From assembly GCA_964398885.1 (NCBI GenBank), contig CAYNOU010000001.1:221-64220 (forward strand): a DNA stretch of 64,000 nt, read 5' to 3'. Within the stretch, counting starts at the first letter, position 1. Every line of letters starts with the position of its first letter. Shown here one piece after another: positions 1 through 64,000 of this stretch. The stretch comes from an uncultured Candidatus Cloacimonadota bacterium (GTDB lineage Bacteria; Cloacimonadota; Cloacimonadia; JGIOTU-2). The translations under genes were made by a program, and so were the position numbers. The notes under the pieces were generated by a model. The model was not told the origin of the DNA. It worked only from the letters and a program-made list of their open reading frames with translations, and searched no databases.

Positions 1-1
1 T

Positions 2-643
2 TCACATGGAGGCGGTGCTGCAGGAAATGTTGAATACCCCGCACAGCCAGTTCCAGCAAACGAGCCAGCCACAATAACATTCACTTCTCAAGACACTTGT
101 AAATCAGTTGAACTTCTCTGGAATACAATTAAAGGCAATGAGTTTAAATCTACTTGTATGAATTTTATAGACAGCACCCTATATTCATATGCAGCTGAAA
201 TCCCCGGACAGCCTGAAGGAACTATCGTCTATTTCTACATTACTGCATCTGATACCTCTGACTCAGTTTCATACTTTCCTGAAAATGCTCCAAAAGAACT
301 ATATCAGTATGAATATAAAGTTGAAACTCTTAAAGCAGTTCTTAAAGTTCCTCATCACACATTCTGTCCTGCTTTAGGCGAAAAATTTGAAATTCAATTC
401 CATTCTCGTACTAATGATAAAATAATTCTAAGATTATATAATTGTGAGGGCAAATTAGTCAACACATTTAAAAATGAGAATTCAAACGGGTTAAATACAA
501 TAGAATGGGATGGTAGGGATGAAACCTGGAATACTTTGCCCCCTGGACTATATATTTGCCATCTTGAAGTAATAGATAGAGAAACTGGCAAAACAAAGAC
601 AGATACAGCACCAATCGTTATTGCCGTTCCACTAAAAGATTAA
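2..643 (+). CDS. 5'-truncated secreted/surface protein with FlgD-Ig/T9SS-like C-terminal beta-sandwich
   Basis: The frame is open from the window edge to the ATG at 158, with no stop in codons 2-157. The listed 158..643 ORF is therefore probably the tail of a longer gene. The C-terminus 'KFEIQFHS..KIILRLYNCEGKLVNTF..IEWDGRD..LPPGLYICHLEV' has the strand pattern of FlgD-Ig/T9SS sorting domains. Confidence 0.6.
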   Translation, partial: SHGGGAAGNVEYPAQPVPANEPATITFTSQDTCKSVELLWNTIKGNEFKSTCMNFIDSTLYSYAAEIPGQPEGTIVYFYITASDTSDSVSYFPENAPKELYQYEYKVETLKAVLKVPHHTFCPALGEKFEIQFHSRTNDKIILRLYNCEGKLVNTFKNENSNGLNTIEWDGRDETWNTLPPGLYICHLEVIDRETGKTKTDTAPIVIAVPLKD

Positions 644-997
644 AGATAAAAGATGAAAAATTTCAAATCTCAAATAACAAATGACAAATAAATTCCAATC
701 CCCGATTAAATCGGGGACAAATTCCAAAAGAATGGCTTGTCCCGATGAATCGGGGGACGAATGTCGAGATAAAGAATAACAAGCCGATGTAGAAGTAACA
801 CGGAACTCTGTTCCGTTCCGTTCAGGCTCGATGCCTGACCGAGACTAACTGTTTAATGAAACTCTGGTTCATAAGTAACGGAGCAGAACCCCTTCTGACA
901 GATCTGTCTCCCGATATATCGGGAGACAAGACGGACTATGCGGAGAAACAGATTACAACAGAGACAATGATTAAAAATGAAAGATTAAAGACTAAAG
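644..997. repeat. Intergenic mosaic of short palindromic modules (exemplar tract)
   Basis: Back-to-back hairpins are tccccgat-taa-atcgggga (699-717), gtcccgat..tcgggggac (739-758), acggaac-tct-gttccgt (800-816) and tcaggc-tcgat-gcctga (822-838). Two perfect palindromes follow: gacagatctgtc (897-908) and the 22-nt gtctcccgatatatcgggagac (906-927). The same stems recur in many other spacers. Confidence 0.85.
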
Positions 998-1339
998 ATG
1001 GACAAAAGAAGTTTAAAAATAGCATATCAACTTAAAAAAGATATTGAGAAAGAAATATCCAAAGGATCCACCTCTGGTGGAAAAGTAATTGATATGCGAA
1101 TTTTTGGTTCCCGCGCAAGAGATGACTTCCAAGAAGATTCTGACTTAGATATTTTTATAGAATTAGAGGAAAGCAATCCAGAAATCCGTAAACTGATTGA
1201 CCATCTGAGCTGGGAAATCGCTTTTGAAAATGACTTAATTATAATGACTCTAATTCACTCTAAAGATGAAGTAGAGAATGGAATTTATAAATACACCCCA
1301 ATCTATAGAAGCATAGTAAGAGATGGAATTGTAGTATGA
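998..1339 (+). CDS. Minimal nucleotidyltransferase (MNT) antitoxin, pair 1
   Basis: 'FGSRARDDFQEDSDLDIFIE' is the GS-X10-DxD Pol-beta-type NTase signature. The stop overlaps the start of the downstream HEPN gene (ATGA at 1336-1339). Confidence 0.85.
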   Translation: MDKRSLKIAYQLKKDIEKEISKGSTSGGKVIDMRIFGSRARDDFQEDSDLDIFIELEESNPEIRKLIDHLSWEIAFENDLIIMTLIHSKDEVENGIYKYTPIYRSIVRDGIVV

Positions 1340-1737
1340 ATGATATTAATCTTACCTTAAAAAGATATAGATTGGAGCAATCTGAAAAAACTCTAAAGGA
1401 TGCAAAAGTTCTTGGGAAAAATCAGGGGGAAAATTTTAGTATAATAAATAGATGCTACTACTCTATATTTTATTCTGTTTTAGCATTATTAGTAGGCACT
1501 GATTTTGTTGGTTCAAAACATCATGGAGTTATTTCTTACTTTGATAAAAACTTTATTAAAAATGGAATATTTACAAAGGAGTTATCTGAAATTATTCATA
1601 GAGCATTTAAGATGCGAAATGTTAGTGACTATGATGAATTTATTGAATACTCTGAAAATGAGGTTGAAGCTTTAATAAATGATACAGAAAAATTTATTGG
1701 AACTATAAGAAATTTCATTGAAGGATCAAGTAAATAA
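1336..1737 (+). CDS. HEPN domain protein (putative toxin), pair 1
   Basis: 'NRCYYSIFYSVLALL...SKHHGVISYFDKNFIKNG...MRNVSDY' is the typical PF05168-type HEPN pattern. The gene has a 4-nt overlap with the MNT gene. Confidence 0.8.
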   Translation: MNDINLTLKRYRLEQSEKTLKDAKVLGKNQGENFSIINRCYYSIFYSVLALLVGTDFVGSKHHGVISYFDKNFIKNGIFTKELSEIIHRAFKMRNVSDYDEFIEYSENEVEALINDTEKFIGTIRNFIEGSSK

Positions 1738-1748
1738 AACAACTTATT

Positions 1749-2066
1749 ATGGATAAAAGAAGTTTAGAAATTGCTCATCAGCTAAAAAAATATATTGAAA
1801 AAGACCTAAATATTATTGATATGCGCATCTTTGGTTCTCGCGCAAGAGATGACTTTGAAGAGGACTCTGACCTTGATATATATCTGGAACTTGAGGAAAA
1901 TAATTCTGAAATAGAAGATAAGATTTTTCATATAGTTTGGAAAATTGGGTTTGAAAATAATTTAGTAATTACTACGATTATCTTCACAATAGATGAACTC
2001 GAAAATGGACCAATGAAATTTTCACCAATTTATAAAAACATTATGCGAGAAGGTGTAGTAGTATGA
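1749..2066 (+). CDS. Minimal nucleotidyltransferase (MNT) antitoxin, pair 2
   Basis: 'FGSRARDDFEEDSDLDIYLE' is present. This is a paralog of 998..1339, with the same N-terminus 'MDKRSLxIAxQLKK'. Confidence 0.85.
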   Translation: MDKRSLEIAHQLKKYIEKDLNIIDMRIFGSRARDDFEEDSDLDIYLELEENNSEIEDKIFHIVWKIGFENNLVITTIIFTIDELENGPMKFSPIYKNIMREGVVV

Positions 2067-2464
2067 GACAAGAAAAGCTTGAATTAATAAAATATCGTTT
2101 GGAACAGTCAGAATCAAGTTTAAAAGATGCGGAATTCCTCCTTGAAAATAAAAGGAGTGGTTTTTCTGTAATAAATAGATGCTATTATGCAATATTCTAT
2201 TCAGTTTTAGCATTATTAGTTGACCAGAAATTCATCGGTTCAAAACACTCAGGGGTCATAGCTTTCTTTGATAAAGAGTTTGTAAGCAAGGGTTTATTCC
2301 ATAAAAAATATTCTAAAATTTTTCATAAAGCTTTTGATATGCGAGGTAAAAGCGATTATAAAGAGTTTATAGAATATTCATATGAAAAAATAAAATTATT
2401 GCTTTCACAAGCAAAAGAATTTGTAAATGAAGTAAAAAAGTTTGTAATGAAAGGTTACCAATGA
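2063..2464 (+). CDS. HEPN domain protein (putative toxin), pair 2
   Basis: This is a paralog of 1336..1737 ('NRCYYAIFYSVLALL..SKHSGVIAFFDKEF..MRGKSDY'). It overlaps the MNT stop at 2063-2066. Confidence 0.8.
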   Translation: MRQEKLELIKYRLEQSESSLKDAEFLLENKRSGFSVINRCYYAIFYSVLALLVDQKFIGSKHSGVIAFFDKEFVSKGLFHKKYSKIFHKAFDMRGKSDYKEFIEYSYEKIKLLLSQAKEFVNEVKKFVMKGYQ

Positions 2465-3333
2465 GAAAAATTTTAATAACAATATTTGTATTTATGCTGA
2501 GCACATCAGTATTTGCTAACATAGAATCCAATATTTTTGGCGATTATGAACCATCAGCAAGAGCACGAGGAATGGGCGGAGCATTTATCTCAAGTTGCAA
2601 TGACGCTGATGCTATTTTTTATAATCCTGCTGCCTTAGATATTGCAACTGCGGGAGTTAATACAGGTTATGCGAAACTATTTGGGAATGACTTTCAGATT
2701 TTGAAAACAGGTGCACTTGCTTTTCATCTGCCCAAATTTGGCACGATAGCTCTTGGAATAAAAAAAATGGGCATTGAATATCAGGATGTTGAATTGGAAA
2801 GTGAAGGAACTTATTCTCTTGCCCACTCATTTCTTCTTATTGGTGATATTCACTCAAAATTATATCTGGGATATACAGTAAATCTGAATTACATTTCTTT
2901 TGGAGAGACTGTCGGGGGATTTGACCCGGGCGAAGAATCTGTATTCGGACTGGATTTTGGTGCGCTTGCTATTCTCCATCAAAGAACTAAGATTGCCTTT
3001 GCGGTCAAAAATATAAACAACCCATCAGTGGGAAAAGGCAGAACATGGGACTTGCCACAGCTCTTGACAATTGGCATTGCATATCAGCCATATCACGGAG
3101 TTACAACCGAATTGGATTTGGAACAGAAATTTTCCGAAGAGACAAAAATTAATTTTGGTATTGAATTTGAGATAGTAGATAATTTTTGGTTGAGGACTGG
3201 TGCTTCAACTTATCCAAATAGTATCTCTGGTGGCATGGGGTTTCTAATCAAAGGTGTTAAATTTGATTATGGAATAAATACACATCCAGTATTGAACTCC
3301 ACACATCATTTTGCAATAGGGTATCAATTCTAA
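2461..3333 (+). CDS. Outer-membrane beta-barrel protein, FadL/PorV/PorQ-like
   Basis: A signal peptide is present. The N-terminal 'SARARGMGGAFISSCNDADAIFYNPAAL' motif is typical of FadL-fold/PorV-family barrels. The protein has an aromatic-rich alternating pattern and ends '...HHFAIGYQF'. Its start overlaps the HEPN stop. Confidence 0.6.
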   Translation: MRKILITIFVFMLSTSVFANIESNIFGDYEPSARARGMGGAFISSCNDADAIFYNPAALDIATAGVNTGYAKLFGNDFQILKTGALAFHLPKFGTIALGIKKMGIEYQDVELESEGTYSLAHSFLLIGDIHSKLYLGYTVNLNYISFGETVGGFDPGEESVFGLDFGALAILHQRTKIAFAVKNINNPSVGKGRTWDLPQLLTIGIAYQPYHGVTTELDLEQKFSEETKINFGIEFEIVDNFWLRTGASTYPNSISGGMGFLIKGVKFDYGINTHPVLNSTHHFAIGYQF

Positions 3334-3450
3334 CTGATAGCCACAATCCCCAATTGAATTGGGGACACAAAGGTCACTAAAAATATTCTCTTATATTCTT
3401 AGTGTCTTTGGGACTTAGTGGTGATAAGAAATTTTATATTTGAGGATATT

Positions 3451-3753
3451 ATGAAAAAAAAGGAAAAAGAAGAATCCTCTGCTCGTTCAACATTAATAAA
3501 AGGATTTATAAAGCTCTTTTTTAACTTTATTAATCATGCTATTAAAGATTGGGAGAATAAATTTAGCTCAAAAGGATATAAAGAATTATCTAAAAAATAT
3601 GATGTCTTTGAAAAACGCTTCTATAAAGATATTCAGGAAATGAAAAACAAAATTGAAAAACTTACACTAAAGGTATACTGGCTAAACTTCATAGCAATTA
3701 TACTTTTGATTTGTGTTGTGATTGAACTTATTTTATTAATTAAATTATTTTAG
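3451..3753 (+). CDS. Hypothetical coiled-coil protein with C-terminal TM helix
   Basis: I prefer the ATG at 3451, preceded by gagga, over the GTG at 3418. The C-terminal 'WLNFIAIILLICVVIELILLIKLF' is hydrophobic. I recognise no family. Confidence 0.4.
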   Translation: MKKKEKEESSARSTLIKGFIKLFFNFINHAIKDWENKFSSKGYKELSKKYDVFEKRFYKDIQEMKNKIEKLTLKVYWLNFIAIILLICVVIELILLIKLF

Positions 3754-3923
3754 CCACCTGCCTTCGTCAAACTATGGCAAGGCAAGCAGATTTGCACAGA
3801 TAGACACAGATATGTATTTAGGATAAAATTGAATAAACTATCAGTTAGAATCCGTGGCGAAAAGAAGAAACAAATCCGTGCTAATCTGCGAAAATCCGTG
3901 GCAAAGAATAAAATCGGGCTAAA

Positions 3924-6542
3924 ATGAAAAAAATAATATTCTTTCTTTTGTTCATATTTATAACTATCTCTCTGCCAATCTTTGCTCAAAACGGGCAATT
4001 AGACCTGAATCAGGCAAGCTTGAATGAGATAAAATCTCTGCCAATTACCGAAAAACAAGCTGAAGATATCTATTACTACCGAACTTACCAGAAATTTTTT
4101 GAATCTGTTTATGAACTGCGTGATATAAAAAGCATTGACCAAATAACCTTCAATAGAATAAAATCTTTGGTGAAGATCTTACCATACACAGACTACGATG
4201 AAGTAGCACAAAGAAGAGACCAGATTTATTATCTCTTGCGAAGCCTGGCTTCAAATGAAGGCTCTCAAGAAGGAATATCAGATTTGTGGGGTGACTTGCT
4301 AATATCCCCTATAAATATCAATACTGCTAACTTTCACGCTTTGCTGAATATACCTATTGTAACTCCAAATGATGTAAAGTCAATACTTTTACAACGGAAA
4401 GTAGGAGATTTTTCAGATTATAGAAGTATGCGGATGTCACCAGGTTTGACACATTATGGAGCAACAAATCTAAAAAATTATGTTATATACTATACTCCTG
4501 AAAAAAAAGGTAGATGGCATTTTAATTATCGATTAAAATTTAATAACTCTCCTTATTCAGAAGAATTAACTGAAGTTTTACGAGAAAGCTTTGTTCCAGA
4601 CAGCACAAACGAAAAATTCTCTATGTGGGGACGCTATCATCTGGATAACGCAGCACCAGAAATCTCTCATAAATTTAGAGCAAGGATGGAAGATTGGATT
4701 AACCTGGAATTCGGCTCAATCTTCTTTTTGAAGAAAGGTGAAAATCGTGATTTGAACTTCTTAGAACTCACTAATGAATGCTCAGAAACTATAAAAGATA
4801 ACTCAAAAACCAGCTTTACAGCAGATATCAAGCCCATAAAAACAAAAGTAATATTAGGAAATTATCGCGCTACTTACGGACAGGGACTGGTTATGGAAAA
4901 TACTGATTATTTTGATAGACGCAGAACAGGATTAGGTTATACAAAACGAGTCTTGGGAATTTTCCCTGACCTATCCCCTACCGAAGAATTTGCTTTAAAA
5001 GGTGGTGCTGTTGAATTTAATAATAATTTTCTGAATGCCTCTGTTTTTTATTCAAATGATAAAAAAGATGCAGTTGTCTGGGACAGCAATGATAACGACT
5101 CTCTTGATGTTGAAGATGACCTATTCTATTATATAATCTCAAAACCACGATTTTCTAATCACGAATTGGAAAGTGCTGAAGAATCCTTTAATCAATACCG
5201 TCCGGGCTTATCTTATTCATTGCCAGAAATTTTGATGGCACCACGCAAAGATATCTTAAAGGAAGTATTAACAGGAGGACATATAGAAGTATCTCCTGCT
5301 ATTGGCACTCATTTTGGAATTACTGCTTATGAAATAGAATACGACAGAAATTTTAAGGGTCCTTCTGCTAACTATAATTCTATTGGAAATTACCTTTTGG
5401 CTAATCCTGAAAAATATACAAAAAAGATTAAAATAACAGATTCTGAAATCTCATCCTTATACTCAACAATATATAAGATAGATACTCTAACCTACGAAAA
5501 AAATTATCGCAGAGTTTATGGTTTTGATTGGCAAACTACTCTCAACAATCTATCACTTCAAGGTGAATATGCAGAATTAGAAGTAAATGGCAAACCAGCA
5601 AAATTAGGCGATGACCCAAAAGCAATTGTGGCAAGTGCTTATTTAGGTTTTGAGAACCTAAACTTTCTTATGCTATACAGAAACTATGATTTAGCCTTTG
5701 ACAATCCCTATGCTCGCCCATTTGCAGAACACGAAAGATTTGATGGTACTATTCTTGAAAAACAATACTATTTGAAAAATCCACTCGTTTCTGAAATATA
5801 TTACAACTCTCCTTGGTCACAACCAGAAGAAGGGATTTATATTGAATCAAGATTTAAGTTTCATCGTCAACTAACTCTAACTAAAGCATATCTTGACATC
5901 TGGAAAAGAAAATCCGATGGAAGAAGAAGTATCCGTTTTCAAGGAGAATTAGATTATAGACCTATTTATCAGGTAAGCATCAGATTGAAAGAAAAACTGC
6001 AAACCAATCGCTCTGAAGACACCTCTGCAAGGTCAGTTTCCAAAACAAGCGAGACAACTCTTCGCCTGATAAACTATCTCACAAATAGAGATAAATTAGA
6101 GATTGAATACCGTTTTAATAAGGTCTGGATGGCTCCATACACTTCTCTTACAAATAGTGCAGAACCAGGCGAAGTTATTGTTCCAACTGCTGATGTCTTG
6201 AATCACGGTGATTATATCGCTGCAAACTATACACACAATTTCACAGATTATTTCCGAATTGAAGGCTCATTCTTGTTCTGGAATGGTCACGGAATCAGTC
6301 ACTGGGATTGGGAAGATATGGAGATTGATTTTATGGGCAGTGAAGGGATGAAATATTGGTTCACAATTTATGATAGAATATCTAATCATCTGGCTATCTC
6401 GTTCAAATATAAGGTTAAACATTATAGAGACGAAGAATTATACCTTAGAAAATATAATGAACCTATTGAGGGACAAAATTATGTTCCACAAACTAAACAC
6501 AAGGAAAGTTCCATAAGATTGCAGATTGATTGGAATTTTTAA
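3924..6542 (+). CDS. Secreted protein with two ComEA-like helix-hairpin-helix motifs fused to a large putative outer-membrane beta-barrel
   Basis: The signal peptide is 'MKKIIFFLLFIFITISLPIFA'. The HhH-type motifs are 'LDLNQASLNEIKSLPITEKQAEDIYYYR' and 'ININTANFHALLNIPIVTPNDVKSILLQRK'. About 650 aa of Y/F/W/N-rich sequence follows, ending 'RLQIDWNF' (terminal Phe). Confidence 0.55.
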   Translation: MKKIIFFLLFIFITISLPIFAQNGQLDLNQASLNEIKSLPITEKQAEDIYYYRTYQKFFESVYELRDIKSIDQITFNRIKSLVKILPYTDYDEVAQRRDQIYYLLRSLASNEGSQEGISDLWGDLLISPININTANFHALLNIPIVTPNDVKSILLQRKVGDFSDYRSMRMSPGLTHYGATNLKNYVIYYTPEKKGRWHFNYRLKFNNSPYSEELTEVLRESFVPDSTNEKFSMWGRYHLDNAAPEISHKFRARMEDWINLEFGSIFFLKKGENRDLNFLELTNECSETIKDNSKTSFTADIKPIKTKVILGNYRATYGQGLVMENTDYFDRRRTGLGYTKRVLGIFPDLSPTEEFALKGGAVEFNNNFLNASVFYSNDKKDAVVWDSNDNDSLDVEDDLFYYIISKPRFSNHELESAEESFNQYRPGLSYSLPEILMAPRKDILKEVLTGGHIEVSPAIGTHFGITAYEIEYDRNFKGPSANYNSIGNYLLANPEKYTKKIKITDSEISSLYSTIYKIDTLTYEKNYRRVYGFDWQTTLNNLSLQGEYAELEVNGKPAKLGDDPKAIVASAYLGFENLNFLMLYRNYDLAFDNPYARPFAEHERFDGTILEKQYYLKNPLVSEIYYNSPWSQPEEGIYIESRFKFHRQLTLTKAYLDIWKRKSDGRRSIRFQGELDYRPIYQVSIRLKEKLQTNRSEDTSARSVSKTSETTLRLINYLTNRDKLEIEYRFNKVWMAPYTSLTNSAEPGEVIVPTADVLNHGDYIAANYTHNFTDYFRIEGSFLFWNGHGISHWDWEDMEIDFMGSEGMKYWFTIYDRISNHLAISFKYKVKHYRDEELYLRKYNEPIEGQNYVPQTKHKESSIRLQIDWNF

Positions 6543-6626
6543 TTATTTGGAGTGCGAAAACGAATCCTGTCCCCGCGGACGCAGGGATAATCGGGATGAA
6601 CTTTTCGCAAAAAATTGGAGGATAAT

Positions 6627-6836
6627 ATGCAAAAAATAAGAAAAAATCTATCTCCTGAAATTGTCTTTCGTGATGGTAGACCCATTGCGGTGATTTTAGA
6701 TATTATTAAATATCAAGAAATATTGGAAAGATTAGAGGATATAGAAGATTTGAAGATGTTGGAAGAGATGAGAAAAAAGCCTCTTAAATTCAAAAAGTTA
6801 AATGATTTCTTACGGGAATATCAATCTAATGTATAG
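6627..6836 (+). CDS. Type II antitoxin (Phd/YefM- or RelB-like)
   Basis: The ATG at 6627 lies 5 nt after ggagg. 'RPIAVILDIIKYQEILERLEDIEDLKMLEE' is a typical antitoxin N-domain plus acidic tail. The gene overlaps the toxin start. Confidence 0.7.
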   Translation: MQKIRKNLSPEIVFRDGRPIAVILDIIKYQEILERLEDIEDLKMLEEMRKKPLKFKKLNDFLREYQSNV

Positions 6837-7083
6837 TATTTATCTTGAATGTGCAGCAGAAAGAGACTTAAAACGGCTTACCTCAAAACTTTTTTACCGT
6901 ATTATTTCTAAAATAAAAGCTTTAGCAGAAAATCCAAGGCCATCTGGCTGTCGTAAGATTACTGGCTCAAAGGCTGATTGGCGTATTAGAATTGGACACT
7001 ATCGTGTTATTTATGAAATTGATGATACTGAGAAGCGTATAAAGATAATGCGAGTAAGACATAGAAAAGATGTGTATAGATAA
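6829..7083 (+). CDS. RelE/ParE-family toxin
   Basis: 'NPRPSGCRKITGSKADWRIRIGHYRVIYEIDDTEKRIKIMRVRHRKDVY' is the classic RelE/ParE C-terminal pattern. The ATG at 6829 overlaps the antitoxin stop (atgtatag). Confidence 0.8.
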   Translation: MYSIYLECAAERDLKRLTSKLFYRIISKIKALAENPRPSGCRKITGSKADWRIRIGHYRVIYEIDDTEKRIKIMRVRHRKDVYR

Positions 7084-7114
7084 ATTTTTAAGATTACAAT
7101 CTTTTGGAGGAAAG

Positions 7115-8449
7115 GTGAAAATTAAAATAATTATCATATTATTATCCATTCTCATTTTTATTGCCATAAACCTATCAGGTGCGTCTCTTTTTGACAGAGA
7201 TACAGGAGAAGAAATAAATTGTTTCTCTGCTCGTTCCCTTGCAATGGGCTCTGTCGGAGTTGCTTCAAAACAGGGACTAACAGCATCACTAAATAATCCT
7301 GCCACTTTAGGACTGCTTCATAATAGATTTGGTATTCAATTAACATCAAATATTACAAAAAATGATGAAGACAGAGCATACCCGATTTATGATTCCTTTG
7401 ACTCATATATAGATGATGCGGTTTATGTCTCTAATGCTCATTTCTTTGACAAATATTTTGGTGGGCTTTATTATAATTGGAATCTTGCAAAATCTATGAA
7501 ATTAACTACAGCATTCAATTATGCTCCAATATATGATTTCAATTTCACATATGTTGAAGAGATGCGAAATAATGAAAATACCGATAATGATAATGAGCCA
7601 AAGAAAATTGCAAATAACACCTATAAAGGTGAGGGAAATATTTCTGCCTATTCTCCTTCGATTGCTTTGACTTTTAAAAATCAAAATAGCATTCTTTCTA
7701 CTCTTTCATTTGGATTTAGTGCATCCTATTTAAATGGGGAAAATGAAATAGACTCTACAATCATTTTCACAGATTGGGCAAAAGAGCAAATGACAAATAA
7801 GCCTGACAGCATACCCGACATTGAATATAACATAAAAAATAAATATTCTGGTATGTGCTATCAAGGCGGATTTATCATTGGATTAGGAGAAAGAGTCCAT
7901 CTTGGCTTTTCTTATACTCATAAAACTGAATTGACAAAAGAATATAAAACCAATTCTGATACAGTATGGGCTGACACAACAATTTATTATCCAACAAAAT
8001 TTGGAATTGGATTTGAATATCATCCGAGAAATATCTGGGATACAAAATTTAGTGTGGAAGCCAGATTAGTAAAATGGAGCGATTACGATGATTCGTATTA
8101 TGATGTAATTGAATATTCCGCAGGAGTTGAACATGTTATGCATAACGGCATTCCTATTCGGCTTGGATTCAGATGTCAACCTTCTGGCAGAGATAAAGAG
8201 GTCACATTAACTGCTTTTTCTGCTGGAACTGCAATAAAATTACCATACAATCTTATGCTTGATTTAGGTGCTGAAGTTGGAAAAAGAAATTATACTGAAA
8301 AAGACCTGTTTCCCGATGGGTATTATGCTAATGAAAACTTATGGGATTATAATCCTCAATATGATGAGCTTCCTGAAGACAGAAAGAATTTTGATAAGAT
8401 AAAAGATTTTATGATAAATGCAATGGCAACGATTTCGTGGAGATTTTAA
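7115..8449 (+). CDS. Outer-membrane beta-barrel protein, FadL/PorV-like
   Basis: I prefer the GTG at 7115 after ggagga, which gives signal peptide 'VKIKIIIILLSILIFIAINL'. The protein has the motif 'SARSLAMGSVGVASKQGLTASLNNPATLG' and ends 'ATISWRF'. Confidence 0.55.
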   Translation: MKIKIIIILLSILIFIAINLSGASLFDRDTGEEINCFSARSLAMGSVGVASKQGLTASLNNPATLGLLHNRFGIQLTSNITKNDEDRAYPIYDSFDSYIDDAVYVSNAHFFDKYFGGLYYNWNLAKSMKLTTAFNYAPIYDFNFTYVEEMRNNENTDNDNEPKKIANNTYKGEGNISAYSPSIALTFKNQNSILSTLSFGFSASYLNGENEIDSTIIFTDWAKEQMTNKPDSIPDIEYNIKNKYSGMCYQGGFIIGLGERVHLGFSYTHKTELTKEYKTNSDTVWADTTIYYPTKFGIGFEYHPRNIWDTKFSVEARLVKWSDYDDSYYDVIEYSAGVEHVMHNGIPIRLGFRCQPSGRDKEVTLTAFSAGTAIKLPYNLMLDLGAEVGKRNYTEKDLFPDGYYANENLWDYNPQYDELPEDRKNFDKIKDFMINAMATISWRF

Positions 8450-8451
8450 GA

Positions 8452-8514
8452 TTACGGGTTACGGGTTACGAGTTACGAGTTAGGAGTTAGAGGTAAGAGG
8501 TTAGAAGTTAGAGG
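8452..8514. repeat. Degenerate heptamer tandem repeat (9 units) abutting the methyltransferase start codon
   Basis: The units are ttacggg ttacggg ttacgag ttacgag ttaggag ttagagg taagagg ttagaag ttagagg, followed by tt-ATG at 8517. The 3' units supply SD-like GGAG/GAGG. Confidence 0.9.
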
Positions 8515-8516
8515 TT

Positions 8517-9842
8517 ATGAGTAAGCAGGCAGAAGGGATTGTAAAAAAGATGTTTGAAAATATTGATATTGATAAGGAATGGTCTTTTTCAGAATTCAGT
8601 CGCGCAGAAACTGCAAAATGGACTCATTGCTACCATCGGTATCCTGCCAAATTTATTCCACAATTAGTAGAAAAATTGATGAATGAATATATTAACTCAA
8701 AAAATGCTCATATCAATGACCCATTTATGGGAAGTGGCACAACGATTGTCTCAGCTATTGCAAGGGGTTACAAAGCGAGTGGAACAGACATAAATAAGAT
8801 AGCCTATTTAATGACAAAAGTAAAAGCAACTCCAATCGAACCTGATTGTCTAAAAAATAAAATTCAAGAATTTTTATACCAAATAGAAAAGATTGAGGAA
8901 GATGATGGAATTTTTTCAGCTACTAATAATTTAGAACCTCTTATTCCAGAAAGACATATAGAAAGAATAAACTATTGGTTCAATGAAAAAAACAAAATTA
9001 AATTAGGAAAAATATTAAGAATTATATACAATGAAAAAGATGAAACAACAAGAGATTTCTTTAAAGTTGCTTTTAGCCATATTTTAAAAAATTGTTCTAT
9101 TTGGTTGCAGAGCAGCACAAAACCAACAAGAGATTTAAAAAAAAATCCTATTTCTCCTTGCAAGGCATTATCAAGACATCTAAGAAAAATGGAAAAAGGT
9201 AATCGCTCCTTTTATGATGTGGTACCCAACTATGTTAAAAATAGAATTAACAATTACCTTAATATTAAATGTGATGATGCCAAAAGACAACCTGTAAAAG
9301 ATAATTCTGTTGATTTAATTATATCCTCAAGTCCTTATGTAACAAGCTATGAATATGCTGACTTACATCAACTTTCAACGATTTGGTTGGATTTGGCAGA
9401 TGACTTAACAGGTTACAAAAAAGAGTTTATAGGCACATCTTACAAAAAGTATGAAAACAAAAGTTTACGAAGCAAAATCGCTATAGATATTGTTGATAAG
9501 ATGTCTACAGAAAGTCCAAAGATGGCAAAGGAAATTGAAGCGTTTTTTATTGATATGGCAGAAATCTTTGATGAGAGTTTCAGAATTTTAAAACCAACTG
9601 GCAGATGCTGTTATGTCATTGGCGATACAAGATTGAAGGGTATAAATATACTAAATGCCGAAGTTTTTGCTGAAAGTTTACAGTATTCTGGTTTTAAATT
9701 AGATAGAATAATTAAAAGAGAAATTCCTTCAAAGATATTACCACAAAAAAGAGATGAGAAGACAGGAAGATTTGCCAATAATAACGATGCAAATTCCGAA
9801 GCATATCCAGTTGAATACATTATTATCGGGAGAAAGAAATGA
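8517..9842 (+). CDS. DNA methyltransferase (N6-adenine or N4-cytosine; not m5C)
   Basis: The AdoMet motif I is 'NDPFMGSGTT'. About 215 aa later comes the catalytic-type motif 'DLIISSSPY' (x-S-P-Y in place of (D/N/S)PPY), then 'ILKPTGRCCYVIGD'. The I...TRD...IV order suggests an alpha-like class. Confidence 0.8.
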   Translation: MSKQAEGIVKKMFENIDIDKEWSFSEFSRAETAKWTHCYHRYPAKFIPQLVEKLMNEYINSKNAHINDPFMGSGTTIVSAIARGYKASGTDINKIAYLMTKVKATPIEPDCLKNKIQEFLYQIEKIEEDDGIFSATNNLEPLIPERHIERINYWFNEKNKIKLGKILRIIYNEKDETTRDFFKVAFSHILKNCSIWLQSSTKPTRDLKKNPISPCKALSRHLRKMEKGNRSFYDVVPNYVKNRINNYLNIKCDDAKRQPVKDNSVDLIISSSPYVTSYEYADLHQLSTIWLDLADDLTGYKKEFIGTSYKKYENKSLRSKIAIDIVDKMSTESPKMAKEIEAFFIDMAEIFDESFRILKPTGRCCYVIGDTRLKGINILNAEVFAESLQYSGFKLDRIIKREIPSKILPQKRDEKTGRFANNNDANSEAYPVEYIIIGRKK

Positions 9843-10525
9843 TCGATTTTAATTATATTAAAAATAGATATTATGAATTAAAAACCAAGAATGAAGGATA
9901 TAATTTTATTGGAAAGATATTCAAAGAAGTTGAAGAAAAATATAAGATTGAAGCAGAAGAACGTGGAAAAAATCCACAGCAATCTTGGAATTCTTGGAGT
10001 GGTAAAGCTTTACAGAATTTAATAACCGAATTAGTAAAAGAACACATATTAAATTGTCACTATCAAGTCAACTTAACATCTGATGATGCTTTACGTGTTA
10101 AGAAATTAAATACAGAACTGGATCAAGTAAGAAGAAATATTGAAGTCTTTTATTCCCAATATTCTATTGTTCCCGATGCTGATATTATTGTTTATTCAAA
10201 CATAGATTATAAAGTAATATGTGTTTTTTCATGCAAAGCAAGTTTGAGAGAGCGTGTAGCACAAGCTGCCTATTGGAAAATAAAATTAACCCAATCAAAT
10301 GGAACAAAGAATATTTTCTATTATCTTGTTTCTACAGACAAAGACAAAGATTTTGTTATAAAAAATGGAAAGATAAGTAGAAATAGAATTATTGTTGAAG
10401 AAGGTGAACTGGATGGTGCTTACATATTAAGAGAAATTCATGAAAGTTCCATGGTTAAAAACTTTTCAAATATTTTTAATGATTTAAACAGAATATTTGA
10501 AGAATGGTTCGATATTAATAAATGA
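9839..10525 (+). CDS. Putative type II restriction endonuclease
   Basis: The gene has a 4-nt overlap with the upstream MTase. A PD-(D/E)xK-like arrangement 'VPDADIIVY...VFSCKASLRER' is present. I recognise no specific family. Confidence 0.5.
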   Translation: MIDFNYIKNRYYELKTKNEGYNFIGKIFKEVEEKYKIEAEERGKNPQQSWNSWSGKALQNLITELVKEHILNCHYQVNLTSDDALRVKKLNTELDQVRRNIEVFYSQYSIVPDADIIVYSNIDYKVICVFSCKASLRERVAQAAYWKIKLTQSNGTKNIFYYLVSTDKDKDFVIKNGKISRNRIIVEEGELDGAYILREIHESSMVKNFSNIFNDLNRIFEEWFDINK

Positions 10526-10630
10526 AAAAATCATTAATATTTACTCTACAAAACCTCAATAATAAAAAGTTTCTACTTAAAGGAAGTAAAAGTATTGTAT
10601 ATAGTATTATGATATAAAGGAATTATTAAA

Positions 10631-10876
10631 ATGATACAATTCAATGAAGAATGGAAAAAATTACAATATGAAATAATCTACAATAAACCACAAATAGATG
10701 GTCCTTATCCTCAAGAGATTGTAGATAAAAGAGAATTATTATTATATGCTCAAGTGGAATTAGAAAAAGCTCAAACCTCATATGATAATAAAAATAATAA
10801 CTTATGTAAATTTCACTCAAAATTATACTCATTAATAATGAAACATTACTATAAATGGATATCTGAAAATGCATAA
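10631..10876 (+). CDS. Small hypothetical protein translationally coupled to the second methyltransferase
   Basis: The 81-aa ORF has a stop at 10874-10876 overlapping the ATG at 10869 of the next gene. It has no obvious HTH. Confidence 0.35.
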   Translation: MIQFNEEWKKLQYEIIYNKPQIDGPYPQEIVDKRELLLYAQVELEKAQTSYDNKNNNLCKFHSKLYSLIMKHYYKWISENA

Positions 10877-11561
10877 TAAAAAAAATAAATTAATAATTGA
10901 ATCTACAACCCTCTGGGATTTTCCAACCCAAAATTATGGTAACATAAAACATGGCGATAATAAATATTCTGGCGTAACTCCTGCCTTTATTGTTTGGAAT
11001 CTTATCCAAAGATATACAAAAGAAGGGGATTTAGTGGTTGATCCTATGTGTGGAAGTGGAACAACTATTGATGTTTGCAATGAAGAAAATCGAAATGTTC
11101 TGGGCTTTGATATAGTCCCCTATAGACCTGATATAAAGCAAGCAGATGCGAGAAAGTTACCAGTAGATAACGAAATTGCCGATTTTATCTTTATTGATTC
11201 TCCTTATTCAGATAATATAAAATACAATGACCATCCTGATAATATAGGAAATATATCTTGCGAAAATCCAAGATTTTTTGAAGAATTAAATAAAGTAGCA
11301 AAAGAGCTTTTTAGAATTCTTAAACCTGATAAATATATTGCATGGCTTATTGGTGATCAAGCAAAAAAGAAACAATTCGTTCCTGTAGGATTAAAGTTAT
11401 ACTCAATATTGAATAAATATTTCACTCCTGTTGATATTGTTTGTGTTACAAGACACAATCAGACATCTAATACAAGAATTTGGGAATACAGAGCAAAAAA
11501 ATATAATTTCTATCTTAGAGGCTTCAAATATCTGATAATAATGAAGAAGAAAGAAATATAA
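10869..11561 (+). CDS. Second DNA methyltransferase (N6-A/N4-C type, compact)
   Basis: 'DLVVDPMCGSGTTIDVC' (motif I) is followed about 45 aa later by 'DFIFIDSPYSDN' (again x-S-P-Y) and 'ILKPDKYIAWLIGD'. The N-terminus has 'TLWDFPTQ'. Confidence 0.7.
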   Translation: MHNKKNKLIIESTTLWDFPTQNYGNIKHGDNKYSGVTPAFIVWNLIQRYTKEGDLVVDPMCGSGTTIDVCNEENRNVLGFDIVPYRPDIKQADARKLPVDNEIADFIFIDSPYSDNIKYNDHPDNIGNISCENPRFFEELNKVAKELFRILKPDKYIAWLIGDQAKKKQFVPVGLKLYSILNKYFTPVDIVCVTRHNQTSNTRIWEYRAKKYNFYLRGFKYLIIMKKKEI

Positions 11562-11656
11562 ATTTTAACCCCCCTTTTAAAAATCCCCTCTAAAGAGGGG
11601 TGGATGCCGATGAAATCGGCAGACGGGGTGTGTAATTTATAATAAAGATAAAAAAA

Positions 11657-13333
11657 ATGAAAAAAATATCTATCTTACTTATATTAATTTTAGTCTTTTC
11701 TTCATCACTCTACTGTGATGAAATTAGACTCAATATCCTTTTCACAAACGACATTCACGGTGGAATTGATGCTGTGCCAGCCACCTTTATGAATCCGGAA
11801 TTCCCACCCCCACTTGGCGGAGGCGCATCTGCTGCGGCTATTATCAAATATGTCCGCAAAAAAGCAAAAGAAAATGGCGAACCTGTTTTGCTTCTTGACG
11901 CAGGAGACTTCTTCCAGGGTCATCCAATTGGCACAATGAGTAATGGTGAAGCAATTATAAAATATATGAATATGGTAAAATACGATGCAATGACCATTGG
12001 AAATCACGAGTTTGACGCTGGATATGCACAACTGAAAAAGACTTTATTTCTGGCTGAATTTCCAATTGTCTGTGCTAATATTGTTTTTGAGAATACAGGA
12101 GAAATCATCCCAGAAGCTGTCCCATATATCATGAAAGATATTCAAGGCGTAAAACTTGCCATAATCGGTTTATGTACAGAAGAAACTCCAATGATGAGTT
12201 TTCCTGAACATGTTAAAGGATTAAAATTCTTACCTGTTGCTCCAACCTTAAAAAAGTATATCAAGGAAGTTAAAGATAAAGGAGTAGACTTAATATTGGT
12301 TTTGGCTCATCTTGGAATTCCTTATGATGTCCAATCTGCTTATCAGCACGATATTGTAGAAGGACATATTAATGACCCTAACAAATATTGGCCTGATAAT
12401 GCTATTGACCTTGCCTACAAAGTTCCCGGAATTGACCTCTTTTTCGCGGGACATATTCATAAAGGATACAATGAGCCCTGGGAAGAGCCGAATAATCATA
12501 CTCTGCTTTTCCAAAATTATGCCTATGGCTCTAATATCGGGCATGTGATAATCAAGATAGACAAAGAGACCAAAACCATTTCTGGCTATGAACTGCCCGC
12601 TTATATTGATGGAGATTTGCTTACTTTATTTACTGAGGAATTTATTCCAGATAAAGAAGTAAAAGAAAAGATAGATGCTATGCAGATAGAAGCAGAAAAG
12701 GGAATGGATGAAATTGTCGGAGAAGCAGTCATTCATCTCTCAAGGGGTGTTGGTGCACAAAGTTTAATAGGCAATTTTGTTATGGATGCGATGCTTGAAG
12801 AAGTTGGAGCAGACTTTTCATTTCTTAATCTCGGTGGAGTAAGAGATGATATCAACAAAGGTCCCGTAATTTATCGTGATGTATTTGATGTTCTCCCTTT
12901 TGAAAGCCAGATAGTTACACTCAATATCTCTGGAGCATTGCTTAAAGAAATTCTGGAAATTAGAGTTTCTTACGGACATCAAGGATTACGAATTGCAGGC
13001 GGAGAAGTGGTCTATAATAAAAACCTCCCAAATTTCCAACGAGTTACAAAATTGAAAATAGCAGGCAAGGATTGGGACCCGAATAAAATCTATAAGGTTG
13101 CAACTACTGACTTTCTTATGGCTGGTAATGCGGGACTAACCATCTTAACAGAAATTCCACAACAGCAAATCACTTATAATTATATCATTATGCGGGATGC
13201 CTTAGCAAATTATTTTAGAAGGCACAAAATTGTTACTGCCAAAATTGATAATAGATGGATAATGGATATCACTTCTCAACCAACAAAAGAGATTGCTGAG
13301 TTTAATAAGAGAAAGACATCTTCTTTCAGATGA
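11657..13333 (+). CDS. Secreted bifunctional metallophosphatase/5'-nucleotidase (UshA-like)
   Basis: A signal peptide is present. Calcineurin-like motifs are 'NDIHGG', 'DAGDFFQG', 'GNHEFD' and 'GHIH'. A C-terminal 5'-nucleotidase-type domain follows. Confidence 0.85.
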   Translation: MKKISILLILILVFSSSLYCDEIRLNILFTNDIHGGIDAVPATFMNPEFPPPLGGGASAAAIIKYVRKKAKENGEPVLLLDAGDFFQGHPIGTMSNGEAIIKYMNMVKYDAMTIGNHEFDAGYAQLKKTLFLAEFPIVCANIVFENTGEIIPEAVPYIMKDIQGVKLAIIGLCTEETPMMSFPEHVKGLKFLPVAPTLKKYIKEVKDKGVDLILVLAHLGIPYDVQSAYQHDIVEGHINDPNKYWPDNAIDLAYKVPGIDLFFAGHIHKGYNEPWEEPNNHTLLFQNYAYGSNIGHVIIKIDKETKTISGYELPAYIDGDLLTLFTEEFIPDKEVKEKIDAMQIEAEKGMDEIVGEAVIHLSRGVGAQSLIGNFVMDAMLEEVGADFSFLNLGGVRDDINKGPVIYRDVFDVLPFESQIVTLNISGALLKEILEIRVSYGHQGLRIAGGEVVYNKNLPNFQRVTKLKIAGKDWDPNKIYKVATTDFLMAGNAGLTILTEIPQQQITYNYIIMRDALANYFRRHKIVTAKIDNRWIMDITSQPTKEIAEFNKRKTSSFR

Positions 13334-13443
13334 GATTGTATAAATCCACTCCTGCCTGTCCGTTCTTTGGCGAGAGATGGGTGTCCCGATTCATCGGGAT
13401 AAGTTAAGTTACAACACGATTGTGTCACATTATGGAGGCTTCA

Positions 13444-14706
13444 ATGGACATAAATAAAATTAGATATCAGGGCGACCTACAAGACACAAAAGATTTATAT
13501 GAAGTCTATAAAGTAAAACAGATTATAAGTTCTCACGAAGAAATATTGAAAGAGCATATTTCTTTTAGAGATGAACTTCTTGCAAATTCCGTCCGATTAA
13601 CATCTATTATATCTCCAAGAATTCGCAAAATTATTGAGAAAGTTAAGACGATATTTGACATCAAGGAAAATGTTGAATTCTTTTCTCTAAACAACAATAG
13701 TTACAATGCTTTTGCTTTCAAACAGAAATCTAACATAAGCATTGTCTTCACTTCAGGATTATTAGAAAACTTTTCTGATAATGAAATCCTGTTCGTATTG
13801 GGGCACGAAATTGGACATATCCTGTTTAACCACAATCGGCTTTTGCTTTTATACAATCCAAGTAAAAGAAAAATCACTTTTTTGCCAATTCTTGCGGAAA
13901 AAAAATTCTTAACATGGCAAAAAAAGGCAGAAATCAGCTGTGATAGAGCAGGTCTGGTTGCTTGCATGAATTATGAAACTGCTATCCAAAGTCTGCTCAA
14001 AATTTCGTATGGACTTACAGAAAAGAATCTAAACTTCAATTTACCAGAGCTAATGAGCCAATTGGATGACATTGCTCACTCTGAATATCTCTCACAGCTC
14101 AGCACAGCCACCCATCCCCTATTGCCAGTTCGTCTTAAAGCCCTTGAATTATTTCATAATTCAAAACTATTCTCTAAAAAGGGTAAAATCTCCCCAGAAA
14201 AACTTTCAGAAGAAGTTGATAAATTAATCGGGCTTACAAAATTCTATCCACGCAATAAAACTAAAGAACAAATGATGAAATTCATTGCTTCTGGTGGTGT
14301 CTCTATTATTGCAGCAGATAGAGAAATCAATATTGAAGAAATAAAAAGCCTGGTAAAAATCTTAGCAGATGTGTTCACAGATGACCCTGAAAAAGAGATT
14401 GTTTATGACAAAGAAAAAGTGGAAGCACAGTTAAAAAAATCTGCAAAATATCTTAAAGAAAAAGGCACTGATTACGACAGATTCTATGCGATGCATTTTT
14501 TGACAGTTATTGCTCTTTCTGATGGAAAATATACTATCAAAGAGAAGAATATGCTGCTTAAACTCGCAGAATCAATTGGCTTTTCTAAAGATGACGCTAT
14601 GGGTGTCGTCTGGAAAACTTTGCAACAAAATGGCATTAATATTGATGTGCGACTTAACGAAATAGCACAAAATGTAAAAGAACATTATGCTGATTATCTA
14701 AAATAA
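13444..14706 (+). CDS. M48-family zinc metallopeptidase-like protein with C-terminal TerB-like domains
   Basis: 'VLGHEIGHILFNH' contains HExxH. The C-terminal 'MHFLTVIALSDGKYTIKEKNMLLKLAESIGFS' is TerB-like. I prefer the ATG at 13444, 5 nt after ggagg, over the TTG at 13420. Confidence 0.65.
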   Translation: MDINKIRYQGDLQDTKDLYEVYKVKQIISSHEEILKEHISFRDELLANSVRLTSIISPRIRKIIEKVKTIFDIKENVEFFSLNNNSYNAFAFKQKSNISIVFTSGLLENFSDNEILFVLGHEIGHILFNHNRLLLLYNPSKRKITFLPILAEKKFLTWQKKAEISCDRAGLVACMNYETAIQSLLKISYGLTEKNLNFNLPELMSQLDDIAHSEYLSQLSTATHPLLPVRLKALELFHNSKLFSKKGKISPEKLSEEVDKLIGLTKFYPRNKTKEQMMKFIASGGVSIIAADREINIEEIKSLVKILADVFTDDPEKEIVYDKEKVEAQLKKSAKYLKEKGTDYDRFYAMHFLTVIALSDGKYTIKEKNMLLKLAESIGFSKDDAMGVVWKTLQQNGINIDVRLNEIAQNVKEHYADYLK

Positions 14707-14935
14707 TCTATATATAAATCCTATTAAACTTCGGAGGTTTTATGAGCTGTCAGGGACCATTCCCTGACATTTCTTGCCAGAGGACAGATCCTTTGGAAAA
14801 GATATTCAGTGGTTGGTTTAAGTTCGTCATGGAGTGGTCCATGACGACTCCTCGGAAAATGGCATTAATATTGATGTGCGACTTAACGAAATAGCACAAA
14901 ATGCAAAAGAACATTATGCTAATTATTTAAAATGA
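14627..14935. repeat. 80-bp direct duplication of a gene's 3' end flanking a 149-bp hairpin-module cassette
   Basis: Copy 14627-14706 (the last 26 codons plus stop of the M48/TerB gene) matches 14856-14935 with 4 mismatches by eye, including stop TAA vs TGA. The intervening 14707-14855 consists of palindromic modules. Confidence 0.85.
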
Positions 14936-14961
14936 TAGTAAACCAAAAGAGGCAAATTATT

Positions 14962-15714
14962 ATGAAAAAAAATATTATAGCGCTATTTGTTATCATAACT
15001 TGCTTAACTTTTCCTTTATTTTCGAATACGATAATCATAAAAAATGAGGCGGGTAAAGAAGGTGATACGCTGTCAACTAAATCAAAAATTGACTCTATCT
15101 ATTTAACTCAAAAACAAATGCGTAACATCCAACAGAAACTGTATAAAACTCTGCGGAATAAACCACTTCAAGATAAAAAATATGGCATAGAAATAAACAT
15201 TCTAAGATTATTATTTTTTGGAACTAATAATGTTTTTTTTAACCATACTCTTAGTGGAGGAATATCATTTTTCAATATAGATAGACATGCGGAGATTACA
15301 TTCCCCTTTTATTATTCTCATCCAGAATTTAATTGGGATGATGATTGGGAAGTGGAGGAAGATAAACTTCAACAGTTTACCTTAGATTGTCATTATAGAC
15401 GTTTTTTAGGAAATACACAAAACGGATTCTACATAAGTGGATTTATCCGATATGCAAATCTTCGTGGATATGAAGGCTATTATTATTGGGGAGATGATAA
15501 TCATAAAAAAAGCACTGAAAACAAATTGGGAGTTGGAATCGGTATTGGTTATAGGAAATTTTCTTACAAAGGATTCTATTGGGGAACAAGCCTAAATTTG
15601 GGCAGATATATCATTGGAGAAAATGATAAATTTAAAGGTGAATTTTTTGAGTATGATAATGACAATGAAGTTGTTTATAGCTTTGAATTATTAAAGTTTG
15701 GTTGGGCATTCTAA
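14962..15714 (+). CDS. Hypothetical secreted/outer-membrane protein
   Basis: The ATG at 14962 follows agagg; the upstream ATG at 14932 lies inside the duplicated gene tail. A signal peptide 'MKKNIIALFVIITCLTFPLFS' is present. The protein is Y/G/W-rich and ends 'KFGWAF'. Confidence 0.5.
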   Translation: MKKNIIALFVIITCLTFPLFSNTIIIKNEAGKEGDTLSTKSKIDSIYLTQKQMRNIQQKLYKTLRNKPLQDKKYGIEINILRLLFFGTNNVFFNHTLSGGISFFNIDRHAEITFPFYYSHPEFNWDDDWEVEEDKLQQFTLDCHYRRFLGNTQNGFYISGFIRYANLRGYEGYYYWGDDNHKKSTENKLGVGIGIGYRKFSYKGFYWGTSLNLGRYIIGENDKFKGEFFEYDNDNEVVYSFELLKFGWAF

Positions 15715-15752
15715 ATTTATCAGATAAATTCTATAAAATATGAAGGTATTAA

Positions 15753-16361
15753 ATGAAAACATTTAATTATATCATTTTAATGTTGATGATTATCCTTTTA
15801 ACAAATAATCCTCTTTTTGCTCAATATAAAACTAAAGGTATAGGATTAGGTATTAGCCTTGGTAAAGAGTTCTTAGGAGGTACCGAGTTAAATATCTCAT
15901 TGTTAGATTTTCCCAGTTTTTATGTCCCAATCATATTATCATCAACATTTAAACTTGAGCCTGAGATTGGATTTTATTCATATTCAATGTCTATAGAAGA
16001 TCCTAATGAAGGTTGGGAAAAAGTAGAATATTATAATATATTTTCCTTGGGATTAGGAATTTTCCCTTTAAAACAATATGATAAAGTAATCATTAACTAT
16101 GGAGTAAGATTGGGTCTAATTCATTATTCATTAGAAGAAAGTTTAGATGATAAAGAAGTTGAGAAATCATCTAAAACAGATTATATAATTAGTCCTTCAA
16201 CAGGTGGTGAATATTTTTTCAATGAACACTTTAGTCTTGGTGGGGAAATACAATTAAACTTAATATTTGTTGGACAATATGATGATGATTACTATGATAT
16301 CAATGTCTCTGAAACAATAACTAAAAGCAAAGCACTCTTTTTTTTAAGATGGTATTTCTAA
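15753..16361 (+). CDS. Small outer-membrane beta-barrel protein
   Basis: A signal peptide is present. The protein has alternating hydrophobic strands and ends 'FFLRWYF'. Confidence 0.5.
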   Translation: MKTFNYIILMLMIILLTNNPLFAQYKTKGIGLGISLGKEFLGGTELNISLLDFPSFYVPIILSSTFKLEPEIGFYSYSMSIEDPNEGWEKVEYYNIFSLGLGIFPLKQYDKVIINYGVRLGLIHYSLEESLDDKEVEKSSKTDYIISPSTGGEYFFNEHFSLGGEIQLNLIFVGQYDDDYYDINVSETITKSKALFFLRWYF

Positions 16362-16422
16362 CTTCTACAGTTGATAAATAAAAAATTAAATATTTTATTC
16401 CTGATACATCCGGAAAAATAAT

Positions 16423-17319
16423 ATGATAAAAAACTTTGATGAACTACTTGAAAAAGTAAAAAAACTTCCTTCCAAAAGAGTGGTTATTCCAGGTGCGGAT
16501 ACAAAAACAGTCATATATGCAGCAACTTTAGCCAAAGTTGAAGGAATTGCTGATTTTCTTCTTATAGGTGATAAGAAAAAAATCTTATCTTATATTGAAA
16601 TGATTGAGGAATCCTTGCTTGATGCTTTTGAAATTATTGATGAATCTGACCCTCTAAAATGTGTACAAAAAGCTGTGGATTCCATTCATCAGAAAAAGGC
16701 TGATTTAATTTTAAAAGGAAAAACCACAACTTCCCAGCTTATGAAAGGTGTGCTGGATAAAGAAACCGGTCTTCAAACTGGTAATATATTATCTGATGTC
16801 TTCGTATTTGAAACCAGGAGCAGATTAACACTTATGACTGACGGTGGGATTGTCCTTTATCCAGAAATAAAAGAAAAGATTGCTTTGATAAATAATGCTG
16901 TTAAGGTTGCTCATCATCTTGAAAATCCAAATCCAAAGGTTGCTTTACTTGGTGCAATTGAAGTTCCAAACCCAAAGATGCCTCCAACAATTGACGCTGC
17001 TATCATTGCTCAAATGAGCAAAAGAGGACAAATAAAGGGATGTATTGTTGATGGTCCTTTTGCTCTTGACAATGCTATTTCAGAAGAAGCTGCAAAAATA
17101 AAAAACATAGACTCACCCGTTGCAGGAAATGCAGATATACTTATTATGCCAAATATTGAAGCTGGGAATATCTTTGGAAAGGCATTGACATATTATGCTC
17201 ATCTTCGAGTTGCTCATGTTGTGATGGGTGCAAAAGCCCCAATATTAATTACTTCCAGAGCTGATGATGCAGAAACTAAACTGCACTCCATTGCTCTGGG
17301 AATTATCTGCGCTTATTAA
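16423..17319 (+). CDS. ptb: Phosphate butyryl/acetyltransferase (PTA_PTB family)
   Basis: At 298 aa it has the size of Ptb. It shows the family-typical 'VVIPGADTKTVIYAA', 'MTDGGI' and 'ADILIMPNIEAGNIFGKAL'. Confidence 0.75.
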   Translation: MIKNFDELLEKVKKLPSKRVVIPGADTKTVIYAATLAKVEGIADFLLIGDKKKILSYIEMIEESLLDAFEIIDESDPLKCVQKAVDSIHQKKADLILKGKTTTSQLMKGVLDKETGLQTGNILSDVFVFETRSRLTLMTDGGIVLYPEIKEKIALINNAVKVAHHLENPNPKVALLGAIEVPNPKMPPTIDAAIIAQMSKRGQIKGCIVDGPFALDNAISEEAAKIKNIDSPVAGNADILIMPNIEAGNIFGKALTYYAHLRVAHVVMGAKAPILITSRADDAETKLHSIALGIICAY

Positions 17320-17400
17320 TTTAATATTCATATGAAAATCTCTTGCCACAGAGTCACACCCGTTCTCCGTCCAGATTATATCGGGACTGCGAAGGGTGAA

Positions 17401-17596
17401 GAGCACACAGAGATAAATGTAAAATTACGAATTACAATTAAATTGCAATGATCTTAACACCATTTTTAATGGTGTTTTAATAAACAGTCCCCGCGTACGC
17501 GGGGATCAAATCCTGCCCGTCTTGGCTCGGCACCAAGCCGAGACAGGTTAGGAACAAATGGGATCTGTGCATTCAGCCTCTCAATTTTCATACTCC
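17401..17596. repeat. 196-bp composite module repeat, copy A
   Basis: It matches 44462-44657 in the same orientation with about 9 mismatches by eye. It contains the hairpins aacaccattttt-aatggtgtt, tccccgcg-ta-cgcgggga and ctcggc-accaa-gccgag. Confidence 0.9.
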
Positions 17597-17685
17597 TTCG
17601 TGTTAAGTATAATCGGTGACTACATCTATGTTTAATTATTTTATAAAAAATTTATTTAAAACTACTTTTTTTAAGAAAGGAAAAA

Positions 17686-18684
17686 ATGACAAGAGTAGGT
17701 TTATCCTTTGATGATATTTTACTCATTCCAAATTATTCAGAAGTAGTTTCTCGCATTCATATTGATTTAACAACAAAGATTACTAAAAATTACAAAATAA
17801 AACTACCAATAATTTCTGCAAATATGGATACTATTACGGAATTTGATATGGCAGATAAAATTTACGAATTTGGCGGATTGGGTATTGTTCATAGATTTTG
17901 CTCAATTGAAAAAGAAGTATCAATAATTGAGAAATTACGCAATACTGGAAATGAAATATGTGCTGGGTCAATAGGTGTTGCACGGGAATACAAAGAGCGT
18001 CTGCAAGCACTGGTAGATGCTGGAGCAAACATAATCTGTATTGATGTTGCTCACGGACATCATAAGTTAATGGCAGACACTATAAATCTATGTAAAAAAT
18101 ATAATGTTGATATAATCGCAGGTAATATTGCAACTGTTGAAGCTGCAGAATTTCTATGCAAGCATGAAGTAGACGCTGTAAAAGTTGGAATCGGACCGGG
18201 TTCTATGTGCACCACTCGTATAAATGCTGGCTTTGGCGTTCCACAGATTACTGCACTTGAAGATGTCTGTTCAATAACAAAAAAATATAATGTTCCAGTA
18301 ATTGCCGATGGCGGTATCAAAAACTCTGGCGATGTAGCAAAAGCATTAGCTGTTGGTGCTGATTCCGTTATGATTGGTGCTCTCTTCGCTGGATGTAAAG
18401 AAACTCCAGGACCAATTCATAAAGAAGGCAATTTCCCAAACTATCGGCTTTATAAACAATATCGTGGCTCAGCCAGTTTGGAATCAAAATTGGAACGAGG
18501 TGAAAAAGAAAAAAATATTGAGGGAATAAGCATTACTGTTGACTATAAAGGACCAGTCAAATATGTTGTTAAAAATATTGAAGATGGCCTGCGTTCTGCC
18601 TTTTCTTATGCTGGAGCAAATAATATCCAAGAATATCACAAAAAGGTAAAATATATTCAGACAAGGAAGCTGGTCGCGAGCTAA
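17686..18684 (+). CDS. IMP dehydrogenase/GMP reductase family protein lacking the CBS insert
   Basis: 'GIGPGSMCTTR' is the catalytic Cys loop, and 'VIADGGI' and 'GADSVMIG' are present. The 332-aa size with no CBS pair fits GuaC-like/short IMPDH-family enzymes. Confidence 0.75.
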   Translation: MTRVGLSFDDILLIPNYSEVVSRIHIDLTTKITKNYKIKLPIISANMDTITEFDMADKIYEFGGLGIVHRFCSIEKEVSIIEKLRNTGNEICAGSIGVAREYKERLQALVDAGANIICIDVAHGHHKLMADTINLCKKYNVDIIAGNIATVEAAEFLCKHEVDAVKVGIGPGSMCTTRINAGFGVPQITALEDVCSITKKYNVPVIADGGIKNSGDVAKALAVGADSVMIGALFAGCKETPGPIHKEGNFPNYRLYKQYRGSASLESKLERGEKEKNIEGISITVDYKGPVKYVVKNIEDGLRSAFSYAGANNIQEYHKKVKYIQTRKLVAS

Positions 18685-19053
18685 CGAATTACGAGTTGCA
18701 GGTTAGTCTCAGAAACCCGACTCGAGCTCGCAGAGCCGTCAAATAAAAGATTGAGAGTATTTTGAAATTATTTTCTATTCCAACTAATAATAAACAAATT
18801 TATGAAAAAAACAATTATATTCTGAATTTGACACATTTTTATATTGACAAACATTCACAAATGCAGAATTTAAAAATTAGTTTTGCAGGACTTTTTCTTA
18901 CAGTTCTCGAAAATTAGCACATAATTTCAACTTAGGAAAAAAATGAAAAAAAAGTTATTTTGCATAAATTTGGATTTTAAAATCCCTAAAATTATCAATT
19001 TTTTTTCAATTATATGAATCTTAAAAAAAGACAAAAAATCAAAGGAGGAGAAA

Positions 19054-19896
19054 ATGCGCATTAGTATTAGAGGATTGTTATTTATTTGTTTGTTTGTATT
19101 CTTTAGCTCGATTTGTTCAGCTGGAGAGGTTTTTAAACAGGTTCAAGAAAGTGGGATTGTAAGAATTGGTCTCGAAAACAATATTATCCCATCAGGTTTT
19201 ATAAATAACGAAGACCAGTGGGTTGGTTTTGATGTTGATATGGCTGAAGCTCTTGTGGAACATCTTAAAAAATATGTTGGAAAAGAACTGAAGATTGAAT
19301 TTGTCAAAGTGGATAATGAAACTCGAATTTCATTTGTAGTTTCCAGAAAGGTAGATTTAAGCATTTCCAATATGACTCACACAAAAAAGCGGGATGATAT
19401 CATCGACTTTTCGATCACCTATTTTTTTGACGGTCAGAAAATCCTGGCAAAGAAAGGCAAATTTGAGAAGCTGGAAGATTTCGCAGGAAAGTTGATTGCT
19501 GTGGAAAAAGGAACTACAGCAGAGATGAAGGCTGTCGAAATTTTAAAAAAAATTGGTGTCCAGAAACCTGAACAACACATAATATCACAAGGAATTACAG
19601 AGTGTTTTGAGCTTCTTAAAAACGATGAAGTTGATGGTTGGTTAGATGATAGTTCAATTCTTTTAGCACTTTCAGCTATTGAACCTGGAAAATACGAATT
19701 AATTGGTGATTTCCTCAGTAACGAGCCATATGGGATGGGTTTGCCCGAAAATGATAGCGATTGGCGGGATGCAGTTAATTTTGCTATTCAGGATATCTGG
19801 CATGATGGAACATATGAAAAGATCTATAATAAATGGTATGGACCGGATTCTTCATTTTATTTCCCATTGAGCGAAGAAATCGAAATCTGGCCTTAA
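19054..19896 (+). CDS. Periplasmic solute-binding protein, family 3 (amino-acid type)
   Basis: A signal peptide is present. 'IVRIGLENNIIPSGF...WVGFDVDMAEAL', 'DLSISNMTHTKKRDDIIDFS' and 'YGMGLPENDSDWRDAVNFAI' are SBP_bac_3 hallmarks. Confidence 0.75.
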   Translation: MRISIRGLLFICLFVFFSSICSAGEVFKQVQESGIVRIGLENNIIPSGFINNEDQWVGFDVDMAEALVEHLKKYVGKELKIEFVKVDNETRISFVVSRKVDLSISNMTHTKKRDDIIDFSITYFFDGQKILAKKGKFEKLEDFAGKLIAVEKGTTAEMKAVEILKKIGVQKPEQHIISQGITECFELLKNDEVDGWLDDSSILLALSAIEPGKYELIGDFLSNEPYGMGLPENDSDWRDAVNFAIQDIWHDGTYEKIYNKWYGPDSSFYFPLSEEIEIWP

Positions 19897-19926
19897 AAAA
19901 ATATTTTTTAAACAAAAGGGGGAGAA

Positions 19927-20919
19927 GTGAAAAAAGGTATTTTCATTTTAGGTATTTTTGCATTTATTATCTTATCAGGATGCGCCAAAGCTCCAAAAAA
20001 AGTTTTACTGGTTTTTAGTTATCATCCGGAATATTCGTGGGTAAAGGAACAAACAAAAGGTGTGGAAGAAATTCTCACAGATAAAGTTTATAATCAAGAG
20101 GATAAAACGATTCTCCAACACAGTAAATATAAAATTGAAAAATTCTATCTGGATACCAAAAGACATACCAGTTCTGAATGGAATGAAAAAATTACTGAGG
20201 AAACAATTAAAAAAATCGCAGAATTCAAACCTGATATTGTTATTGTATTTGATGATAATGCTTGCGAATTGGTAGCAAAACAATACATCGGAAAAAAACT
20301 ACCTTTTGTTTTCTGCGGTATGAATGGTGAACCATCTGACTACGGATTCCCTGCTGAAAATATTACAGGCGTAATAGAAAGACTTCACATCGATGAATCG
20401 TATGAACTTCTAAAACAAATTCTACCGGATGTTGAGAAAATTGCCTTTATAACTGATAATAGTCATACTTCACAAAAGATTATGAGCAGGATAAACAAAG
20501 CTGATTTTCCTGCAGAAATTAGCGAAATTATGACCACAAATGATCTTAATGAATGGAAAAAAAAGATAAAGGATTTCCAAAATAATGTGGATGCAATCGG
20601 TATAATTTTGTATCACACAATCCAAGCAGACGGAAAAAGCATTCCTTCAGAAGAAGTAATTCATTGGACGATTGCCAATAATCAGCTTCCGGAATTTGTC
20701 TTCTGGGATTTTGTGATTGCAGAAGGTGCTTTTTGTGGTGTAACGATCTCCGGTTATGAGCAGGGAAAAGCAGCAGCAGAAATTGCAGTAAGAATTTTAA
20801 ATGGCGACAAACCTGCTGATATTCAAATTTCTCGTACAAACGCGGTAATTCCAATGATTAACCTGGAAAGAGCAAAACAACTTAACCTGAAAATTAATGA
20901 GGAAATTCTAAAAAAATAA
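19927..20919 (+). CDS. Lipoprotein, ABC_sub_bind-type solute-binding protein
   Basis: The GTG start follows gggggag. The lipobox is 'ILSGC'. 'KVLLVFSYHPEYSWVKEQTKG' and 'DIVIVFDDNA' are typical of the PF04392 family. Confidence 0.6.
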   Translation: MKKGIFILGIFAFIILSGCAKAPKKVLLVFSYHPEYSWVKEQTKGVEEILTDKVYNQEDKTILQHSKYKIEKFYLDTKRHTSSEWNEKITEETIKKIAEFKPDIVIVFDDNACELVAKQYIGKKLPFVFCGMNGEPSDYGFPAENITGVIERLHIDESYELLKQILPDVEKIAFITDNSHTSQKIMSRINKADFPAEISEIMTTNDLNEWKKKIKDFQNNVDAIGIILYHTIQADGKSIPSEEVIHWTIANNQLPEFVFWDFVIAEGAFCGVTISGYEQGKAAAEIAVRILNGDKPADIQISRTNAVIPMINLERAKQLNLKINEEILKK

Positions 20920-20929
20920 GGGAGTTAAA

Positions 20930-21595
20930 ATGTTAACTTTTGCAGAAGAACTTTTATTACTTGCCTTAGATGACGAAAAGGGAGTTCTCGTTCAAATGCC
21001 GATTATGTCATTTGAATATGGACTTGTTGGAGCAATTCTGATGGAATTAGCTCTGATAAACAAAATCGACACGGATTTGAAAAACCTGATTCTCGTAGAT
21101 GAATCTGAAACCGGAGATGAAATTTTTGATAAAGTCATCCGCTTTATTAAAGAATATCCAAAATCTAAAGATGCAAAATATTGGGTTAATGTAATTTGCA
21201 GTAGAATCGAAAATCTTAAAGACCTTTTATTAGCCCGTCTTATTGAAAAGGGTATTTTGAAAGAGATTGAAAAAAAGATTCTCTGGGTTTTTTCAAAAAG
21301 GCGATATCCAGTAGTTGATAACAAAGAAGAAAAAGAGGTGAAAACCAGGATTCGTGATACTATTTTGAGTGACGAAATTCCAGACCCGCGGGATATTGTG
21401 TTGATTTCCCTGGTAAGGACTTGTGGGCTGATGGATGAAATTTTTTCTACTGAAGAGATTGAGACTGCAAATTCTCGAATAGCTCAAATTGCCAAAATGG
21501 ATCTGATTGGTCAGGCTGTTTCTAAGGTTGTAAATGAGATTCAGAAAATGGTCACATCTGCTGTTGCTTCAGTTATGATGGGTCCTCCAGCATAA
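20930..21595 (+). CDS. GPP34/GOLPH3-family protein
   Basis: The N-terminal 'MLTFAEELLLLALDDEKG' and overall helical pattern are characteristic of PF05719. Confidence 0.6.
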   Translation: MLTFAEELLLLALDDEKGVLVQMPIMSFEYGLVGAILMELALINKIDTDLKNLILVDESETGDEIFDKVIRFIKEYPKSKDAKYWVNVICSRIENLKDLLLARLIEKGILKEIEKKILWVFSKRRYPVVDNKEEKEVKTRIRDTILSDEIPDPRDIVLISLVRTCGLMDEIFSTEEIETANSRIAQIAKMDLIGQAVSKVVNEIQKMVTSAVASVMMGPPA

Positions 21596-21699
21596 ATGAA
21601 TTTGTTGATTTAATCATTTGGAGATATGGTGATTGAAAATTGAATATTGAATATTGAACTAATATTTTGCATCGTTCCCAATCCCCTCATTCCATTCTT

Positions 21700-21845
21700 C
21701 CTTTCTCGTCTTCTCGTCTTCTCGTCTTCTCATCTTCTCATCTTCTTGTCTTCTCATCTTCTCGTCTTCTCGTCTTCTCATCTTCTCATCTTCTTGTCTT
21801 CTCATCTTCTCGTCTTCTCGTCTTCTCATCTTCTCGTCTTCTCCT
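21700..21845. repeat. Polypyrimidine octamer tandem array (~18 units) with 48-bp higher-order period
   Basis: The unit is TCTTCTYR, seen as tcgtcttc, tcatcttc and ttgtcttc. The variable dinucleotides read cg | cg cg ca ca tg ca | cg cg ca ca tg ca | cg cg ca cg. The array is intergenic, 75 bp upstream of 21920. Confidence 0.9.
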
Positions 21846-21919
21846 TTTATTTGACATTAGGAATTCGGATTTAGAAATTAATTTATTTTTTCCGGTTTTC
21901 CCGGATTAGGTGGTAAAAA

Positions 21920-22909
21920 ATGAAGCAGTTTAATTTTATTTTGATTTATCTTTTTATGAGTATTTGTTTCATTTTCTCTCTTTCAGCAGAGGAGAAAATT
22001 TTGGAGCAAACTATTGTTCTGGAAGTTCAGTGGTTTCCGCAATCTCAATTTGCAGGCTATATTGTTGCTTATGAAAAAGGATTTTATAAAGAGCTCGGAC
22101 TTGATGTTCAGATTAGTTTTTCGGATGGAACTGATAGTCCGATAAATAAAATCCTGAATGAAGAAGCAAAATTCTGTACAGCCTGGTTGTCTCAAGCGAT
22201 TGTTCTAAAAACAAAAGGAACACCAATCGTAAATATCTCTCAAATCCTGCAAAAATCTTCACTTTTGTTAGTTGCAAAAAAAACGAGCAATATTTTTGAG
22301 CCGACAGATATGAATGGAAAATGCATCAGTACCTGGGGAGGTGATTTTTCCATCCAACCCAATGCTTTTTTTAATAAATTTGATATTAATGCGAAAGTTG
22401 TTCCCCAGTCTTTTACAATCGATGCCTTTCTTGCCGGTGCCTGCGATGTTTGCTCTGCAATGTATTACAATGAATATCACAAATTCATTCAGGCCGGAAT
22501 AAATGAAGATGAATTAGTGCCTTTTTTCTACTCTGATTTTAACCTGAATTTTCCGGAAGATGGGATATATTGCACTGAAAAAACTTTTAATACTAATCCT
22601 GAACTTTGTAGAAAGATCGTTCAAGCTTCCATTTCAGGCTGGGAATATGCTTTTGCTCATCCTGAGGAAACTCTGGATTTTGTGATGAAATATTGTGATG
22701 AATTTTATATGCAAACCAACTGGTCTCATCAGAAGTGGATGCTGAAAGCAATTGAAACTGCAGTTAAATATCAAGTTGGCGATGATTCTGCGAATTGGGG
22801 AAAATTGCGAAAAGATGATTTCCTGAGAGTTGCTTATGAATTGAAAGAACAAGGTTTTATAGATGAAATTCCGAATTTCAATAATTTTTTTAAAGGTGAT
22901 TTGAAATGA
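21920..22909 (+). CDS. NMT1/THI5-like (nitrate/sulfonate/bicarbonate-type) solute-binding protein
   Basis: A signal peptide is present. 'VQWFPQSQFAGYIVAYEKGFYKELGLDVQI' is typical of this SBP family. The stop overlaps the start of the phosphatase gene (ATGA at 22906-22909). Confidence 0.65.
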   Translation: MKQFNFILIYLFMSICFIFSLSAEEKILEQTIVLEVQWFPQSQFAGYIVAYEKGFYKELGLDVQISFSDGTDSPINKILNEEAKFCTAWLSQAIVLKTKGTPIVNISQILQKSSLLLVAKKTSNIFEPTDMNGKCISTWGGDFSIQPNAFFNKFDINAKVVPQSFTIDAFLAGACDVCSAMYYNEYHKFIQAGINEDELVPFFYSDFNLNFPEDGIYCTEKTFNTNPELCRKIVQASISGWEYAFAHPEETLDFVMKYCDEFYMQTNWSHQKWMLKAIETAVKYQVGDDSANWGKLRKDDFLRVAYELKEQGFIDEIPNFNNFFKGDLK

Positions 22910-24831
22910 TAGATGATATAAAATTAGAAGTAAAAAAACCAATCCTGAAAAAATTAATTCTTTCCATTGGAATTCCGCTTTTAATAGTTTATTTAACTGT
23001 TTTAGTTCTGAATTATATCTGGGGAAAAAGTGCTGCTCTCGAGCAGACAAAAAATTATCTGATAGAATTAACAAACCATCATGCTGCTGTTCTGGATGCT
23101 CAATTTTCAAAGATAACCATGGCTCCGATTGCAGTTTCGGAAGCTCTTGAAACTCTGCAAAAACCTACTCATGAGCAACTCATTTCTCTAGTAGAAGAAA
23201 AAATGGAATACAATCAAAATATTTTTGGGATGGCTGTAGCATTCGAGCCTTATGAATTTAGCTCCCAAAAAGAGTTTTATTCTCCTTATGTGTACAAAGA
23301 GAATGGGAGTTTTTTGTCTTGTGAGCTATCTGAGAGTTACAATTATCTGCTTAAAGATTGGTATTTGATACCTAAACTATTGAATCACTCTTATTGGATA
23401 GAACCCTATTTTGATGAAGGCGGTGGTAATATTTTGATGAACACATTTTCTGCTCCGATTTATTCCAAAGATAAATTCATAGGAATCGCCACTGCAGATA
23501 TGTCTTTGGAAAATCTTAAAGCCAGTATGGATAGTATTAACATTATGGGAGGATACACATTTATCATCAGCCAGCATGGAACCTATATTTACCATCCGAA
23601 TAGAAGGGATATTATGAGGGAAACTCTTTTCAGTAAAGCACAAAGAGTAGATTTCCCTCCTATGAGAGAATTTGGACGCGATATGCTGAAAGGCAATAAA
23701 GCTGTTACTCCCTTCTTTGACCCGATACAAAATTCCAAACAGTGGCTGGTTTATACTCCCATAAAATCTACGGGTTGGACATTAGCTGCAGTTATACCGG
23801 AAAAACAAATTTTAGCATCTGTGCATTCTGCAATTATACGTCAGAGTTCGGTTATGTTAATCGGACTTCTGATTATTTCATTGGTTATTATCTGGGCTTC
23901 TATGGGAATCGCTAAACCGATTCGAAAACTGGTTGGACTCGCAGGAATACTTGCCACCGGAAATCTGGATGTACAGATGGAAAATATCAAAGGGGAAGAC
24001 GAAATTCATGAACTGGCTGTGGTTTTCAATAAAATGGTCATAGATTTGAAACAACATATTGAAGATTTAACAAGAACCACAAAAGCAAAACAAGCTGTGG
24101 AAAGCGAATTGAAAATTGCGCGTCAAATCCAGGAATCGCTTTTGCCCAGAATCTGGCCTGCTTTCCCGGATAGAGAAGAGTTTGATCTTTATGCAAAGAA
24201 TATTCCTGCCAAAGAAGTAGCAGGTGATTTCTATGATTTCTTCTTTTTGGATGATAATACTTTAGCTATTATTATTGCAGATGTTTCCGGTAAGGGAATT
24301 TCAGCCGGATTATTTATGGCTGTAACCAGAACTTTGATGAAAACCGTTTGTCAAAAAGGTGTTGAACCGGCAGATGCTGTTGAGAAAGCGAACAATATTC
24401 TTTGCCAGGATAATGATGCATGTATGTTCACAACTCTTTTTCTGGCAATTTACAGCGTGGATACCGGCAAGTATTCTTATGCAAATGCAGGGCATAATTT
24501 GCCGATTGTTTTAGCGAAGAATGGAGATTGTAGATTCCTGCCAACTCTTAATAATATTGCCATGGGAATCGCTGATGAACACCATTACAACCAGGTAGAT
24601 TCAAATTTAGAAGTTGGTGATAGTTTGATTCTTTATACGGATGGAGTTACAGAAGCAACTGACGGTTCGGATAATCTTTATGGTGAAGAAAGATTTTGTG
24701 AAAAATTGAAAATCAATGTTTCAAATCCTGTGGAAGTCCTTTTGAATAAAATCGAAGATGACCTTGATAAATTTCAGGGAGAAAATCAATTTGACGATAT
24801 TACCATGTTATTTATTAGAAGGATGATATAA
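22906..24831 (+). CDS. Membrane sensor: dCache-like periplasmic domain - HAMP - PP2C/SpoIIE phosphatase (RsbU-like)
   Basis: Two TM segments flank a ~280-aa Cache-like region ('DWYLIPK..YWIEPYFDEGGGNILMNTFSAPIY', 'GWTLAAVIPE'). A HAMP-like linker follows. SpoIIE motifs are 'AGDFYDFFFL..IIADVSGKGISAGLFMA' and 'LILYTDGVTEA'. Confidence 0.8.
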   Translation: MIDDIKLEVKKPILKKLILSIGIPLLIVYLTVLVLNYIWGKSAALEQTKNYLIELTNHHAAVLDAQFSKITMAPIAVSEALETLQKPTHEQLISLVEEKMEYNQNIFGMAVAFEPYEFSSQKEFYSPYVYKENGSFLSCELSESYNYLLKDWYLIPKLLNHSYWIEPYFDEGGGNILMNTFSAPIYSKDKFIGIATADMSLENLKASMDSINIMGGYTFIISQHGTYIYHPNRRDIMRETLFSKAQRVDFPPMREFGRDMLKGNKAVTPFFDPIQNSKQWLVYTPIKSTGWTLAAVIPEKQILASVHSAIIRQSSVMLIGLLIISLVIIWASMGIAKPIRKLVGLAGILATGNLDVQMENIKGEDEIHELAVVFNKMVIDLKQHIEDLTRTTKAKQAVESELKIARQIQESLLPRIWPAFPDREEFDLYAKNIPAKEVAGDFYDFFFLDDNTLAIIIADVSGKGISAGLFMAVTRTLMKTVCQKGVEPADAVEKANNILCQDNDACMFTTLFLAIYSVDTGKYSYANAGHNLPIVLAKNGDCRFLPTLNNIAMGIADEHHYNQVDSNLEVGDSLILYTDGVTEATDGSDNLYGEERFCEKLKINVSNPVEVLLNKIEDDLDKFQGENQFDDITMLFIRRMI

Positions 24832-24837
24832 AGACAA

Positions 24838-25161
24838 ATGAAAACCGAAAATATTTTTACTGAAAATGGGATTATAGATTCTCACGAAATATTTGAAACT
24901 TTATTGAAATCTGATGATTTCAAATTGGAACGGATAATTTCTTCCGGGCAGGCAACTCCAGAGGGTGAATGGCTTTGTCAGGAATTGGATGAATGGGTGA
25001 TACTTCTGAGAGGAAGTGCAGGATTAAGTTTTGAAGATGAGGAATGTATCCACAATTTGTTTCCTGGAGATTATATTCATATCCCTGCAAATAAGCGACA
25101 TCGCGTGGAATGGACAGATAAAAACCAAAAGACAATCTGGTTAGCGTTTCATTATAAATAA
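24838..25161 (+). CDS. Cupin domain protein
   Basis: 'GDYIHIPANKRHRVEWT' is cupin motif 2. The gene starts 6 nt after the phosphatase gene. Confidence 0.6.
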   Translation: MKTENIFTENGIIDSHEIFETLLKSDDFKLERIISSGQATPEGEWLCQELDEWVILLRGSAGLSFEDEECIHNLFPGDYIHIPANKRHRVEWTDKNQKTIWLAFHYK

Positions 25162-25451
25162 TGAAGTTCGTAAACTCACCCCAGCACATAGTTTATTTAT
25201 CTTCGTTGTAGTTTAGACAAAGTAGGTGTTGGGGTCTTGGAAACGGGGATAGGAGTTTTCAACTACAACTCGAGATTGAAAATAAAACTTGCTAAATTTT
25301 TGAAATTTAGCACGTTTGTCTTCTCATTCCCAAGCCCCAGCTTGGGAATGTAATTCTTTGTGTTTTAGAAGATTACTAAGCTGGGGCTTAGTAACCAGAA
25401 TTTGGCCGGAATGTAGTGGGATTTATTAAAAATAAATTATGGAATAGAAAA

Positions 25452-26966
25452 ATGGTTAAAAAAGAAATATCAACAATTAGTTTACCGGTCAACTTATCAT
25501 ATTTAGCTGCCATACAATCTTATATTGGAGCAATAGCAAACAAAGTCGGCTTTTCTCAAAAAGACAAAAACTTGATTCTTTTAGCAGTTGAGGAAGCGGT
25601 TTCAAATGTTGTTAAACATGCATTTTCACCAGAGGAAGAAGCAACTTTTGAGGTGACATGCCAATTGTCCTCCACTGAATTACGTGTAATTATCAAGGAT
25701 AAAGGTTTACCTTTTGATCCCTCTCAGGTAAAGGCATTTTCTCTAAAAAAAGCTTTAAAAGAAGAAAAACAAGTCGGTCTTGGATTTCGTTTGATGAAAG
25801 GAAGTGTAGATGAACTGACTTTTCATAATAAAGGTTTTGGGGGAAAAGAAGTCCACATTGTAAAATTTCTTCATCAGCAGCGTATTGAAAATCTTATTGA
25901 AGAATCTTCTTTGCAAGAGTATTCTCAACCAGTACATATAAAGAAAAAAGAAAAAATTCCCTATCATGTTCAGCTTCTGGAACCATCTCAGGCAATAGAC
26001 ATTTGCAGGAGTGCCTACAGGACTTACGGATACACTTATATTTATGAGCATATTTATTATCCGGAACGAATAGTGGAAATGACGAAAACTGGCGAGCTCA
26101 TTTCTGCTGTTGCTGTATGTGATGAGACAAATGAAATAATGAGCCACTCAGCTCTGGAATTTTTTGGTGAAAAAAAGGAACTGCCTGAACTTGGCATGGC
26201 GTTCACCAAACCTAAATTTCGAGGTCAGGGTTGTTTTAATTCTATTGGCGATTTTCTCGTCAGATATGCAAAAGAAATCGGTATTACAGGTATGTTTGCA
26301 AAGGCTGTAACCACCCATCCATTTTCTCAAAAAGGGTGTTTACGTCATGGACTAAAAGAATGTGGAATGCTCATTGGTTTGTCTCCTACAAAAAAATTCA
26401 AAAAAATGGAAGAAAAAGCCGGGCAGAGAGAAAGTCTGGTTCTTGTGTATTTATCTTTAAAAAAATCTTTGAAACCGGTTATATGCCTGCCTTCACAGCA
26501 TAAAGAGATTATTGAAAAAATCTATAAAAATATAGAAGTACCATATATGTTAGAAAAACCGGAACAAAGAGATATCCCACAGCTTTGCGAAGAGCAATCC
26601 AATATTGAAATAAATGTGAACAGTTCGCTTTTGATTGCTAATATCCGGGTGAAAAAATATGGGAAAAGTATTATCGATGAAGTTCAACTTCGTTTGAAAG
26701 AATTATGTTTCAAAAAGATAGAAGCAATAAATATCTATCTTAATCTGTGCGATCCATATACAGCTATTTTCACGGAAAAATTTGAAAAAATGGGATTCTT
26801 CTTTGCAGGTGTGTTGCCAACCAAATCCAGGCAAAATCTGATTCTGCAGTATCTTAATAATGTACCTATCAATTACTCCAAAATCATTACTCTCACAGAT
26901 TTTGGTACAAATTTACTATCTTATGTGAAGTCTTTGGATCCAAATCAGCATCTTCAAAATTATTAG
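25452..26966 (+). CDS. RsbW/SpoIIAB-like HATPase (anti-sigma kinase type) fused to a GNAT acetyltransferase and an uncharacterised C-terminal domain
   Basis: 'LAVEEAVSNVVKHAF' and 'GLGFRLMKGSVDELTF' are the N-box and G-box of RsbW-type kinases. 'LGMAFTKPKFRGQGCFNSIGDFL' is the GNAT acetyl-CoA loop (R/Q-x-x-G-x-G). I prefer the ATG at 25452 to the GTG at 25416. Confidence 0.65.
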   Translation: MVKKEISTISLPVNLSYLAAIQSYIGAIANKVGFSQKDKNLILLAVEEAVSNVVKHAFSPEEEATFEVTCQLSSTELRVIIKDKGLPFDPSQVKAFSLKKALKEEKQVGLGFRLMKGSVDELTFHNKGFGGKEVHIVKFLHQQRIENLIEESSLQEYSQPVHIKKKEKIPYHVQLLEPSQAIDICRSAYRTYGYTYIYEHIYYPERIVEMTKTGELISAVAVCDETNEIMSHSALEFFGEKKELPELGMAFTKPKFRGQGCFNSIGDFLVRYAKEIGITGMFAKAVTTHPFSQKGCLRHGLKECGMLIGLSPTKKFKKMEEKAGQRESLVLVYLSLKKSLKPVICLPSQHKEIIEKIYKNIEVPYMLEKPEQRDIPQLCEEQSNIEINVNSSLLIANIRVKKYGKSIIDEVQLRLKELCFKKIEAINIYLNLCDPYTAIFTEKFEKMGFFFAGVLPTKSRQNLILQYLNNVPINYSKIITLTDFGTNLLSYVKSLDPNQHLQNY

Positions 26967-27026
26967 CTTTGAAAATCGGGTTTTCATGCATTTGGGAATT
27001 CAAAATTAAAAAATATAGGTGGAGAG

Positions 27027-27113
27027 ATGAAATTTGAAAGATTTAAAATAAGTTTTAAGGTTTGTATTGGTGTATTATTAATGCTTATTTCCTGTTCAAC
27101 CCCAACCCCTTGA
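27027..27113 (+). pseudogene. 28-codon signal-peptide/lipobox ORF ending exactly at a repeat module (possible truncated lipoprotein gene)
   Basis: The sequence is ggtggagag-ATG, 'MKFERFKISFKVCIGVLLMLISCSTPTP*'. The TGA stop is formed at the junction with the module gaaacccgactcgagcttgcagagcc (27112-27137), which also occurs at 18712-18737. Confidence 0.25.
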
Positions 27114-27367
27114 AACCCGACTCGAGCTTGCAGAGCCCTAGTCGAGTTTCAGATAAGTAGATTTATTTTCTTATCAAAATTCGATTTCATCTTTCTTGAC
27201 ATCCTGAGCGAAAAAAACAATTATTCCTTTAGATTCAGCTCATTCCACAAAAATGACCCGAATTGAATTGGAAAACTTGACAACTCAACTAATAGGACAA
27301 AATCAGTAAGAAAATAAATCTTTGTGTACTCTGTCGCAAGCTGGCAGAGTGAACCATCGGAGGTTAA

Positions 27368-27937
27368 ATGAAAAAAGGCTGGATTGTAGTAATTGCTATT
27401 ATAGTCATACTTCTGCTTATAGGTGTCTCAAAATACAACACCTTTGTAAAAATGAAGGTAGAGATAGATAATGCCTGGGCAGAAATTGATAATCAGTTAA
27501 AACGCAGATATGACCTAATTCCAAATTATGTGGAAACGGTCAAAGGTTATGCAAAACACGAAAAGGAAGTTTTTACCGAAGTTACAAAAGCAAGAGCAAG
27601 TGTTGGTAAGGCAACCACCAGAGAAGAAACAATTAACGCAAATAATGAACTAACTGGTGCCCTTTCTCGTTTACTGTTAGTTGTGGAACGCTATCCTGAA
27701 TTAAAAGCTAATACAAATTTCATTAGATTACAGGATGAATTGGCCGGAACAGAAAACCGTCTTGCTGTTTCAAGAAGAAGATATAATGAATCAGTAAAAA
27801 TTTACAATCAGAAGATTGTGGTTTTCCCAAACAATATGATTGCTGGAATGTTTAACTTCTCAAAAGAACCTTTCTACGAGATTCAAGAAGCTGAAAAAGA
27901 AACTCCCGATGTAGGTAAAATTTTAAAAAAAAGTTAG
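27368..27937 (+). CDS. lemA: LemA family protein
   Basis: An N-terminal TM helix is followed by 'YNTFVKMKVEIDNAWAEIDNQLKRRYDLIPNYVETVKGYAKHEKEVFTEVTKARA', the canonical LemA pattern. Confidence 0.9.
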   Translation: MKKGWIVVIAIIVILLLIGVSKYNTFVKMKVEIDNAWAEIDNQLKRRYDLIPNYVETVKGYAKHEKEVFTEVTKARASVGKATTREETINANNELTGALSRLLLVVERYPELKANTNFIRLQDELAGTENRLAVSRRRYNESVKIYNQKIVVFPNNMIAGMFNFSKEPFYEIQEAEKETPDVGKILKKS

Positions 27938-28260
27938 ATTTGATATAAAAACCTCTTAATTTCGAAAATGTTACAATGACTTTTGCTTTGCTTAAACTCT
28001 CATTCCCAAGCCCTCCCCAATTGAATTGGGGATTGGGAATGCTTACAACGCCATTTTCATTCTCCTTTCAGGCTCGGCGCCTCTGTCTCGGCTCCCGATA
28101 TATCGGGAGACGGGCAGACGGGTGCGTCTCGATTTGTTTTCGGGACATGTATGTTTCATCTTTAATCTTTTTCCTTTAATCTTTCCGCCATAGGCGGATC
28201 AGCCTCAGGCTGATAGTCTTTATTTTTGCGTTTTACAGCGCTATGCATTCCTAAAATATA

Positions 28261-29331
28261 ATGTTATCTCAGAAGTTTATTGAAGAGCATTGGGCAAGGA
28301 TAACTTTAACCTCCTTTCTTCTTTTGCCCTTTGCTCTCCTTTTTAGTTTTATATTGAAAGTTCGTAGGTTTTGTTTTGCGATAGGAATGTTTAAACAATA
28401 TAATTCAAAATGTAAGATTATTAGTGTTGGAAATTTAGTAGTTGGAGGAACTGGTAAAACACCATTTACCATTTTGTTAGCAAAATATTTGAAATCAAAA
28501 GGAAACTCGGTAGCAGTGTCTCACAGGGGATATAAGGGAAAATTTGAGAATATGGTAAAACTAATTTCTGATGAAAATTTTATTTATGATTGTGCAAAAG
28601 ATGCTGGTGATGAACCATTTTTATTGGCACAGAATTTGTTAGGAATTCCAGTAATTGTGGGAAAGAATCGCACGAAAGCAATTAAATATTTGGAGAAAAA
28701 GTTTTCACCAGATTATATTATTTTAGATGATTCATATCAGCATCTTAAAGTGAGGCATGATATTGATTTTTTACTATTCAGTGCAAAGAACCCTCTTGGA
28801 AATGGCTTTGTGATACCTGCCGGGATGCTTCGTGAACCTAAAAGTGCAATCAAATTTGCAGATGTTGTTGTTTTTAATGATTGTTCCGATAATTTTAAGA
28901 TTCCCAAAGAAATGAGTAAATTTCAAAAACCAATTTTTCAAACTGAATATGAAATTAAAAACTTTATAAATTATCAAACAGATGAAACTGAAGATATTAG
29001 TTATTTTAAAAATAAAAAGATATACTTAATTTCCGGAATTGGTAATCCAGAATCATTTGAAAATAGTATAAAGAGTTCAGGGATTGATTTTTCGCACCAT
29101 TTTATTTTTTCAGACCATTATTATTTTAGATATGAGAATGACATTCGTCCAATTATTCGCAAAGGACTCAAAGAAAAGATTGACACTATTTTGACAACTG
29201 AAAAGGATTTTATGAAAATGCAAAATTTCCCTTTATATGAAATTGATTTTTATTATGCTAAATTAAATATTAAAATAATTCCGATGTATCGGAAGAAAAA
29301 ACTTGAAGAATTGATAAATAAAATTTTATAA
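28261..29331 (+). CDS. lpxK: Tetraacyldisaccharide 4'-kinase
   Basis: 'ISVGNLVVGGTGKTP' is the P-loop and 'LDDSYQH' is present. The size and N-terminal membrane helix are typical of LpxK. Confidence 0.85.
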   Translation: MLSQKFIEEHWARITLTSFLLLPFALLFSFILKVRRFCFAIGMFKQYNSKCKIISVGNLVVGGTGKTPFTILLAKYLKSKGNSVAVSHRGYKGKFENMVKLISDENFIYDCAKDAGDEPFLLAQNLLGIPVIVGKNRTKAIKYLEKKFSPDYIILDDSYQHLKVRHDIDFLLFSAKNPLGNGFVIPAGMLREPKSAIKFADVVVFNDCSDNFKIPKEMSKFQKPIFQTEYEIKNFINYQTDETEDISYFKNKKIYLISGIGNPESFENSIKSSGIDFSHHFIFSDHYYFRYENDIRPIIRKGLKEKIDTILTTEKDFMKMQNFPLYEIDFYYAKLNIKIIPMYRKKKLEELINKIL

Positions 29332-29486
29332 TAATAACTACAAAAGAATATTTCAAAGTTAATTAAAGTAATAGCCACAGAGGCACTGAGAAAATAGATA
29401 ACTATAATAAAAGTGTTAAATTAAATAAAATCCTCTGTGTCTCCGTGGCTAAAGTATTATGTAGGAGTATTATGTAGGAGGAACAA

Positions 29487-30125
29487 ATGCCATTTATCTC
29501 TCATAGTAATAAAATTGTAGTGGAATTTAAAAACTATGTGAATACGGTTGAGAAGTCCTTAGATGTGCTGTCAGAGGTTTTTCTTATGTACATTCAAAAT
29601 CCTAAAGAGATTGAGGAGTTTACAAATCCTGTTCATAAATATGAAGCGGAAGCTGATGACATTAAAGATAAGATTGAGCAGGAGCTATTTCGCGGTTCGC
29701 TCTTGCCCGACGCAAGGGAGGACATTTTTAATATTATATCCTCTTATGATAGTATTCCTGATGTGGCACAAAAGATTTTGGAATTCTTTGCAGTGCAGTC
29801 AATTAGAATACCTGAACAGTTTATAGAACTGATTGAGGAATTGTTTATGAAAAGTGTTGAAACTGCCAAGAGACTCAATAAAGCTGCGTTATTTCTTCTT
29901 ACTGATTTAGAGGGGACCAAAAAAATGCTGGAAGGTATAGATGATTTAGAAAGTAGAGTTGACCATCTTGAAAGGGATTTAGTTCTTAGCATTTTTAGAG
30001 TTGATATAGATTTGTCTAAGAAGCTTTTTCTCCGTGACTTTATCAAAAAAATAGCTCAGATATCTGATGAAGCAGAGCACATAGCTAATAGAATGCTAAT
30101 TTTTTGCATAAAAAATAAGGCTTAG
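29487..30125 (+). CDS. DUF47/TIGR00153 (PhoU-like) protein paired with the PiT transporter
   Basis: The 212-aa helical protein has 'HKYEAEADDIKDKI' and 'LERDLV' patterns. It sits immediately upstream of a PiT gene, the conserved pairing. Confidence 0.7.
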   Translation: MPFISHSNKIVVEFKNYVNTVEKSLDVLSEVFLMYIQNPKEIEEFTNPVHKYEAEADDIKDKIEQELFRGSLLPDAREDIFNIISSYDSIPDVAQKILEFFAVQSIRIPEQFIELIEELFMKSVETAKRLNKAALFLLTDLEGTKKMLEGIDDLESRVDHLERDLVLSIFRVDIDLSKKLFLRDFIKKIAQISDEAEHIANRMLIFCIKNKA

Positions 30126-30129
30126 AACT

Positions 30130-31074
30130 TTGAGTTTTTATTTACTTGGTGCCATTTTTCTTGGCTGGTCTCTTGGCACAAATGATGCTGCAAATGTTTT
30201 TGGCACAGCAGTTGCTACCAGAAGTGTAAAATACAGAATGGCAGTTATTCTTACTGCTATTTTTGTAATTTTGGGTGCAATAATAAATGGTAGACCAGGC
30301 ATTAATACTTTGGATAGTATTACACACCAAAATTTGTTTTCAGCATTTGTAGTATCTATCTCTGCTGGGATTGTTGTAATAGTTATGAGTTTTTTAAAAT
30401 TACCTGTTTCAACTTCACAGGCAGTAATTGGTGGAATTTTAGGAGTTGGATTTGTTAATCACAATATTGAATGGTATCGCTTAATCAAAGTTGGAATTTG
30501 CTGGGTGAGCACTCCAATTGGAGCAGCAATTATCTCATTTCTCCTCTATTTTATATTTAGGCCTTTAATAAACAAAATTACAAATCCGATAAAAAGAAAT
30601 AACATTTTAAAAATTGGTCTGATTATTGCGGGGTCTTACGGAGCTTATGCCCTGGGTGCTAATAATGTTGCAAATGTAATTGGGGTTTTTGTTGGTGAAG
30701 GGAACGGGATGTTGAACCCTTTGACAGCTACTATAATTGGTGGTAGTGCAATCGCATTTGGAACTCTTACTTATAGTAAAAAGGTGATGTATACAGTTGG
30801 GAAGAATCTGGTAGTCCTTGACTCTTTTACAGCTTTTATTGCTGTTCTTGCAGAAGCAATTACAGTTTATATTTATGCACTTATTGGCGTGCCGGTTTCA
30901 ACATCTCAAGCAATCGTTGGTGCAGTTTTAGGGATTGGTATTCTGAAAGGAATTCGTACAATTAAGAAAAAAACTTTAAGAAATATACTGTTGGGCTGGG
31001 TGGCAACACCTGTAGTTGCAGCAATTGTCTCTTTTGGAATATTTAAGATTATTAAATTTGTAAAACCGTATTAA
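30130..31074 (+). CDS. Inorganic phosphate transporter, PiT family
   Basis: 'GTNDAANVFGTAV' and a second 'GANNVANVIG' are duplicated PHO4 signatures. The protein is polytopic. The start is TTG. Confidence 0.85.
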   Translation: MSFYLLGAIFLGWSLGTNDAANVFGTAVATRSVKYRMAVILTAIFVILGAIINGRPGINTLDSITHQNLFSAFVVSISAGIVVIVMSFLKLPVSTSQAVIGGILGVGFVNHNIEWYRLIKVGICWVSTPIGAAIISFLLYFIFRPLINKITNPIKRNNILKIGLIIAGSYGAYALGANNVANVIGVFVGEGNGMLNPLTATIIGGSAIAFGTLTYSKKVMYTVGKNLVVLDSFTAFIAVLAEAITVYIYALIGVPVSTSQAIVGAVLGIGILKGIRTIKKKTLRNILLGWVATPVVAAIVSFGIFKIIKFVKPY

Positions 31075-31098
31075 ATATTGAAATAAGTTAAGGAGTTT

Positions 31099-31863
31099 AT
31101 GCAATTCATAGATACACACGCTCATCTGAATTTTTCTGATTATGATAAGGATAGAGACGAGATTATCGCTTCTGCTTTTAAAAATGGTGTGAAATATATC
31201 ATCAATGTTGGGACTGATTTGAACACATCCAAAGAATCTATTAGTTTAAGTAAAAAATATGATAAAATTTTTGCAACTGTTGGATGGCATCCGCATGATG
31301 CTGAATCTTATGATGAAAATGAATTACTGAAACTGCTTGATAATAAAAAGATTGTTGCTATTGGCGAGATAGGTCTTGATTATTATAGAAATTTATCGCC
31401 CAAAAATATTCAAAAAGAAGTATTTGAAAAACAGATAAAAGTTGCAATTGATAAAAACCTCCCGATAATAATTCACGATAGAAATGCTCATAATGATGTG
31501 TTGGAAATATTGAAAAAGTATAATCCAAAAAAGGTTGTGTTTCACTGCTTTTCAAGTGATTATTCACTTTTATGTAAGATTATAGAAAAGGGATGGCATG
31601 CTTCTTTTACTGGAAGTGTAACATTTAAAAAAGGTGAATATTATTCAATAATTAAGGATATTCCAGATGATAGATTTTTTGTAGAAACCGATACACCATT
31701 TTTAACTCCAAAACCTTTTCGCGGTAAAAGGAATCATCCTGAATATGTAAGATATATTATCGAAACTATCGCAGAAATAAAGCAGCAAACCCCAAATGAA
31801 ATAGCCGAAATAACTACCCAAAATGCAGAAAAATTCTTCTTATTAACTAAAAAACTTGATTAG
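31099..31863 (+). CDS. tatD: TatD-family metal-dependent hydrolase
   Basis: 'FIDTHAHL', 'GEIGLDY', 'IIHDR' and 'FVETDTPFL' are TatD hallmarks. Confidence 0.85.
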   Translation: MQFIDTHAHLNFSDYDKDRDEIIASAFKNGVKYIINVGTDLNTSKESISLSKKYDKIFATVGWHPHDAESYDENELLKLLDNKKIVAIGEIGLDYYRNLSPKNIQKEVFEKQIKVAIDKNLPIIIHDRNAHNDVLEILKKYNPKKVVFHCFSSDYSLLCKIIEKGWHASFTGSVTFKKGEYYSIIKDIPDDRFFVETDTPFLTPKPFRGKRNHPEYVRYIIETIAEIKQQTPNEIAEITTQNAEKFFLLTKKLD

Positions 31864-32003
31864 AGAAATTTACCTCAAAATAGTTTGCCTAATTTTACAG
31901 TAGATAAATTGATGATATCAATTTGAAAACGGTTAACGGATGACGCCTGACGAAACGAGCATCGCAACCGGAACCGTTTAACGAAATATTAAATGGAGGT
32001 AAG

Positions 32004-32174
32004 ATGGCAGTAAAGATTGATAAGGAAAAATGTATTGGCTGCGGCGTATGCGTGGATGTCTGCCCAACAGAGGCACTCTCTCTTGTGGATGATATTGCTG
32101 TTTGTGATGAAGATTTATGTGTTGATTGCGGAGTTTGCATCCCAGAGTGCCCCTCAGAAGCAATATCTGAATAA
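32004..32174 (+). CDS. 2x[4Fe-4S] ferredoxin (56 aa; below the ORF-track length cut-off)
   Basis: The sequence is ggagg-taag-ATG, 'MAVKIDKEKCIGCGVCVDVCPTEALSLVDDIAVCDEDLCVDCGVCIPECPSEAISE*'. It has two CxxCxxCxxxCP motifs. Confidence 0.85.
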   Translation: MAVKIDKEKCIGCGVCVDVCPTEALSLVDDIAVCDEDLCVDCGVCIPECPSEAISE

Positions 32175-32241
32175 GACCCAAATTATTCAAAAGCCATCTC
32201 CCCACAATTTAGTGGATGGATGGCTTTTTTGGGTATGATTT

Positions 32242-33678
32242 ATGAAAAAAATATTAATTATTATTTTCTCAATTTTATCTGTTAGTTGCTCATCTCAATT
32301 AAAAGAGGTTAATAATATTGATAAACCAGATATAGCAGATTCATTAAAAACTCAACAACTAATAGAGCAATATAAAATTATTTTTAACAATCAGCAAAAA
32401 GAAATAGATTCATTATATCAAATTGTTGCGGAGTTACAGGATTCAATAAATTTTTTGAATAACACGATTAGAATAAAAAACAATGCCAAATTTCCTGATT
32501 CCTTATTATTTGCCGGTTATAGGTTTGACCTCACAAATGAAAGATTAAGGCAAAAATTTATAAAATGTTACAAAGCTGAATTAAAATTTGCATATAAATA
32601 TATTCCAAGAAGCACAAAGTATTTTCCTATTATTGAAGAAATCCTGGGTGATTACAATCTCTCTAATGATTTAAAATATTTAGTAGCAGCAGAAAGTTAT
32701 CTTAGTCCTTTTGCAAAATCTTCTGCTGGGGCAACTGGTTTCTGGCAATTTATGAAATCTACAGCAAAATACTATGACTTACAGATTAATCAGTTTGTTG
32801 ACCAACGAATGGATATTTTTGCGTCAACAAAGGCGGCGTGTGAATATATTTTGTGGGCTCACAAGTCATTAAAAAGTATGGGTGCCAATGACATGCTTCT
32901 GGCTATTTGCTCATTCAACTCAGGTTTGGGAAATATTAAAAAAGCTATTAATGAACAAGGAGGAAAGGATTTCTTTAGTCTTATTCAAAGAAAAAGTGAA
33001 ACCGATGATTATATATGGCGAGCTTTAGCAATTAAGTATATCATTGAAAACGAGGATAAAATATTTACGAAAAAATTTGAAAGAGAACAAAATCTACTAT
33101 CCACTTGTAAAACTGTTGATCTTACTTTAAAGGGGTATTATAAATTAGATGATTGGGCACAAGCACAAGGAACTTATATTAAACAAGTTTGGGAATTGAA
33201 CCCATGGATAAAGATTTATAAAAGAAATCAATATAGATACTCTCCTATTAATGATGTGATTATTAGCCCCGGCACTTATACAATTCTAATTCCAAAAGAT
33301 TCATCCCCTGATGAAACCAAATTAGCAAGGATAGAAAAACAATTCTTAAATAAAAATGATGGGTATTTTGCGATTGAACATATTGTAAGAAAAGGTGAGA
33401 ATTTGTCTATTATTGCAAAACGTTATAATACAACTGTAACCAATCTTATGAATATAAATGGATTACGCTCAACAACGATTTATCCAGGACAGAAATTAAG
33501 CCTGATAACAAACTATGGAAACTATTATGTAGTAAAAAAAGGCGATTCGCTTTATAAAATTTCTCAAAAATTAGGTATATCAAGTCAAAGACTTATTGAT
33601 AAAAATAATTTATTAGTAAAAAATAGAGCAGGAAAGAAGATAGTTTATATCTATCCCGGGCAGAAGCTTTATTTTTAA
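32242..33678 (+). CDS. Lipoprotein lytic transglycosylase with two C-terminal LysM domains (MltD-like)
   Basis: The lipobox is 'LSVSC'. The SLT motif is 'AESYLSPFAKSSAGATGFWQFM'. LysM repeats are 'HIVRKGENLSIIAKRYNTTVTNLMNINGL' and 'YVVKKGDSLYKISQKLGISSQRLIDKNNL'. Confidence 0.8.
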   Translation: MKKILIIIFSILSVSCSSQLKEVNNIDKPDIADSLKTQQLIEQYKIIFNNQQKEIDSLYQIVAELQDSINFLNNTIRIKNNAKFPDSLLFAGYRFDLTNERLRQKFIKCYKAELKFAYKYIPRSTKYFPIIEEILGDYNLSNDLKYLVAAESYLSPFAKSSAGATGFWQFMKSTAKYYDLQINQFVDQRMDIFASTKAACEYILWAHKSLKSMGANDMLLAICSFNSGLGNIKKAINEQGGKDFFSLIQRKSETDDYIWRALAIKYIIENEDKIFTKKFEREQNLLSTCKTVDLTLKGYYKLDDWAQAQGTYIKQVWELNPWIKIYKRNQYRYSPINDVIISPGTYTILIPKDSSPDETKLARIEKQFLNKNDGYFAIEHIVRKGENLSIIAKRYNTTVTNLMNINGLRSTTIYPGQKLSLITNYGNYYVVKKGDSLYKISQKLGISSQRLIDKNNLLVKNRAGKKIVYIYPGQKLYF

Positions 33679-33871
33679 AACGATACAAATAAATCAACTC
33701 AGGTGTCATGGTCCATACCATGACACAAATCACTGTCAGGGAATGGTCCCTGACAGCCCATGTTAAAATAAGATCCAACACGATTTATAATCATGTTTTT
33801 TAGACACCATTATAAATGGTGTCGAATCAGATTATGCTAAATTAAATAAAGAAATATTTTATCAAATAAAT

Positions 33872-36076
33872 TTATCTTAGAAGCAGCATCTTTTTAACGG
33901 CTGATTTATCTCCTGAAGATAATCTACAAAAATATATTCCATTAGGAACTTGGTTTCTATTCTCATCTTTCCCATCCCAATTTATGGAGTAGTCCCGATA
34001 CATCGGGGCTTTCGTGGAGAGAGACTCTCCACACTCCAAGCATTTCACCAATTGTCCTTTTACATTATAAATTTTTATCTCTGCGTTCTTTGCGTCTCTG
34101 CGGTGAATATTAAAAGATATAGTGGTTGAGCTGCTGAAAGGATTAGGATGGTTAGTAAGTTGGACACCATTTGCTATTTGAAGCTCCTCATCAACACTCG
34201 CAGTTGAATATTCATAAATACTTGCAGAAGTGCTTTCTAAATATAAGAGATAATTATTACTATTTCGTTTAAAAGGTATAATACTCGTTGCATGTGACCA
34301 GTTCTGAAAATTATAAATTTCGTTTAAGTAGTTGTATTCAATACTTGTTAAATCGTATATACTACATGTTTCCCCACCTAAAAATAAAAGATGATTCTCT
34401 CTATCAATACCTAATCTTCCGCCTTTGTTAATAGTGAATAAATATTCCGGCGTTTCTGGATTTGAAATATCAAATATACTGCAATCACCGAAATCAAGAC
34501 TTTCACTGATAAAAAGATAATGTTCATAAGTTCCTATATTCTGAGCAGGCATAATATCCTCCAATATGAGAGTATTTGCTAATTCTAAATCAGTAGTATC
34601 AATATTTCTGACTACATAGAGGTCATCACCTAAAATTATATAGGCAATATTATCATAAAAACAGATAAATCCACCATGAGCACCTGGTATTTCTAATGTA
34701 GCCACTTCCTCTAATTGATTATTAGAATCAAGTATATATTTATGCAATGTATCGTTATAAACTATGAAAAATCCAATATCTTCTTTATAATATGGCTCAA
34801 GTGCCTGAATATAAAGAGTATCCCAAGGTATAAGGCCACCTTCTTCTGTGATATTTAATATTATATCTACCCATATTTCATTTTCTATGTCAGTCATTCC
34901 AGAAATAGCTATTATATCTCCGTCACCATAAAATAAAGCAGAATGGAACTCTTCAAGATATTCTCCAATATATTGTGGGTCATTGAGGTTAGAAATATCA
35001 AAGGAATGGATTCCACGAAGATAAGAATTTACAAAAAACATATTATCTCGTATATATGCGTTATAAAAACTACCATAGGTACAATAATTTCCAATATGGT
35101 CTAAACTATTCTCTGCAATGGAAAATATCTCTATGCCGTATTCACCTGCTCCCCAATAAACTATATTATTATAAATTATTGGTTTTCCACCACCCCATAC
35201 AGGATATACATCATGATAATAATCTAAAAGAACAGGATTGTCCAAATTGCTTATGTCAAAAAGTCTTAAACCACTACCACTTACAATCATTTTATCACCA
35301 GAAATATCTATATTCCACTGAAACAGTTCTATTTCATTTATCATTTCCCAATCAAATGGTTCTGAAATATCCCAAAATTCTATCTCAGCACCATTGCCGA
35401 TAACAAGAATGGTATCTTGTATAAGCTTAGCGCATCTATAACCCCAAGTATCATTTACATCATATTGAGCAATGACTTGCAAACTATCAGGATTTGATAT
35501 ATCATATAGTCTTACAATCCCATGTAATTTATTAAAGGCAATATTTTCTTTAATGTATAGTAGAACTAAATTCTGGGGAGCATCAATTTGGGTGATTTCA
35601 TCAAATGTTTCATTATCATAGATATGAATTATACTTTTGCTATTTTGATAATCCCAATCGTGAACAAAGACATAATTATTATTTATAAAAGCATAAGAGA
35701 ATGAATTGAGATATAAGGAATCAGTTAAAACTGGATTGTATTTATCTTCAATATTAAAACGATAAAGAACATATTCTGGAATGAGAGTAGATGCATAAGC
35801 AAAATTATCCTTAACCACCACACTATAAGTAAGATGATATAGATTCACATCACTTAATAATGTTAAGCTATGGTCATCTTCAATATGGAATATCTGGAAG
35901 CACCTTATATTTACAGCGTAGAGATAATCATCCTGAATATTAAATCCATCATAATCTGGGGAATAACATCCCGAAAAGCCAAACTCTGAAATCTTGTTAA
36001 ATTCAAAAGCATTTATAAAAAGGGGATCAGCAAATATTATTAAGGTTAGGATTAATGATAAAATTATATATTTCAT
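33872..36076 (-). CDS. Surface protein with LVIVD-like beta-propeller repeats and T9SS-type C-terminal domain
   Basis: I prefer the start at 36076 ('MKYIILSLILTLIIFA' after aagagg) to the 36259 extension. Repeats are 'RLYDISNPDSLQV', 'LRLFDISNLDNPVL', 'IHSFDISNLNDPQY' and 'CSIFDISNPETPEY'. The C-terminus is 'NPFSSSTTISF...IKIYNVKGQLV...GIYFCRL'. Confidence 0.7.
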   Translation of the reverse strand: MKYIILSLILTLIIFADPLFINAFEFNKISEFGFSGCYSPDYDGFNIQDDYLYAVNIRCFQIFHIEDDHSLTLLSDVNLYHLTYSVVVKDNFAYASTLIPEYVLYRFNIEDKYNPVLTDSLYLNSFSYAFINNNYVFVHDWDYQNSKSIIHIYDNETFDEITQIDAPQNLVLLYIKENIAFNKLHGIVRLYDISNPDSLQVIAQYDVNDTWGYRCAKLIQDTILVIGNGAEIEFWDISEPFDWEMINEIELFQWNIDISGDKMIVSGSGLRLFDISNLDNPVLLDYYHDVYPVWGGGKPIIYNNIVYWGAGEYGIEIFSIAENSLDHIGNYCTYGSFYNAYIRDNMFFVNSYLRGIHSFDISNLNDPQYIGEYLEEFHSALFYGDGDIIAISGMTDIENEIWVDIILNITEEGGLIPWDTLYIQALEPYYKEDIGFFIVYNDTLHKYILDSNNQLEEVATLEIPGAHGGFICFYDNIAYIILGDDLYVVRNIDTTDLELANTLILEDIMPAQNIGTYEHYLFISESLDFGDCSIFDISNPETPEYLFTINKGGRLGIDRENHLLFLGGETCSIYDLTSIEYNYLNEIYNFQNWSHATSIIPFKRNSNNYLLYLESTSASIYEYSTASVDEELQIANGVQLTNHPNPFSSSTTISFNIHRRDAKNAEIKIYNVKGQLVKCLECGESLSTKAPMYRDYSINWDGKDENRNQVPNGIYFCRLSSGDKSAVKKMLLLR
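33972..34141. repeat. 170-bp block identical to 37182-37351 (inside T9SS C-terminal-domain coding sequence)
   Basis: By-eye alignment with a constant offset of 3210 nt shows no mismatch. Flanking coding sequence on both sides diverges. The block contains the hairpins cccgat-ac-atcgggg and gtggagag-aga-ctctccac. Confidence 0.85.
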
Positions 36077-36134
36077 AGTAACCTCTTTTTTATTGGGGGA
36101 AGGAGTAAATTCCCTTCCCCCCTTTGGTTTTCTG

Positions 36135-36512
36135 TTATTCCTCTTGAGGTTCTGGCTCTTCGGGATACGGATACGGAACACATAAAGATAGATGCAAATT
36201 AACATGAAGATCATTAAGATGCATAATTTTTGTTTCAGAGTCAGAATAATTGCCTGCAACTACTGTTGAAGTTATTTCTTTACCTACATTAAATGCTGTT
36301 ACCTCAAAATAGTAATTGTCAGGTCCATGGTATGGTCGGGAAGGAGGGTCAGGTGGTGGCCATTCTTCTATCACAACAGATACAGTACCATTTGTTGGAA
36401 TCCTAGGGTCGGCTGTAATATGAACTGTCCATATAACTGGATTTTCTGCAATCAAGCTGCCTGCCAAAAACAGTCCAAGCAAGATTGCAGTTATTGCGAT
36501 TTTCTTAAACAT
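36135..36512 (-). CDS. Small secreted protein with Pro/Glu-rich tail
   Basis: The signal peptide is 'MFKKIAITAILLGLFLAGSLIA'. The protein ends 'VPYPYPEEPEPQEE'. It lies 58 nt upstream of the LVIVD-like gene on the same strand. Confidence 0.5.
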   Translation of the reverse strand: MFKKIAITAILLGLFLAGSLIAENPVIWTVHITADPRIPTNGTVSVVIEEWPPPDPPSRPYHGPDNYYFEVTAFNVGKEITSTVVAGNYSDSETKIMHLNDLHVNLHLSLCVPYPYPEEPEPQEE

Positions 36513-36719
36513 TGCTTTCTCCTTATATTTTTATTTTTTAACCAGACATATTTGTCTCTCCAATTCTAAAGCAAGGATATGGAGAGACAGAAGAGAACGA
36601 ATTTGTTTTTCCCAAGATAAAATAAGTATTTATCTCTCCGAGATAGGTTCTCGGATTGTGTTATGTAATTTTCTTTGTATTTTAATAATCCGTCTGTCGC
36701 CGTGATAAATTGGATTTCT

Positions 36720-36728
36720 GGGGGGGGG
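36720..36728. repeat. G9 homopolymer (C9 on the gene strand) ~210 bp upstream of the 36512 start
   Basis: The sequence reads ...tggatttct-ggggggggg-tgaaacc... It is the only long G/C run in an AT-rich window. Confidence 0.9.
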
Positions 36729-36892
36729 TGAAACCAGAAATGTAAAATGTAAAATTAAAAATGAAAAATTAGGGATAGGAATGGTAGAATGGAATATTAA
36801 AATATCGTCATTGCTCAAACACAATTTTTTCTTTCTTGCTTTCATCTTTTCCCCAAAAATATAAATACAATTTAATAATAATTAAAATAACC

Positions 36893-36938
36893 TTGTCAAA
36901 TAAAAGTTACTTAAAGAGTAAAAAAATAAGTACAAAAT
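36893..36938. repeat. Conserved ~45-bp box, copy 1
   Basis: ttgtcaaataaaagttacttaaagagtaaaaaaataagtacaaa recurs at 40593-40637 with 1 mismatch. Both copies lie upstream of minus-strand T9SS-cargo genes. Confidence 0.85.
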
Positions 36939-37081
36939 TATACTCTATTATCCCGATCCGTTCAGACTTCCCGATGAAATCGGGGAGACTAATATACCCG
37001 TTCTCCGGAGCACTGCGAAGGGTGAATCGGGAGTATCAGAGCAGATTATGGAGAGATAAAAAAATATTTTATCAAATAAAC

Positions 37082-38089
37082 CTATCTCAGAAGTAGCATC
37101 TTCTTAACTGCTGATTTATCTCCTGAAGATAATCTACATAAATAAATTCCAGTTGGTAACTGCTTTCCATTTTTATCTTTTCCATCCCAATTTATGGAGT
37201 AGTCCCGATACATCGGGGCTTTCGTGGAGAGAGACTCTCCACACTCCAAGCATTTCACCAATTGTCCTTTTACATTATAAATTTTTATCTCTGCGTTCTT
37301 TGCGTCTCTGCGGTGAATATTAAAAGATATAGTGGTTGAGCTGCTGAAAGGGTTGGGATAAGAGGATAGCATTAATTTTTCTTTTTCTCTATTTGAATTT
37401 TCCGTAACAGAGGTAATTATGTGATAAAATATCTTTAAGTAAGGCCGTTTTTCCGGGAAATCAATACCAATATCACTAGTATAAAAACATAAAAAATCCC
37501 AATGATTATCATAATCTGTATTTATTGGAAAGCGAACACGAAATTGGCATCTCTCATAATCTTCTTGTACTAAAGTTTCTATATAGGAGCCTACCTGCAT
37601 TTTTTGAAATCCGATATTAAAATAAGAACATAACACACCTATATTGCTGACAATAGTTTGGGGATCACCCGGATCGCCAGCTGTCCAATCTGAATAGTCT
37701 AAACTTGGACCATAATCTATAAGATCCATAATACAGAACAATGTATCGCCACCTGGCACATCCCATATTGGGTAAGAATAATTCCCAATATTACTTTGGC
37801 CATTATATAGATAAACACCAACCTCCGCTGAATCTATTTCAGTGCTATCATTGAACAATATTAATGGCATGTCAAAAGAAAGATAGCCTCTGTCGTAGGA
37901 AGTATACTGAACCCAATCACCAGGATAAAACCCCAATGATATTGTGCTCATATTATAAAAACCACCATTTTCAGCATATGACATATCACCATCCAGATAA
38001 TCTGTACTATAAACAATTAGTGAATCCTGAGCTCGTAGAGAAATGGAAAAGAAGAGTATAAAAGTATAGATAAAAACTACTTTTTTCAT
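37082..38089 (-). CDS. Secreted protein with T9SS-type C-terminal domain
   Basis: A signal peptide is present. The last ~90 aa are nearly identical to those of 33872..36076. Confidence 0.65.
   Translation of the reverse strand: MKKVVFIYTFILFFSISLRAQDSLIVYSTDYLDGDMSYAENGGFYNMSTISLGFYPGDWVQYTSYDRGYLSFDMPLILFNDSTEIDSAEVGVYLYNGQSNIGNYSYPIWDVPGGDTLFCIMDLIDYGPSLDYSDWTAGDPGDPQTIVSNIGVLCSYFNIGFQKMQVGSYIETLVQEDYERCQFRVRFPINTDYDNHWDFLCFYTSDIGIDFPEKRPYLKIFYHIITSVTENSNREKEKLMLSSYPNPFSSSTTISFNIHRRDAKNAEIKIYNVKGQLVKCLECGESLSTKAPMYRDYSINWDGKDKNGKQLPTGIYLCRLSSGDKSAVKKMLLLR
37182..37351. repeat. 170-bp block identical to 33972-34141
   Basis: See the partner feature at 33972-34141. Confidence 0.85.
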
Positions 38090-38143
38090 GATTTCCTCTT
38101 TTTAATAATTTAATATATATCGAATTTTTTATTAGCTATTAAC

Positions 38144-40429
38144 TTATTTCATCAGAATCATCTTCCTTGTACATGACTCATCACCAGATGATAGTCGATA
38201 TAGATAAATTCCAGAGGAAACAGATTTGCCATTATCATCTTTGCCATTCCACACAACCTTAGTAAATTCGGAATTTCCATCCTCCGAAGCAGAGCTTCTG
38301 CGGAGGACGGGCGGGGTTCGGAGTTCGAAATTCTTCACCAATTGCCCTTTTATATTATAAATTTCTATTTGTGCATTTTTGTGTGATTTTGTGGCTAAAT
38401 TGAACGAAATCGTTGTTGAACTGCTGAATGGATTGGGATAATTGAAAAGAGAGAAAGTAATGTCTGTAATTTCTTCATTCTCATCCACAGAAACTATACC
38501 ACCTTCGTTAAATACAGCTACATACTCAAGCCAGGTTCCTATCCATAGATTATCATTAGTATCAAAAAATAAGGCAGATGTGCGGGTATCTGGTAACAAG
38601 GAATTTCCCATATCATATACAGTTACTACATCGCCGTCTATTTTAACTAATCCTCCTTCAGTAGCAGATGGATATCTAAATCCAGCAACCCAAACGCTTC
38701 CATCAGATGCAAGTGCAATATCATTTATCTTCTCCAAGCCGTATGAATAACCGTAGATATGCCAGCTTGAGCCATCAAACTTTCCAAGACAATCACCTTC
38801 AGTTCCTACCCAGATATTCTCTTCATTATCAACTAAAATGCAGGATATTTCATTACTCGGAATATTTGAATTGCTTGTATTATAAATTATCCACTCATCT
38901 TCTTTATCAAATCTGGCAATGCCATTATAACAAGTGCCAAGCCAGATGTTTCCTTCATTATCAAAATCTAAATCAGATACATGATTCCCTGGTATACCGG
39001 AATTATAAGTTTTATACACTTCACAAATCTGTGCTTGCTCATCAAACATTATCAATCCCTCTCCATCTGCTCCGAGCCATTTAACATTATTAGTATCTAT
39101 TTTGATACTAAGAAAGTTATTATATGGTAAGATAGAATTATAGTAGTTGTAATATGTCCATTCGTTACCATCAAAACAGGCTATTCCGCCCTCGCTGTTA
39201 TCTGCATCTGTCGTAGCAGCCCAGATATGACCGTAAGAATCCGTATCAAATGACAGTATACGATTACTGGGCAGGTTAGAATTAGACATATTATATAAAC
39301 TCCATTCTGAGTTTTGATAATGTGCCACTCCCATAGGGTTAGAAATACTCCCAACACCTATCCATGCTCCATTCTCATTGCAATGTACACAGGTTATCCA
39401 ATGATAAGACAAAATAGAATTACTTACATTATAACTGGTAAAACTCTCATCATCAAATTTTACAAGTCCATAATCCTGAACTGCCAGCCATTTGATACCA
39501 TCAGAATCTACCAGAATATCAGTTACATTATTGCCTGGAATATTTGAATTTCCAGTATGCCATACAGTCCAATTCTCTTCATCAAATTTTACTAAACCAG
39601 TATCTGCTGTTGCTATCCATTTGTTTCCTTGTGCATCTATTGCTATATCATATAACTCCTCACTCGGTAATCCAGAGTTCGCCATCGTGTATCCTGTCCA
39701 TTCTTCTGTTTCAGTATCAAAACACCCCAAACCGCCATGATAACTTGCCCATTTTCGCACGGTAAACCATATATAATTATCAGTATCAATTTCTAGGGCA
39801 GTTACATCCCCACTCTCTATTCCAGAATTAAGGGTAGAAAATTCTTCCCATTCAAAATTGTTAAACTTTATTAACCTTGCATTTCCAGTAAACCATTTAG
39901 TTCCATCTGGGGTAATAATTAAAGATCTAACCCCCACAAAATCAATTCCAATGGTATCTTCATCAAATAAAGTCCATTCATTTCCCTGAATTTTTATTAT
40001 ATAATCATCCATTCCAATCCAGATAGTAGTATCGTTTTCTGTTGCTATACAATATATATGTTTTCTTGGTAGTTCAGAGTTATAATAATCATAGTAATAC
40101 CAGTTTTCATAATCATATTGTGCGATTGCTTTTATCCCCCGTATATCACTGGTGTTCATACCTACCCAAATATTACTACTTTGCACAGCTACGGAATTAA
40201 GTCTATTCGTAGCAGGCACTCCAGTTCCTCTATTAAAGAATATCATCTCCTCAGTATTTTTATTAAATCTCGTTAGTCCCCCAGAATGAGCTACCCATAA
40301 GAAATCACCATCTTCTTTAATGTCATTAACATATAAGCCAGTAGTATAATTAATCCACTCAGGGTTCTGTGAAAATAGGAATGAGACAGGAAGAAGTAAG
40401 ATGGATATGATTAGAAATAATTTTCTCAT
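38144..40429 (-). CDS. Surface protein with two-component-regulator-propeller (Reg_prop) repeats and T9SS-type C-terminal domain
   Basis: I prefer the start at 40429 ('MRKLFLIISILLLPVSFLFS'). There are many repeats such as 'NSGLPSEELYDIAIDAQGNKWIATADTGLVKFD'. The C-terminus is 'NPFSSSTTISFNL...IEIYNIKGQLV...GIYLYRL'. Confidence 0.7.
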   Translation of the reverse strand: MRKLFLIISILLLPVSFLFSQNPEWINYTTGLYVNDIKEDGDFLWVAHSGGLTRFNKNTEEMIFFNRGTGVPATNRLNSVAVQSSNIWVGMNTSDIRGIKAIAQYDYENWYYYDYYNSELPRKHIYCIATENDTTIWIGMDDYIIKIQGNEWTLFDEDTIGIDFVGVRSLIITPDGTKWFTGNARLIKFNNFEWEEFSTLNSGIESGDVTALEIDTDNYIWFTVRKWASYHGGLGCFDTETEEWTGYTMANSGLPSEELYDIAIDAQGNKWIATADTGLVKFDEENWTVWHTGNSNIPGNNVTDILVDSDGIKWLAVQDYGLVKFDDESFTSYNVSNSILSYHWITCVHCNENGAWIGVGSISNPMGVAHYQNSEWSLYNMSNSNLPSNRILSFDTDSYGHIWAATTDADNSEGGIACFDGNEWTYYNYYNSILPYNNFLSIKIDTNNVKWLGADGEGLIMFDEQAQICEVYKTYNSGIPGNHVSDLDFDNEGNIWLGTCYNGIARFDKEDEWIIYNTSNSNIPSNEISCILVDNEENIWVGTEGDCLGKFDGSSWHIYGYSYGLEKINDIALASDGSVWVAGFRYPSATEGGLVKIDGDVVTVYDMGNSLLPDTRTSALFFDTNDNLWIGTWLEYVAVFNEGGIVSVDENEEITDITFSLFNYPNPFSSSTTISFNLATKSHKNAQIEIYNIKGQLVKNFELRTPPVLRRSSASEDGNSEFTKVVWNGKDDNGKSVSSGIYLYRLSSGDESCTRKMILMK

Positions 40430-40592
40430 GATGACTCCTTTCTTAATGGGTATAATGAATTCTGCAGAATAGAGAAACAACACTCAAAGCTGTCATTTTG
40501 ATAATTCCATTAAATGAGTTTAGTATTATTATTTGCTTTTAAATTTCTTTATCAACTATTTAGGAAACAATTTTATAAAAATAAAAAATATT

Positions 40593-40637
40593 TTGTCAAA
40601 TAAAAGTTACTTAAAGAGTAAAAAAATAAATACAAAC
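40593..40637. repeat. Conserved ~45-bp box, copy 2
   Basis: It matches 36893-36938. It lies 164-208 nt upstream of the 40429 start. Confidence 0.85.
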
Positions 40638-40757
40638 TATGCTCCAACACGGTTTGTAATCATGTTTTAATATTGTTTAGACACCATTACAAATGGTGCC
40701 GGATCAGATTATGTAAGTTACAAATGGTGTCAGAGCAGATTATTTTTAAAAAAATAT

Positions 40758-43397
40758 TTATTGCAATTTATTTTTAATCTCAGCTAAAACTTTTATTGCT
40801 TCTAAAGGGGTAATATTATTTGTATCAATATTTTTTATATCTTTTAATGCTTCTTTCTCTTTATTCGTTTTTTGTGAAAGGAAATCAAAAAAATTTGTCT
40901 GAGTAGCAGAACTTTTTTCTCTTTTGGCCCTTTCAAACATACTTGTCTCGTTAAATTCATTTTTTTCTAAATTTTTCAAGATTTCTTTTGCACGAATAAC
41001 TACTTTATCTGGGATGCCAGCAAGTTTTGCTACTTGTATTCCATAACTCTGGTCTGCGCTTCCTGGAACAACCTTTCTTAAGAAGATAACCTTATCTTTC
41101 CATTCCTTTGCAGTAATATTATAGTTTTTTACTGCAGGAAATATATCAGCCAATTCGGTAAGTTCATGATAATGGGTAGCAAATAAGGTTTTTGCTGCCA
41201 CATTTTTATTTTCGTGTAGGTATTCTACAACAGCCCAGGCGATGCTGAGTCCATCAAAAGTGCTTGTCCCTCGTCCTATCTCATCAAGAAGAATAAGACT
41301 TCTTGGAGTTGCATTGTGTAAGATATTTGCTGTTTCTATCATTTCAACAAGAAAAGTACTCTGTCCCAGTGCGAGATTATCAGAAGCACCTACTCTGGTA
41401 AATATTTTATCCACAATTCCAATTTTTGCAGAGGCTGCAGGAACAAACGAACCAATTTGAGCCATTAAAACAATCAATCCTACCTGACGCAAAAAAGTAG
41501 ATTTTCCAGCCATGTTCGGTCCTGTAATAAGCAAAATCCTATCTGATTTATTATTCAGGTATGTATCATTGGGAATAAAAGTTTCTTCAGTAATCAGTTT
41601 TTCTATTACAGGATGTCGCCCATCTTTTATTTCTATTTTTAGTTCATCTGTAATTTCCGGTCTTGAATAATTATTATAATATGCAATCTGTGCAAAATTT
41701 GTTATAACATCCAGAATTGATATTACATAGGAATATTTTTGCATTCTTGGAATGAATTTTGTTAGCTTATTTCTTATTTCAGTAAACAGAGAATATTCCA
41801 ACTGCTTTATTCGTTCTTCAGCACCTAAAACCTTGCTTTCATATTCTTTTAACTCAGGAGTAATAAATCTTTCTGCATTTACAAGAGTTTGCTTTCGTGT
41901 ATAGTTATCAGGAATCTTATCCAGATACGATTTAGTAACTTCAATGTAATACCCGAACACATTATTGAATTTTACTTTTAGCTTTTGAATTCCAGTTCTT
42001 TTTATCTCCTTATCTTGTAGTTTTGCAATCCATTTTTTACCGTTTTTACTCGCATTTCGTAGAGTATCTAATTCTTCATTATACCCATCTTTGATGATTC
42101 CACCATCTTGAATGGTAAGCGGTGCTTCTTCTATTATTGCATTTTCAATAATCAGTATTACTTCATCAAAATTTTGAATAGAATTAAACATATCTTTGAG
42201 AATTTTAGATTCACAATCTCTTATTAAATCAGCAATTGGTGTGGATAATTTCAGATAATTTTTTAACGCGATGAGGTCTCTCGGATATGCTTTTTCAGTT
42301 CCTATTTTGCTGATAATTCTTTCAATATCACCTATATCTTTCAGAATTTCAATTAATGAATTTCTTATGTAAGATTTATCAAGTAGTTCAGAAACAGCGT
42401 CCAAACGGTTATCTATTTCATCTTTAATAATTAGTGGATTTAATATCCATTGAAAAAGAAGTCGGCTACCCATTGAAGTTTTATTATAATCTATTGTATC
42501 AAGAAGAGTGCCTTTTCTTTCTCGTGTTCTTATTGATTCTATGAGTTCTAAATTATGTCGTGAGATTGCATCAACCTGCATAAACTGGCTGGTTGAGTAA
42601 AAGTTAATGTTTGTTATATGTTTGAGTTCAGTCCCTTTTAAATCTTGCAAATAGGAAAGTATTGCGGCTGATGCGCAGATTGTATTATCTCTTCCAGCTA
42701 AACCGAATCCATCTAATGATAGAACCGCAAAGTGTCTTTTCAGAATATCTTCTGCTTCAATATAATCGTATCTCCATGATTCATATTTTGTGAATGTGGG
42801 TGAATAGAAAATTTTTATGTCTTGCTCCAATTTTAATTCTGCACCTTCTGGTATAAGTATTTCAGTTGGATGGATTCTTACAATTTCATCTAACAGTTTA
42901 TCTTTTGATAATTCTGTGCATAAGAATTTACCAGTTGATATATCAATGGATGCCACTCCGCAGTTTGATTTTCCTTCATATATTGCAGTTAGAAAGTTAT
43001 TACTTTTCCCCTTTAGATAGTCTTGTTCTAAAATTGTTCCAGGTGTTATGACCTCAACAATTTCTCTTTTTACTAATTTTTTTGCAAGTTTTGGGTCTTC
43101 AACCTGTTCGCAAATTGCAACTTTAACTCCATTATCAATTAGTTTTTTTAGGTAATTATTTAAAGCATGATAAGGAAAACCAGCAAGCGGGACAGGATTT
43201 TTCTTTTTTTTATCTCTTGTAGTAAGAGTAAGACCCAAAATTTTGGAAGCTTTCTTTGCATCGTCAAAAAAGGTCTCGTAGAAATCTCCCATTCTAAATA
43301 AGAGTAAGGCATCGGGCTGTTTCCTTTTTATGGATAAGTATTGATTCATTAAAGGCGTAAATTCTTGTGAGGAATCAGATTTTGATGATTTCGTCAT
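40758..43397 (-). CDS. mutS: DNA mismatch repair protein MutS
   Basis: 'TPLMNQYLSIKRKQPDALLLFRMGDFYETFFDDA' and the Walker A 'TGPNMAGKSTFLRQ' are present, along with 'DEIGRGTSTFDG'. The length is 879 aa. Confidence 0.97.
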   Translation of the reverse strand: MTKSSKSDSSQEFTPLMNQYLSIKRKQPDALLLFRMGDFYETFFDDAKKASKILGLTLTTRDKKKKNPVPLAGFPYHALNNYLKKLIDNGVKVAICEQVEDPKLAKKLVKREIVEVITPGTILEQDYLKGKSNNFLTAIYEGKSNCGVASIDISTGKFLCTELSKDKLLDEIVRIHPTEILIPEGAELKLEQDIKIFYSPTFTKYESWRYDYIEAEDILKRHFAVLSLDGFGLAGRDNTICASAAILSYLQDLKGTELKHITNINFYSTSQFMQVDAISRHNLELIESIRTRERKGTLLDTIDYNKTSMGSRLLFQWILNPLIIKDEIDNRLDAVSELLDKSYIRNSLIEILKDIGDIERIISKIGTEKAYPRDLIALKNYLKLSTPIADLIRDCESKILKDMFNSIQNFDEVILIIENAIIEEAPLTIQDGGIIKDGYNEELDTLRNASKNGKKWIAKLQDKEIKRTGIQKLKVKFNNVFGYYIEVTKSYLDKIPDNYTRKQTLVNAERFITPELKEYESKVLGAEERIKQLEYSLFTEIRNKLTKFIPRMQKYSYVISILDVITNFAQIAYYNNYSRPEITDELKIEIKDGRHPVIEKLITEETFIPNDTYLNNKSDRILLITGPNMAGKSTFLRQVGLIVLMAQIGSFVPAASAKIGIVDKIFTRVGASDNLALGQSTFLVEMIETANILHNATPRSLILLDEIGRGTSTFDGLSIAWAVVEYLHENKNVAAKTLFATHYHELTELADIFPAVKNYNITAKEWKDKVIFLRKVVPGSADQSYGIQVAKLAGIPDKVVIRAKEILKNLEKNEFNETSMFERAKREKSSATQTNFFDFLSQKTNKEKEALKDIKNIDTNNITPLEAIKVLAEIKNKLQ

Positions 43398-44431
43398 TAT
43401 GGTTTTTTGTATATAAATGATGATATTCCGTTTTCTTTAAGTTTATTTCTAACATATTTTGCTTCTGTTTCTGTTCTATATGGTCCCAATCCAACAGCAA
43501 AATATCTTGTTCCTTTAACAATTTTTTCGTAAACAAAAGTGTCATACCCTTTTTCTCTAAATTCTGTTTTTGATTTCTCAGCTTTTTCTTTATTTAAAAA
43601 TGCGGCAAGTTGCACAATATACTTTTTGTCAGAATCTGTTTTTATTTCAGGCATCTTAACAGACGAGTCGTAATGCCCTTTTTCAGCAAGACTAACAAGT
43701 TGCGACTCGGCTAAGAATCTTTCGTTTGAATATGGATATTGATTGATTACTTTTTTGTAGGCTACAATAGCATTACTAAATTGCGATAACTTTTCCTCAC
43801 ATAATCCAATCATATATAAAATATACGACGAAAAATTTTTGTTCTTGTTAGAACTATTCAAATTTTTAAAGTGGTTTAATGCGGCAGGGTAATTATTCAG
43901 TTTGAAGTATGAAGTTCCTATGTTTAAAGATGCTAATTCTATTTTAGTATTGTCCTTACCAGTTTTAAGATAGTTTTTTAAGTAATTTATACAATTATCA
44001 TAATTATTCATAGCAAGGCAAGTTTGGCCTGACCAATATAATGTTTCCTCAAAAGAATTGCTCGTTGAATTTTGAAGTATTTGGTTCAAATATTTCCTGG
44101 CTTCTGAATAATTTGACTTGCAGAAATAATTTTTGGCAAGAGATAATCTTGCTTTATCACTATATGTATTTTCTTGAAGAGCTAATATTTTTTCGTAGTA
44201 TTTATTAGCTTCATCAGATGTTTCTGCACAATGAGCGATAAGAAAATAAATTTCTGCGAGTAAATTTATGTCATCAGCAAAGTCTATTGACTTTTCTAAA
44301 ATATTTTTAGCAGAAAGATAATTCTCCTTATTAATTTCAGCCTTTGCTTTGCTAATTTCATTATGGCAATCTGCAAAGGAGAGATTTGATATAAGAAAGA
44401 CAGTGCATGCAAAAAGAATAGATAGTTTCAT
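43397..44431 (-). CDS. TPR-repeat protein with C-terminal SPOR domain
   Basis: I prefer the start at 44431 ('MKLSILFACTVFLISNLSFA'). The protein has TPR-like helices. The C-terminal 'YIVQLAAFLNKEKAEKSKTEFREKGYDTFVY...YFAVGLGPYRTETEAKYV' is SPOR-like. The stop overlaps the mutS start. Confidence 0.7.
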   Translation of the reverse strand: MKLSILFACTVFLISNLSFADCHNEISKAKAEINKENYLSAKNILEKSIDFADDINLLAEIYFLIAHCAETSDEANKYYEKILALQENTYSDKARLSLAKNYFCKSNYSEARKYLNQILQNSTSNSFEETLYWSGQTCLAMNNYDNCINYLKNYLKTGKDNTKIELASLNIGTSYFKLNNYPAALNHFKNLNSSNKNKNFSSYILYMIGLCEEKLSQFSNAIVAYKKVINQYPYSNERFLAESQLVSLAEKGHYDSSVKMPEIKTDSDKKYIVQLAAFLNKEKAEKSKTEFREKGYDTFVYEKIVKGTRYFAVGLGPYRTETEAKYVRNKLKENGISSFIYKKP

Positions 44432-44461
44432 ATGTAAATCCTTTTTTGCCACAGAGGCACA

Positions 44462-44657
44462 GAGCACACAGAGATAAATGTAAAATTACGAATTACAAGT
44501 ACATTGCAATGATCCTAACGCCATTTTTAATGGTGTTTTAATAAACAGTCCCCGCGTACGCGGGGATCAAATCCTGCCCGTCTTGGCTCGGCACCAAGCC
44601 GAGACAGGTTAGGAACAATTAGGATCTGTACATTCAGCCTCTCAATTTTCATTATCC
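44462..44657. repeat. 196-bp composite module repeat, copy B
   Basis: It matches 17401-17596. The flanking spacer 44658-44790 carries further modules: gtcccgactcgtcgggat and tcccggtatatcgggagacgggcagac. Confidence 0.9.
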
Positions 44658-44847
44658 TTTGTCCCGACTCGTCGGGATGAATATTTCATCTAAAAATAAC
44701 CCGCAAATGATATGTTTCAAACACCATTATCCCGGTATATCGGGAGACGGGCAGACAGGTGAAATACTTTGTAATCAATTTAATCAGGGACGGCATGAAT
44801 GTTTCATTGTTGCGAAAGAGTTTGAATTTGTTTTTTTGGATTTTCTG

Positions 44848-46116
44848 CTAACTGCTCATTAGTTTAAGGAATTCAGTATTATTTTTCGTATCTCTCATTT
44901 TATTTTTGAGAAACTCTATTGCACTGTAAGGGCTTTGATTTTTAAGATATTTGCGAAGAACAAAGACGCGATTTCTAACTTCTTCTGATAGTAGCAATTC
45001 TTCCCTTCTTGTTCCAGATGTAACAAGGTCAATAGCCGGGTACATTCGGAGGTCACTTATTGAACGGTCTAAGACAAGTTCCATATTTCCAGTGCCTTTG
45101 AATTCTTCAAATATGACTGTATCCATTTTACTGCCAGTTTGAATTAATGCCGTTGCAATAATAGTCAGAGTTCCACCTTCTGCCGTGTTACGCGCAGCAC
45201 CAAAGAACCGTTTGGGTTTATGCAATGCATTTGCATCCACGCCACCGGAAAGCACTTTTCCACTTGCAGGAACTAAAGCATTATAAGCTCTTGCAAGACG
45301 TGTAATACTGTCTAATAATATTACAACATCTTGGTTAAATTCAACCATTCTTTTGGCTTTTTCCATCACCATCTCTGCTAAGCGGACATGATGATAAGCT
45401 GTTTCGTCAAATGTAGAGCTTACAACCTCTGAGTTTATTGGTTTTACAATTCTCTTCATTTCTGTGACCTCTTCTGGCCGTTCATCAATAAGAAGAACAA
45501 TTACATAAACCTCCGGATGATTTGTTAATATAGCATTTGCGAGTTTTTGTAATAAAACAGTTTTTCCAGTTCGTGGTGCGGAAACAATTAAACCCCTTTG
45601 GCCTTTACCAATTGGAGTGAAAAGGTCAATTATTCTTGATGAGAGTTCATTAGGGGTTGTTTCAAGATTTAATCTTTCTTCAGGATAAAAAGGTGTCAAA
45701 GAATCAAAATTAGGCATTTCAGCAACAGATTCCGGAGGTTCTCCATTTATAGAATCAATTCTGATTAAAGCAAAATACTTCTCCTCATCCTTTGGAGAAC
45801 GAACAGGACCTGCAATAATATTACCTTGTTTAATATGAAATTTCTTTATCTGTGCTTTTGAAACATAGATGTCACTGATACCACTATTGTAATTATTCTC
45901 TGGGGATCTTAAGAAACCATAACCTTCATTTGTTAGGTCTATAACCCCAGTCGTAAATACCAGCCCTTCACTCTCAGCCTGTGCTTTCAGAATTTCATTA
46001 ATTAGCTTCTCTTTGTTTAGAGATCTGTATTTTTTTATTTCAAATTCTTTTGCTAAACCATAAAGTTCATTTACAGTCTTTTTTTGAATATCCTTTAATC
46101 CTATTATGTTTTCCAT
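44848..46116 (-). CDS. rho: Transcription termination factor Rho
   Basis: 'GYGFLR', Walker A 'APRTGKT' and '[10 protein letters not shown]' are present, along with '[30 protein letters not shown]'. Confidence 0.97.
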
Positions 46117-46138
46117 AATACTCCTATATTATTTTAAT

Positions 46139-46834
46139 TTATAATTTATAATTTTGAATTTTATAATATTCTTCAGCTGATGACCTCCTGATATAGAATG
46201 GTTGCAGGTTTGCAATGTATTGATAGTCATAACTTAACTTAATATTCTTTTTGAATAAAATATCAATAAGAGATGCTGCTCGTGGATAATTAAGATGAGA
46301 AGGTGCAATTTTGTAATAAACTTTTACACCTGCATTTAATTCATCTTTTAGATTATCAATGCAAGGCCCAACAAAGACAACTTCCTCTTTTATACTATTT
46401 ATCAATTCCTCAACAGTGAATAGTTGCGGATTAATCAATTCATCTAATTCTGAAGAATAAATTGCGCTATAAACCTGGCTTCTTCCAGCATCCAATAAGA
46501 CACAAATATTTTTATTAGCAAAAGTAATATTATTCGCAAGAGACATCAAAGTAGAGATGGCAATTAATGGAATTTTTTGTCCATAACATATACCTTTTGC
46601 AGTTGAAAGCCCGATACGCAGACCTGTAAATGAGCCCGGACCAATTGCGACTACAACCGCATTAATTTCATTAATGTGAATACCAGTTTCTTTTAACATT
46701 TTATCAATATTTGGTAATAAGGTTTTAGAATGTGTCTTGTAACTTTTTATGGAATATTCAGCAATGATAGTTTTGTCGCTTGATATTGCAATACTACCAA
46801 ATGTTGTTGATGTATCCAGAGCAAGAATTTTCAT
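46139..46834 (-). CDS. tsaB: tRNA t6A37 biosynthesis protein TsaB (YeaZ)
   Basis: 'MKILALDTSTTFGSIAI' and 'VAIGPGSFTGLRIGLSTAKG' are present. Confidence 0.85.
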   Translation of the reverse strand: MKILALDTSTTFGSIAISSDKTIIAEYSIKSYKTHSKTLLPNIDKMLKETGIHINEINAVVVAIGPGSFTGLRIGLSTAKGICYGQKIPLIAISTLMSLANNITFANKNICVLLDAGRSQVYSAIYSSELDELINPQLFTVEELINSIKEEVVFVGPCIDNLKDELNAGVKVYYKIAPSHLNYPRAASLIDILFKKNIKLSYDYQYIANLQPFYIRRSSAEEYYKIQNYKL

Positions 46835-46857
46835 TAGAATTAATCGGGCAAAAAATA

Positions 46858-47250
46858 TTAGCAGTTATTGACCTGTTTATTACCTAAAGGGTTTTTTGTT
46901 TCTTTTTTCTTTGTCTTTAAAGGTATAGCACAAAGAAAGCGGAGCAAAATATCGCCCGTATTTTTAAATTGATGATATCTATTAGGGTCAATATAAATCA
47001 CATCCCATTGCTGGAATTCTTTTTCTCCTTCTGAGGTGACCAATACCCCAGTTCCTTGCAGAATAAAGGTTTCATGCTCCCAATCGTGGGTATGGTATGG
47101 TGTATGGCCGCCCGGTTCAAGTTCAAACATCCGTAAAGCAAAATTTGGTGCATTGTCCTTATCTGAGACGAGCCAACGTATCTTGGTATTCTCTGCACCA
47201 TCAACATTAACATTTTCCAATGGAACATTATTGAAATGCGTGAGTTTCAT
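46858..47250 (-). CDS. Cupin domain protein
   Basis: 'GGHTPYHTHDWEHETFILQGTG' and 'GDVIYIDPNRYHQFKN' are cupin motifs 1 and 2. Confidence 0.7.
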   Translation of the reverse strand: MKLTHFNNVPLENVNVDGAENTKIRWLVSDKDNAPNFALRMFELEPGGHTPYHTHDWEHETFILQGTGVLVTSEGEKEFQQWDVIYIDPNRYHQFKNTGDILLRFLCAIPLKTKKKETKNPLGNKQVNNC

Positions 47251-47404
47251 TAACGCCTCCTTATTGATTTTTTCCTACCATGCTGTTAATTTTTTTTGAT
47301 AGGCTACTCTTATTTTCTGATACCAAAAAGAATGATTATATAGATGTTAGTCAATTTTTTTTTGAATATTAAATATTTATAATCAATTGACATTTTGGTT
47401 TTTT

Positions 47405-48157
47405 TTACTTATACTTCACATCATAAAGATACAATCCTTGTGAAGGTGCAGTTGCTCCTAACATTTTATAATCTTGCTTTTTTAGTATCTCCTGTAAATA
47501 ATTATCAGGCAAATCATAATGAGAAATCTTTATCAGAGTTCCTACAATTCTACGAACCATATTGTGCAGGAATCTATCGGCAGTTATATAGAAAAGAAAT
47601 TTGTCCTCTGTCTCCTCCCATTTAACAGAAATAATCGTGCATAGATAATTATTCAATTGAGAAGTATCATTTGCAAAAACCTTAAAATCATAAGTTCCAT
47701 TTAGGTATTTTATCACTTTATTTATTTCTTTAGTATTGATTTTTTTTGTTGGAAAAAAAGCAGTGTAATTTCTTTCAAATGGGTTGAAATTCCTATTGAT
47801 TTTGTAAAGATAGGTTCTACTTATAGCAGAAAAGCGTGCATGAAAATCAGAGTCAACCACCTTGCAATCTTTAATATATATGGAATTCTGGAGAAGGCTA
47901 TTTAATGCTTTGATAATATTTCCAGATTTCATTCTGGTTTGTGCTGTAAAATGTGCATATTGATTATATGCATGCACACCTCTATCAGTCCGACCAGATG
48001 CAACTAATTTTGTTTCTGATTTGAATATCCTGGAAAGACAGTTTTCCATCACAAATTGGATAGATTTGTTTTTAACTAAGGAAATTCCATTCGTTTTTTG
48101 TCTTTGCCAGCCACAAAAATCAGTACCATCATAACAGAAGTTTAATAAAAATTTCAT
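47405..48157 (-). CDS. truA: tRNA pseudouridine(38-40) synthase TruA
   Basis: 'YDGTDFCGWQRQ' and 'SGRTDRGVHA' (catalytic Asp) are present. The length is 250 aa. Confidence 0.9.
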   Translation of the reverse strand: MKFLLNFCYDGTDFCGWQRQKTNGISLVKNKSIQFVMENCLSRIFKSETKLVASGRTDRGVHAYNQYAHFTAQTRMKSGNIIKALNSLLQNSIYIKDCKVVDSDFHARFSAISRTYLYKINRNFNPFERNYTAFFPTKKINTKEINKVIKYLNGTYDFKVFANDTSQLNNYLCTIISVKWEETEDKFLFYITADRFLHNMVRRIVGTLIKISHYDLPDNYLQEILKKQDYKMLGATAPSQGLYLYDVKYK

Positions 48158-48274
48158 CTGAAAATCTTAACCGCAAAGGACGCAAAGAATACAATCCCCG
48201 CGTCCGCAGGGACGCAAAGAAAATAATAATATAATAAAATACATAACTCTTCCGCCAGATGACGAATGTATATT

Positions 48275-48997
48275 TCATATAAACATTAACAAAAAGATTT
48301 GTATAATTATTATGGATAAAATTATAATATCGCTTAACTTGAATTCCATTCCGTCTAGGCTCGGCCTAGCCGAGACTGATGTAATCCCCGATTCCTGAGC
48401 CTCGTCAGGAACGGGCTTAATCGGGGAGGAGTTAATTAATATCTCTGAACAAAATGAAAGCCCTTTTATTTTATTCATTGATTTTTCCAAAAATGAATTG
48501 AAAGTAGATGAAACTTCCGATAATTTTATTTTTCTCCCTTTTTGTAATCTGTATGCAACTATTGTTTCAGAAAATTGGCAATAAAAAATAGGAACGAAGT
48601 TGATAATTCCATATATAAATATGATGAAATTGTCAAAAACTCTGTAATGCAAAAATCCTCTTAAATTCCTCAAAAAATTGTATCCTGATGTGGTATTAAT
48701 CAAAATTGTGGTAAGACAAACTAATATCCCAATCCTAGCTATTATCAGTAAATCTCTTTGCCATGCAGTTCCAAAAATAAATCCTAATAATAATATTGCG
48801 AAGAATAGTGGAGAAAGTCCTAAAATTGCTGATATTGAATTTTTTAATAGTCGTAGATTCAATAAAAAGGTTATTGCCAATATTATCAGAACAGAGAAAA
48901 TAAATATTTTATCTTTTATAAGAAATAATGCAATCAATTCAAAGAGCACAAAGAATATTTTTCCTATTGGATTGAGATTGTTTAAATCAAGTGTCAT
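48275..48997 (-). CDS. Polytopic membrane protein (possibly CbiQ/EcfT-like) with palindromic modules in frame near the C-terminus
   Basis: The protein has 5-6 hydrophobic helices. Assignment to EcfT is weak and rests only on general topology and 'AYRLQKGRK'. Residues 'SPIKPVPDEAQESGITSVSARPSLDG' are encoded by nested hairpins at 48353-48427. Confidence 0.4.
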   Translation of the reverse strand: MTLDLNNLNPIGKIFFVLFELIALFLIKDKIFIFSVLIILAITFLLNLRLLKNSISAILGLSPLFFAILLLGFIFGTAWQRDLLIIARIGILVCLTTILINTTSGYNFLRNLRGFLHYRVFDNFIIFIYGIINFVPIFYCQFSETIVAYRLQKGRKIKLSEVSSTFNSFLEKSMNKIKGLSFCSEILINSSPIKPVPDEAQESGITSVSARPSLDGMEFKLSDIIILSIIIIQIFLLMFI

Positions 48998-49015
48998 TAT
49001 TTTTAATAAAAGGTA

Positions 49016-50992
49016 TTATTCTTTTTCTTTTATCTTCAAACTATCTACAGGGATAGTATTGACTATTCTACTTGTGTCTGACAAAGATTCTCTAATATAG
49101 TTGTTTCCATCAAAGAATGTTCTGATAAAAGTTGTTAAGTCAATATTAGGATATTCGTTAATAAGTTCTTTCAAATATGGTTTTGCCGCTGTTGTATCTG
49201 ACAATTCTTCAATCAACAAATATGCCTTAGCATAGAGAGCCTTAGGATAGATTTCACTTTCTGGATAATTTGTAATGATGGTATCTAAATATGACATACT
49301 TTTTTCCAAACCAATACTTTTATTATAGTAATTCATAGATTTATAAAATAGAGATTGGGATTTAAATTCATATTGGGTTGTTAGTTCATAAGGTTTGTTG
49401 TTAAGCATTCTTTTTGCTGCAAAGCAATATTTTGATTCAGGAATATCATTTTCCATACGAGATACTACTTCTTTAGCCAGGAGTGTATCCTTTTTTATGT
49501 TAAATAGTATCCAGGTTTTTAAGAAAAGAGCTTTAGGATAAATTTCATTCTGGTAATACTCAATATTGTTTTTTAAATTTTCAATTTGTGTTGATAGAGG
49601 TTCTTTAGAAATTTCTTCTTTTATATTGGATTTTTCAGATAATGTATCTAAAGTATCTATATCAGATTTAATTGTATCCGATACTGGAATTGCAGTCAAG
49701 CTGTCAGGAATAAAGCTCAGACTATCCTGAATATTTGTTTTTAAACTTTCCGCAATAAAATTATTATAAAGTATATTAAGAGAATCCAACTGACAATTTA
49801 AAATGTTTAATTGATTAATAATCCTATCATATATTGCGATTGCAGAGTCAGGTAGAGATAAATCCAGATTATAGTATTCAGCAATATTGAATTGCGATTC
49901 AACAAGTTCAAGCAAATCATCGGAATTTTGTTTTGATTTATAAGCAATGAATTGATTAGCAGTCTTGATTTTTTTTAAAGCATCTGCCATCAATTCTTTA
50001 TCAATTTTTTCAGATTTTACTTTTTGAAATTTCTCAACAGCATTTTCATAGTCCTTAAGTAAAGAAAAATAGATTTCTCCCCAATGATAATAAGCTATAT
50101 CTGCAATTTGTTTCCCTTTATTTTCGTTAATTAATTTCTCAAAAATTGAAAAGGCAGTTTCTGTATCTCCTGAATAAGCATAACAAATTCCGATGTTCAA
50201 ATCAATTTCATTAATCTTATCATTAATTATTTCATCTTTCTTTAGCTTTTTGAATTGATTCTTTGACTTTTTGTATTGGTTTAACTCCATATAAATCTTA
50301 CCAATATAAAATCTTGTATCTAACCTCATTCGCTTTGGGGGACTGTTTGAAAGAAGCTTATTAAAAGTGACCAATGAGTTATCATATTCTTCATTTTGAT
50401 ATTCAATTTGTGCGTATTGGAAAAGAGCGTTCAGGTAGGATTCTTTTGAAATTTTCTTTTCAATTAAAGTCTGGAGAATTACTTCTGCCTGGGTGTAATC
50501 CTTCTCTTCAAGATAGTATTTTGATAGATATAGATATGCTTGCTCGCGATAAGAAATAAATTTATCATCATTGAAAATAATATTAAACTGGGTTTTTGCC
50601 TCATCAATTTCTTTTAATTTAAGGTATGTTCTTGCGAGGTATAGTATAGTTAAAGGGTATGATGGACTTTCATTGTAATACTGCTCAATTTCCTGAAATT
50701 TTTTCAAAGCTTTCAGATAATGCTCTTGTTCAAAAAAGCATTTTCCCATAAGCAGAAGCGCATCATCTGCATATTTGCTTTTTGGATATTCTTTAATTAC
50801 ATAAGCACATTTTGCAATTGATTTTTCAAATGTTTTTTTAATGCTTGAATTTATTTTATTATTGTTTTTTTCTTTGGCTGTTTTTGCTTCTGTATAGTAT
50901 CTTTTGGCATTGTAAAAGGTGTTAAAATATACATCATAGTAACCACAAGAACTGATTAAGGTAAATATTATAATTAAATAGATTTTTTTCAT
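49016..50992 (-). CDS. TPR-repeat lipoprotein
   Basis: The lipobox is 'LISSC'. TPR-like units recur throughout, for example 'YLKALKKFQEIEQYYNES' and 'YENAVEKFQKV'. Confidence 0.6.
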   Translation of the reverse strand: MKKIYLIIIFTLISSCGYYDVYFNTFYNAKRYYTEAKTAKEKNNNKINSSIKKTFEKSIAKCAYVIKEYPKSKYADDALLLMGKCFFEQEHYLKALKKFQEIEQYYNESPSYPLTILYLARTYLKLKEIDEAKTQFNIIFNDDKFISYREQAYLYLSKYYLEEKDYTQAEVILQTLIEKKISKESYLNALFQYAQIEYQNEEYDNSLVTFNKLLSNSPPKRMRLDTRFYIGKIYMELNQYKKSKNQFKKLKKDEIINDKINEIDLNIGICYAYSGDTETAFSIFEKLINENKGKQIADIAYYHWGEIYFSLLKDYENAVEKFQKVKSEKIDKELMADALKKIKTANQFIAYKSKQNSDDLLELVESQFNIAEYYNLDLSLPDSAIAIYDRIINQLNILNCQLDSLNILYNNFIAESLKTNIQDSLSFIPDSLTAIPVSDTIKSDIDTLDTLSEKSNIKEEISKEPLSTQIENLKNNIEYYQNEIYPKALFLKTWILFNIKKDTLLAKEVVSRMENDIPESKYCFAAKRMLNNKPYELTTQYEFKSQSLFYKSMNYYNKSIGLEKSMSYLDTIITNYPESEIYPKALYAKAYLLIEELSDTTAAKPYLKELINEYPNIDLTTFIRTFFDGNNYIRESLSDTSRIVNTIPVDSLKIKEKE

Positions 50993-51082
50993 TGGAAAAT
51001 AGCACGCAGATTTTGCTGATAAAGCTGATGAACACAGCTAAATATAATAAATTCTTTCATAAATATATACACTTGATAATTT

Positions 51083-51163
51083 CCGAGGAGTCGTCATGGA
51101 CCACTCCATGACGAACTTAAACCAACCACGGAATATCTTTTCCAAGGGATCTGCCCTCTGGCA
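51083..51163. repeat. 81-nt module, inverted copy of 14775-14855
   Basis: The reverse complement of 14775-14855 matches with 3 mismatches by eye. It contains cgtcatgg-..-ccatgacg. Confidence 0.85.
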
Positions 51164-51204
51164 TGGACTAATTATCCTTTACAGTAATTCAAAGCAGAAA
51201 ATTG

Positions 51205-51236
51205 GCGCAGCGAATTTGAGACTCGTTTCGCTGCGC
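51205..51236 (-). terminator. Probable Rho-independent terminator downstream of the ammonia-lyase gene
   Basis: The GC-rich 10-bp stem gcgcagcgaa/ttcgctgcgc has a 12-nt loop. On the gene strand it is followed by caattttctgcttt. It lies 23 nt after the stop. Confidence 0.5.
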
Positions 51237-51258
51237 ACATAGTATCGTTTCTTTTCAC

Positions 51259-52782
51259 TTATTCCAAACTTCCTACAACCTTTTCCACTTCTTCCAAAAT
51301 TTCACAAGATTTAACTAATTCTTTCATTCTATTATGGTCAGAATATAAAGGACGGTCTTCATCTAAATGCTTTACATATTTTCTGACTATTTTTCTAGCA
51401 GTAGATACTCCTTTACCTGGATTAAAATCACGGAAATCCAAAGCTTGTGCTGCAGCCATAAATTCAATTCCTAGTACACCAAAGGCATTATCCAAAATCT
51501 GGTCATTTTTGATAGCAGTATTCATTCCCATAGAAACAAAATCTTCCTGGTCAGCCGCAGCAGGAATAGACATTGTGGAAGCTGGTGCAGATAGAATTCT
51601 TTGCTCAACAATCAAGGAGCATGCAGTGTATTGGCTAAGCATCATTCCTGAGAACATTCCAGCTCCCTTTGTTAAAAATGGAGGTAATCCAATACTCAAT
51701 GCTGGATTCGTTAAACGATTGAGTCTTCTTTCAGACATAACACACACCATAGTTACAGCAGCACTTATCATATCCATTGGTAATGAAATAGGCGTTCCTT
51801 GAAAATTGGCTCCTGTTATTGTTAATTTATATTCTGGGAAGAAAACAGGATTATCGCCTACACCATTAAGTTCTATTTCTACCTGACTTTTGGCGTAAGC
51901 TACAGCATCGTGAACTGCACCAATTACTTGTGGTGTAGAGCGCATAGAATAGGCATCCTGAACCTTCATTTTAAATTTGCCAGTTAGAAGCTCGCTTCCT
52001 TCTACACATTTATTTAGAGCCTTAGCGGTTCTAACAGCTCCAGAAAAGCCTCTTATCTGATGTAGTCGGATGTCATAAGGTTTCATATTGGCATATAATG
52101 CTTCCAGTGTCATTGCACAGGCAATTTCTGCCTGTTTAAGCCAGCGATTGATATCATACAATTGAATAGCGCTCATAGCAGTAAGTAAGTTTGAGCCATT
52201 TATGGCAGCCAGCCCATCTCTGGCTTTTAATCCTGGAATAGGAATTCCTGCTCGTTCCATTGCAACTTTGCCTGGTAACCGTTCTTCTTTGTAATATGCC
52301 TCACCTTCACCCATTAACAAAAGGGCAAGTTGAGCCATCGGAGCTAAATCTCCACTTGCCCCAACTGAACCTTTCTGACATACAACTGGCGTAACACCTT
52401 TGTTTAACATTTCAACAAAGGTTAGGGGTATTTCTGGTCGGCATCCTGATTTTCCTTTGGCAAGAACATTTATTCTACTTGCCATTGCTCCGCGTATATA
52501 TTCAATTGGTGCCGGGTCTCCAATACCTGCCGCATGATTATAAATCAAATACTTCTGAAATTGTTTTGTCTGCTCATCATCCAATACCACTTCAGAAAAT
52601 TCGCCTATGCCTGTATTAACTCCATACATAATTTCATGCGCTTGTATCTTTTCTTCCAGCATAGCACGACATATCTTAATCTTTTTTAAAGCTTCGGGAT
52701 GAAGCTCAACCTTTTCATTGTGTCTAGCGATCCGAACCAGTTTTTCAACTGTTAATCCTGAACCATCTAATACTATAGCCAT
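51259..52782 (-). CDS. hutH: Histidine/aromatic amino acid ammonia-lyase (MIO-dependent, HAL/PAL family)
   Basis: 'GSVGASGDLAPMA' contains the ASG MIO-forming triad. 'YGVNTGIG' and 'QDAYSMR' are present. The 507-aa length is HutH-like. An aminomutase or TAL cannot be excluded from sequence reading alone. Confidence 0.75.
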   Translation of the reverse strand: MAIVLDGSGLTVEKLVRIARHNEKVELHPEALKKIKICRAMLEEKIQAHEIMYGVNTGIGEFSEVVLDDEQTKQFQKYLIYNHAAGIGDPAPIEYIRGAMASRINVLAKGKSGCRPEIPLTFVEMLNKGVTPVVCQKGSVGASGDLAPMAQLALLLMGEGEAYYKEERLPGKVAMERAGIPIPGLKARDGLAAINGSNLLTAMSAIQLYDINRWLKQAEIACAMTLEALYANMKPYDIRLHQIRGFSGAVRTAKALNKCVEGSELLTGKFKMKVQDAYSMRSTPQVIGAVHDAVAYAKSQVEIELNGVGDNPVFFPEYKLTITGANFQGTPISLPMDMISAAVTMVCVMSERRLNRLTNPALSIGLPPFLTKGAGMFSGMMLSQYTACSLIVEQRILSAPASTMSIPAAADQEDFVSMGMNTAIKNDQILDNAFGVLGIEFMAAAQALDFRDFNPGKGVSTARKIVRKYVKHLDEDRPLYSDHNRMKELVKSCEILEEVEKVVGSLE

Positions 52783-53148
52783 GTTAATCCTCCAATGTAA
52801 TAAATTTTTATGTTTTTAAATATAGATTTTAAACTCGTCAAATACTAAAGAGTTTTTATAAAAAATATTTGTTAAAAATCAGAGCATAAAATATCCGATT
52901 TTTGCCTGAACTCTATTCAAAAAATGATGGATATGCTCTTTATTCGGCAAACTTACAAGTATTTCACGGATACCTAATTTTGCTCCTAATTGTCTTAATA
53001 GAAGGCAGATAATTAGTCTTTAGAAATAATATTGCAATTTCTCTAACTTCAAAAGAATCGGAAAGAATACTTTCGTTGATGTATAGCATACAATTCTCCA
53101 CTCTATAGTCATTCCCTATGTTCAGTCTTCTTAACTTCATTTCTTGTT

Positions 53149-53868
53149 TTAGAATCTCTTTACGAGAGCAAGGGTTATTTTCTCACTTTTAGGATTAAAG
53201 TCAATATGAAAAGAAAAATCATTTTTGACAGATAAATTTTTGTTATATTTAGAAGTTGAGCGAACAGCTTTAATCATGCTTATTACTCTATTTACAATCA
53301 TAGCTCCGATAGTAAATTTTGCAAGTATCTTAAATTTATTTTTTTCACGCCGCAGTTCTCCATATCTATACCAGATTTCTTTTGATTGCCAATTCCATTC
53401 TTCATGCCCTTGATAAAGAGTATTAGAAAGAAATTCGTCGTGGTCTTCTTGATTCCATTTCTCTAAACCATAACTTTGCAATTGTGAATCTGTAAGCCAG
53501 AGTCTCCACCTTGCATATATTCTGGCATTATTATTATATCCTTCACTGGAAAAATAATGTTGAAGATTTTTATAATATTGAGCACTACAATTTGTAGTAT
53601 TACTTCCAGAATATGCAGAGGCATATATTTTGTAGTCTCTTTCTGCCCAGTCTGCTTCCTGTAAGAATCCAAAATATCCAAGCCAGAGAATAGTCTCGCT
53701 TGCAAGACTAATAAGAGCTGAAGTATTATTTTTGGAGTAAAATTCTCCAGCACCTGGCAATAAGGAAGAAAGCAAGGCTGCTTTTGTCTTTGACTTCGGT
53801 TGTTGTGCAAAAAGAGAAGTAAAAATAAAAAGGATAAAGATTGATATAAGTAAAATTCTTTTTTTCAT
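53149..53868 (-). CDS. Hypothetical secreted/membrane protein
   Basis: A signal peptide is present, along with 'LLSSLLPGAGEFYSKN' and a later hydrophobic helix 'AKFTIGAMIVNRVISMI'. I recognise no family confidently. Confidence 0.45.
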   Translation of the reverse strand: MKKRILLISIFILFIFTSLFAQQPKSKTKAALLSSLLPGAGEFYSKNNTSALISLASETILWLGYFGFLQEADWAERDYKIYASAYSGSNTTNCSAQYYKNLQHYFSSEGYNNNARIYARWRLWLTDSQLQSYGLEKWNQEDHDEFLSNTLYQGHEEWNWQSKEIWYRYGELRREKNKFKILAKFTIGAMIVNRVISMIKAVRSTSKYNKNLSVKNDFSFHIDFNPKSEKITLALVKRF

Positions 53869-53952
53869 TTGGCGATTACTTCTTTCTTTTATTTTTGTGT
53901 TTTTCTCTCAAAATCATATCAGCGTCGGTCTCGGCGCCCAGACGGGATGGAA

Positions 53953-54672
53953 TCATTTCAAAATAATGCACTTTTTGATAGAAGTAAATGTATCGGTATA
54001 TAATTTGTAGAAATAAATTCCAGAACTCATATCTTTAGCGTTCCATATCAGGTAATGAAAGCCAGCTGGCTTATCTTCATCAACGAGGGTTTCAACTAAT
54101 TGACCTTTTAGATTATAAATTTGCAGTTTGACATTACTGGCTTTTGGTAATGAATAACTGATGAAGGTTGTTGCATTAAAGGGATTAGGGCTGTTTTGTC
54201 TTAGTTGAAACACGGGAGGAATATTAGAACTATTGACATCGGTTAAATATGATGTTAACATATAGGGTTCAAATGGGCTCCCAATAGTTTCTCCATCTTC
54301 AAAGACAATAATCTCATTACAATCATAAACCACATCAGTTGAGTCATCATATATTTTAAAGTTTATCTCTTCTCCGATTATATTTCCGACAATTGTAAGG
54401 TACCAATATCCATCATAGTAAGGTGGGTTGGCTGGTTGCCAGATGCCTACTGCTCGGCAATCAGATTCTCCATCAGGTCCGAACGCACCTAACATATTAT
54501 TCCCATTTCCTTCAAATACTACTCCATCAAATGTAACTTCTGCCATTAAGACCATTGAATATTGAGTTCCATATATGTGCTCCCAGTTTGGTGGGTCTGC
54601 ATATAAAAATTGATTTACAAATATTAATAATAAGATAAGAATAAAAATCTTTATTTTCATTAATTCTTCCAT
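53953..54672 (-). CDS. Small secreted protein: uncharacterised ~110-aa domain + T9SS-type C-terminal domain
   Basis: A signal peptide is present. The C-terminus 'NPFNATTFISYSLPKASNVKLQIYNLKGQLVETL...GIYFYKL' is a canonical T9SS CTD pattern. Confidence 0.7.
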   Translation of the reverse strand: MEELMKIKIFILILLLIFVNQFLYADPPNWEHIYGTQYSMVLMAEVTFDGVVFEGNGNNMLGAFGPDGESDCRAVGIWQPANPPYYDGYWYLTIVGNIIGEEINFKIYDDSTDVVYDCNEIIVFEDGETIGSPFEPYMLTSYLTDVNSSNIPPVFQLRQNSPNPFNATTFISYSLPKASNVKLQIYNLKGQLVETLVDEDKPAGFHYLIWNAKDMSSGIYFYKLYTDTFTSIKKCIILK

Positions 54673-54775
54673 TCGGCTCTATGTGAAATTAATTTATTAA
54701 TTCATATATAAAAATTTGAATATAAGGAAAGGCAGTTTATTTAAAACTACCTTTCCTTTTATTGGTTAACTGCAA

Positions 54776-57700
54776 TTATTTAAGTTTTATTAATTTCTGA
54801 ATTTCAGTATATTTATCAGTCGTTAGTTTATAGAAATATATTCCGCTTGGTAATGAGTTATTTTTAGCATCTTTTCCATTCCATTTTACAAGATATGTAT
54901 CCGGTTCTTTTGTTGAATTAACTAAGGTTTTCACTTTTTGACCTAAGATATTATATATTGAGATATCAACTTTAGTTCTTTCTGGAATTTGATACTTTAT
55001 AGAAGTTGAGTTATAGAAAGGATTGGGATGGGAATTATATAAATTATACTCTTCTGGAATATCACTATTTGAACCATTACAAGTTACAATAACAGCTTTT
55101 TCAGGAGAGCCAATAATAGCATCATTTTGGAAGATTATTTCCTCATTACTTTTAAATGTTTCTTCAGTAACTATATCATAAACTTTGAAATATAATTCTT
55201 CTCCATTCTCATTACCAACTATAGTAAAATACCAAAAATCATACACTTTTTTTCCAACAGAACGACAATTACCTTCATTATCAAAAACTCCTACAATATA
55301 TTTATCAGAGTTGCCAATGGTTTCATTATTGATTTTTATATCTGCCATAGCTATCATATTATATTGTGTCCCGGTGATTAATTGCCATCCTGCCCGATTA
55401 TAATCGTTATTTTTCTTATATAAAGGCTCAGACTTGTCATTTTCAATAAGAGGATAAATTAATACAGAAGAATCAGGTACATTAATTTTATAAGTTACTC
55501 CCGGTTCCAATTGAGTCAAATCACCAATCCAACCACCACTATATATGGCAGATTTGTCTTGTGTCTTTACCACAGTTGCACTTATTGAAGCTAATGCTTC
55601 AGATAAAGTAAGTGAGACATAAGGATAATATCCAACCCAATTCCAATTTGGCACTAAGTTAATTGGATGTGTCACTGGATTTATCGCTGTTCCACTCACA
55701 GTAAATGTATCAACAGCATTATTCATATACACTAGATAACCTTCACCATCGGTTATTTCTGATAAACCTGGACCCCATGATGTTCCATTGTATGTTGTAG
55801 AATTATATTGGTCTTTTACCTGATAAATATCATTTGGTGTTAAAGTATCAAATATTGTTGATATTGAAGGATCAGGTGGATGGAGATTAAATGATATCCA
55901 ATTCCATTCTTCAATTAGAGAGAAGTCTTGGTTATGCATTGGTGAGGGTGCATTTAAGCTAATAGCGTTATCAGTGCAATCTGCAAAAGTTATTGTTTCA
56001 ACACAGTCATAAATGCTGTCTGTTTGGGTTTCATACATTTTGAAGCTAATATCTTCACCAGAGTTGTTGTTACTTACGATTGTTAGATACCAATAGCCAT
56101 CAAGGTCCCAGTAATTAGTCCATAGAGGATGATTACCTTCTTGCCATATAGCTATTCCTCGGCAATCACCTCCAGGTCCAAAAGCAGCTACCTGGTTGCT
56201 CCCTATATGTTTAACAAATTTACCATCATAAGTTACTGTTGCATATTCTATCATTACAAATTGTGTACCCGAGATTACTTCCCAATTAATCAATGTCATA
56301 TCAACATTTCTTGTTGTATCTTCTGCTACAACTTCTACATCACTAATAGTAACACTTGTATAATGATCTAATGAAGCAATAACATCGTAGGTACCACTTA
56401 AGATCTCAATTTGGTAATCACCATTAACATCTGGATGGACTGTTACAGTATCTGCTGTCACATCAACATCCTGCACATTGCCAATTCCATCATAGAGAGT
56501 AACAGTTCCTTCAATATAACCTTCATATCTAATGAGTTGTAATATAAAATTGATATTTTCAGTTATCAGTCCAGATTGAACAACCACATTTGTTATTGTA
56601 GAGTCGCTATAGCCAGCCAAATAGGCGCTAACATTATAAGTTCCTGGTGCAATTTCAATTTCATATTCATAATAAAGTATAATACCGGGATTATAAGGAT
56701 CTTCTACACCATAAGGATGTACAGTTATTCCTCCAGCAGATACTTCGGTTTCTAATATATTACCAATTCCTTCATTGATATCCACTGTTCCTTTAATCTT
56801 ACCAGGTGGAGGAGGAGATAGAGTAAAGTCTAAGATTACTATTTGATTGGCAACATTTACAGAATAATATGATGAAGGATTATATCCTGTTAATGAGGCA
56901 GTAACATCATAAGTTCCTGATGATACATCTAAAAAGTAGTTTCCATCTCCATCAGGATTTACAGTTGTTATTGTATTCGGTGGCGTTAATAAAGTAGCTG
57001 TTACAGTAACATCCTGGACATTACCATAGCCCCCATCAAGAGTAACTACTCCACGAATTCCAGTTTGGACAAAGTAAAAAGCTCCAATATCATTTCTTGT
57101 ATTATCCGGGTCATTGTAAATAGGGTCTGGATGGCCAGTATCAATACAAGGTGATTTTGTTGAATCTGGAGTAGGAATATTAACCCATGTTAAATGAAAA
57201 TCTCCATTTAAGGGGTCTGCAAAAAGTGGGTCAGAATCTACACAGGTTGTGTCAGTATAACTTTGCCCTGTTCCATTCTCAATATCAGAATATGTAGCAG
57301 TTAATGTGCCTCCGCTATCAAAGTAAATTCCATTAATTCCATTATCCCAAACGATACTATTTAACAAAGTAACATCTGAATTAAATAAACATGCAATTCC
57401 GCTTCCACCACTATACGCAAGATTTTTTGAAATAGTTGAATTAATTAATGTAGGATTAGAATTATCAAAGCAGGCGATTCCACCTCCATTCCAGGAGGTA
57501 TTGTTATTATAAATACACACTTTTGTTAGTTCTGGATTGGAAGTATAGCAAAATATACCACCGCCATCATAGGTAGCGGTATTATCATGAACAGAAACAG
57601 TTGTTATATTCGGGTTTGAGTTTAACATATAAATTCCACCGCCATATCCAGCAGCATAATTTTTCATTATCGTTACATTTTCAAAAGTTTCGTTAGAATT

Positions 57701-58114
57701 TTCAAGAAAAACAGCACCACCCGAACTCTCAGCTCCAGTTGCCCTACCGTATTCTAATATGCAATAAGCTAAGCTTGAACCTTCCTGCCCGTTTATATTG
57801 GTGTCATAGAATCTAAGTCCATACCAACCGGTTGTAGTATCCTGTGCAGTAAAAGTAATAAGACTATCAGCATTACCGTCTGCAATTAACCTGCCATATA
57901 CAATGAACTTATAGTGACCAGAGAATTGAACAATTACTCCTGGTTCAATTGATAAAGTACTATCAGATGGAATTGTTATTTCACCATTAATAATATATGG
58001 ACTGCCTGCAAAGGTCCATATTCCGCTGACATTGCCACCGGGAATATTTGTGTCAGCGATTGTAATTGAGGCTGTAAGTAATACACCAAATAAGATAATA
58101 ACTATCTTTTTCAT
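54776..58114 (-). CDS. Large surface protein: right-handed beta-helix + three CarboxypepD_reg-like domains + two copies of the uncharacterised domain + T9SS CTD
   Basis: N-terminal repeats such as 'GGGIYMLNSNPNIT' and 'GGGIFCYTSNPELT' are beta-helix/Pmp-like. 'GTVTLYDGIGNVQDVDVTA...GDYQIEILSGTYDVIASLDHY' is carboxypeptidase-regulatory-like and occurs three times. The CTD is 'NPFYNSTSIKYQIP...ISIYNILGQKV...GIYFYKL'. Confidence 0.75.
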   Translation of the reverse strand: MKKIVIILFGVLLTASITIADTNIPGGNVSGIWTFAGSPYIINGEITIPSDSTLSIEPGVIVQFSGHYKFIVYGRLIADGNADSLITFTAQDTTTGWYGLRFYDTNINGQEGSSLAYCILEYGRATGAESSGGAVFLENSNETFENVTIMKNYAAGYGGGIYMLNSNPNITTVSVHDNTATYDGGGIFCYTSNPELTKVCIYNNNTSWNGGGIACFDNSNPTLINSTISKNLAYSGGSGIACLFNSDVTLLNSIVWDNGINGIYFDSGGTLTATYSDIENGTGQSYTDTTCVDSDPLFADPLNGDFHLTWVNIPTPDSTKSPCIDTGHPDPIYNDPDNTRNDIGAFYFVQTGIRGVVTLDGGYGNVQDVTVTATLLTPPNTITTVNPDGDGNYFLDVSSGTYDVTASLTGYNPSSYYSVNVANQIVILDFTLSPPPPGKIKGTVDINEGIGNILETEVSAGGITVHPYGVEDPYNPGIILYYEYEIEIAPGTYNVSAYLAGYSDSTITNVVVQSGLITENINFILQLIRYEGYIEGTVTLYDGIGNVQDVDVTADTVTVHPDVNGDYQIEILSGTYDVIASLDHYTSVTISDVEVVAEDTTRNVDMTLINWEVISGTQFVMIEYATVTYDGKFVKHIGSNQVAAFGPGGDCRGIAIWQEGNHPLWTNYWDLDGYWYLTIVSNNNSGEDISFKMYETQTDSIYDCVETITFADCTDNAISLNAPSPMHNQDFSLIEEWNWISFNLHPPDPSISTIFDTLTPNDIYQVKDQYNSTTYNGTSWGPGLSEITDGEGYLVYMNNAVDTFTVSGTAINPVTHPINLVPNWNWVGYYPYVSLTLSEALASISATVVKTQDKSAIYSGGWIGDLTQLEPGVTYKINVPDSSVLIYPLIENDKSEPLYKKNNDYNRAGWQLITGTQYNMIAMADIKINNETIGNSDKYIVGVFDNEGNCRSVGKKVYDFWYFTIVGNENGEELYFKVYDIVTEETFKSNEEIIFQNDAIIGSPEKAVIVTCNGSNSDIPEEYNLYNSHPNPFYNSTSIKYQIPERTKVDISIYNILGQKVKTLVNSTKEPDTYLVKWNGKDAKNNSLPSGIYFYKLTTDKYTEIQKLIKLK

Positions 58115-58156
58115 GGTTCCTCCTTATTTAATTTTTTCATAGTTTCTTATATTTTA

Positions 58157-60232
58157 TTATGGTGCGACTTGAATAATTTTTAATCCTTCGTTATCTGCTA
58201 AGTATACATAACTGCCAAACTTATAAATGGATACGGGTTCTGTTGACATTTCAAAATTCCCTAAGATATAGGGGGATAAAGGGTTTGAAACATCTATTAC
58301 AATCAAACCCCTATCTTTATCTGCTAAATATACATAATTATCTTGAGCATAAACACTATAGGCAAAACCATTTGTTGGACAATTGGCAACAAGAGTTGGA
58401 GAGTTTACATCAGAAATATCAATAATTTCTAATCCATTCTCACCATTTGCTAAGTATGCATAGTTTTCAAGTACATATACATCCTGTGATAGTCCATTAA
58501 TTGGTAAATTAGAGACAGATGTGGGATTTAATGGATCAGAAATGTCAATAATAGCAAGTCCTCCATTTAGACCATTGGCAACGAATGCATAATCACAATT
58601 GTTTTTAACAAACACTCTTCTTGCATCACCATTGGTTGAGATTTTTGCCCTAAAATGAGGGGGTCCAGATGTGATGATTATTGAAAGTCCAATTTCGCCA
58701 TCTGCAATATATGCATAATCTCCATAGACAAATACATCATTTGGAATGCCATCTTCACCTGTTCCGCAAGAACCAGTTATTATTGGTGCATAAATATTAC
58801 TAATATCTATAAGATTAAAACCTCCATTATGATTTGTAACATATGCATGATTATCCTGTACAAATACAGAAAGCGTTCGGTCTGTTAAACTTAATGTAGT
58901 AATTCCAGTAGGAGAGCTTGGATTTGAACAATCAATTATGGCTAAACCAGCAAATTTTGTTGAAATAAATGCATTATAATTAGAAACAAAAACTTCAGTT
59001 GGGTCGCCAGAAGTAGAAACACTACTTACTAACCCTAACAATATATTTATGCATTCTTCATCAGAATAAGCAGAATATTCTGTTTCATAATATGCTCGTA
59101 CACGATAAGAAAATGTTCCACAAGGTTGTTCAATATCATCTATAAAAGAAGTAGCATTAGTTGCTACAGAATCATACTCTGTAATCCAATCCAATTCACC
59201 AATTTTTTTATCAATATAAAATCCTTGTTCTCCCTGGCTATTATCATCCCACATAATTTTGATTTTACTTGGATCTGGTTTCTGTAATGTAAGATTTGAT
59301 GGTGCAGGAAAGATATTATCAATCTCATCGGTTTCAATAAAGCCAGAATAGTGGTTCTGTCCATAAGCATAGACTCTATATTTTATATTTTGATTAATAT
59401 CAGCATTTTCATCTATCCATTGCGTAGCATTTTCTGCAGTCGTTCCATAGGAGGATTGCCAATTCCCATCGTTAACTTTTTTATCTATTTTAAAACCTTC
59501 CTCTCCATCTGAGTTGTCAGTCCAATTAAGTTGAATCTTGTTTATTGCGAGTATGCTGTATGTTAAGTTTGATGGGCTTGGAAAAGTAGGAGTTATTGAA
59601 TTTTCAGCTGAAACTGATTTTGATTCTCCAACAAAGGCAGAAACTCTGTAATATATTGTATCAAAAAGTGTTGTAGTATCAAGAAAGTTGTTTACATTTG
59701 CTGTAAGCTTTTTGTAGCTATTATTCCATGAACCGTTACCAATCTTTTTATCAATGAGATATCCATCTTCGCCGACGCACCTATCATTCCAGGTTATTTT
59801 AATTGTATCTTGAGATATTTGCTCAATAACAATATTTGATGGTGTAGTATTATCAGAAAAATAAGCGACAACTTCAGAGAAATATGAGGAAGTACCTTCT
59901 GATATATTATCAGCTTTTACCTTATAAGCATAAACTAAACTGTCATTAGTTAGAATATCATCTTTAAATAAATGAGATTCATCGGAAATGACTTCATAAT
60001 TTTCATTCCAGTTACCTTCACCAGCTTTTCTGGCAATAACAAATTGGATAGTATCATTTGTGTTAAAGTAATTCCAGGTTAGTTTTATTCTGCCATCTGC
60101 AATTTTCTCAATTTTCAAATCAGTTGGAGCTTCTTTACTAGGAGCTGTTAGTTTTCCACAACTTATAATATAAAGTAGTATGATAATTAAAGAAAAGAAA
60201 GATAAAATATATTTTTTATTTTTTATTTTCAT
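58157..60232 (-). CDS. Lipoprotein with four Fn3-like domains and seven LVIVD repeats (no T9SS CTD)
   Basis: I prefer the start at 60232 ('MKIKNKKYILSFFSLIIILLYIISCGK', with a lipobox); it overlaps the secretin gene end by 17 nt. Fn3-like units include 'PSNLTYSILAINKIQLNWTDNSDGEEGFKIDKK'. LVIVD units include 'DVYVLENYAYLANGENGLEIIDISDVNSP'. Confidence 0.75.
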   Translation of the reverse strand: MKIKNKKYILSFFSLIIILLYIISCGKLTAPSKEAPTDLKIEKIADGRIKLTWNYFNTNDTIQFVIARKAGEGNWNENYEVISDESHLFKDDILTNDSLVYAYKVKADNISEGTSSYFSEVVAYFSDNTTPSNIVIEQISQDTIKITWNDRCVGEDGYLIDKKIGNGSWNNSYKKLTANVNNFLDTTTLFDTIYYRVSAFVGESKSVSAENSITPTFPSPSNLTYSILAINKIQLNWTDNSDGEEGFKIDKKVNDGNWQSSYGTTAENATQWIDENADINQNIKYRVYAYGQNHYSGFIETDEIDNIFPAPSNLTLQKPDPSKIKIMWDDNSQGEQGFYIDKKIGELDWITEYDSVATNATSFIDDIEQPCGTFSYRVRAYYETEYSAYSDEECINILLGLVSSVSTSGDPTEVFVSNYNAFISTKFAGLAIIDCSNPSSPTGITTLSLTDRTLSVFVQDNHAYVTNHNGGFNLIDISNIYAPIITGSCGTGEDGIPNDVFVYGDYAYIADGEIGLSIIITSGPPHFRAKISTNGDARRVFVKNNCDYAFVANGLNGGLAIIDISDPLNPTSVSNLPINGLSQDVYVLENYAYLANGENGLEIIDISDVNSPTLVANCPTNGFAYSVYAQDNYVYLADKDRGLIVIDVSNPLSPYILGNFEMSTEPVSIYKFGSYVYLADNEGLKIIQVAP

Positions 60233-61415
60233 TTTTTCCTTTTTTATTCTCAATAAATAGTGTATCAATATTAGTTGAATTTTCTCTAAATTCTTCTATC
60301 TTTTCTTTAGTAGAGATAAGTTCTTTTTTTCTCTTATCAAGAGATTTTGCAATTTCAGCCTTTAATATGATAATCATTTCACGAATATTTTTTTCTTTCT
60401 TATTATAACCTGTGAGATAGCGTATTCCGAAGACCCACCATGGTAGGTCTTTTAGAAGTGGAATTCCAGTACGAACTATTGTAACTTCCGTATCATATAG
60501 ACCACCCATCACAGTTTCCTCGCCATCAAATAGTAAAACATCTGTTTCTGATTGACTTGTATGGATAATCGTGCTAATTTCTCCAGGAACTGCTGAACTC
60601 TTTTCAATTTTTGCTTTAAGATGAATAGCTTCTTTCCCATCCTCTTCTATAACGGTTGGTGTAACATCCATAATAACACCTGTTTTAAAGAATTTATCCG
60701 TAATATTTCCAGCTTCATCTGTTTGTTTGACAGAGAAATCATCACCAACTTGAATCTTTCCTGTTTTTCCAGATAAAACGCAAACAGAGGGTCTTGCGAT
60801 AACCGTCCCCTTTTGATTACTTTCAATTATTCGTAAAAGAGCATTAATATCAATAGTTATATCACCTGATTCAAGTCTTGTAGAACCTGTAGCCTGTAAT
60901 AGTTCAGAACCAACCATACTTCCGGCCTTAAAATCAATTGAGGCAACAACCTTATTGTTGAATAGTGTTGACCAGTCAATGCCAATACTGTTTAAGAATG
61001 ATTTATCAGCTTTAAATAGTATTGCACTGATTTTCACCTGTTTGCTATCAATTGAAATTTCTGGTTTTTCTTCTTTTATAACTTCTTCCTCTACTATTAA
61101 ATCTTTAATTAAATATGCACCTGGTAGTTCTTCAAGAACGAGATTATGATAACTAACAATAATATTGAGAGCTTCCTTCCAATATAATTTTTTAATTGGA
61201 ATTCCAATTGGTTTTGTTACGCTACTCATATTAATGATTTTTTTACCTTCAAACTGTTGAGACATAACCTCAAGAGTTTTCAAAGCATCTGGAATAGATA
61301 GAGTTTGAGAAATAGTTATTAATTCTTTTTCACTATAATTTTTACCTATCTGGCGCTGAGCAAATAAGTTAAAATATACAAAAAATATGATTAAAATTAT
61401 AAGTATTTTTTTCAT
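60216..61415 (-). CDS. pilQ: Secretin (type IV pilus/T2SS family), short form
   Basis: The secretin core is 'GTVIARPSVCVLSGKTGKIQVGD...VIMDVTPTV...ETDVLLFDGEETVMGGL...TGIPLLKDLPWWVFGIRYL'. At 399 aa it has room for only one or two N domains. Confidence 0.8.
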   Translation of the reverse strand: MKKILIILIIFFVYFNLFAQRQIGKNYSEKELITISQTLSIPDALKTLEVMSQQFEGKKIINMSSVTKPIGIPIKKLYWKEALNIIVSYHNLVLEELPGAYLIKDLIVEEEVIKEEKPEISIDSKQVKISAILFKADKSFLNSIGIDWSTLFNNKVVASIDFKAGSMVGSELLQATGSTRLESGDITIDINALLRIIESNQKGTVIARPSVCVLSGKTGKIQVGDDFSVKQTDEAGNITDKFFKTGVIMDVTPTVIEEDGKEAIHLKAKIEKSSAVPGEISTIIHTSQSETDVLLFDGEETVMGGLYDTEVTIVRTGIPLLKDLPWWVFGIRYLTGYNKKEKNIREMIIILKAEIAKSLDKRKKELISTKEKIEEFRENSTNIDTLFIENKKGKNENKK

Positions 61416-62284
61416 AAGTTATCCCCATTCATATATATTATTTCCTCTTCACGAATACCAATTCTATTTATCATAAAAACTGCTGCCTGTTTATACCAAT
61501 TAATGTTATCTAAATATCCATAAGCAACCTTTTCACCGGGCGTTAAGGTATGAATCCTTCCTTTATCATCACGCAAAAAAGCTTTATACGGAGTTAATCC
61601 AATTATCGTTGATGTATATATATTTAGAAATTTAAGCTCATATTCATCAGATATAGGGGCATGGATTCTTGAATAAAATGGATTATATCTAAGATTTGTA
61701 AACTTAAAATTTCTAAATGGTATGTTTTTTAGTTCAGTCCCATCCTCATTAAAATATGCATTCAGTGTAATTGTAAAGCTTACTGTATCAGCTTTAGCTA
61801 CAGATTGTTCAGCAATTTTAATAGATTCAATTGTATAAAGAGGGGATTGATACTCAATTTGAAATACAAAAAAATAAAGAGATTTTATATCAGCATTACC
61901 AGAAATCGTGTATGTATTAAAAGAAAATTCTTTAACCTTTCCAGACTTTGAAATCTGAAAATTAAAACTTACATCAGGGCAGAAATTATCCGCAATATCA
62001 ACTAAATATTGGTATGTAAGAGTTGGAGTGTCTTCTCTTAGTATAAGTTTACTGTTTTCAAGAACTTCTTTTTTCATATCCTCAAGAGATTGCATAACCT
62101 TTTCTTCATTTTCCAAATCTGGATTTGCCTTTTTGAGTCCTTCAAGCATCTCTGAGTTTTCTTTGTTTGCCTTTTTCATTTTTTCTAATCTTCTAACAGA
62201 ATTTGCGTTAGCCAAGATAGTGCCAATTATTACAATTAACAATAAAACAACTAAAACAATTGTATTTCTAACCGTATATGGCAT
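61412..62284 (-). CDS. PilO-like protein with PilP-like C-terminal extension
   Basis: An N-terminal TM helix is followed by a coiled coil and an alpha/beta domain ('YTISGNADIKSLYFFVFQIE'). The C-terminal 'IGLTPYKAFLRDDKGRIHTLTPGEKVAYGYLDNI' is PilP-like. The gene has a 4-nt overlap with the secretin start. Confidence 0.5.
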   Translation of the reverse strand: MPYTVRNTIVLVVLLLIVIIGTILANANSVRRLEKMKKANKENSEMLEGLKKANPDLENEEKVMQSLEDMKKEVLENSKLILREDTPTLTYQYLVDIADNFCPDVSFNFQISKSGKVKEFSFNTYTISGNADIKSLYFFVFQIEYQSPLYTIESIKIAEQSVAKADTVSFTITLNAYFNEDGTELKNIPFRNFKFTNLRYNPFYSRIHAPISDEYELKFLNIYTSTIIGLTPYKAFLRDDKGRIHTLTPGEKVAYGYLDNINWYKQAAVFMINRIGIREEEIIYMNGDNL

Positions 62285-62289
62285 ATTAT

Positions 62290-64000
62290 CTATTTCCCAA
62301 AAACATTTATTTTATATTGAGCGATTTTTGCTAATTTATTATTTGGGTAATCGGTTACTAATTTATTCCAATAATAAATTGCACTATTAATGTCAGTTAG
62401 TCTTTGGCAAGAGTTCCCAAGCATAATAAGAGCATCGGATGTTTTAGTTCCCTTTAGTTTAATTATTTTTTCAAATATAGATTTTGCCTGGTTAATTTTA
62501 TCTAATCTGTACAAGCATTCTCCAATAAGATAACTGGCATTATATGCGAGAGGATGGGTTGGATAATTTTCAATAAACTTATTTAACTCTTTATATGCTT
62601 TTTCAATATTTCCAGAAAAATATGTTTCTACGATACTATGATAAATCTCTGAAATATTTTCATCATATTCTATTTTTTCTATCCAATAACTGTTAATAAA
62701 AGGAAATTGTTCCTTTATTTTTTCTCCCATTGCAACAGCTTCGGACTTTGTATATGTACTATCCAGCCGTAAGCGATAGAAAATTTCCCCGTCTTTTTTA
62801 ACCGAAGAAACTTTTGTTTTATATCCATATTGTTCTATTTTGCTCTTTGCTTCTTCAACTTTTGAAAGGTTTTTTCTTGATACTAATTGTAATTCAAATA
62901 CATTTTTTTCATTATCTTTTTTATAAGAAGCATATTCATTTTGTGATATTTTAGATACTGATTTTTCTATAATTTTGTTTATAGCCGCTTCAGGCACTCT
63001 TTCCATTTCTTCTTTATTAATATCCTTAGTTTTAGAAAAAGTATTAATTTTATTTTGAGCGATTTTTGCTAATTTATTATTTGGGTAATCGGTTACTAAT
63101 TTATTCCAATAATAAATTGCACTATTAATGTCACTTAGTCTTTGGCAAGAGTTCCCAAGCATAATAAGAGCATCAGGTGTTTTTATTCCACTTTGTTTAA
63201 GAATATTTTCAAAGATATCTTTCGCGTCTGAAATTTTTCCCATCGTGTAAAGACATTCCCCCATAAGATAATTAGCATTATAAGAATATTTACACTCAGG
63301 ATATTCTAAAACAAATTCTTTAAACCTTTCGTATGCCTCTTTTGAATTACTTGCAAAATATAATTTTGTAATAGAGTTATAAATTTTTAATTTGTCTTTT
63401 TCAGAAGCTTCTTTATAAATCTCAGGTTCAAGTGGTTCTTCAGTTATTGGTTCTGATGGTTTTTCCATCACTTCAGCTATGTGAATTTTAGATAAACTTT
63501 CTTCTTTTTCTTCTTTAATATCTTTTGGATTAGGATATGAAAAAGTCATATCATATTTCCAGATTGGTAAATCTTGAATGGAATGTTCTGTAATTCTTTC
63601 AATTCTGCCATCAGGAAATAGTTTTGAAAACCCGATAATATTCCGTTTTTTCGTTGTATATCCTGAAATTTGAAAGTTATTTTCTGAGCTTTTCAAATTA
63701 GTTATCCAACTTATTTTATTTTCTAAGAATGAATTTGCTATAACATTTAGGATATAATGCCACTGATTTTTGTTTCCTGTTAATTTCTCTATTTTTTTAA
63801 CATTTGCTTCCAGAATAGCAAGTTCTTTTTTTACTTTATCAAGCTTAGCAATTATAACCTTATGCTTTTTTAGTTCAACTTCCAGATTTATATTCACTTT
63901 TCCCGCATCTAAGACCTCTTGCTTCAGGTTCATATTTCTGATAGTGCCGATTAAAGCAAAATAGAATATTCCAGCTAAAACAAAAAATCCATGCCATGCT
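62290..64000 (-). CDS. 5'-truncated PilN-like protein fused to TPR - SPOR - TPR modules
   Basis: The frame stays open upstream of the ATG at 63933 to the window edge ('AWHGFFVLAGIFYFALIGTIRN' is a TM helix). The coiled coil 'KLDKVKKELAILEANVKKIEKL' is PilN-like. There are two YbgF-like TPR modules, and a SPOR-like 'FELQLVSRKNLSKVEEAKSKIEQYGYKTKV...YRLRLDS' lies between them. Confidence 0.6.
   Translation of the reverse strand, partial: AWHGFFVLAGIFYFALIGTIRNMNLKQEVLDAGKVNINLEVELKKHKVIIAKLDKVKKELAILEANVKKIEKLTGNKNQWHYILNVIANSFLENKISWITNLKSSENNFQISGYTTKKRNIIGFSKLFPDGRIERITEHSIQDLPIWKYDMTFSYPNPKDIKEEKEESLSKIHIAEVMEKPSEPITEEPLEPEIYKEASEKDKLKIYNSITKLYFASNSKEAYERFKEFVLEYPECKYSYNANYLMGECLYTMGKISDAKDIFENILKQSGIKTPDALIMLGNSCQRLSDINSAIYYWNKLVTDYPNNKLAKIAQNKINTFSKTKDINKEEMERVPEAAINKIIEKSVSKISQNEYASYKKDNEKNVFELQLVSRKNLSKVEEAKSKIEQYGYKTKVSSVKKDGEIFYRLRLDSTYTKSEAVAMGEKIKEQFPFINSYWIEKIEYDENISEIYHSIVETYFSGNIEKAYKELNKFIENYPTHPLAYNASYLIGECLYRLDKINQAKSIFEKIIKLKGTKTSDALIMLGNSCQRLTDINSAIYYWNKLVTDYPNNKLAKIAQYKINVFGK
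62317..62436. repeat. 120-bp near-identical intragenic direct repeat, copy 1
   Basis: It matches 63055-63174 (offset 738 nt) with 1 mismatch by eye. It encodes 'ALIMLGNSCQRL(T/S)DINSAIYYWNKLVTDYPNNKLAKIAQ'. Confidence 0.85.
63055..63174. repeat. 120-bp near-identical intragenic direct repeat, copy 2
   Basis: See the partner feature at 62317-62436. Confidence 0.85.

Follow-up and report, generated by a model that had tools for sequence, protein, structure and literature searches.

Type IVa pili (T4aP), type II secretion systems (T2SS) and the Amuc_1098–1102 cluster of Akkermansia are among the described systems most like the gene block analyzed here. The block occupies one end of a window of 64,000 nt (contig CAYNOU010000001.1) from an uncultured member of the Cloacimonadota, a phylum of abundant uncultured fermenters and syntrophs of digesters, sediments and anoxic lakes. 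With the T4aP of M. xanthus and P. aeruginosa, the locus and its continuation share PilB, PilC, PilT, the PilM fold, the ferredoxin-like cores of PilN and PilO, a small beta-sandwich in the place expected for PilP, a secretin of PilQ type that includes N0, a prepilin peptidase in the genome, and a sigma-54 PilR/PilS pair adjoining the major pilin. They differ in that here PilM and PilN form one protein with an added TPR-SPOR-TPR tail, PilO is fused to a PilP-like tail, the secretin is of 399 aa and without AMIN domains, the pilins do not show G-F-T-L-x-E, and a lipoprotein gene and cargo genes of a type IX secretion system (T9SS) are attached to the secretin gene. Genes for a Tgl/PilF-type pilotin or for TsaP were not seen in this cluster.

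The Akkermansia cluster likewise includes a fused PilM-PilN-type protein (the Amuc_1101 family, a weak NCBIfam match here), the PilO-like Amuc_1100, whose structures are matched by our model of the PilO-like protein here, and a secretin in the operon; however, scores here were far under the family cut-offs, indicating no membership. The Amuc_1098 secretin is of ca. 800 aa, and the cluster is not known to have an Fn3/LVIVD lipoprotein or T9SS cargo. With T2SS that have lipoprotein substrates, the locus shares a GspL-like fusion of cytoplasmic actin-like and periplasmic ferredoxin-like domains, a secretin of small size and, encoded beside the machine, a large lipoprotein that would be a hypothetical substrate; PulA, from Klebsiella, and MtrC/OmcA, from Shewanella, are lipoproteins exported by T2SS to the cell surface. 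As for T9SS, a large cargo gene beside that of a dedicated envelope partner is found with SprB and SprF/PorP-like proteins, whereas the partner here is a lipoprotein instead of a PorP-type barrel and the cargo in the window has type-A C-terminal domains (CTDs). Beta-propeller proteins act at the attachment step of the T9SS of Porphyromonas, and PorZ and PorE are beta-propeller T9SS accessory proteins; no homology of the lipoprotein to PorZ or PorE was detected.

Alignment complex and secretin

The block lies on the minus strand, and its first open reading frame (62290 to beyond 64000), open at the window end, codes for the C-terminal 569 aa of a PilM-PilN fusion (PilMN). The full gene specifies 939 aa (ORF L001:290–3109) and reaches the equivalent of base 65109. 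The initial annotation described this gene as PilN-like with TPR-SPOR-TPR modules; these domains were recovered, but the window cuts the gene, and the PilM suspected to lie beyond 64000 is the N-terminal part of this same gene. The N-terminal ca. 350 aa of PilMN fold as PilM: the ten best PDB fold matches of an AF2 model of residues 1–540 (pLDDT 78) were all PilM (best 5eou; E 2e-15 to 9e-13). The rest comprises a TM helix, a PilN-like core, a periplasmic YbgF-type TPR, a SPOR domain and a second TPR. Both YbgF-type TPR modules match TIGR02795 with 145–147 bits, and the SPOR match (PF05036) is marginal, scoring 23.0 bits for the fragment inside the window and 21.8 bits for the whole protein at a cut-off of 21. 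GspL and Amuc_1101 also hold PilM-type and PilN-type parts in one polypeptide.

The following gene (61412–62284, minus strand) codes for a PilO-like protein of 290 aa, containing a TM helix, a coiled coil, a ferredoxin-like core and a small C-terminal beta-sandwich. The best matches of its AF2 model (pLDDT 81) were to PilO (3jc8_Oa, 2rjz and 5uvr; E 3e-4 to 3e-3), followed by Amuc_1100, whereas PilP (3jc8_Pa) was a weak fold match at rank 15 (E 0.016). Neither this protein nor the PilMN N-terminus had a sequence match in Pfam, NCBIfam or PDB, and their identities as PilO and PilM come from fold comparison only. The PilM-PilN-PilO alignment complex of a type IVa pilus is present at this level. 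The proposal of fused alignment-complex components is upheld for PilM-PilN-TPR-SPOR-TPR and for PilO with a beta-sandwich; the PilP part is no more than the weak fold match.

The secretin gene (60216–61415, minus strand; PF00263, 94 bits) codes for a minimal PilQ-type protein, made of a signal peptide, N0, an N3-like domain and the secretin domain, and it is as short as first described. Its best NCBIfam match was IV_pilus_PilQ, with 90 bits and under the cut-off of 284. The best PDB match of the family profile was M. xanthus PilQ (3jc8, 7e-20), covering the N0 and N3 stretches, and the profile also matched the PilQ N0 structure 4ar0; the protein is thereby a PilQ-type secretin as in type IVa pili. 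With no AMIN domain in the secretin, anchorage of the machine to peptidoglycan is probably provided, judging from the domain types, by the SPOR/TPR tail of PilN; a related MAG (L107) instead has a secretin with an OmpA+TPR tail.

Pilus gene set

The contig carries the remaining pilus genes just outside the window, past base 64000. They comprise PilT, regulators, four minor-pilin-like genes, PilB, PilC, PilS/R and a major pilin of non-canonical type. PilB is a 593-aa protein (T2SSE PF00437, 330 bits) whose best NCBIfam match was type_IV_pilB, with 419 bits and under the equivalog cut-off of 676; PilT/PilU (TIGR01420) scored 312.7 bits for a cut-off of 319, and PilC matched T2SSF (PF00482) with 81 bits. 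The trio of PilB, PilC and PilT that characterizes type IVa pili is therefore present, and a prepilin peptidase (PF01478, 78 bits) is encoded on contig C6. The pilin-like proteins of the cluster start with MG or MNMG and a hydrophobic helix, lacking Glu5; no ORF of the genome showed the motif G[FMILVYW][STA]..E in a pilin-like context, and pilins carrying the class III signal peptide of type IVa pili (G / F-T-L-x-E) were not found. The PilT-family retraction ATPase and PilS/R argue against a T2SS, for which the models scored far under cut-off (GspE 370 vs. 630, GspD 57 vs. 351; GspM, E 0.006); unlike in T2SS, neither a GspC PDZ domain nor a GspS pilotin was found here.

The Fn3/LVIVD lipoprotein

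Behind the secretin gene there is a gene for a lipoprotein of 691 aa (58157–60232, alternative start at 60268, minus strand). Its signal peptide ends in a lipobox, IISC, that is kept in 13 orthologues. It is an LVIVD repeat protein (PF08309, 161 bits for a cut-off of 20.2), and the reported four Fn3 and seven LVIVD repeats are confirmed: six LVIVD repeats score in Pfam and seven can be discerned by eye, the last one being short. Pfam detects Fn3 weakly (E 0.0012), although four modules of ca. 90 aa are visible (APTDL.., TPSNI.., SPSNL.. and APSNL..) and the family profile matches fibronectin in PDB (5e-6). Members of the family have 600–690 aa, with three to four Fn3 modules and a seven-bladed LVIVD propeller, an architecture typical of surface proteins (PMC2447325). 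Besides the lipobox, searches of Pfam, NCBIfam and PDB found only Fn3 and LVIVD, with no similarity to the TPR of PilF/PilW/Tgl or to pilotins of the PulS/AspS type. A role of the propeller like that of the tip adhesin PilY1 was considered and rejected: the protein has no Pfam match to the PilY1/PilC family, it is a lipoprotein, and its gene is behind that of the secretin instead of among the minor pilin genes.

T9SS cargo genes

The two genes that close the block (54776–58114 and 53953–54672, both on the minus strand) code for T9SS cargo of 1112 and 239 aa, respectively; the presence of such genes in the same co-directional block as the secretin is thus real. The larger protein contains a beta-helix, three CarboxypepD_reg Ig-like domains, two copies of a ca. 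110-aa domain and a type-A CTD, and the smaller one a single copy of the same ca. 110-aa domain and a type-A CTD; a version of the latter of ca. 730 aa, with three copies of the domain, occurs in some relatives. Both CTDs match TIGR04183 (42 and 43 bits, respectively, for a cut-off of 23). The ca. 110-aa domain had no relative in Pfam or PDB, and the only PDB matches of the 1112-aa protein were to CarboxypepD-type Ig domains. The genome codes for a T9SS, including SprA_N (106 bits, contig C22) and a PorU sortase (571 bits for a cut-off of 420, contig C3), and for at least 50 CTD proteins; together with the CTDs (TIGR04183/PF18962), this predicts export of both proteins as type-A cargo. The 1112-aa gene is colinear 3′ of the lipoprotein gene in genomes of families f1, f2 and f8 (35–66 % identity), and the 239-aa gene keeps its order after it in relatives.

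Gene junctions

The ORFs, overlaps and domain calls of the initial annotation were all borne out by ORF and Pfam/NCBIfam checks. The PilO-like and secretin genes share 4 nt (61412–61415), and the lipoprotein ATG at 60232, preceded 5 nt upstream by AAGGA, overlaps the secretin stop by 17 nt. A strong ribosome binding site (AAGGAGG) for the 1112-aa cargo gene is located 42 nt past the lipoprotein stop. A separate promoter and terminator between 60216 and 60232 had been named as evidence against the coupling of secretin and lipoprotein; the 17-nt overlap is too short for either. Consensus scans for promoters (74 sites vs. 62±9.5 in shuffles) and for terminators (7 vs. 4.1±2.4) showed no enrichment and no site at the junctions. 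The sole strong terminator-like hairpin of the block, identified by RNA folding (54700–54760, minus strand), is directly 3′ of the 1112-aa gene and combines a 15-bp stem with a U-rich tract after it (−24.1 kcal/mol, z −4.7, none of 200 shuffles being equally stable); the scan missed it because its tail rule does not admit a U-rich run starting more than 2 bases from the stem.

Distribution across the Cloacimonadota

Orthologues of the secretin occur in 172 of the 232 Cloacimonadota genomes and those of the lipoprotein, in single copy, in 61–63. The secretin was present in 63/63 of the lipoprotein-bearing genomes (hypergeometric 1.5e-10 by genome and 2.7e-4 by genus, uncorrected for phylogeny), and no case of a lipoprotein without secretin was found among the 232. 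The lipoprotein gene is directly behind the secretin gene, mostly overlapping it, in 49 genomes, all of them from families f1, f2, f8 and f17; in 10 of 12 loci the lipobox Cys is 55–61 nt past the secretin stop, so that the overlap is forced there. About 28 named Cloacimonadota MAGs keep PilT, PilMN, PilO, secretin, lipoprotein and T9SS cargo in this order, and the same block appears in metagenome contigs with 34–47 % identity. Because colinearity extends across 49 species-level genomes with protein identity down to ca. 29 %, the arrangement is more than chance; secretin and LVIVD lipoprotein are genuinely coupled, with a conserved and tight link in translation. A complete T4P set upstream combined with non-conserved adjacency had been expected to speak against it; the first was found and the second was not: the secretin and lipoprotein genes remain adjacent in 49 genomes, so the coupling is not refuted. 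We found no description in the literature of this arrangement, including work on T9SS or pili of Cloacimonadota.

Over 100 genomes (f6, f8-g61, f10 and others) have the secretin, at 45–57 % identity, and the whole machine with no such lipoprotein anywhere, and the module has been lost in several f8 genera. At least 10 genomes, from f5, f7, f9, f11, f13, f15 and f17-g64, have stand-alone units in which a small histidine kinase, the lipoprotein and a giant T9SS cargo follow each other; such units are also present in metagenome contigs. In f17 g62/63, the secretin and lipoprotein genes are followed by a different giant cargo gene; wherever downstream sequence exists, a large T9SS cargo follows the lipoprotein, with only a remnant in one locus.

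Interpretation of the locus

We consider it moderately probable that the block is the distal end of a type IVa-pilus-like gene cluster typical of Cloacimonadota, into whose operon an accessory module of the lipoprotein and one or two large T9SS-exported surface proteins was recruited and with which it is co-produced. This is favored because stand-alone lipoprotein units exist, secretins occur without the lipoprotein, and T9SS cargo is what follows it. Judging from gene order, the stable pairing is that of lipoprotein and large T9SS cargo, a pair that is found alone behind a small histidine kinase in some families and inserted behind the secretin in others. The lipoprotein might partner or anchor the T9SS-delivered protein at the outer membrane; with both genes inside the pilus operon, the pilus and a surface adhesin or enzyme would be made together, in a fixed ratio, which could serve attachment to particles or polymers. 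Physical contact between lipoprotein and secretin may occur, although the data do not require it. Gene overlap is expected of physically interacting partners, and the overlap with the secretin gene favors a closer tie to the secretin than recruitment of an accessory module assumes.

The analysis defines a phylum-wide pilus machine with unusual fusions, with a single-copy lipoprotein gene joined to the secretin gene in about one quarter of the genomes of the phylum. It also offers candidates for how minimal secretins without AMIN domains are anchored, for partners of large T9SS cargo outside Bacteroidota, and for cooperation of type IV and type IX machines; should the module amount to co-regulated adhesion genes alone, the gain would be limited to a useful annotation.

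The lipoprotein could instead, as the initial annotation also suggested, be itself a cargo of a pilus/T2SS-like machine, passing after lipidation through the secretin to the surface and docking T9SS-delivered proteins there, which we hold to be rather unlikely. The presence of the secretin in all 63 lipoprotein genomes also fits a dependence on the pilus machine for export, and the tight coupling to the secretin gene, the surface-type architecture and the GspL-like fusion in PilMN point in the same direction, as does G132, where a different large lipoprotein gene is situated behind the secretin. Nevertheless, PilT, PilS/R and the pilin set resemble those of a true pilus, the lipoprotein is encoded far from the secretin in at least 10 genomes, and the secretion signal for such machines is not readable from sequence. 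There is also a small chance that the lipoprotein links two machines, being on, or delivered to, the pilus secretin and capturing the T9SS-exported giant adhesin or enzyme at the surface. If so, a surface complex fed by the T9SS would be assembled at the pilus pore, and a type IV filament machine and the type IX system would be functionally joined through a hand-over not described so far.

The initial annotation suggested a pilotin- or cap-like partner, and a role in targeting, assembly or gating of the short secretin, as pilotin or as ring or cap partner, agrees with an outer-membrane lipoprotein gene that overlaps the secretin stop, in a position kept in 49 genomes, and with a secretin devoid of AMIN or other accessory domains. 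PilF/PilW/Tgl, PulS/AspS and TsaP are similarly tied genetically to a secretin. The lipoprotein differs from these in its entirely other architecture, in being dispensable across most of the phylum and in its pairing with T9SS cargo; the idea loses ground with the more than 100 machines lacking it and the stand-alone copies away from the secretin, and is further weakened because its constant neighbor is the large T9SS cargo, not the secretin. A pilotin is unlikely, and we see little prospect for this group of roles as a whole. Finally, it is very improbable that the adjacency is mere neighborhood by inheritance in a few related families, with no functional relation to the pilus, since the order and the overlap with the secretin stop are kept at 29–40 % protein identity, the secretin-lipoprotein junction is followed by either of two cargo types and no lipoprotein without the secretin was found in the phylum, even if the 49 adjacent cases in four families could trace to one or two insertions, losses occurred in f8 and the genome abounds in T9SS cargo genes.

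The NCBI phylum labels of the MAGs (Armatimonadota, Marinimicrobia, Bacteroidales) were not trusted for these comparisons; one 'Armatimonadota' MAG yields matches whose contig numbers, coordinates and scores are identical to those of G174, a genome that belongs to the class of the window.

Gene order and coupling in the block

The block lies on the minus strand of contig C1 (window, C1:221-64220), which continues 35 kb further in a source genome of 2.56 Mb and 126 contigs. It comprises ORFs for the C-terminal part of a PilMN protein (62290..>64000, running off the window), a PilO-like protein of 290 aa (61412..62284), a secretin of 399 aa (60216..61415; PF00263, 94 bits), a lipoprotein (58157..60268, with an ATG at 60232; LVIVD PF08309, 161 bits) and two T9SS cargo proteins of 1112 aa (54776..58114) and 239 aa (53953..54672). 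The overlaps of 4 nt (PilO-like/secretin) and 17 nt (secretin/lipoprotein) reported in the initial annotation were confirmed on the ORF coordinates. The ATG at 60232 is preceded at 5 nt by AAGGA and produces a signal peptide with a lipobox (IISC) at its end. Neither a separate promoter nor a terminator can fit within the 17-nt overlap (60216-60232). The 1112-aa gene follows after 42 nt, with a strong ribosome-binding site (AAGGAGG). Between this gene and that for the 239-aa protein there is a terminator-like hairpin (54700-54760, minus strand; 15-bp stem, U-rich tail, z -4.7), which was missed by the consensus terminator scan; consensus scans of the window were otherwise uninformative.

Pfam and NCBIfam agreed with the domains previously read from the sequence (secretin, LVIVD, Fn3-like, Beta_helix, T9SS CTD, TPR and SPOR). 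In the lipoprotein, six LVIVD repeats score and seven are readable in the sequence; the four Fn3-like modules are weak in Pfam, and the family profile matches fibronectin in the PDB. The large cargo contains Beta_helix and CarboxypepD_reg domains, and both cargo proteins have type-A CTDs. They also share a domain of ca. 110 aa (NW..I.GTQY.M ... DCR ... YWYFTIVGN ... FK.Y), present once in the small cargo (53953-54672), twice in the large one (54776-58114) and three times in relatives of ca. 730 aa, for which no match was found in Pfam or the PDB.

The block is the end of a type IVa-pilus-like cluster

The initial annotation named, as one refuting outcome, a canonical type IV pilus set upstream combined with a lipoprotein adjacency that is not conserved in relatives. 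On the contig past 64000 there is indeed a complete pilus set, as in the first half of that pair. This upstream region codes, moving away from the window, for PilT, a cNMP-binding response regulator and a PilS-like kinase, four pilin-like proteins (two bearing LamG and two small), PilB and PilC, a 155-aa putative major pilin, and a sigma-54 response regulator paired with a kinase; a prepilin peptidase (A24) is encoded on contig C6. No canonical G-F-T-L-x-E pilin start was found among the ORFs of the whole genome, and each of the five pilin-like proteins encoded in the cluster (L001:9524-10554, L001:6492-8893 and L053:2382-2849, on the same contig beyond the window) starts with MG or MNMG directly followed by a hydrophobic helix, without a leader and without Glu5. 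The otherwise tightly packed row of minor pilin genes includes ca. 630 bp without a long ORF (L001:8893-9524, window-equivalent 70893-71524), and the putative major pilin gene is separated from pilC by inserted genes for a PIN-domain toxin (141 aa) and a small antitoxin-like protein (73 aa) (L053:1183-1970).

The first gene of the block had been described as PilN-like with TPR-SPOR-TPR modules. These modules stand, as a marginal SPOR domain between two YbgF-type TPR modules; the protein is really of 939 aa, with a PilM part also fused at its N-terminus. An AF2 model of residues 1-540 (pLDDT 78) had PilM structures as its ten best fold matches in the PDB (5eou, E 2e-15; 3jc8_Ma; 2ych), followed by FtsA. 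Behind the PilM part the chain has a long coiled coil, set between a transmembrane helix and a ferredoxin-like core, so the protein is a PilM-PilN fusion extended by TPR-SPOR-TPR, comparable to GspL and Amuc_1101. The 290-aa protein was modeled (pLDDT 81) as a transmembrane helix, a coiled coil and a double alpha-beta-beta core, with a beta-sandwich at the C-terminus. In the fold comparison it matched PilO (3jc8_Oa, 2rjz, 5uvr) and Amuc_1100 best, which upholds the PilO part of its earlier description; the PilP-like tail is weakly supported, with PilP (3jc8_Pa) lower in the list. The best match of the secretin family profile was PilQ from M. xanthus (7e-20); its N0 and N3-like stretches are separate, and it has no AMIN domains. 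We are confident in assigning the block to the end of a Cloacimonadota type IVa-pilus-like cluster with a fused PilM-N, a fused PilO-P and a minimal secretin.

The length of PilMN varies among lineages from 551 to 954 aa, which makes its TPR and SPOR modules optional extras. In a related MAG, labelled Neomarinimicrobiota, it is instead the orthologous secretin, of 834 aa, that has an OmpA plus TPR tail at its C-terminus (L107:5397-7901), and this secretin is followed by an Fn3/LVIVD lipoprotein gene split over two contigs. We infer that the TPR, SPOR and OmpA modules probably constitute a movable peptidoglycan anchor of the pilus machine. A member of family f10 (L145, G132:C1:3559000-3569000) contains a secretin of 670 aa with a fused C-terminal outer-membrane beta-barrel domain, and after it a lipoprotein of 1627 aa that combines 15 CHB_HEX_C_1/Fn3_assoc repeats with an FGE-sulfatase domain.

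Distribution of the lipoprotein and its link to T9SS cargo

A comparison of coordinates showed the lipoprotein gene directly downstream of the secretin gene in 49 genomes of the phylum (16 from f1, one from f2, 27 from f8, and five from f17 genera g62/g63). The adjacency is conserved in relatives, contrary to the second half of the refuting outcome named initially. The order PilT-PilMN-PilO-secretin-lipoprotein-1112-aa cargo, plus the small cargo, is colinear in about 28 named MAGs, and recurs on metagenome contigs at 34-47% identity. Related loci are recorded under Candidatus Cloacimonadota MAGs, one of which is Ca. Celaenobacter antarcticus; the NCBI label is incorrect or questionable in some cases, and one 'Armatimonadota' MAG coincides with G174, a genome of the window's class, in the contig numbers, coordinates and scores of its matches. 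The distance from the secretin stop codon to the lipobox Cys is just 55-61 nt in 10 of 12 loci, so that the signal peptide must start inside the secretin gene. Two diverged copies of the junction occur in G001, from the window's genus (C227 and C134), probably representing two strains in one bin because its contamination estimate is 8%.

The secretin is present in 172 of the 232 phylum genomes surveyed, and the lipoprotein family, essentially in single copy, in 61-63, roughly one genome in four overall and one in three of those bearing the secretin. Every genome with the lipoprotein also has the secretin (hypergeometric probability 1.5e-10 counting genomes, 2.7e-4 counting genera, uncorrected for phylogeny). 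This perfect co-occurrence favors the view that the lipoprotein may be exported through the secretin, by analogy with PulA or MtrC. It was also proposed initially that the lipoprotein is a pilotin- or cap-like partner of the secretin, which is unlikely in view of its distribution: more than 100 genomes, including all of f6, several f8 genera, f10 and others, maintain a secretin orthologue (45-57% identity) along with the other parts of the machine and no such lipoprotein anywhere, and have unrelated genes after the secretin, and in at least 10 genomes (f5, f7, f9, f11, f13, f15 and f17-g64), as well as in two metagenome contigs, the lipoprotein gene is situated away from that of the secretin. 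A mere genomic neighborhood, with no functional tie, is likewise improbable, because the arrangement is conserved too far.

Where it stands alone, the lipoprotein gene is preceded by that of a small (ca. 214 aa) histidine-kinase-like protein and followed by that of a giant Ig-repeat protein, ending in a T9SS CTD where the C-terminus is reached (L162 and L167). The same giant cargo is also found behind a secretin-lipoprotein junction in f17 g62/g63, and the beta-helix protein plus the small protein in f1, f2 and f8. These results indicate that the lipoprotein keeps a large T9SS cargo immediately downstream as its stable partner, and that its upstream neighbor varies. We thus consider, with moderate confidence, that the lipoprotein and the T9SS proteins form a putative accessory surface module. 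Its core would be an outer-membrane lipoprotein plus a large T9SS cargo, and its insertion behind the secretin in several families would allow the pilus and the surface protein to be made together.

In the Cloacimonadota literature that could be searched, the type IV pilus genes receive passing mentions only, and no description was found of the lipoprotein or its T9SS link. The block is a known machine, the pilus, in a new variant of putative role; what our survey contributes are counts across the phylum, the stand-alone state of the lipoprotein and its cargo, and the exchange of one cargo for another.

The source genome has a T9SS, with SprA, with PorU scoring above its cut-off, and with 50 or more ORFs bearing a CTD. 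Past the genes for a DUF5683 protein and a histidine ammonia-lyase, three genes downstream of the block, there is a 658-aa TPR lipoprotein (49016-50992, minus strand) with a sub-threshold match to the T9SS component PorW/SprE (100 bits, cut-off 250); the intervening neighborhood is unconserved in relatives. In the single-cell genome SCGC AAA252-N17 (L034, G015:C4), the 1112-aa gene downstream of the lipoprotein has shrunk to a short remnant, its N-terminal ca. 74 aa followed by a CTD.
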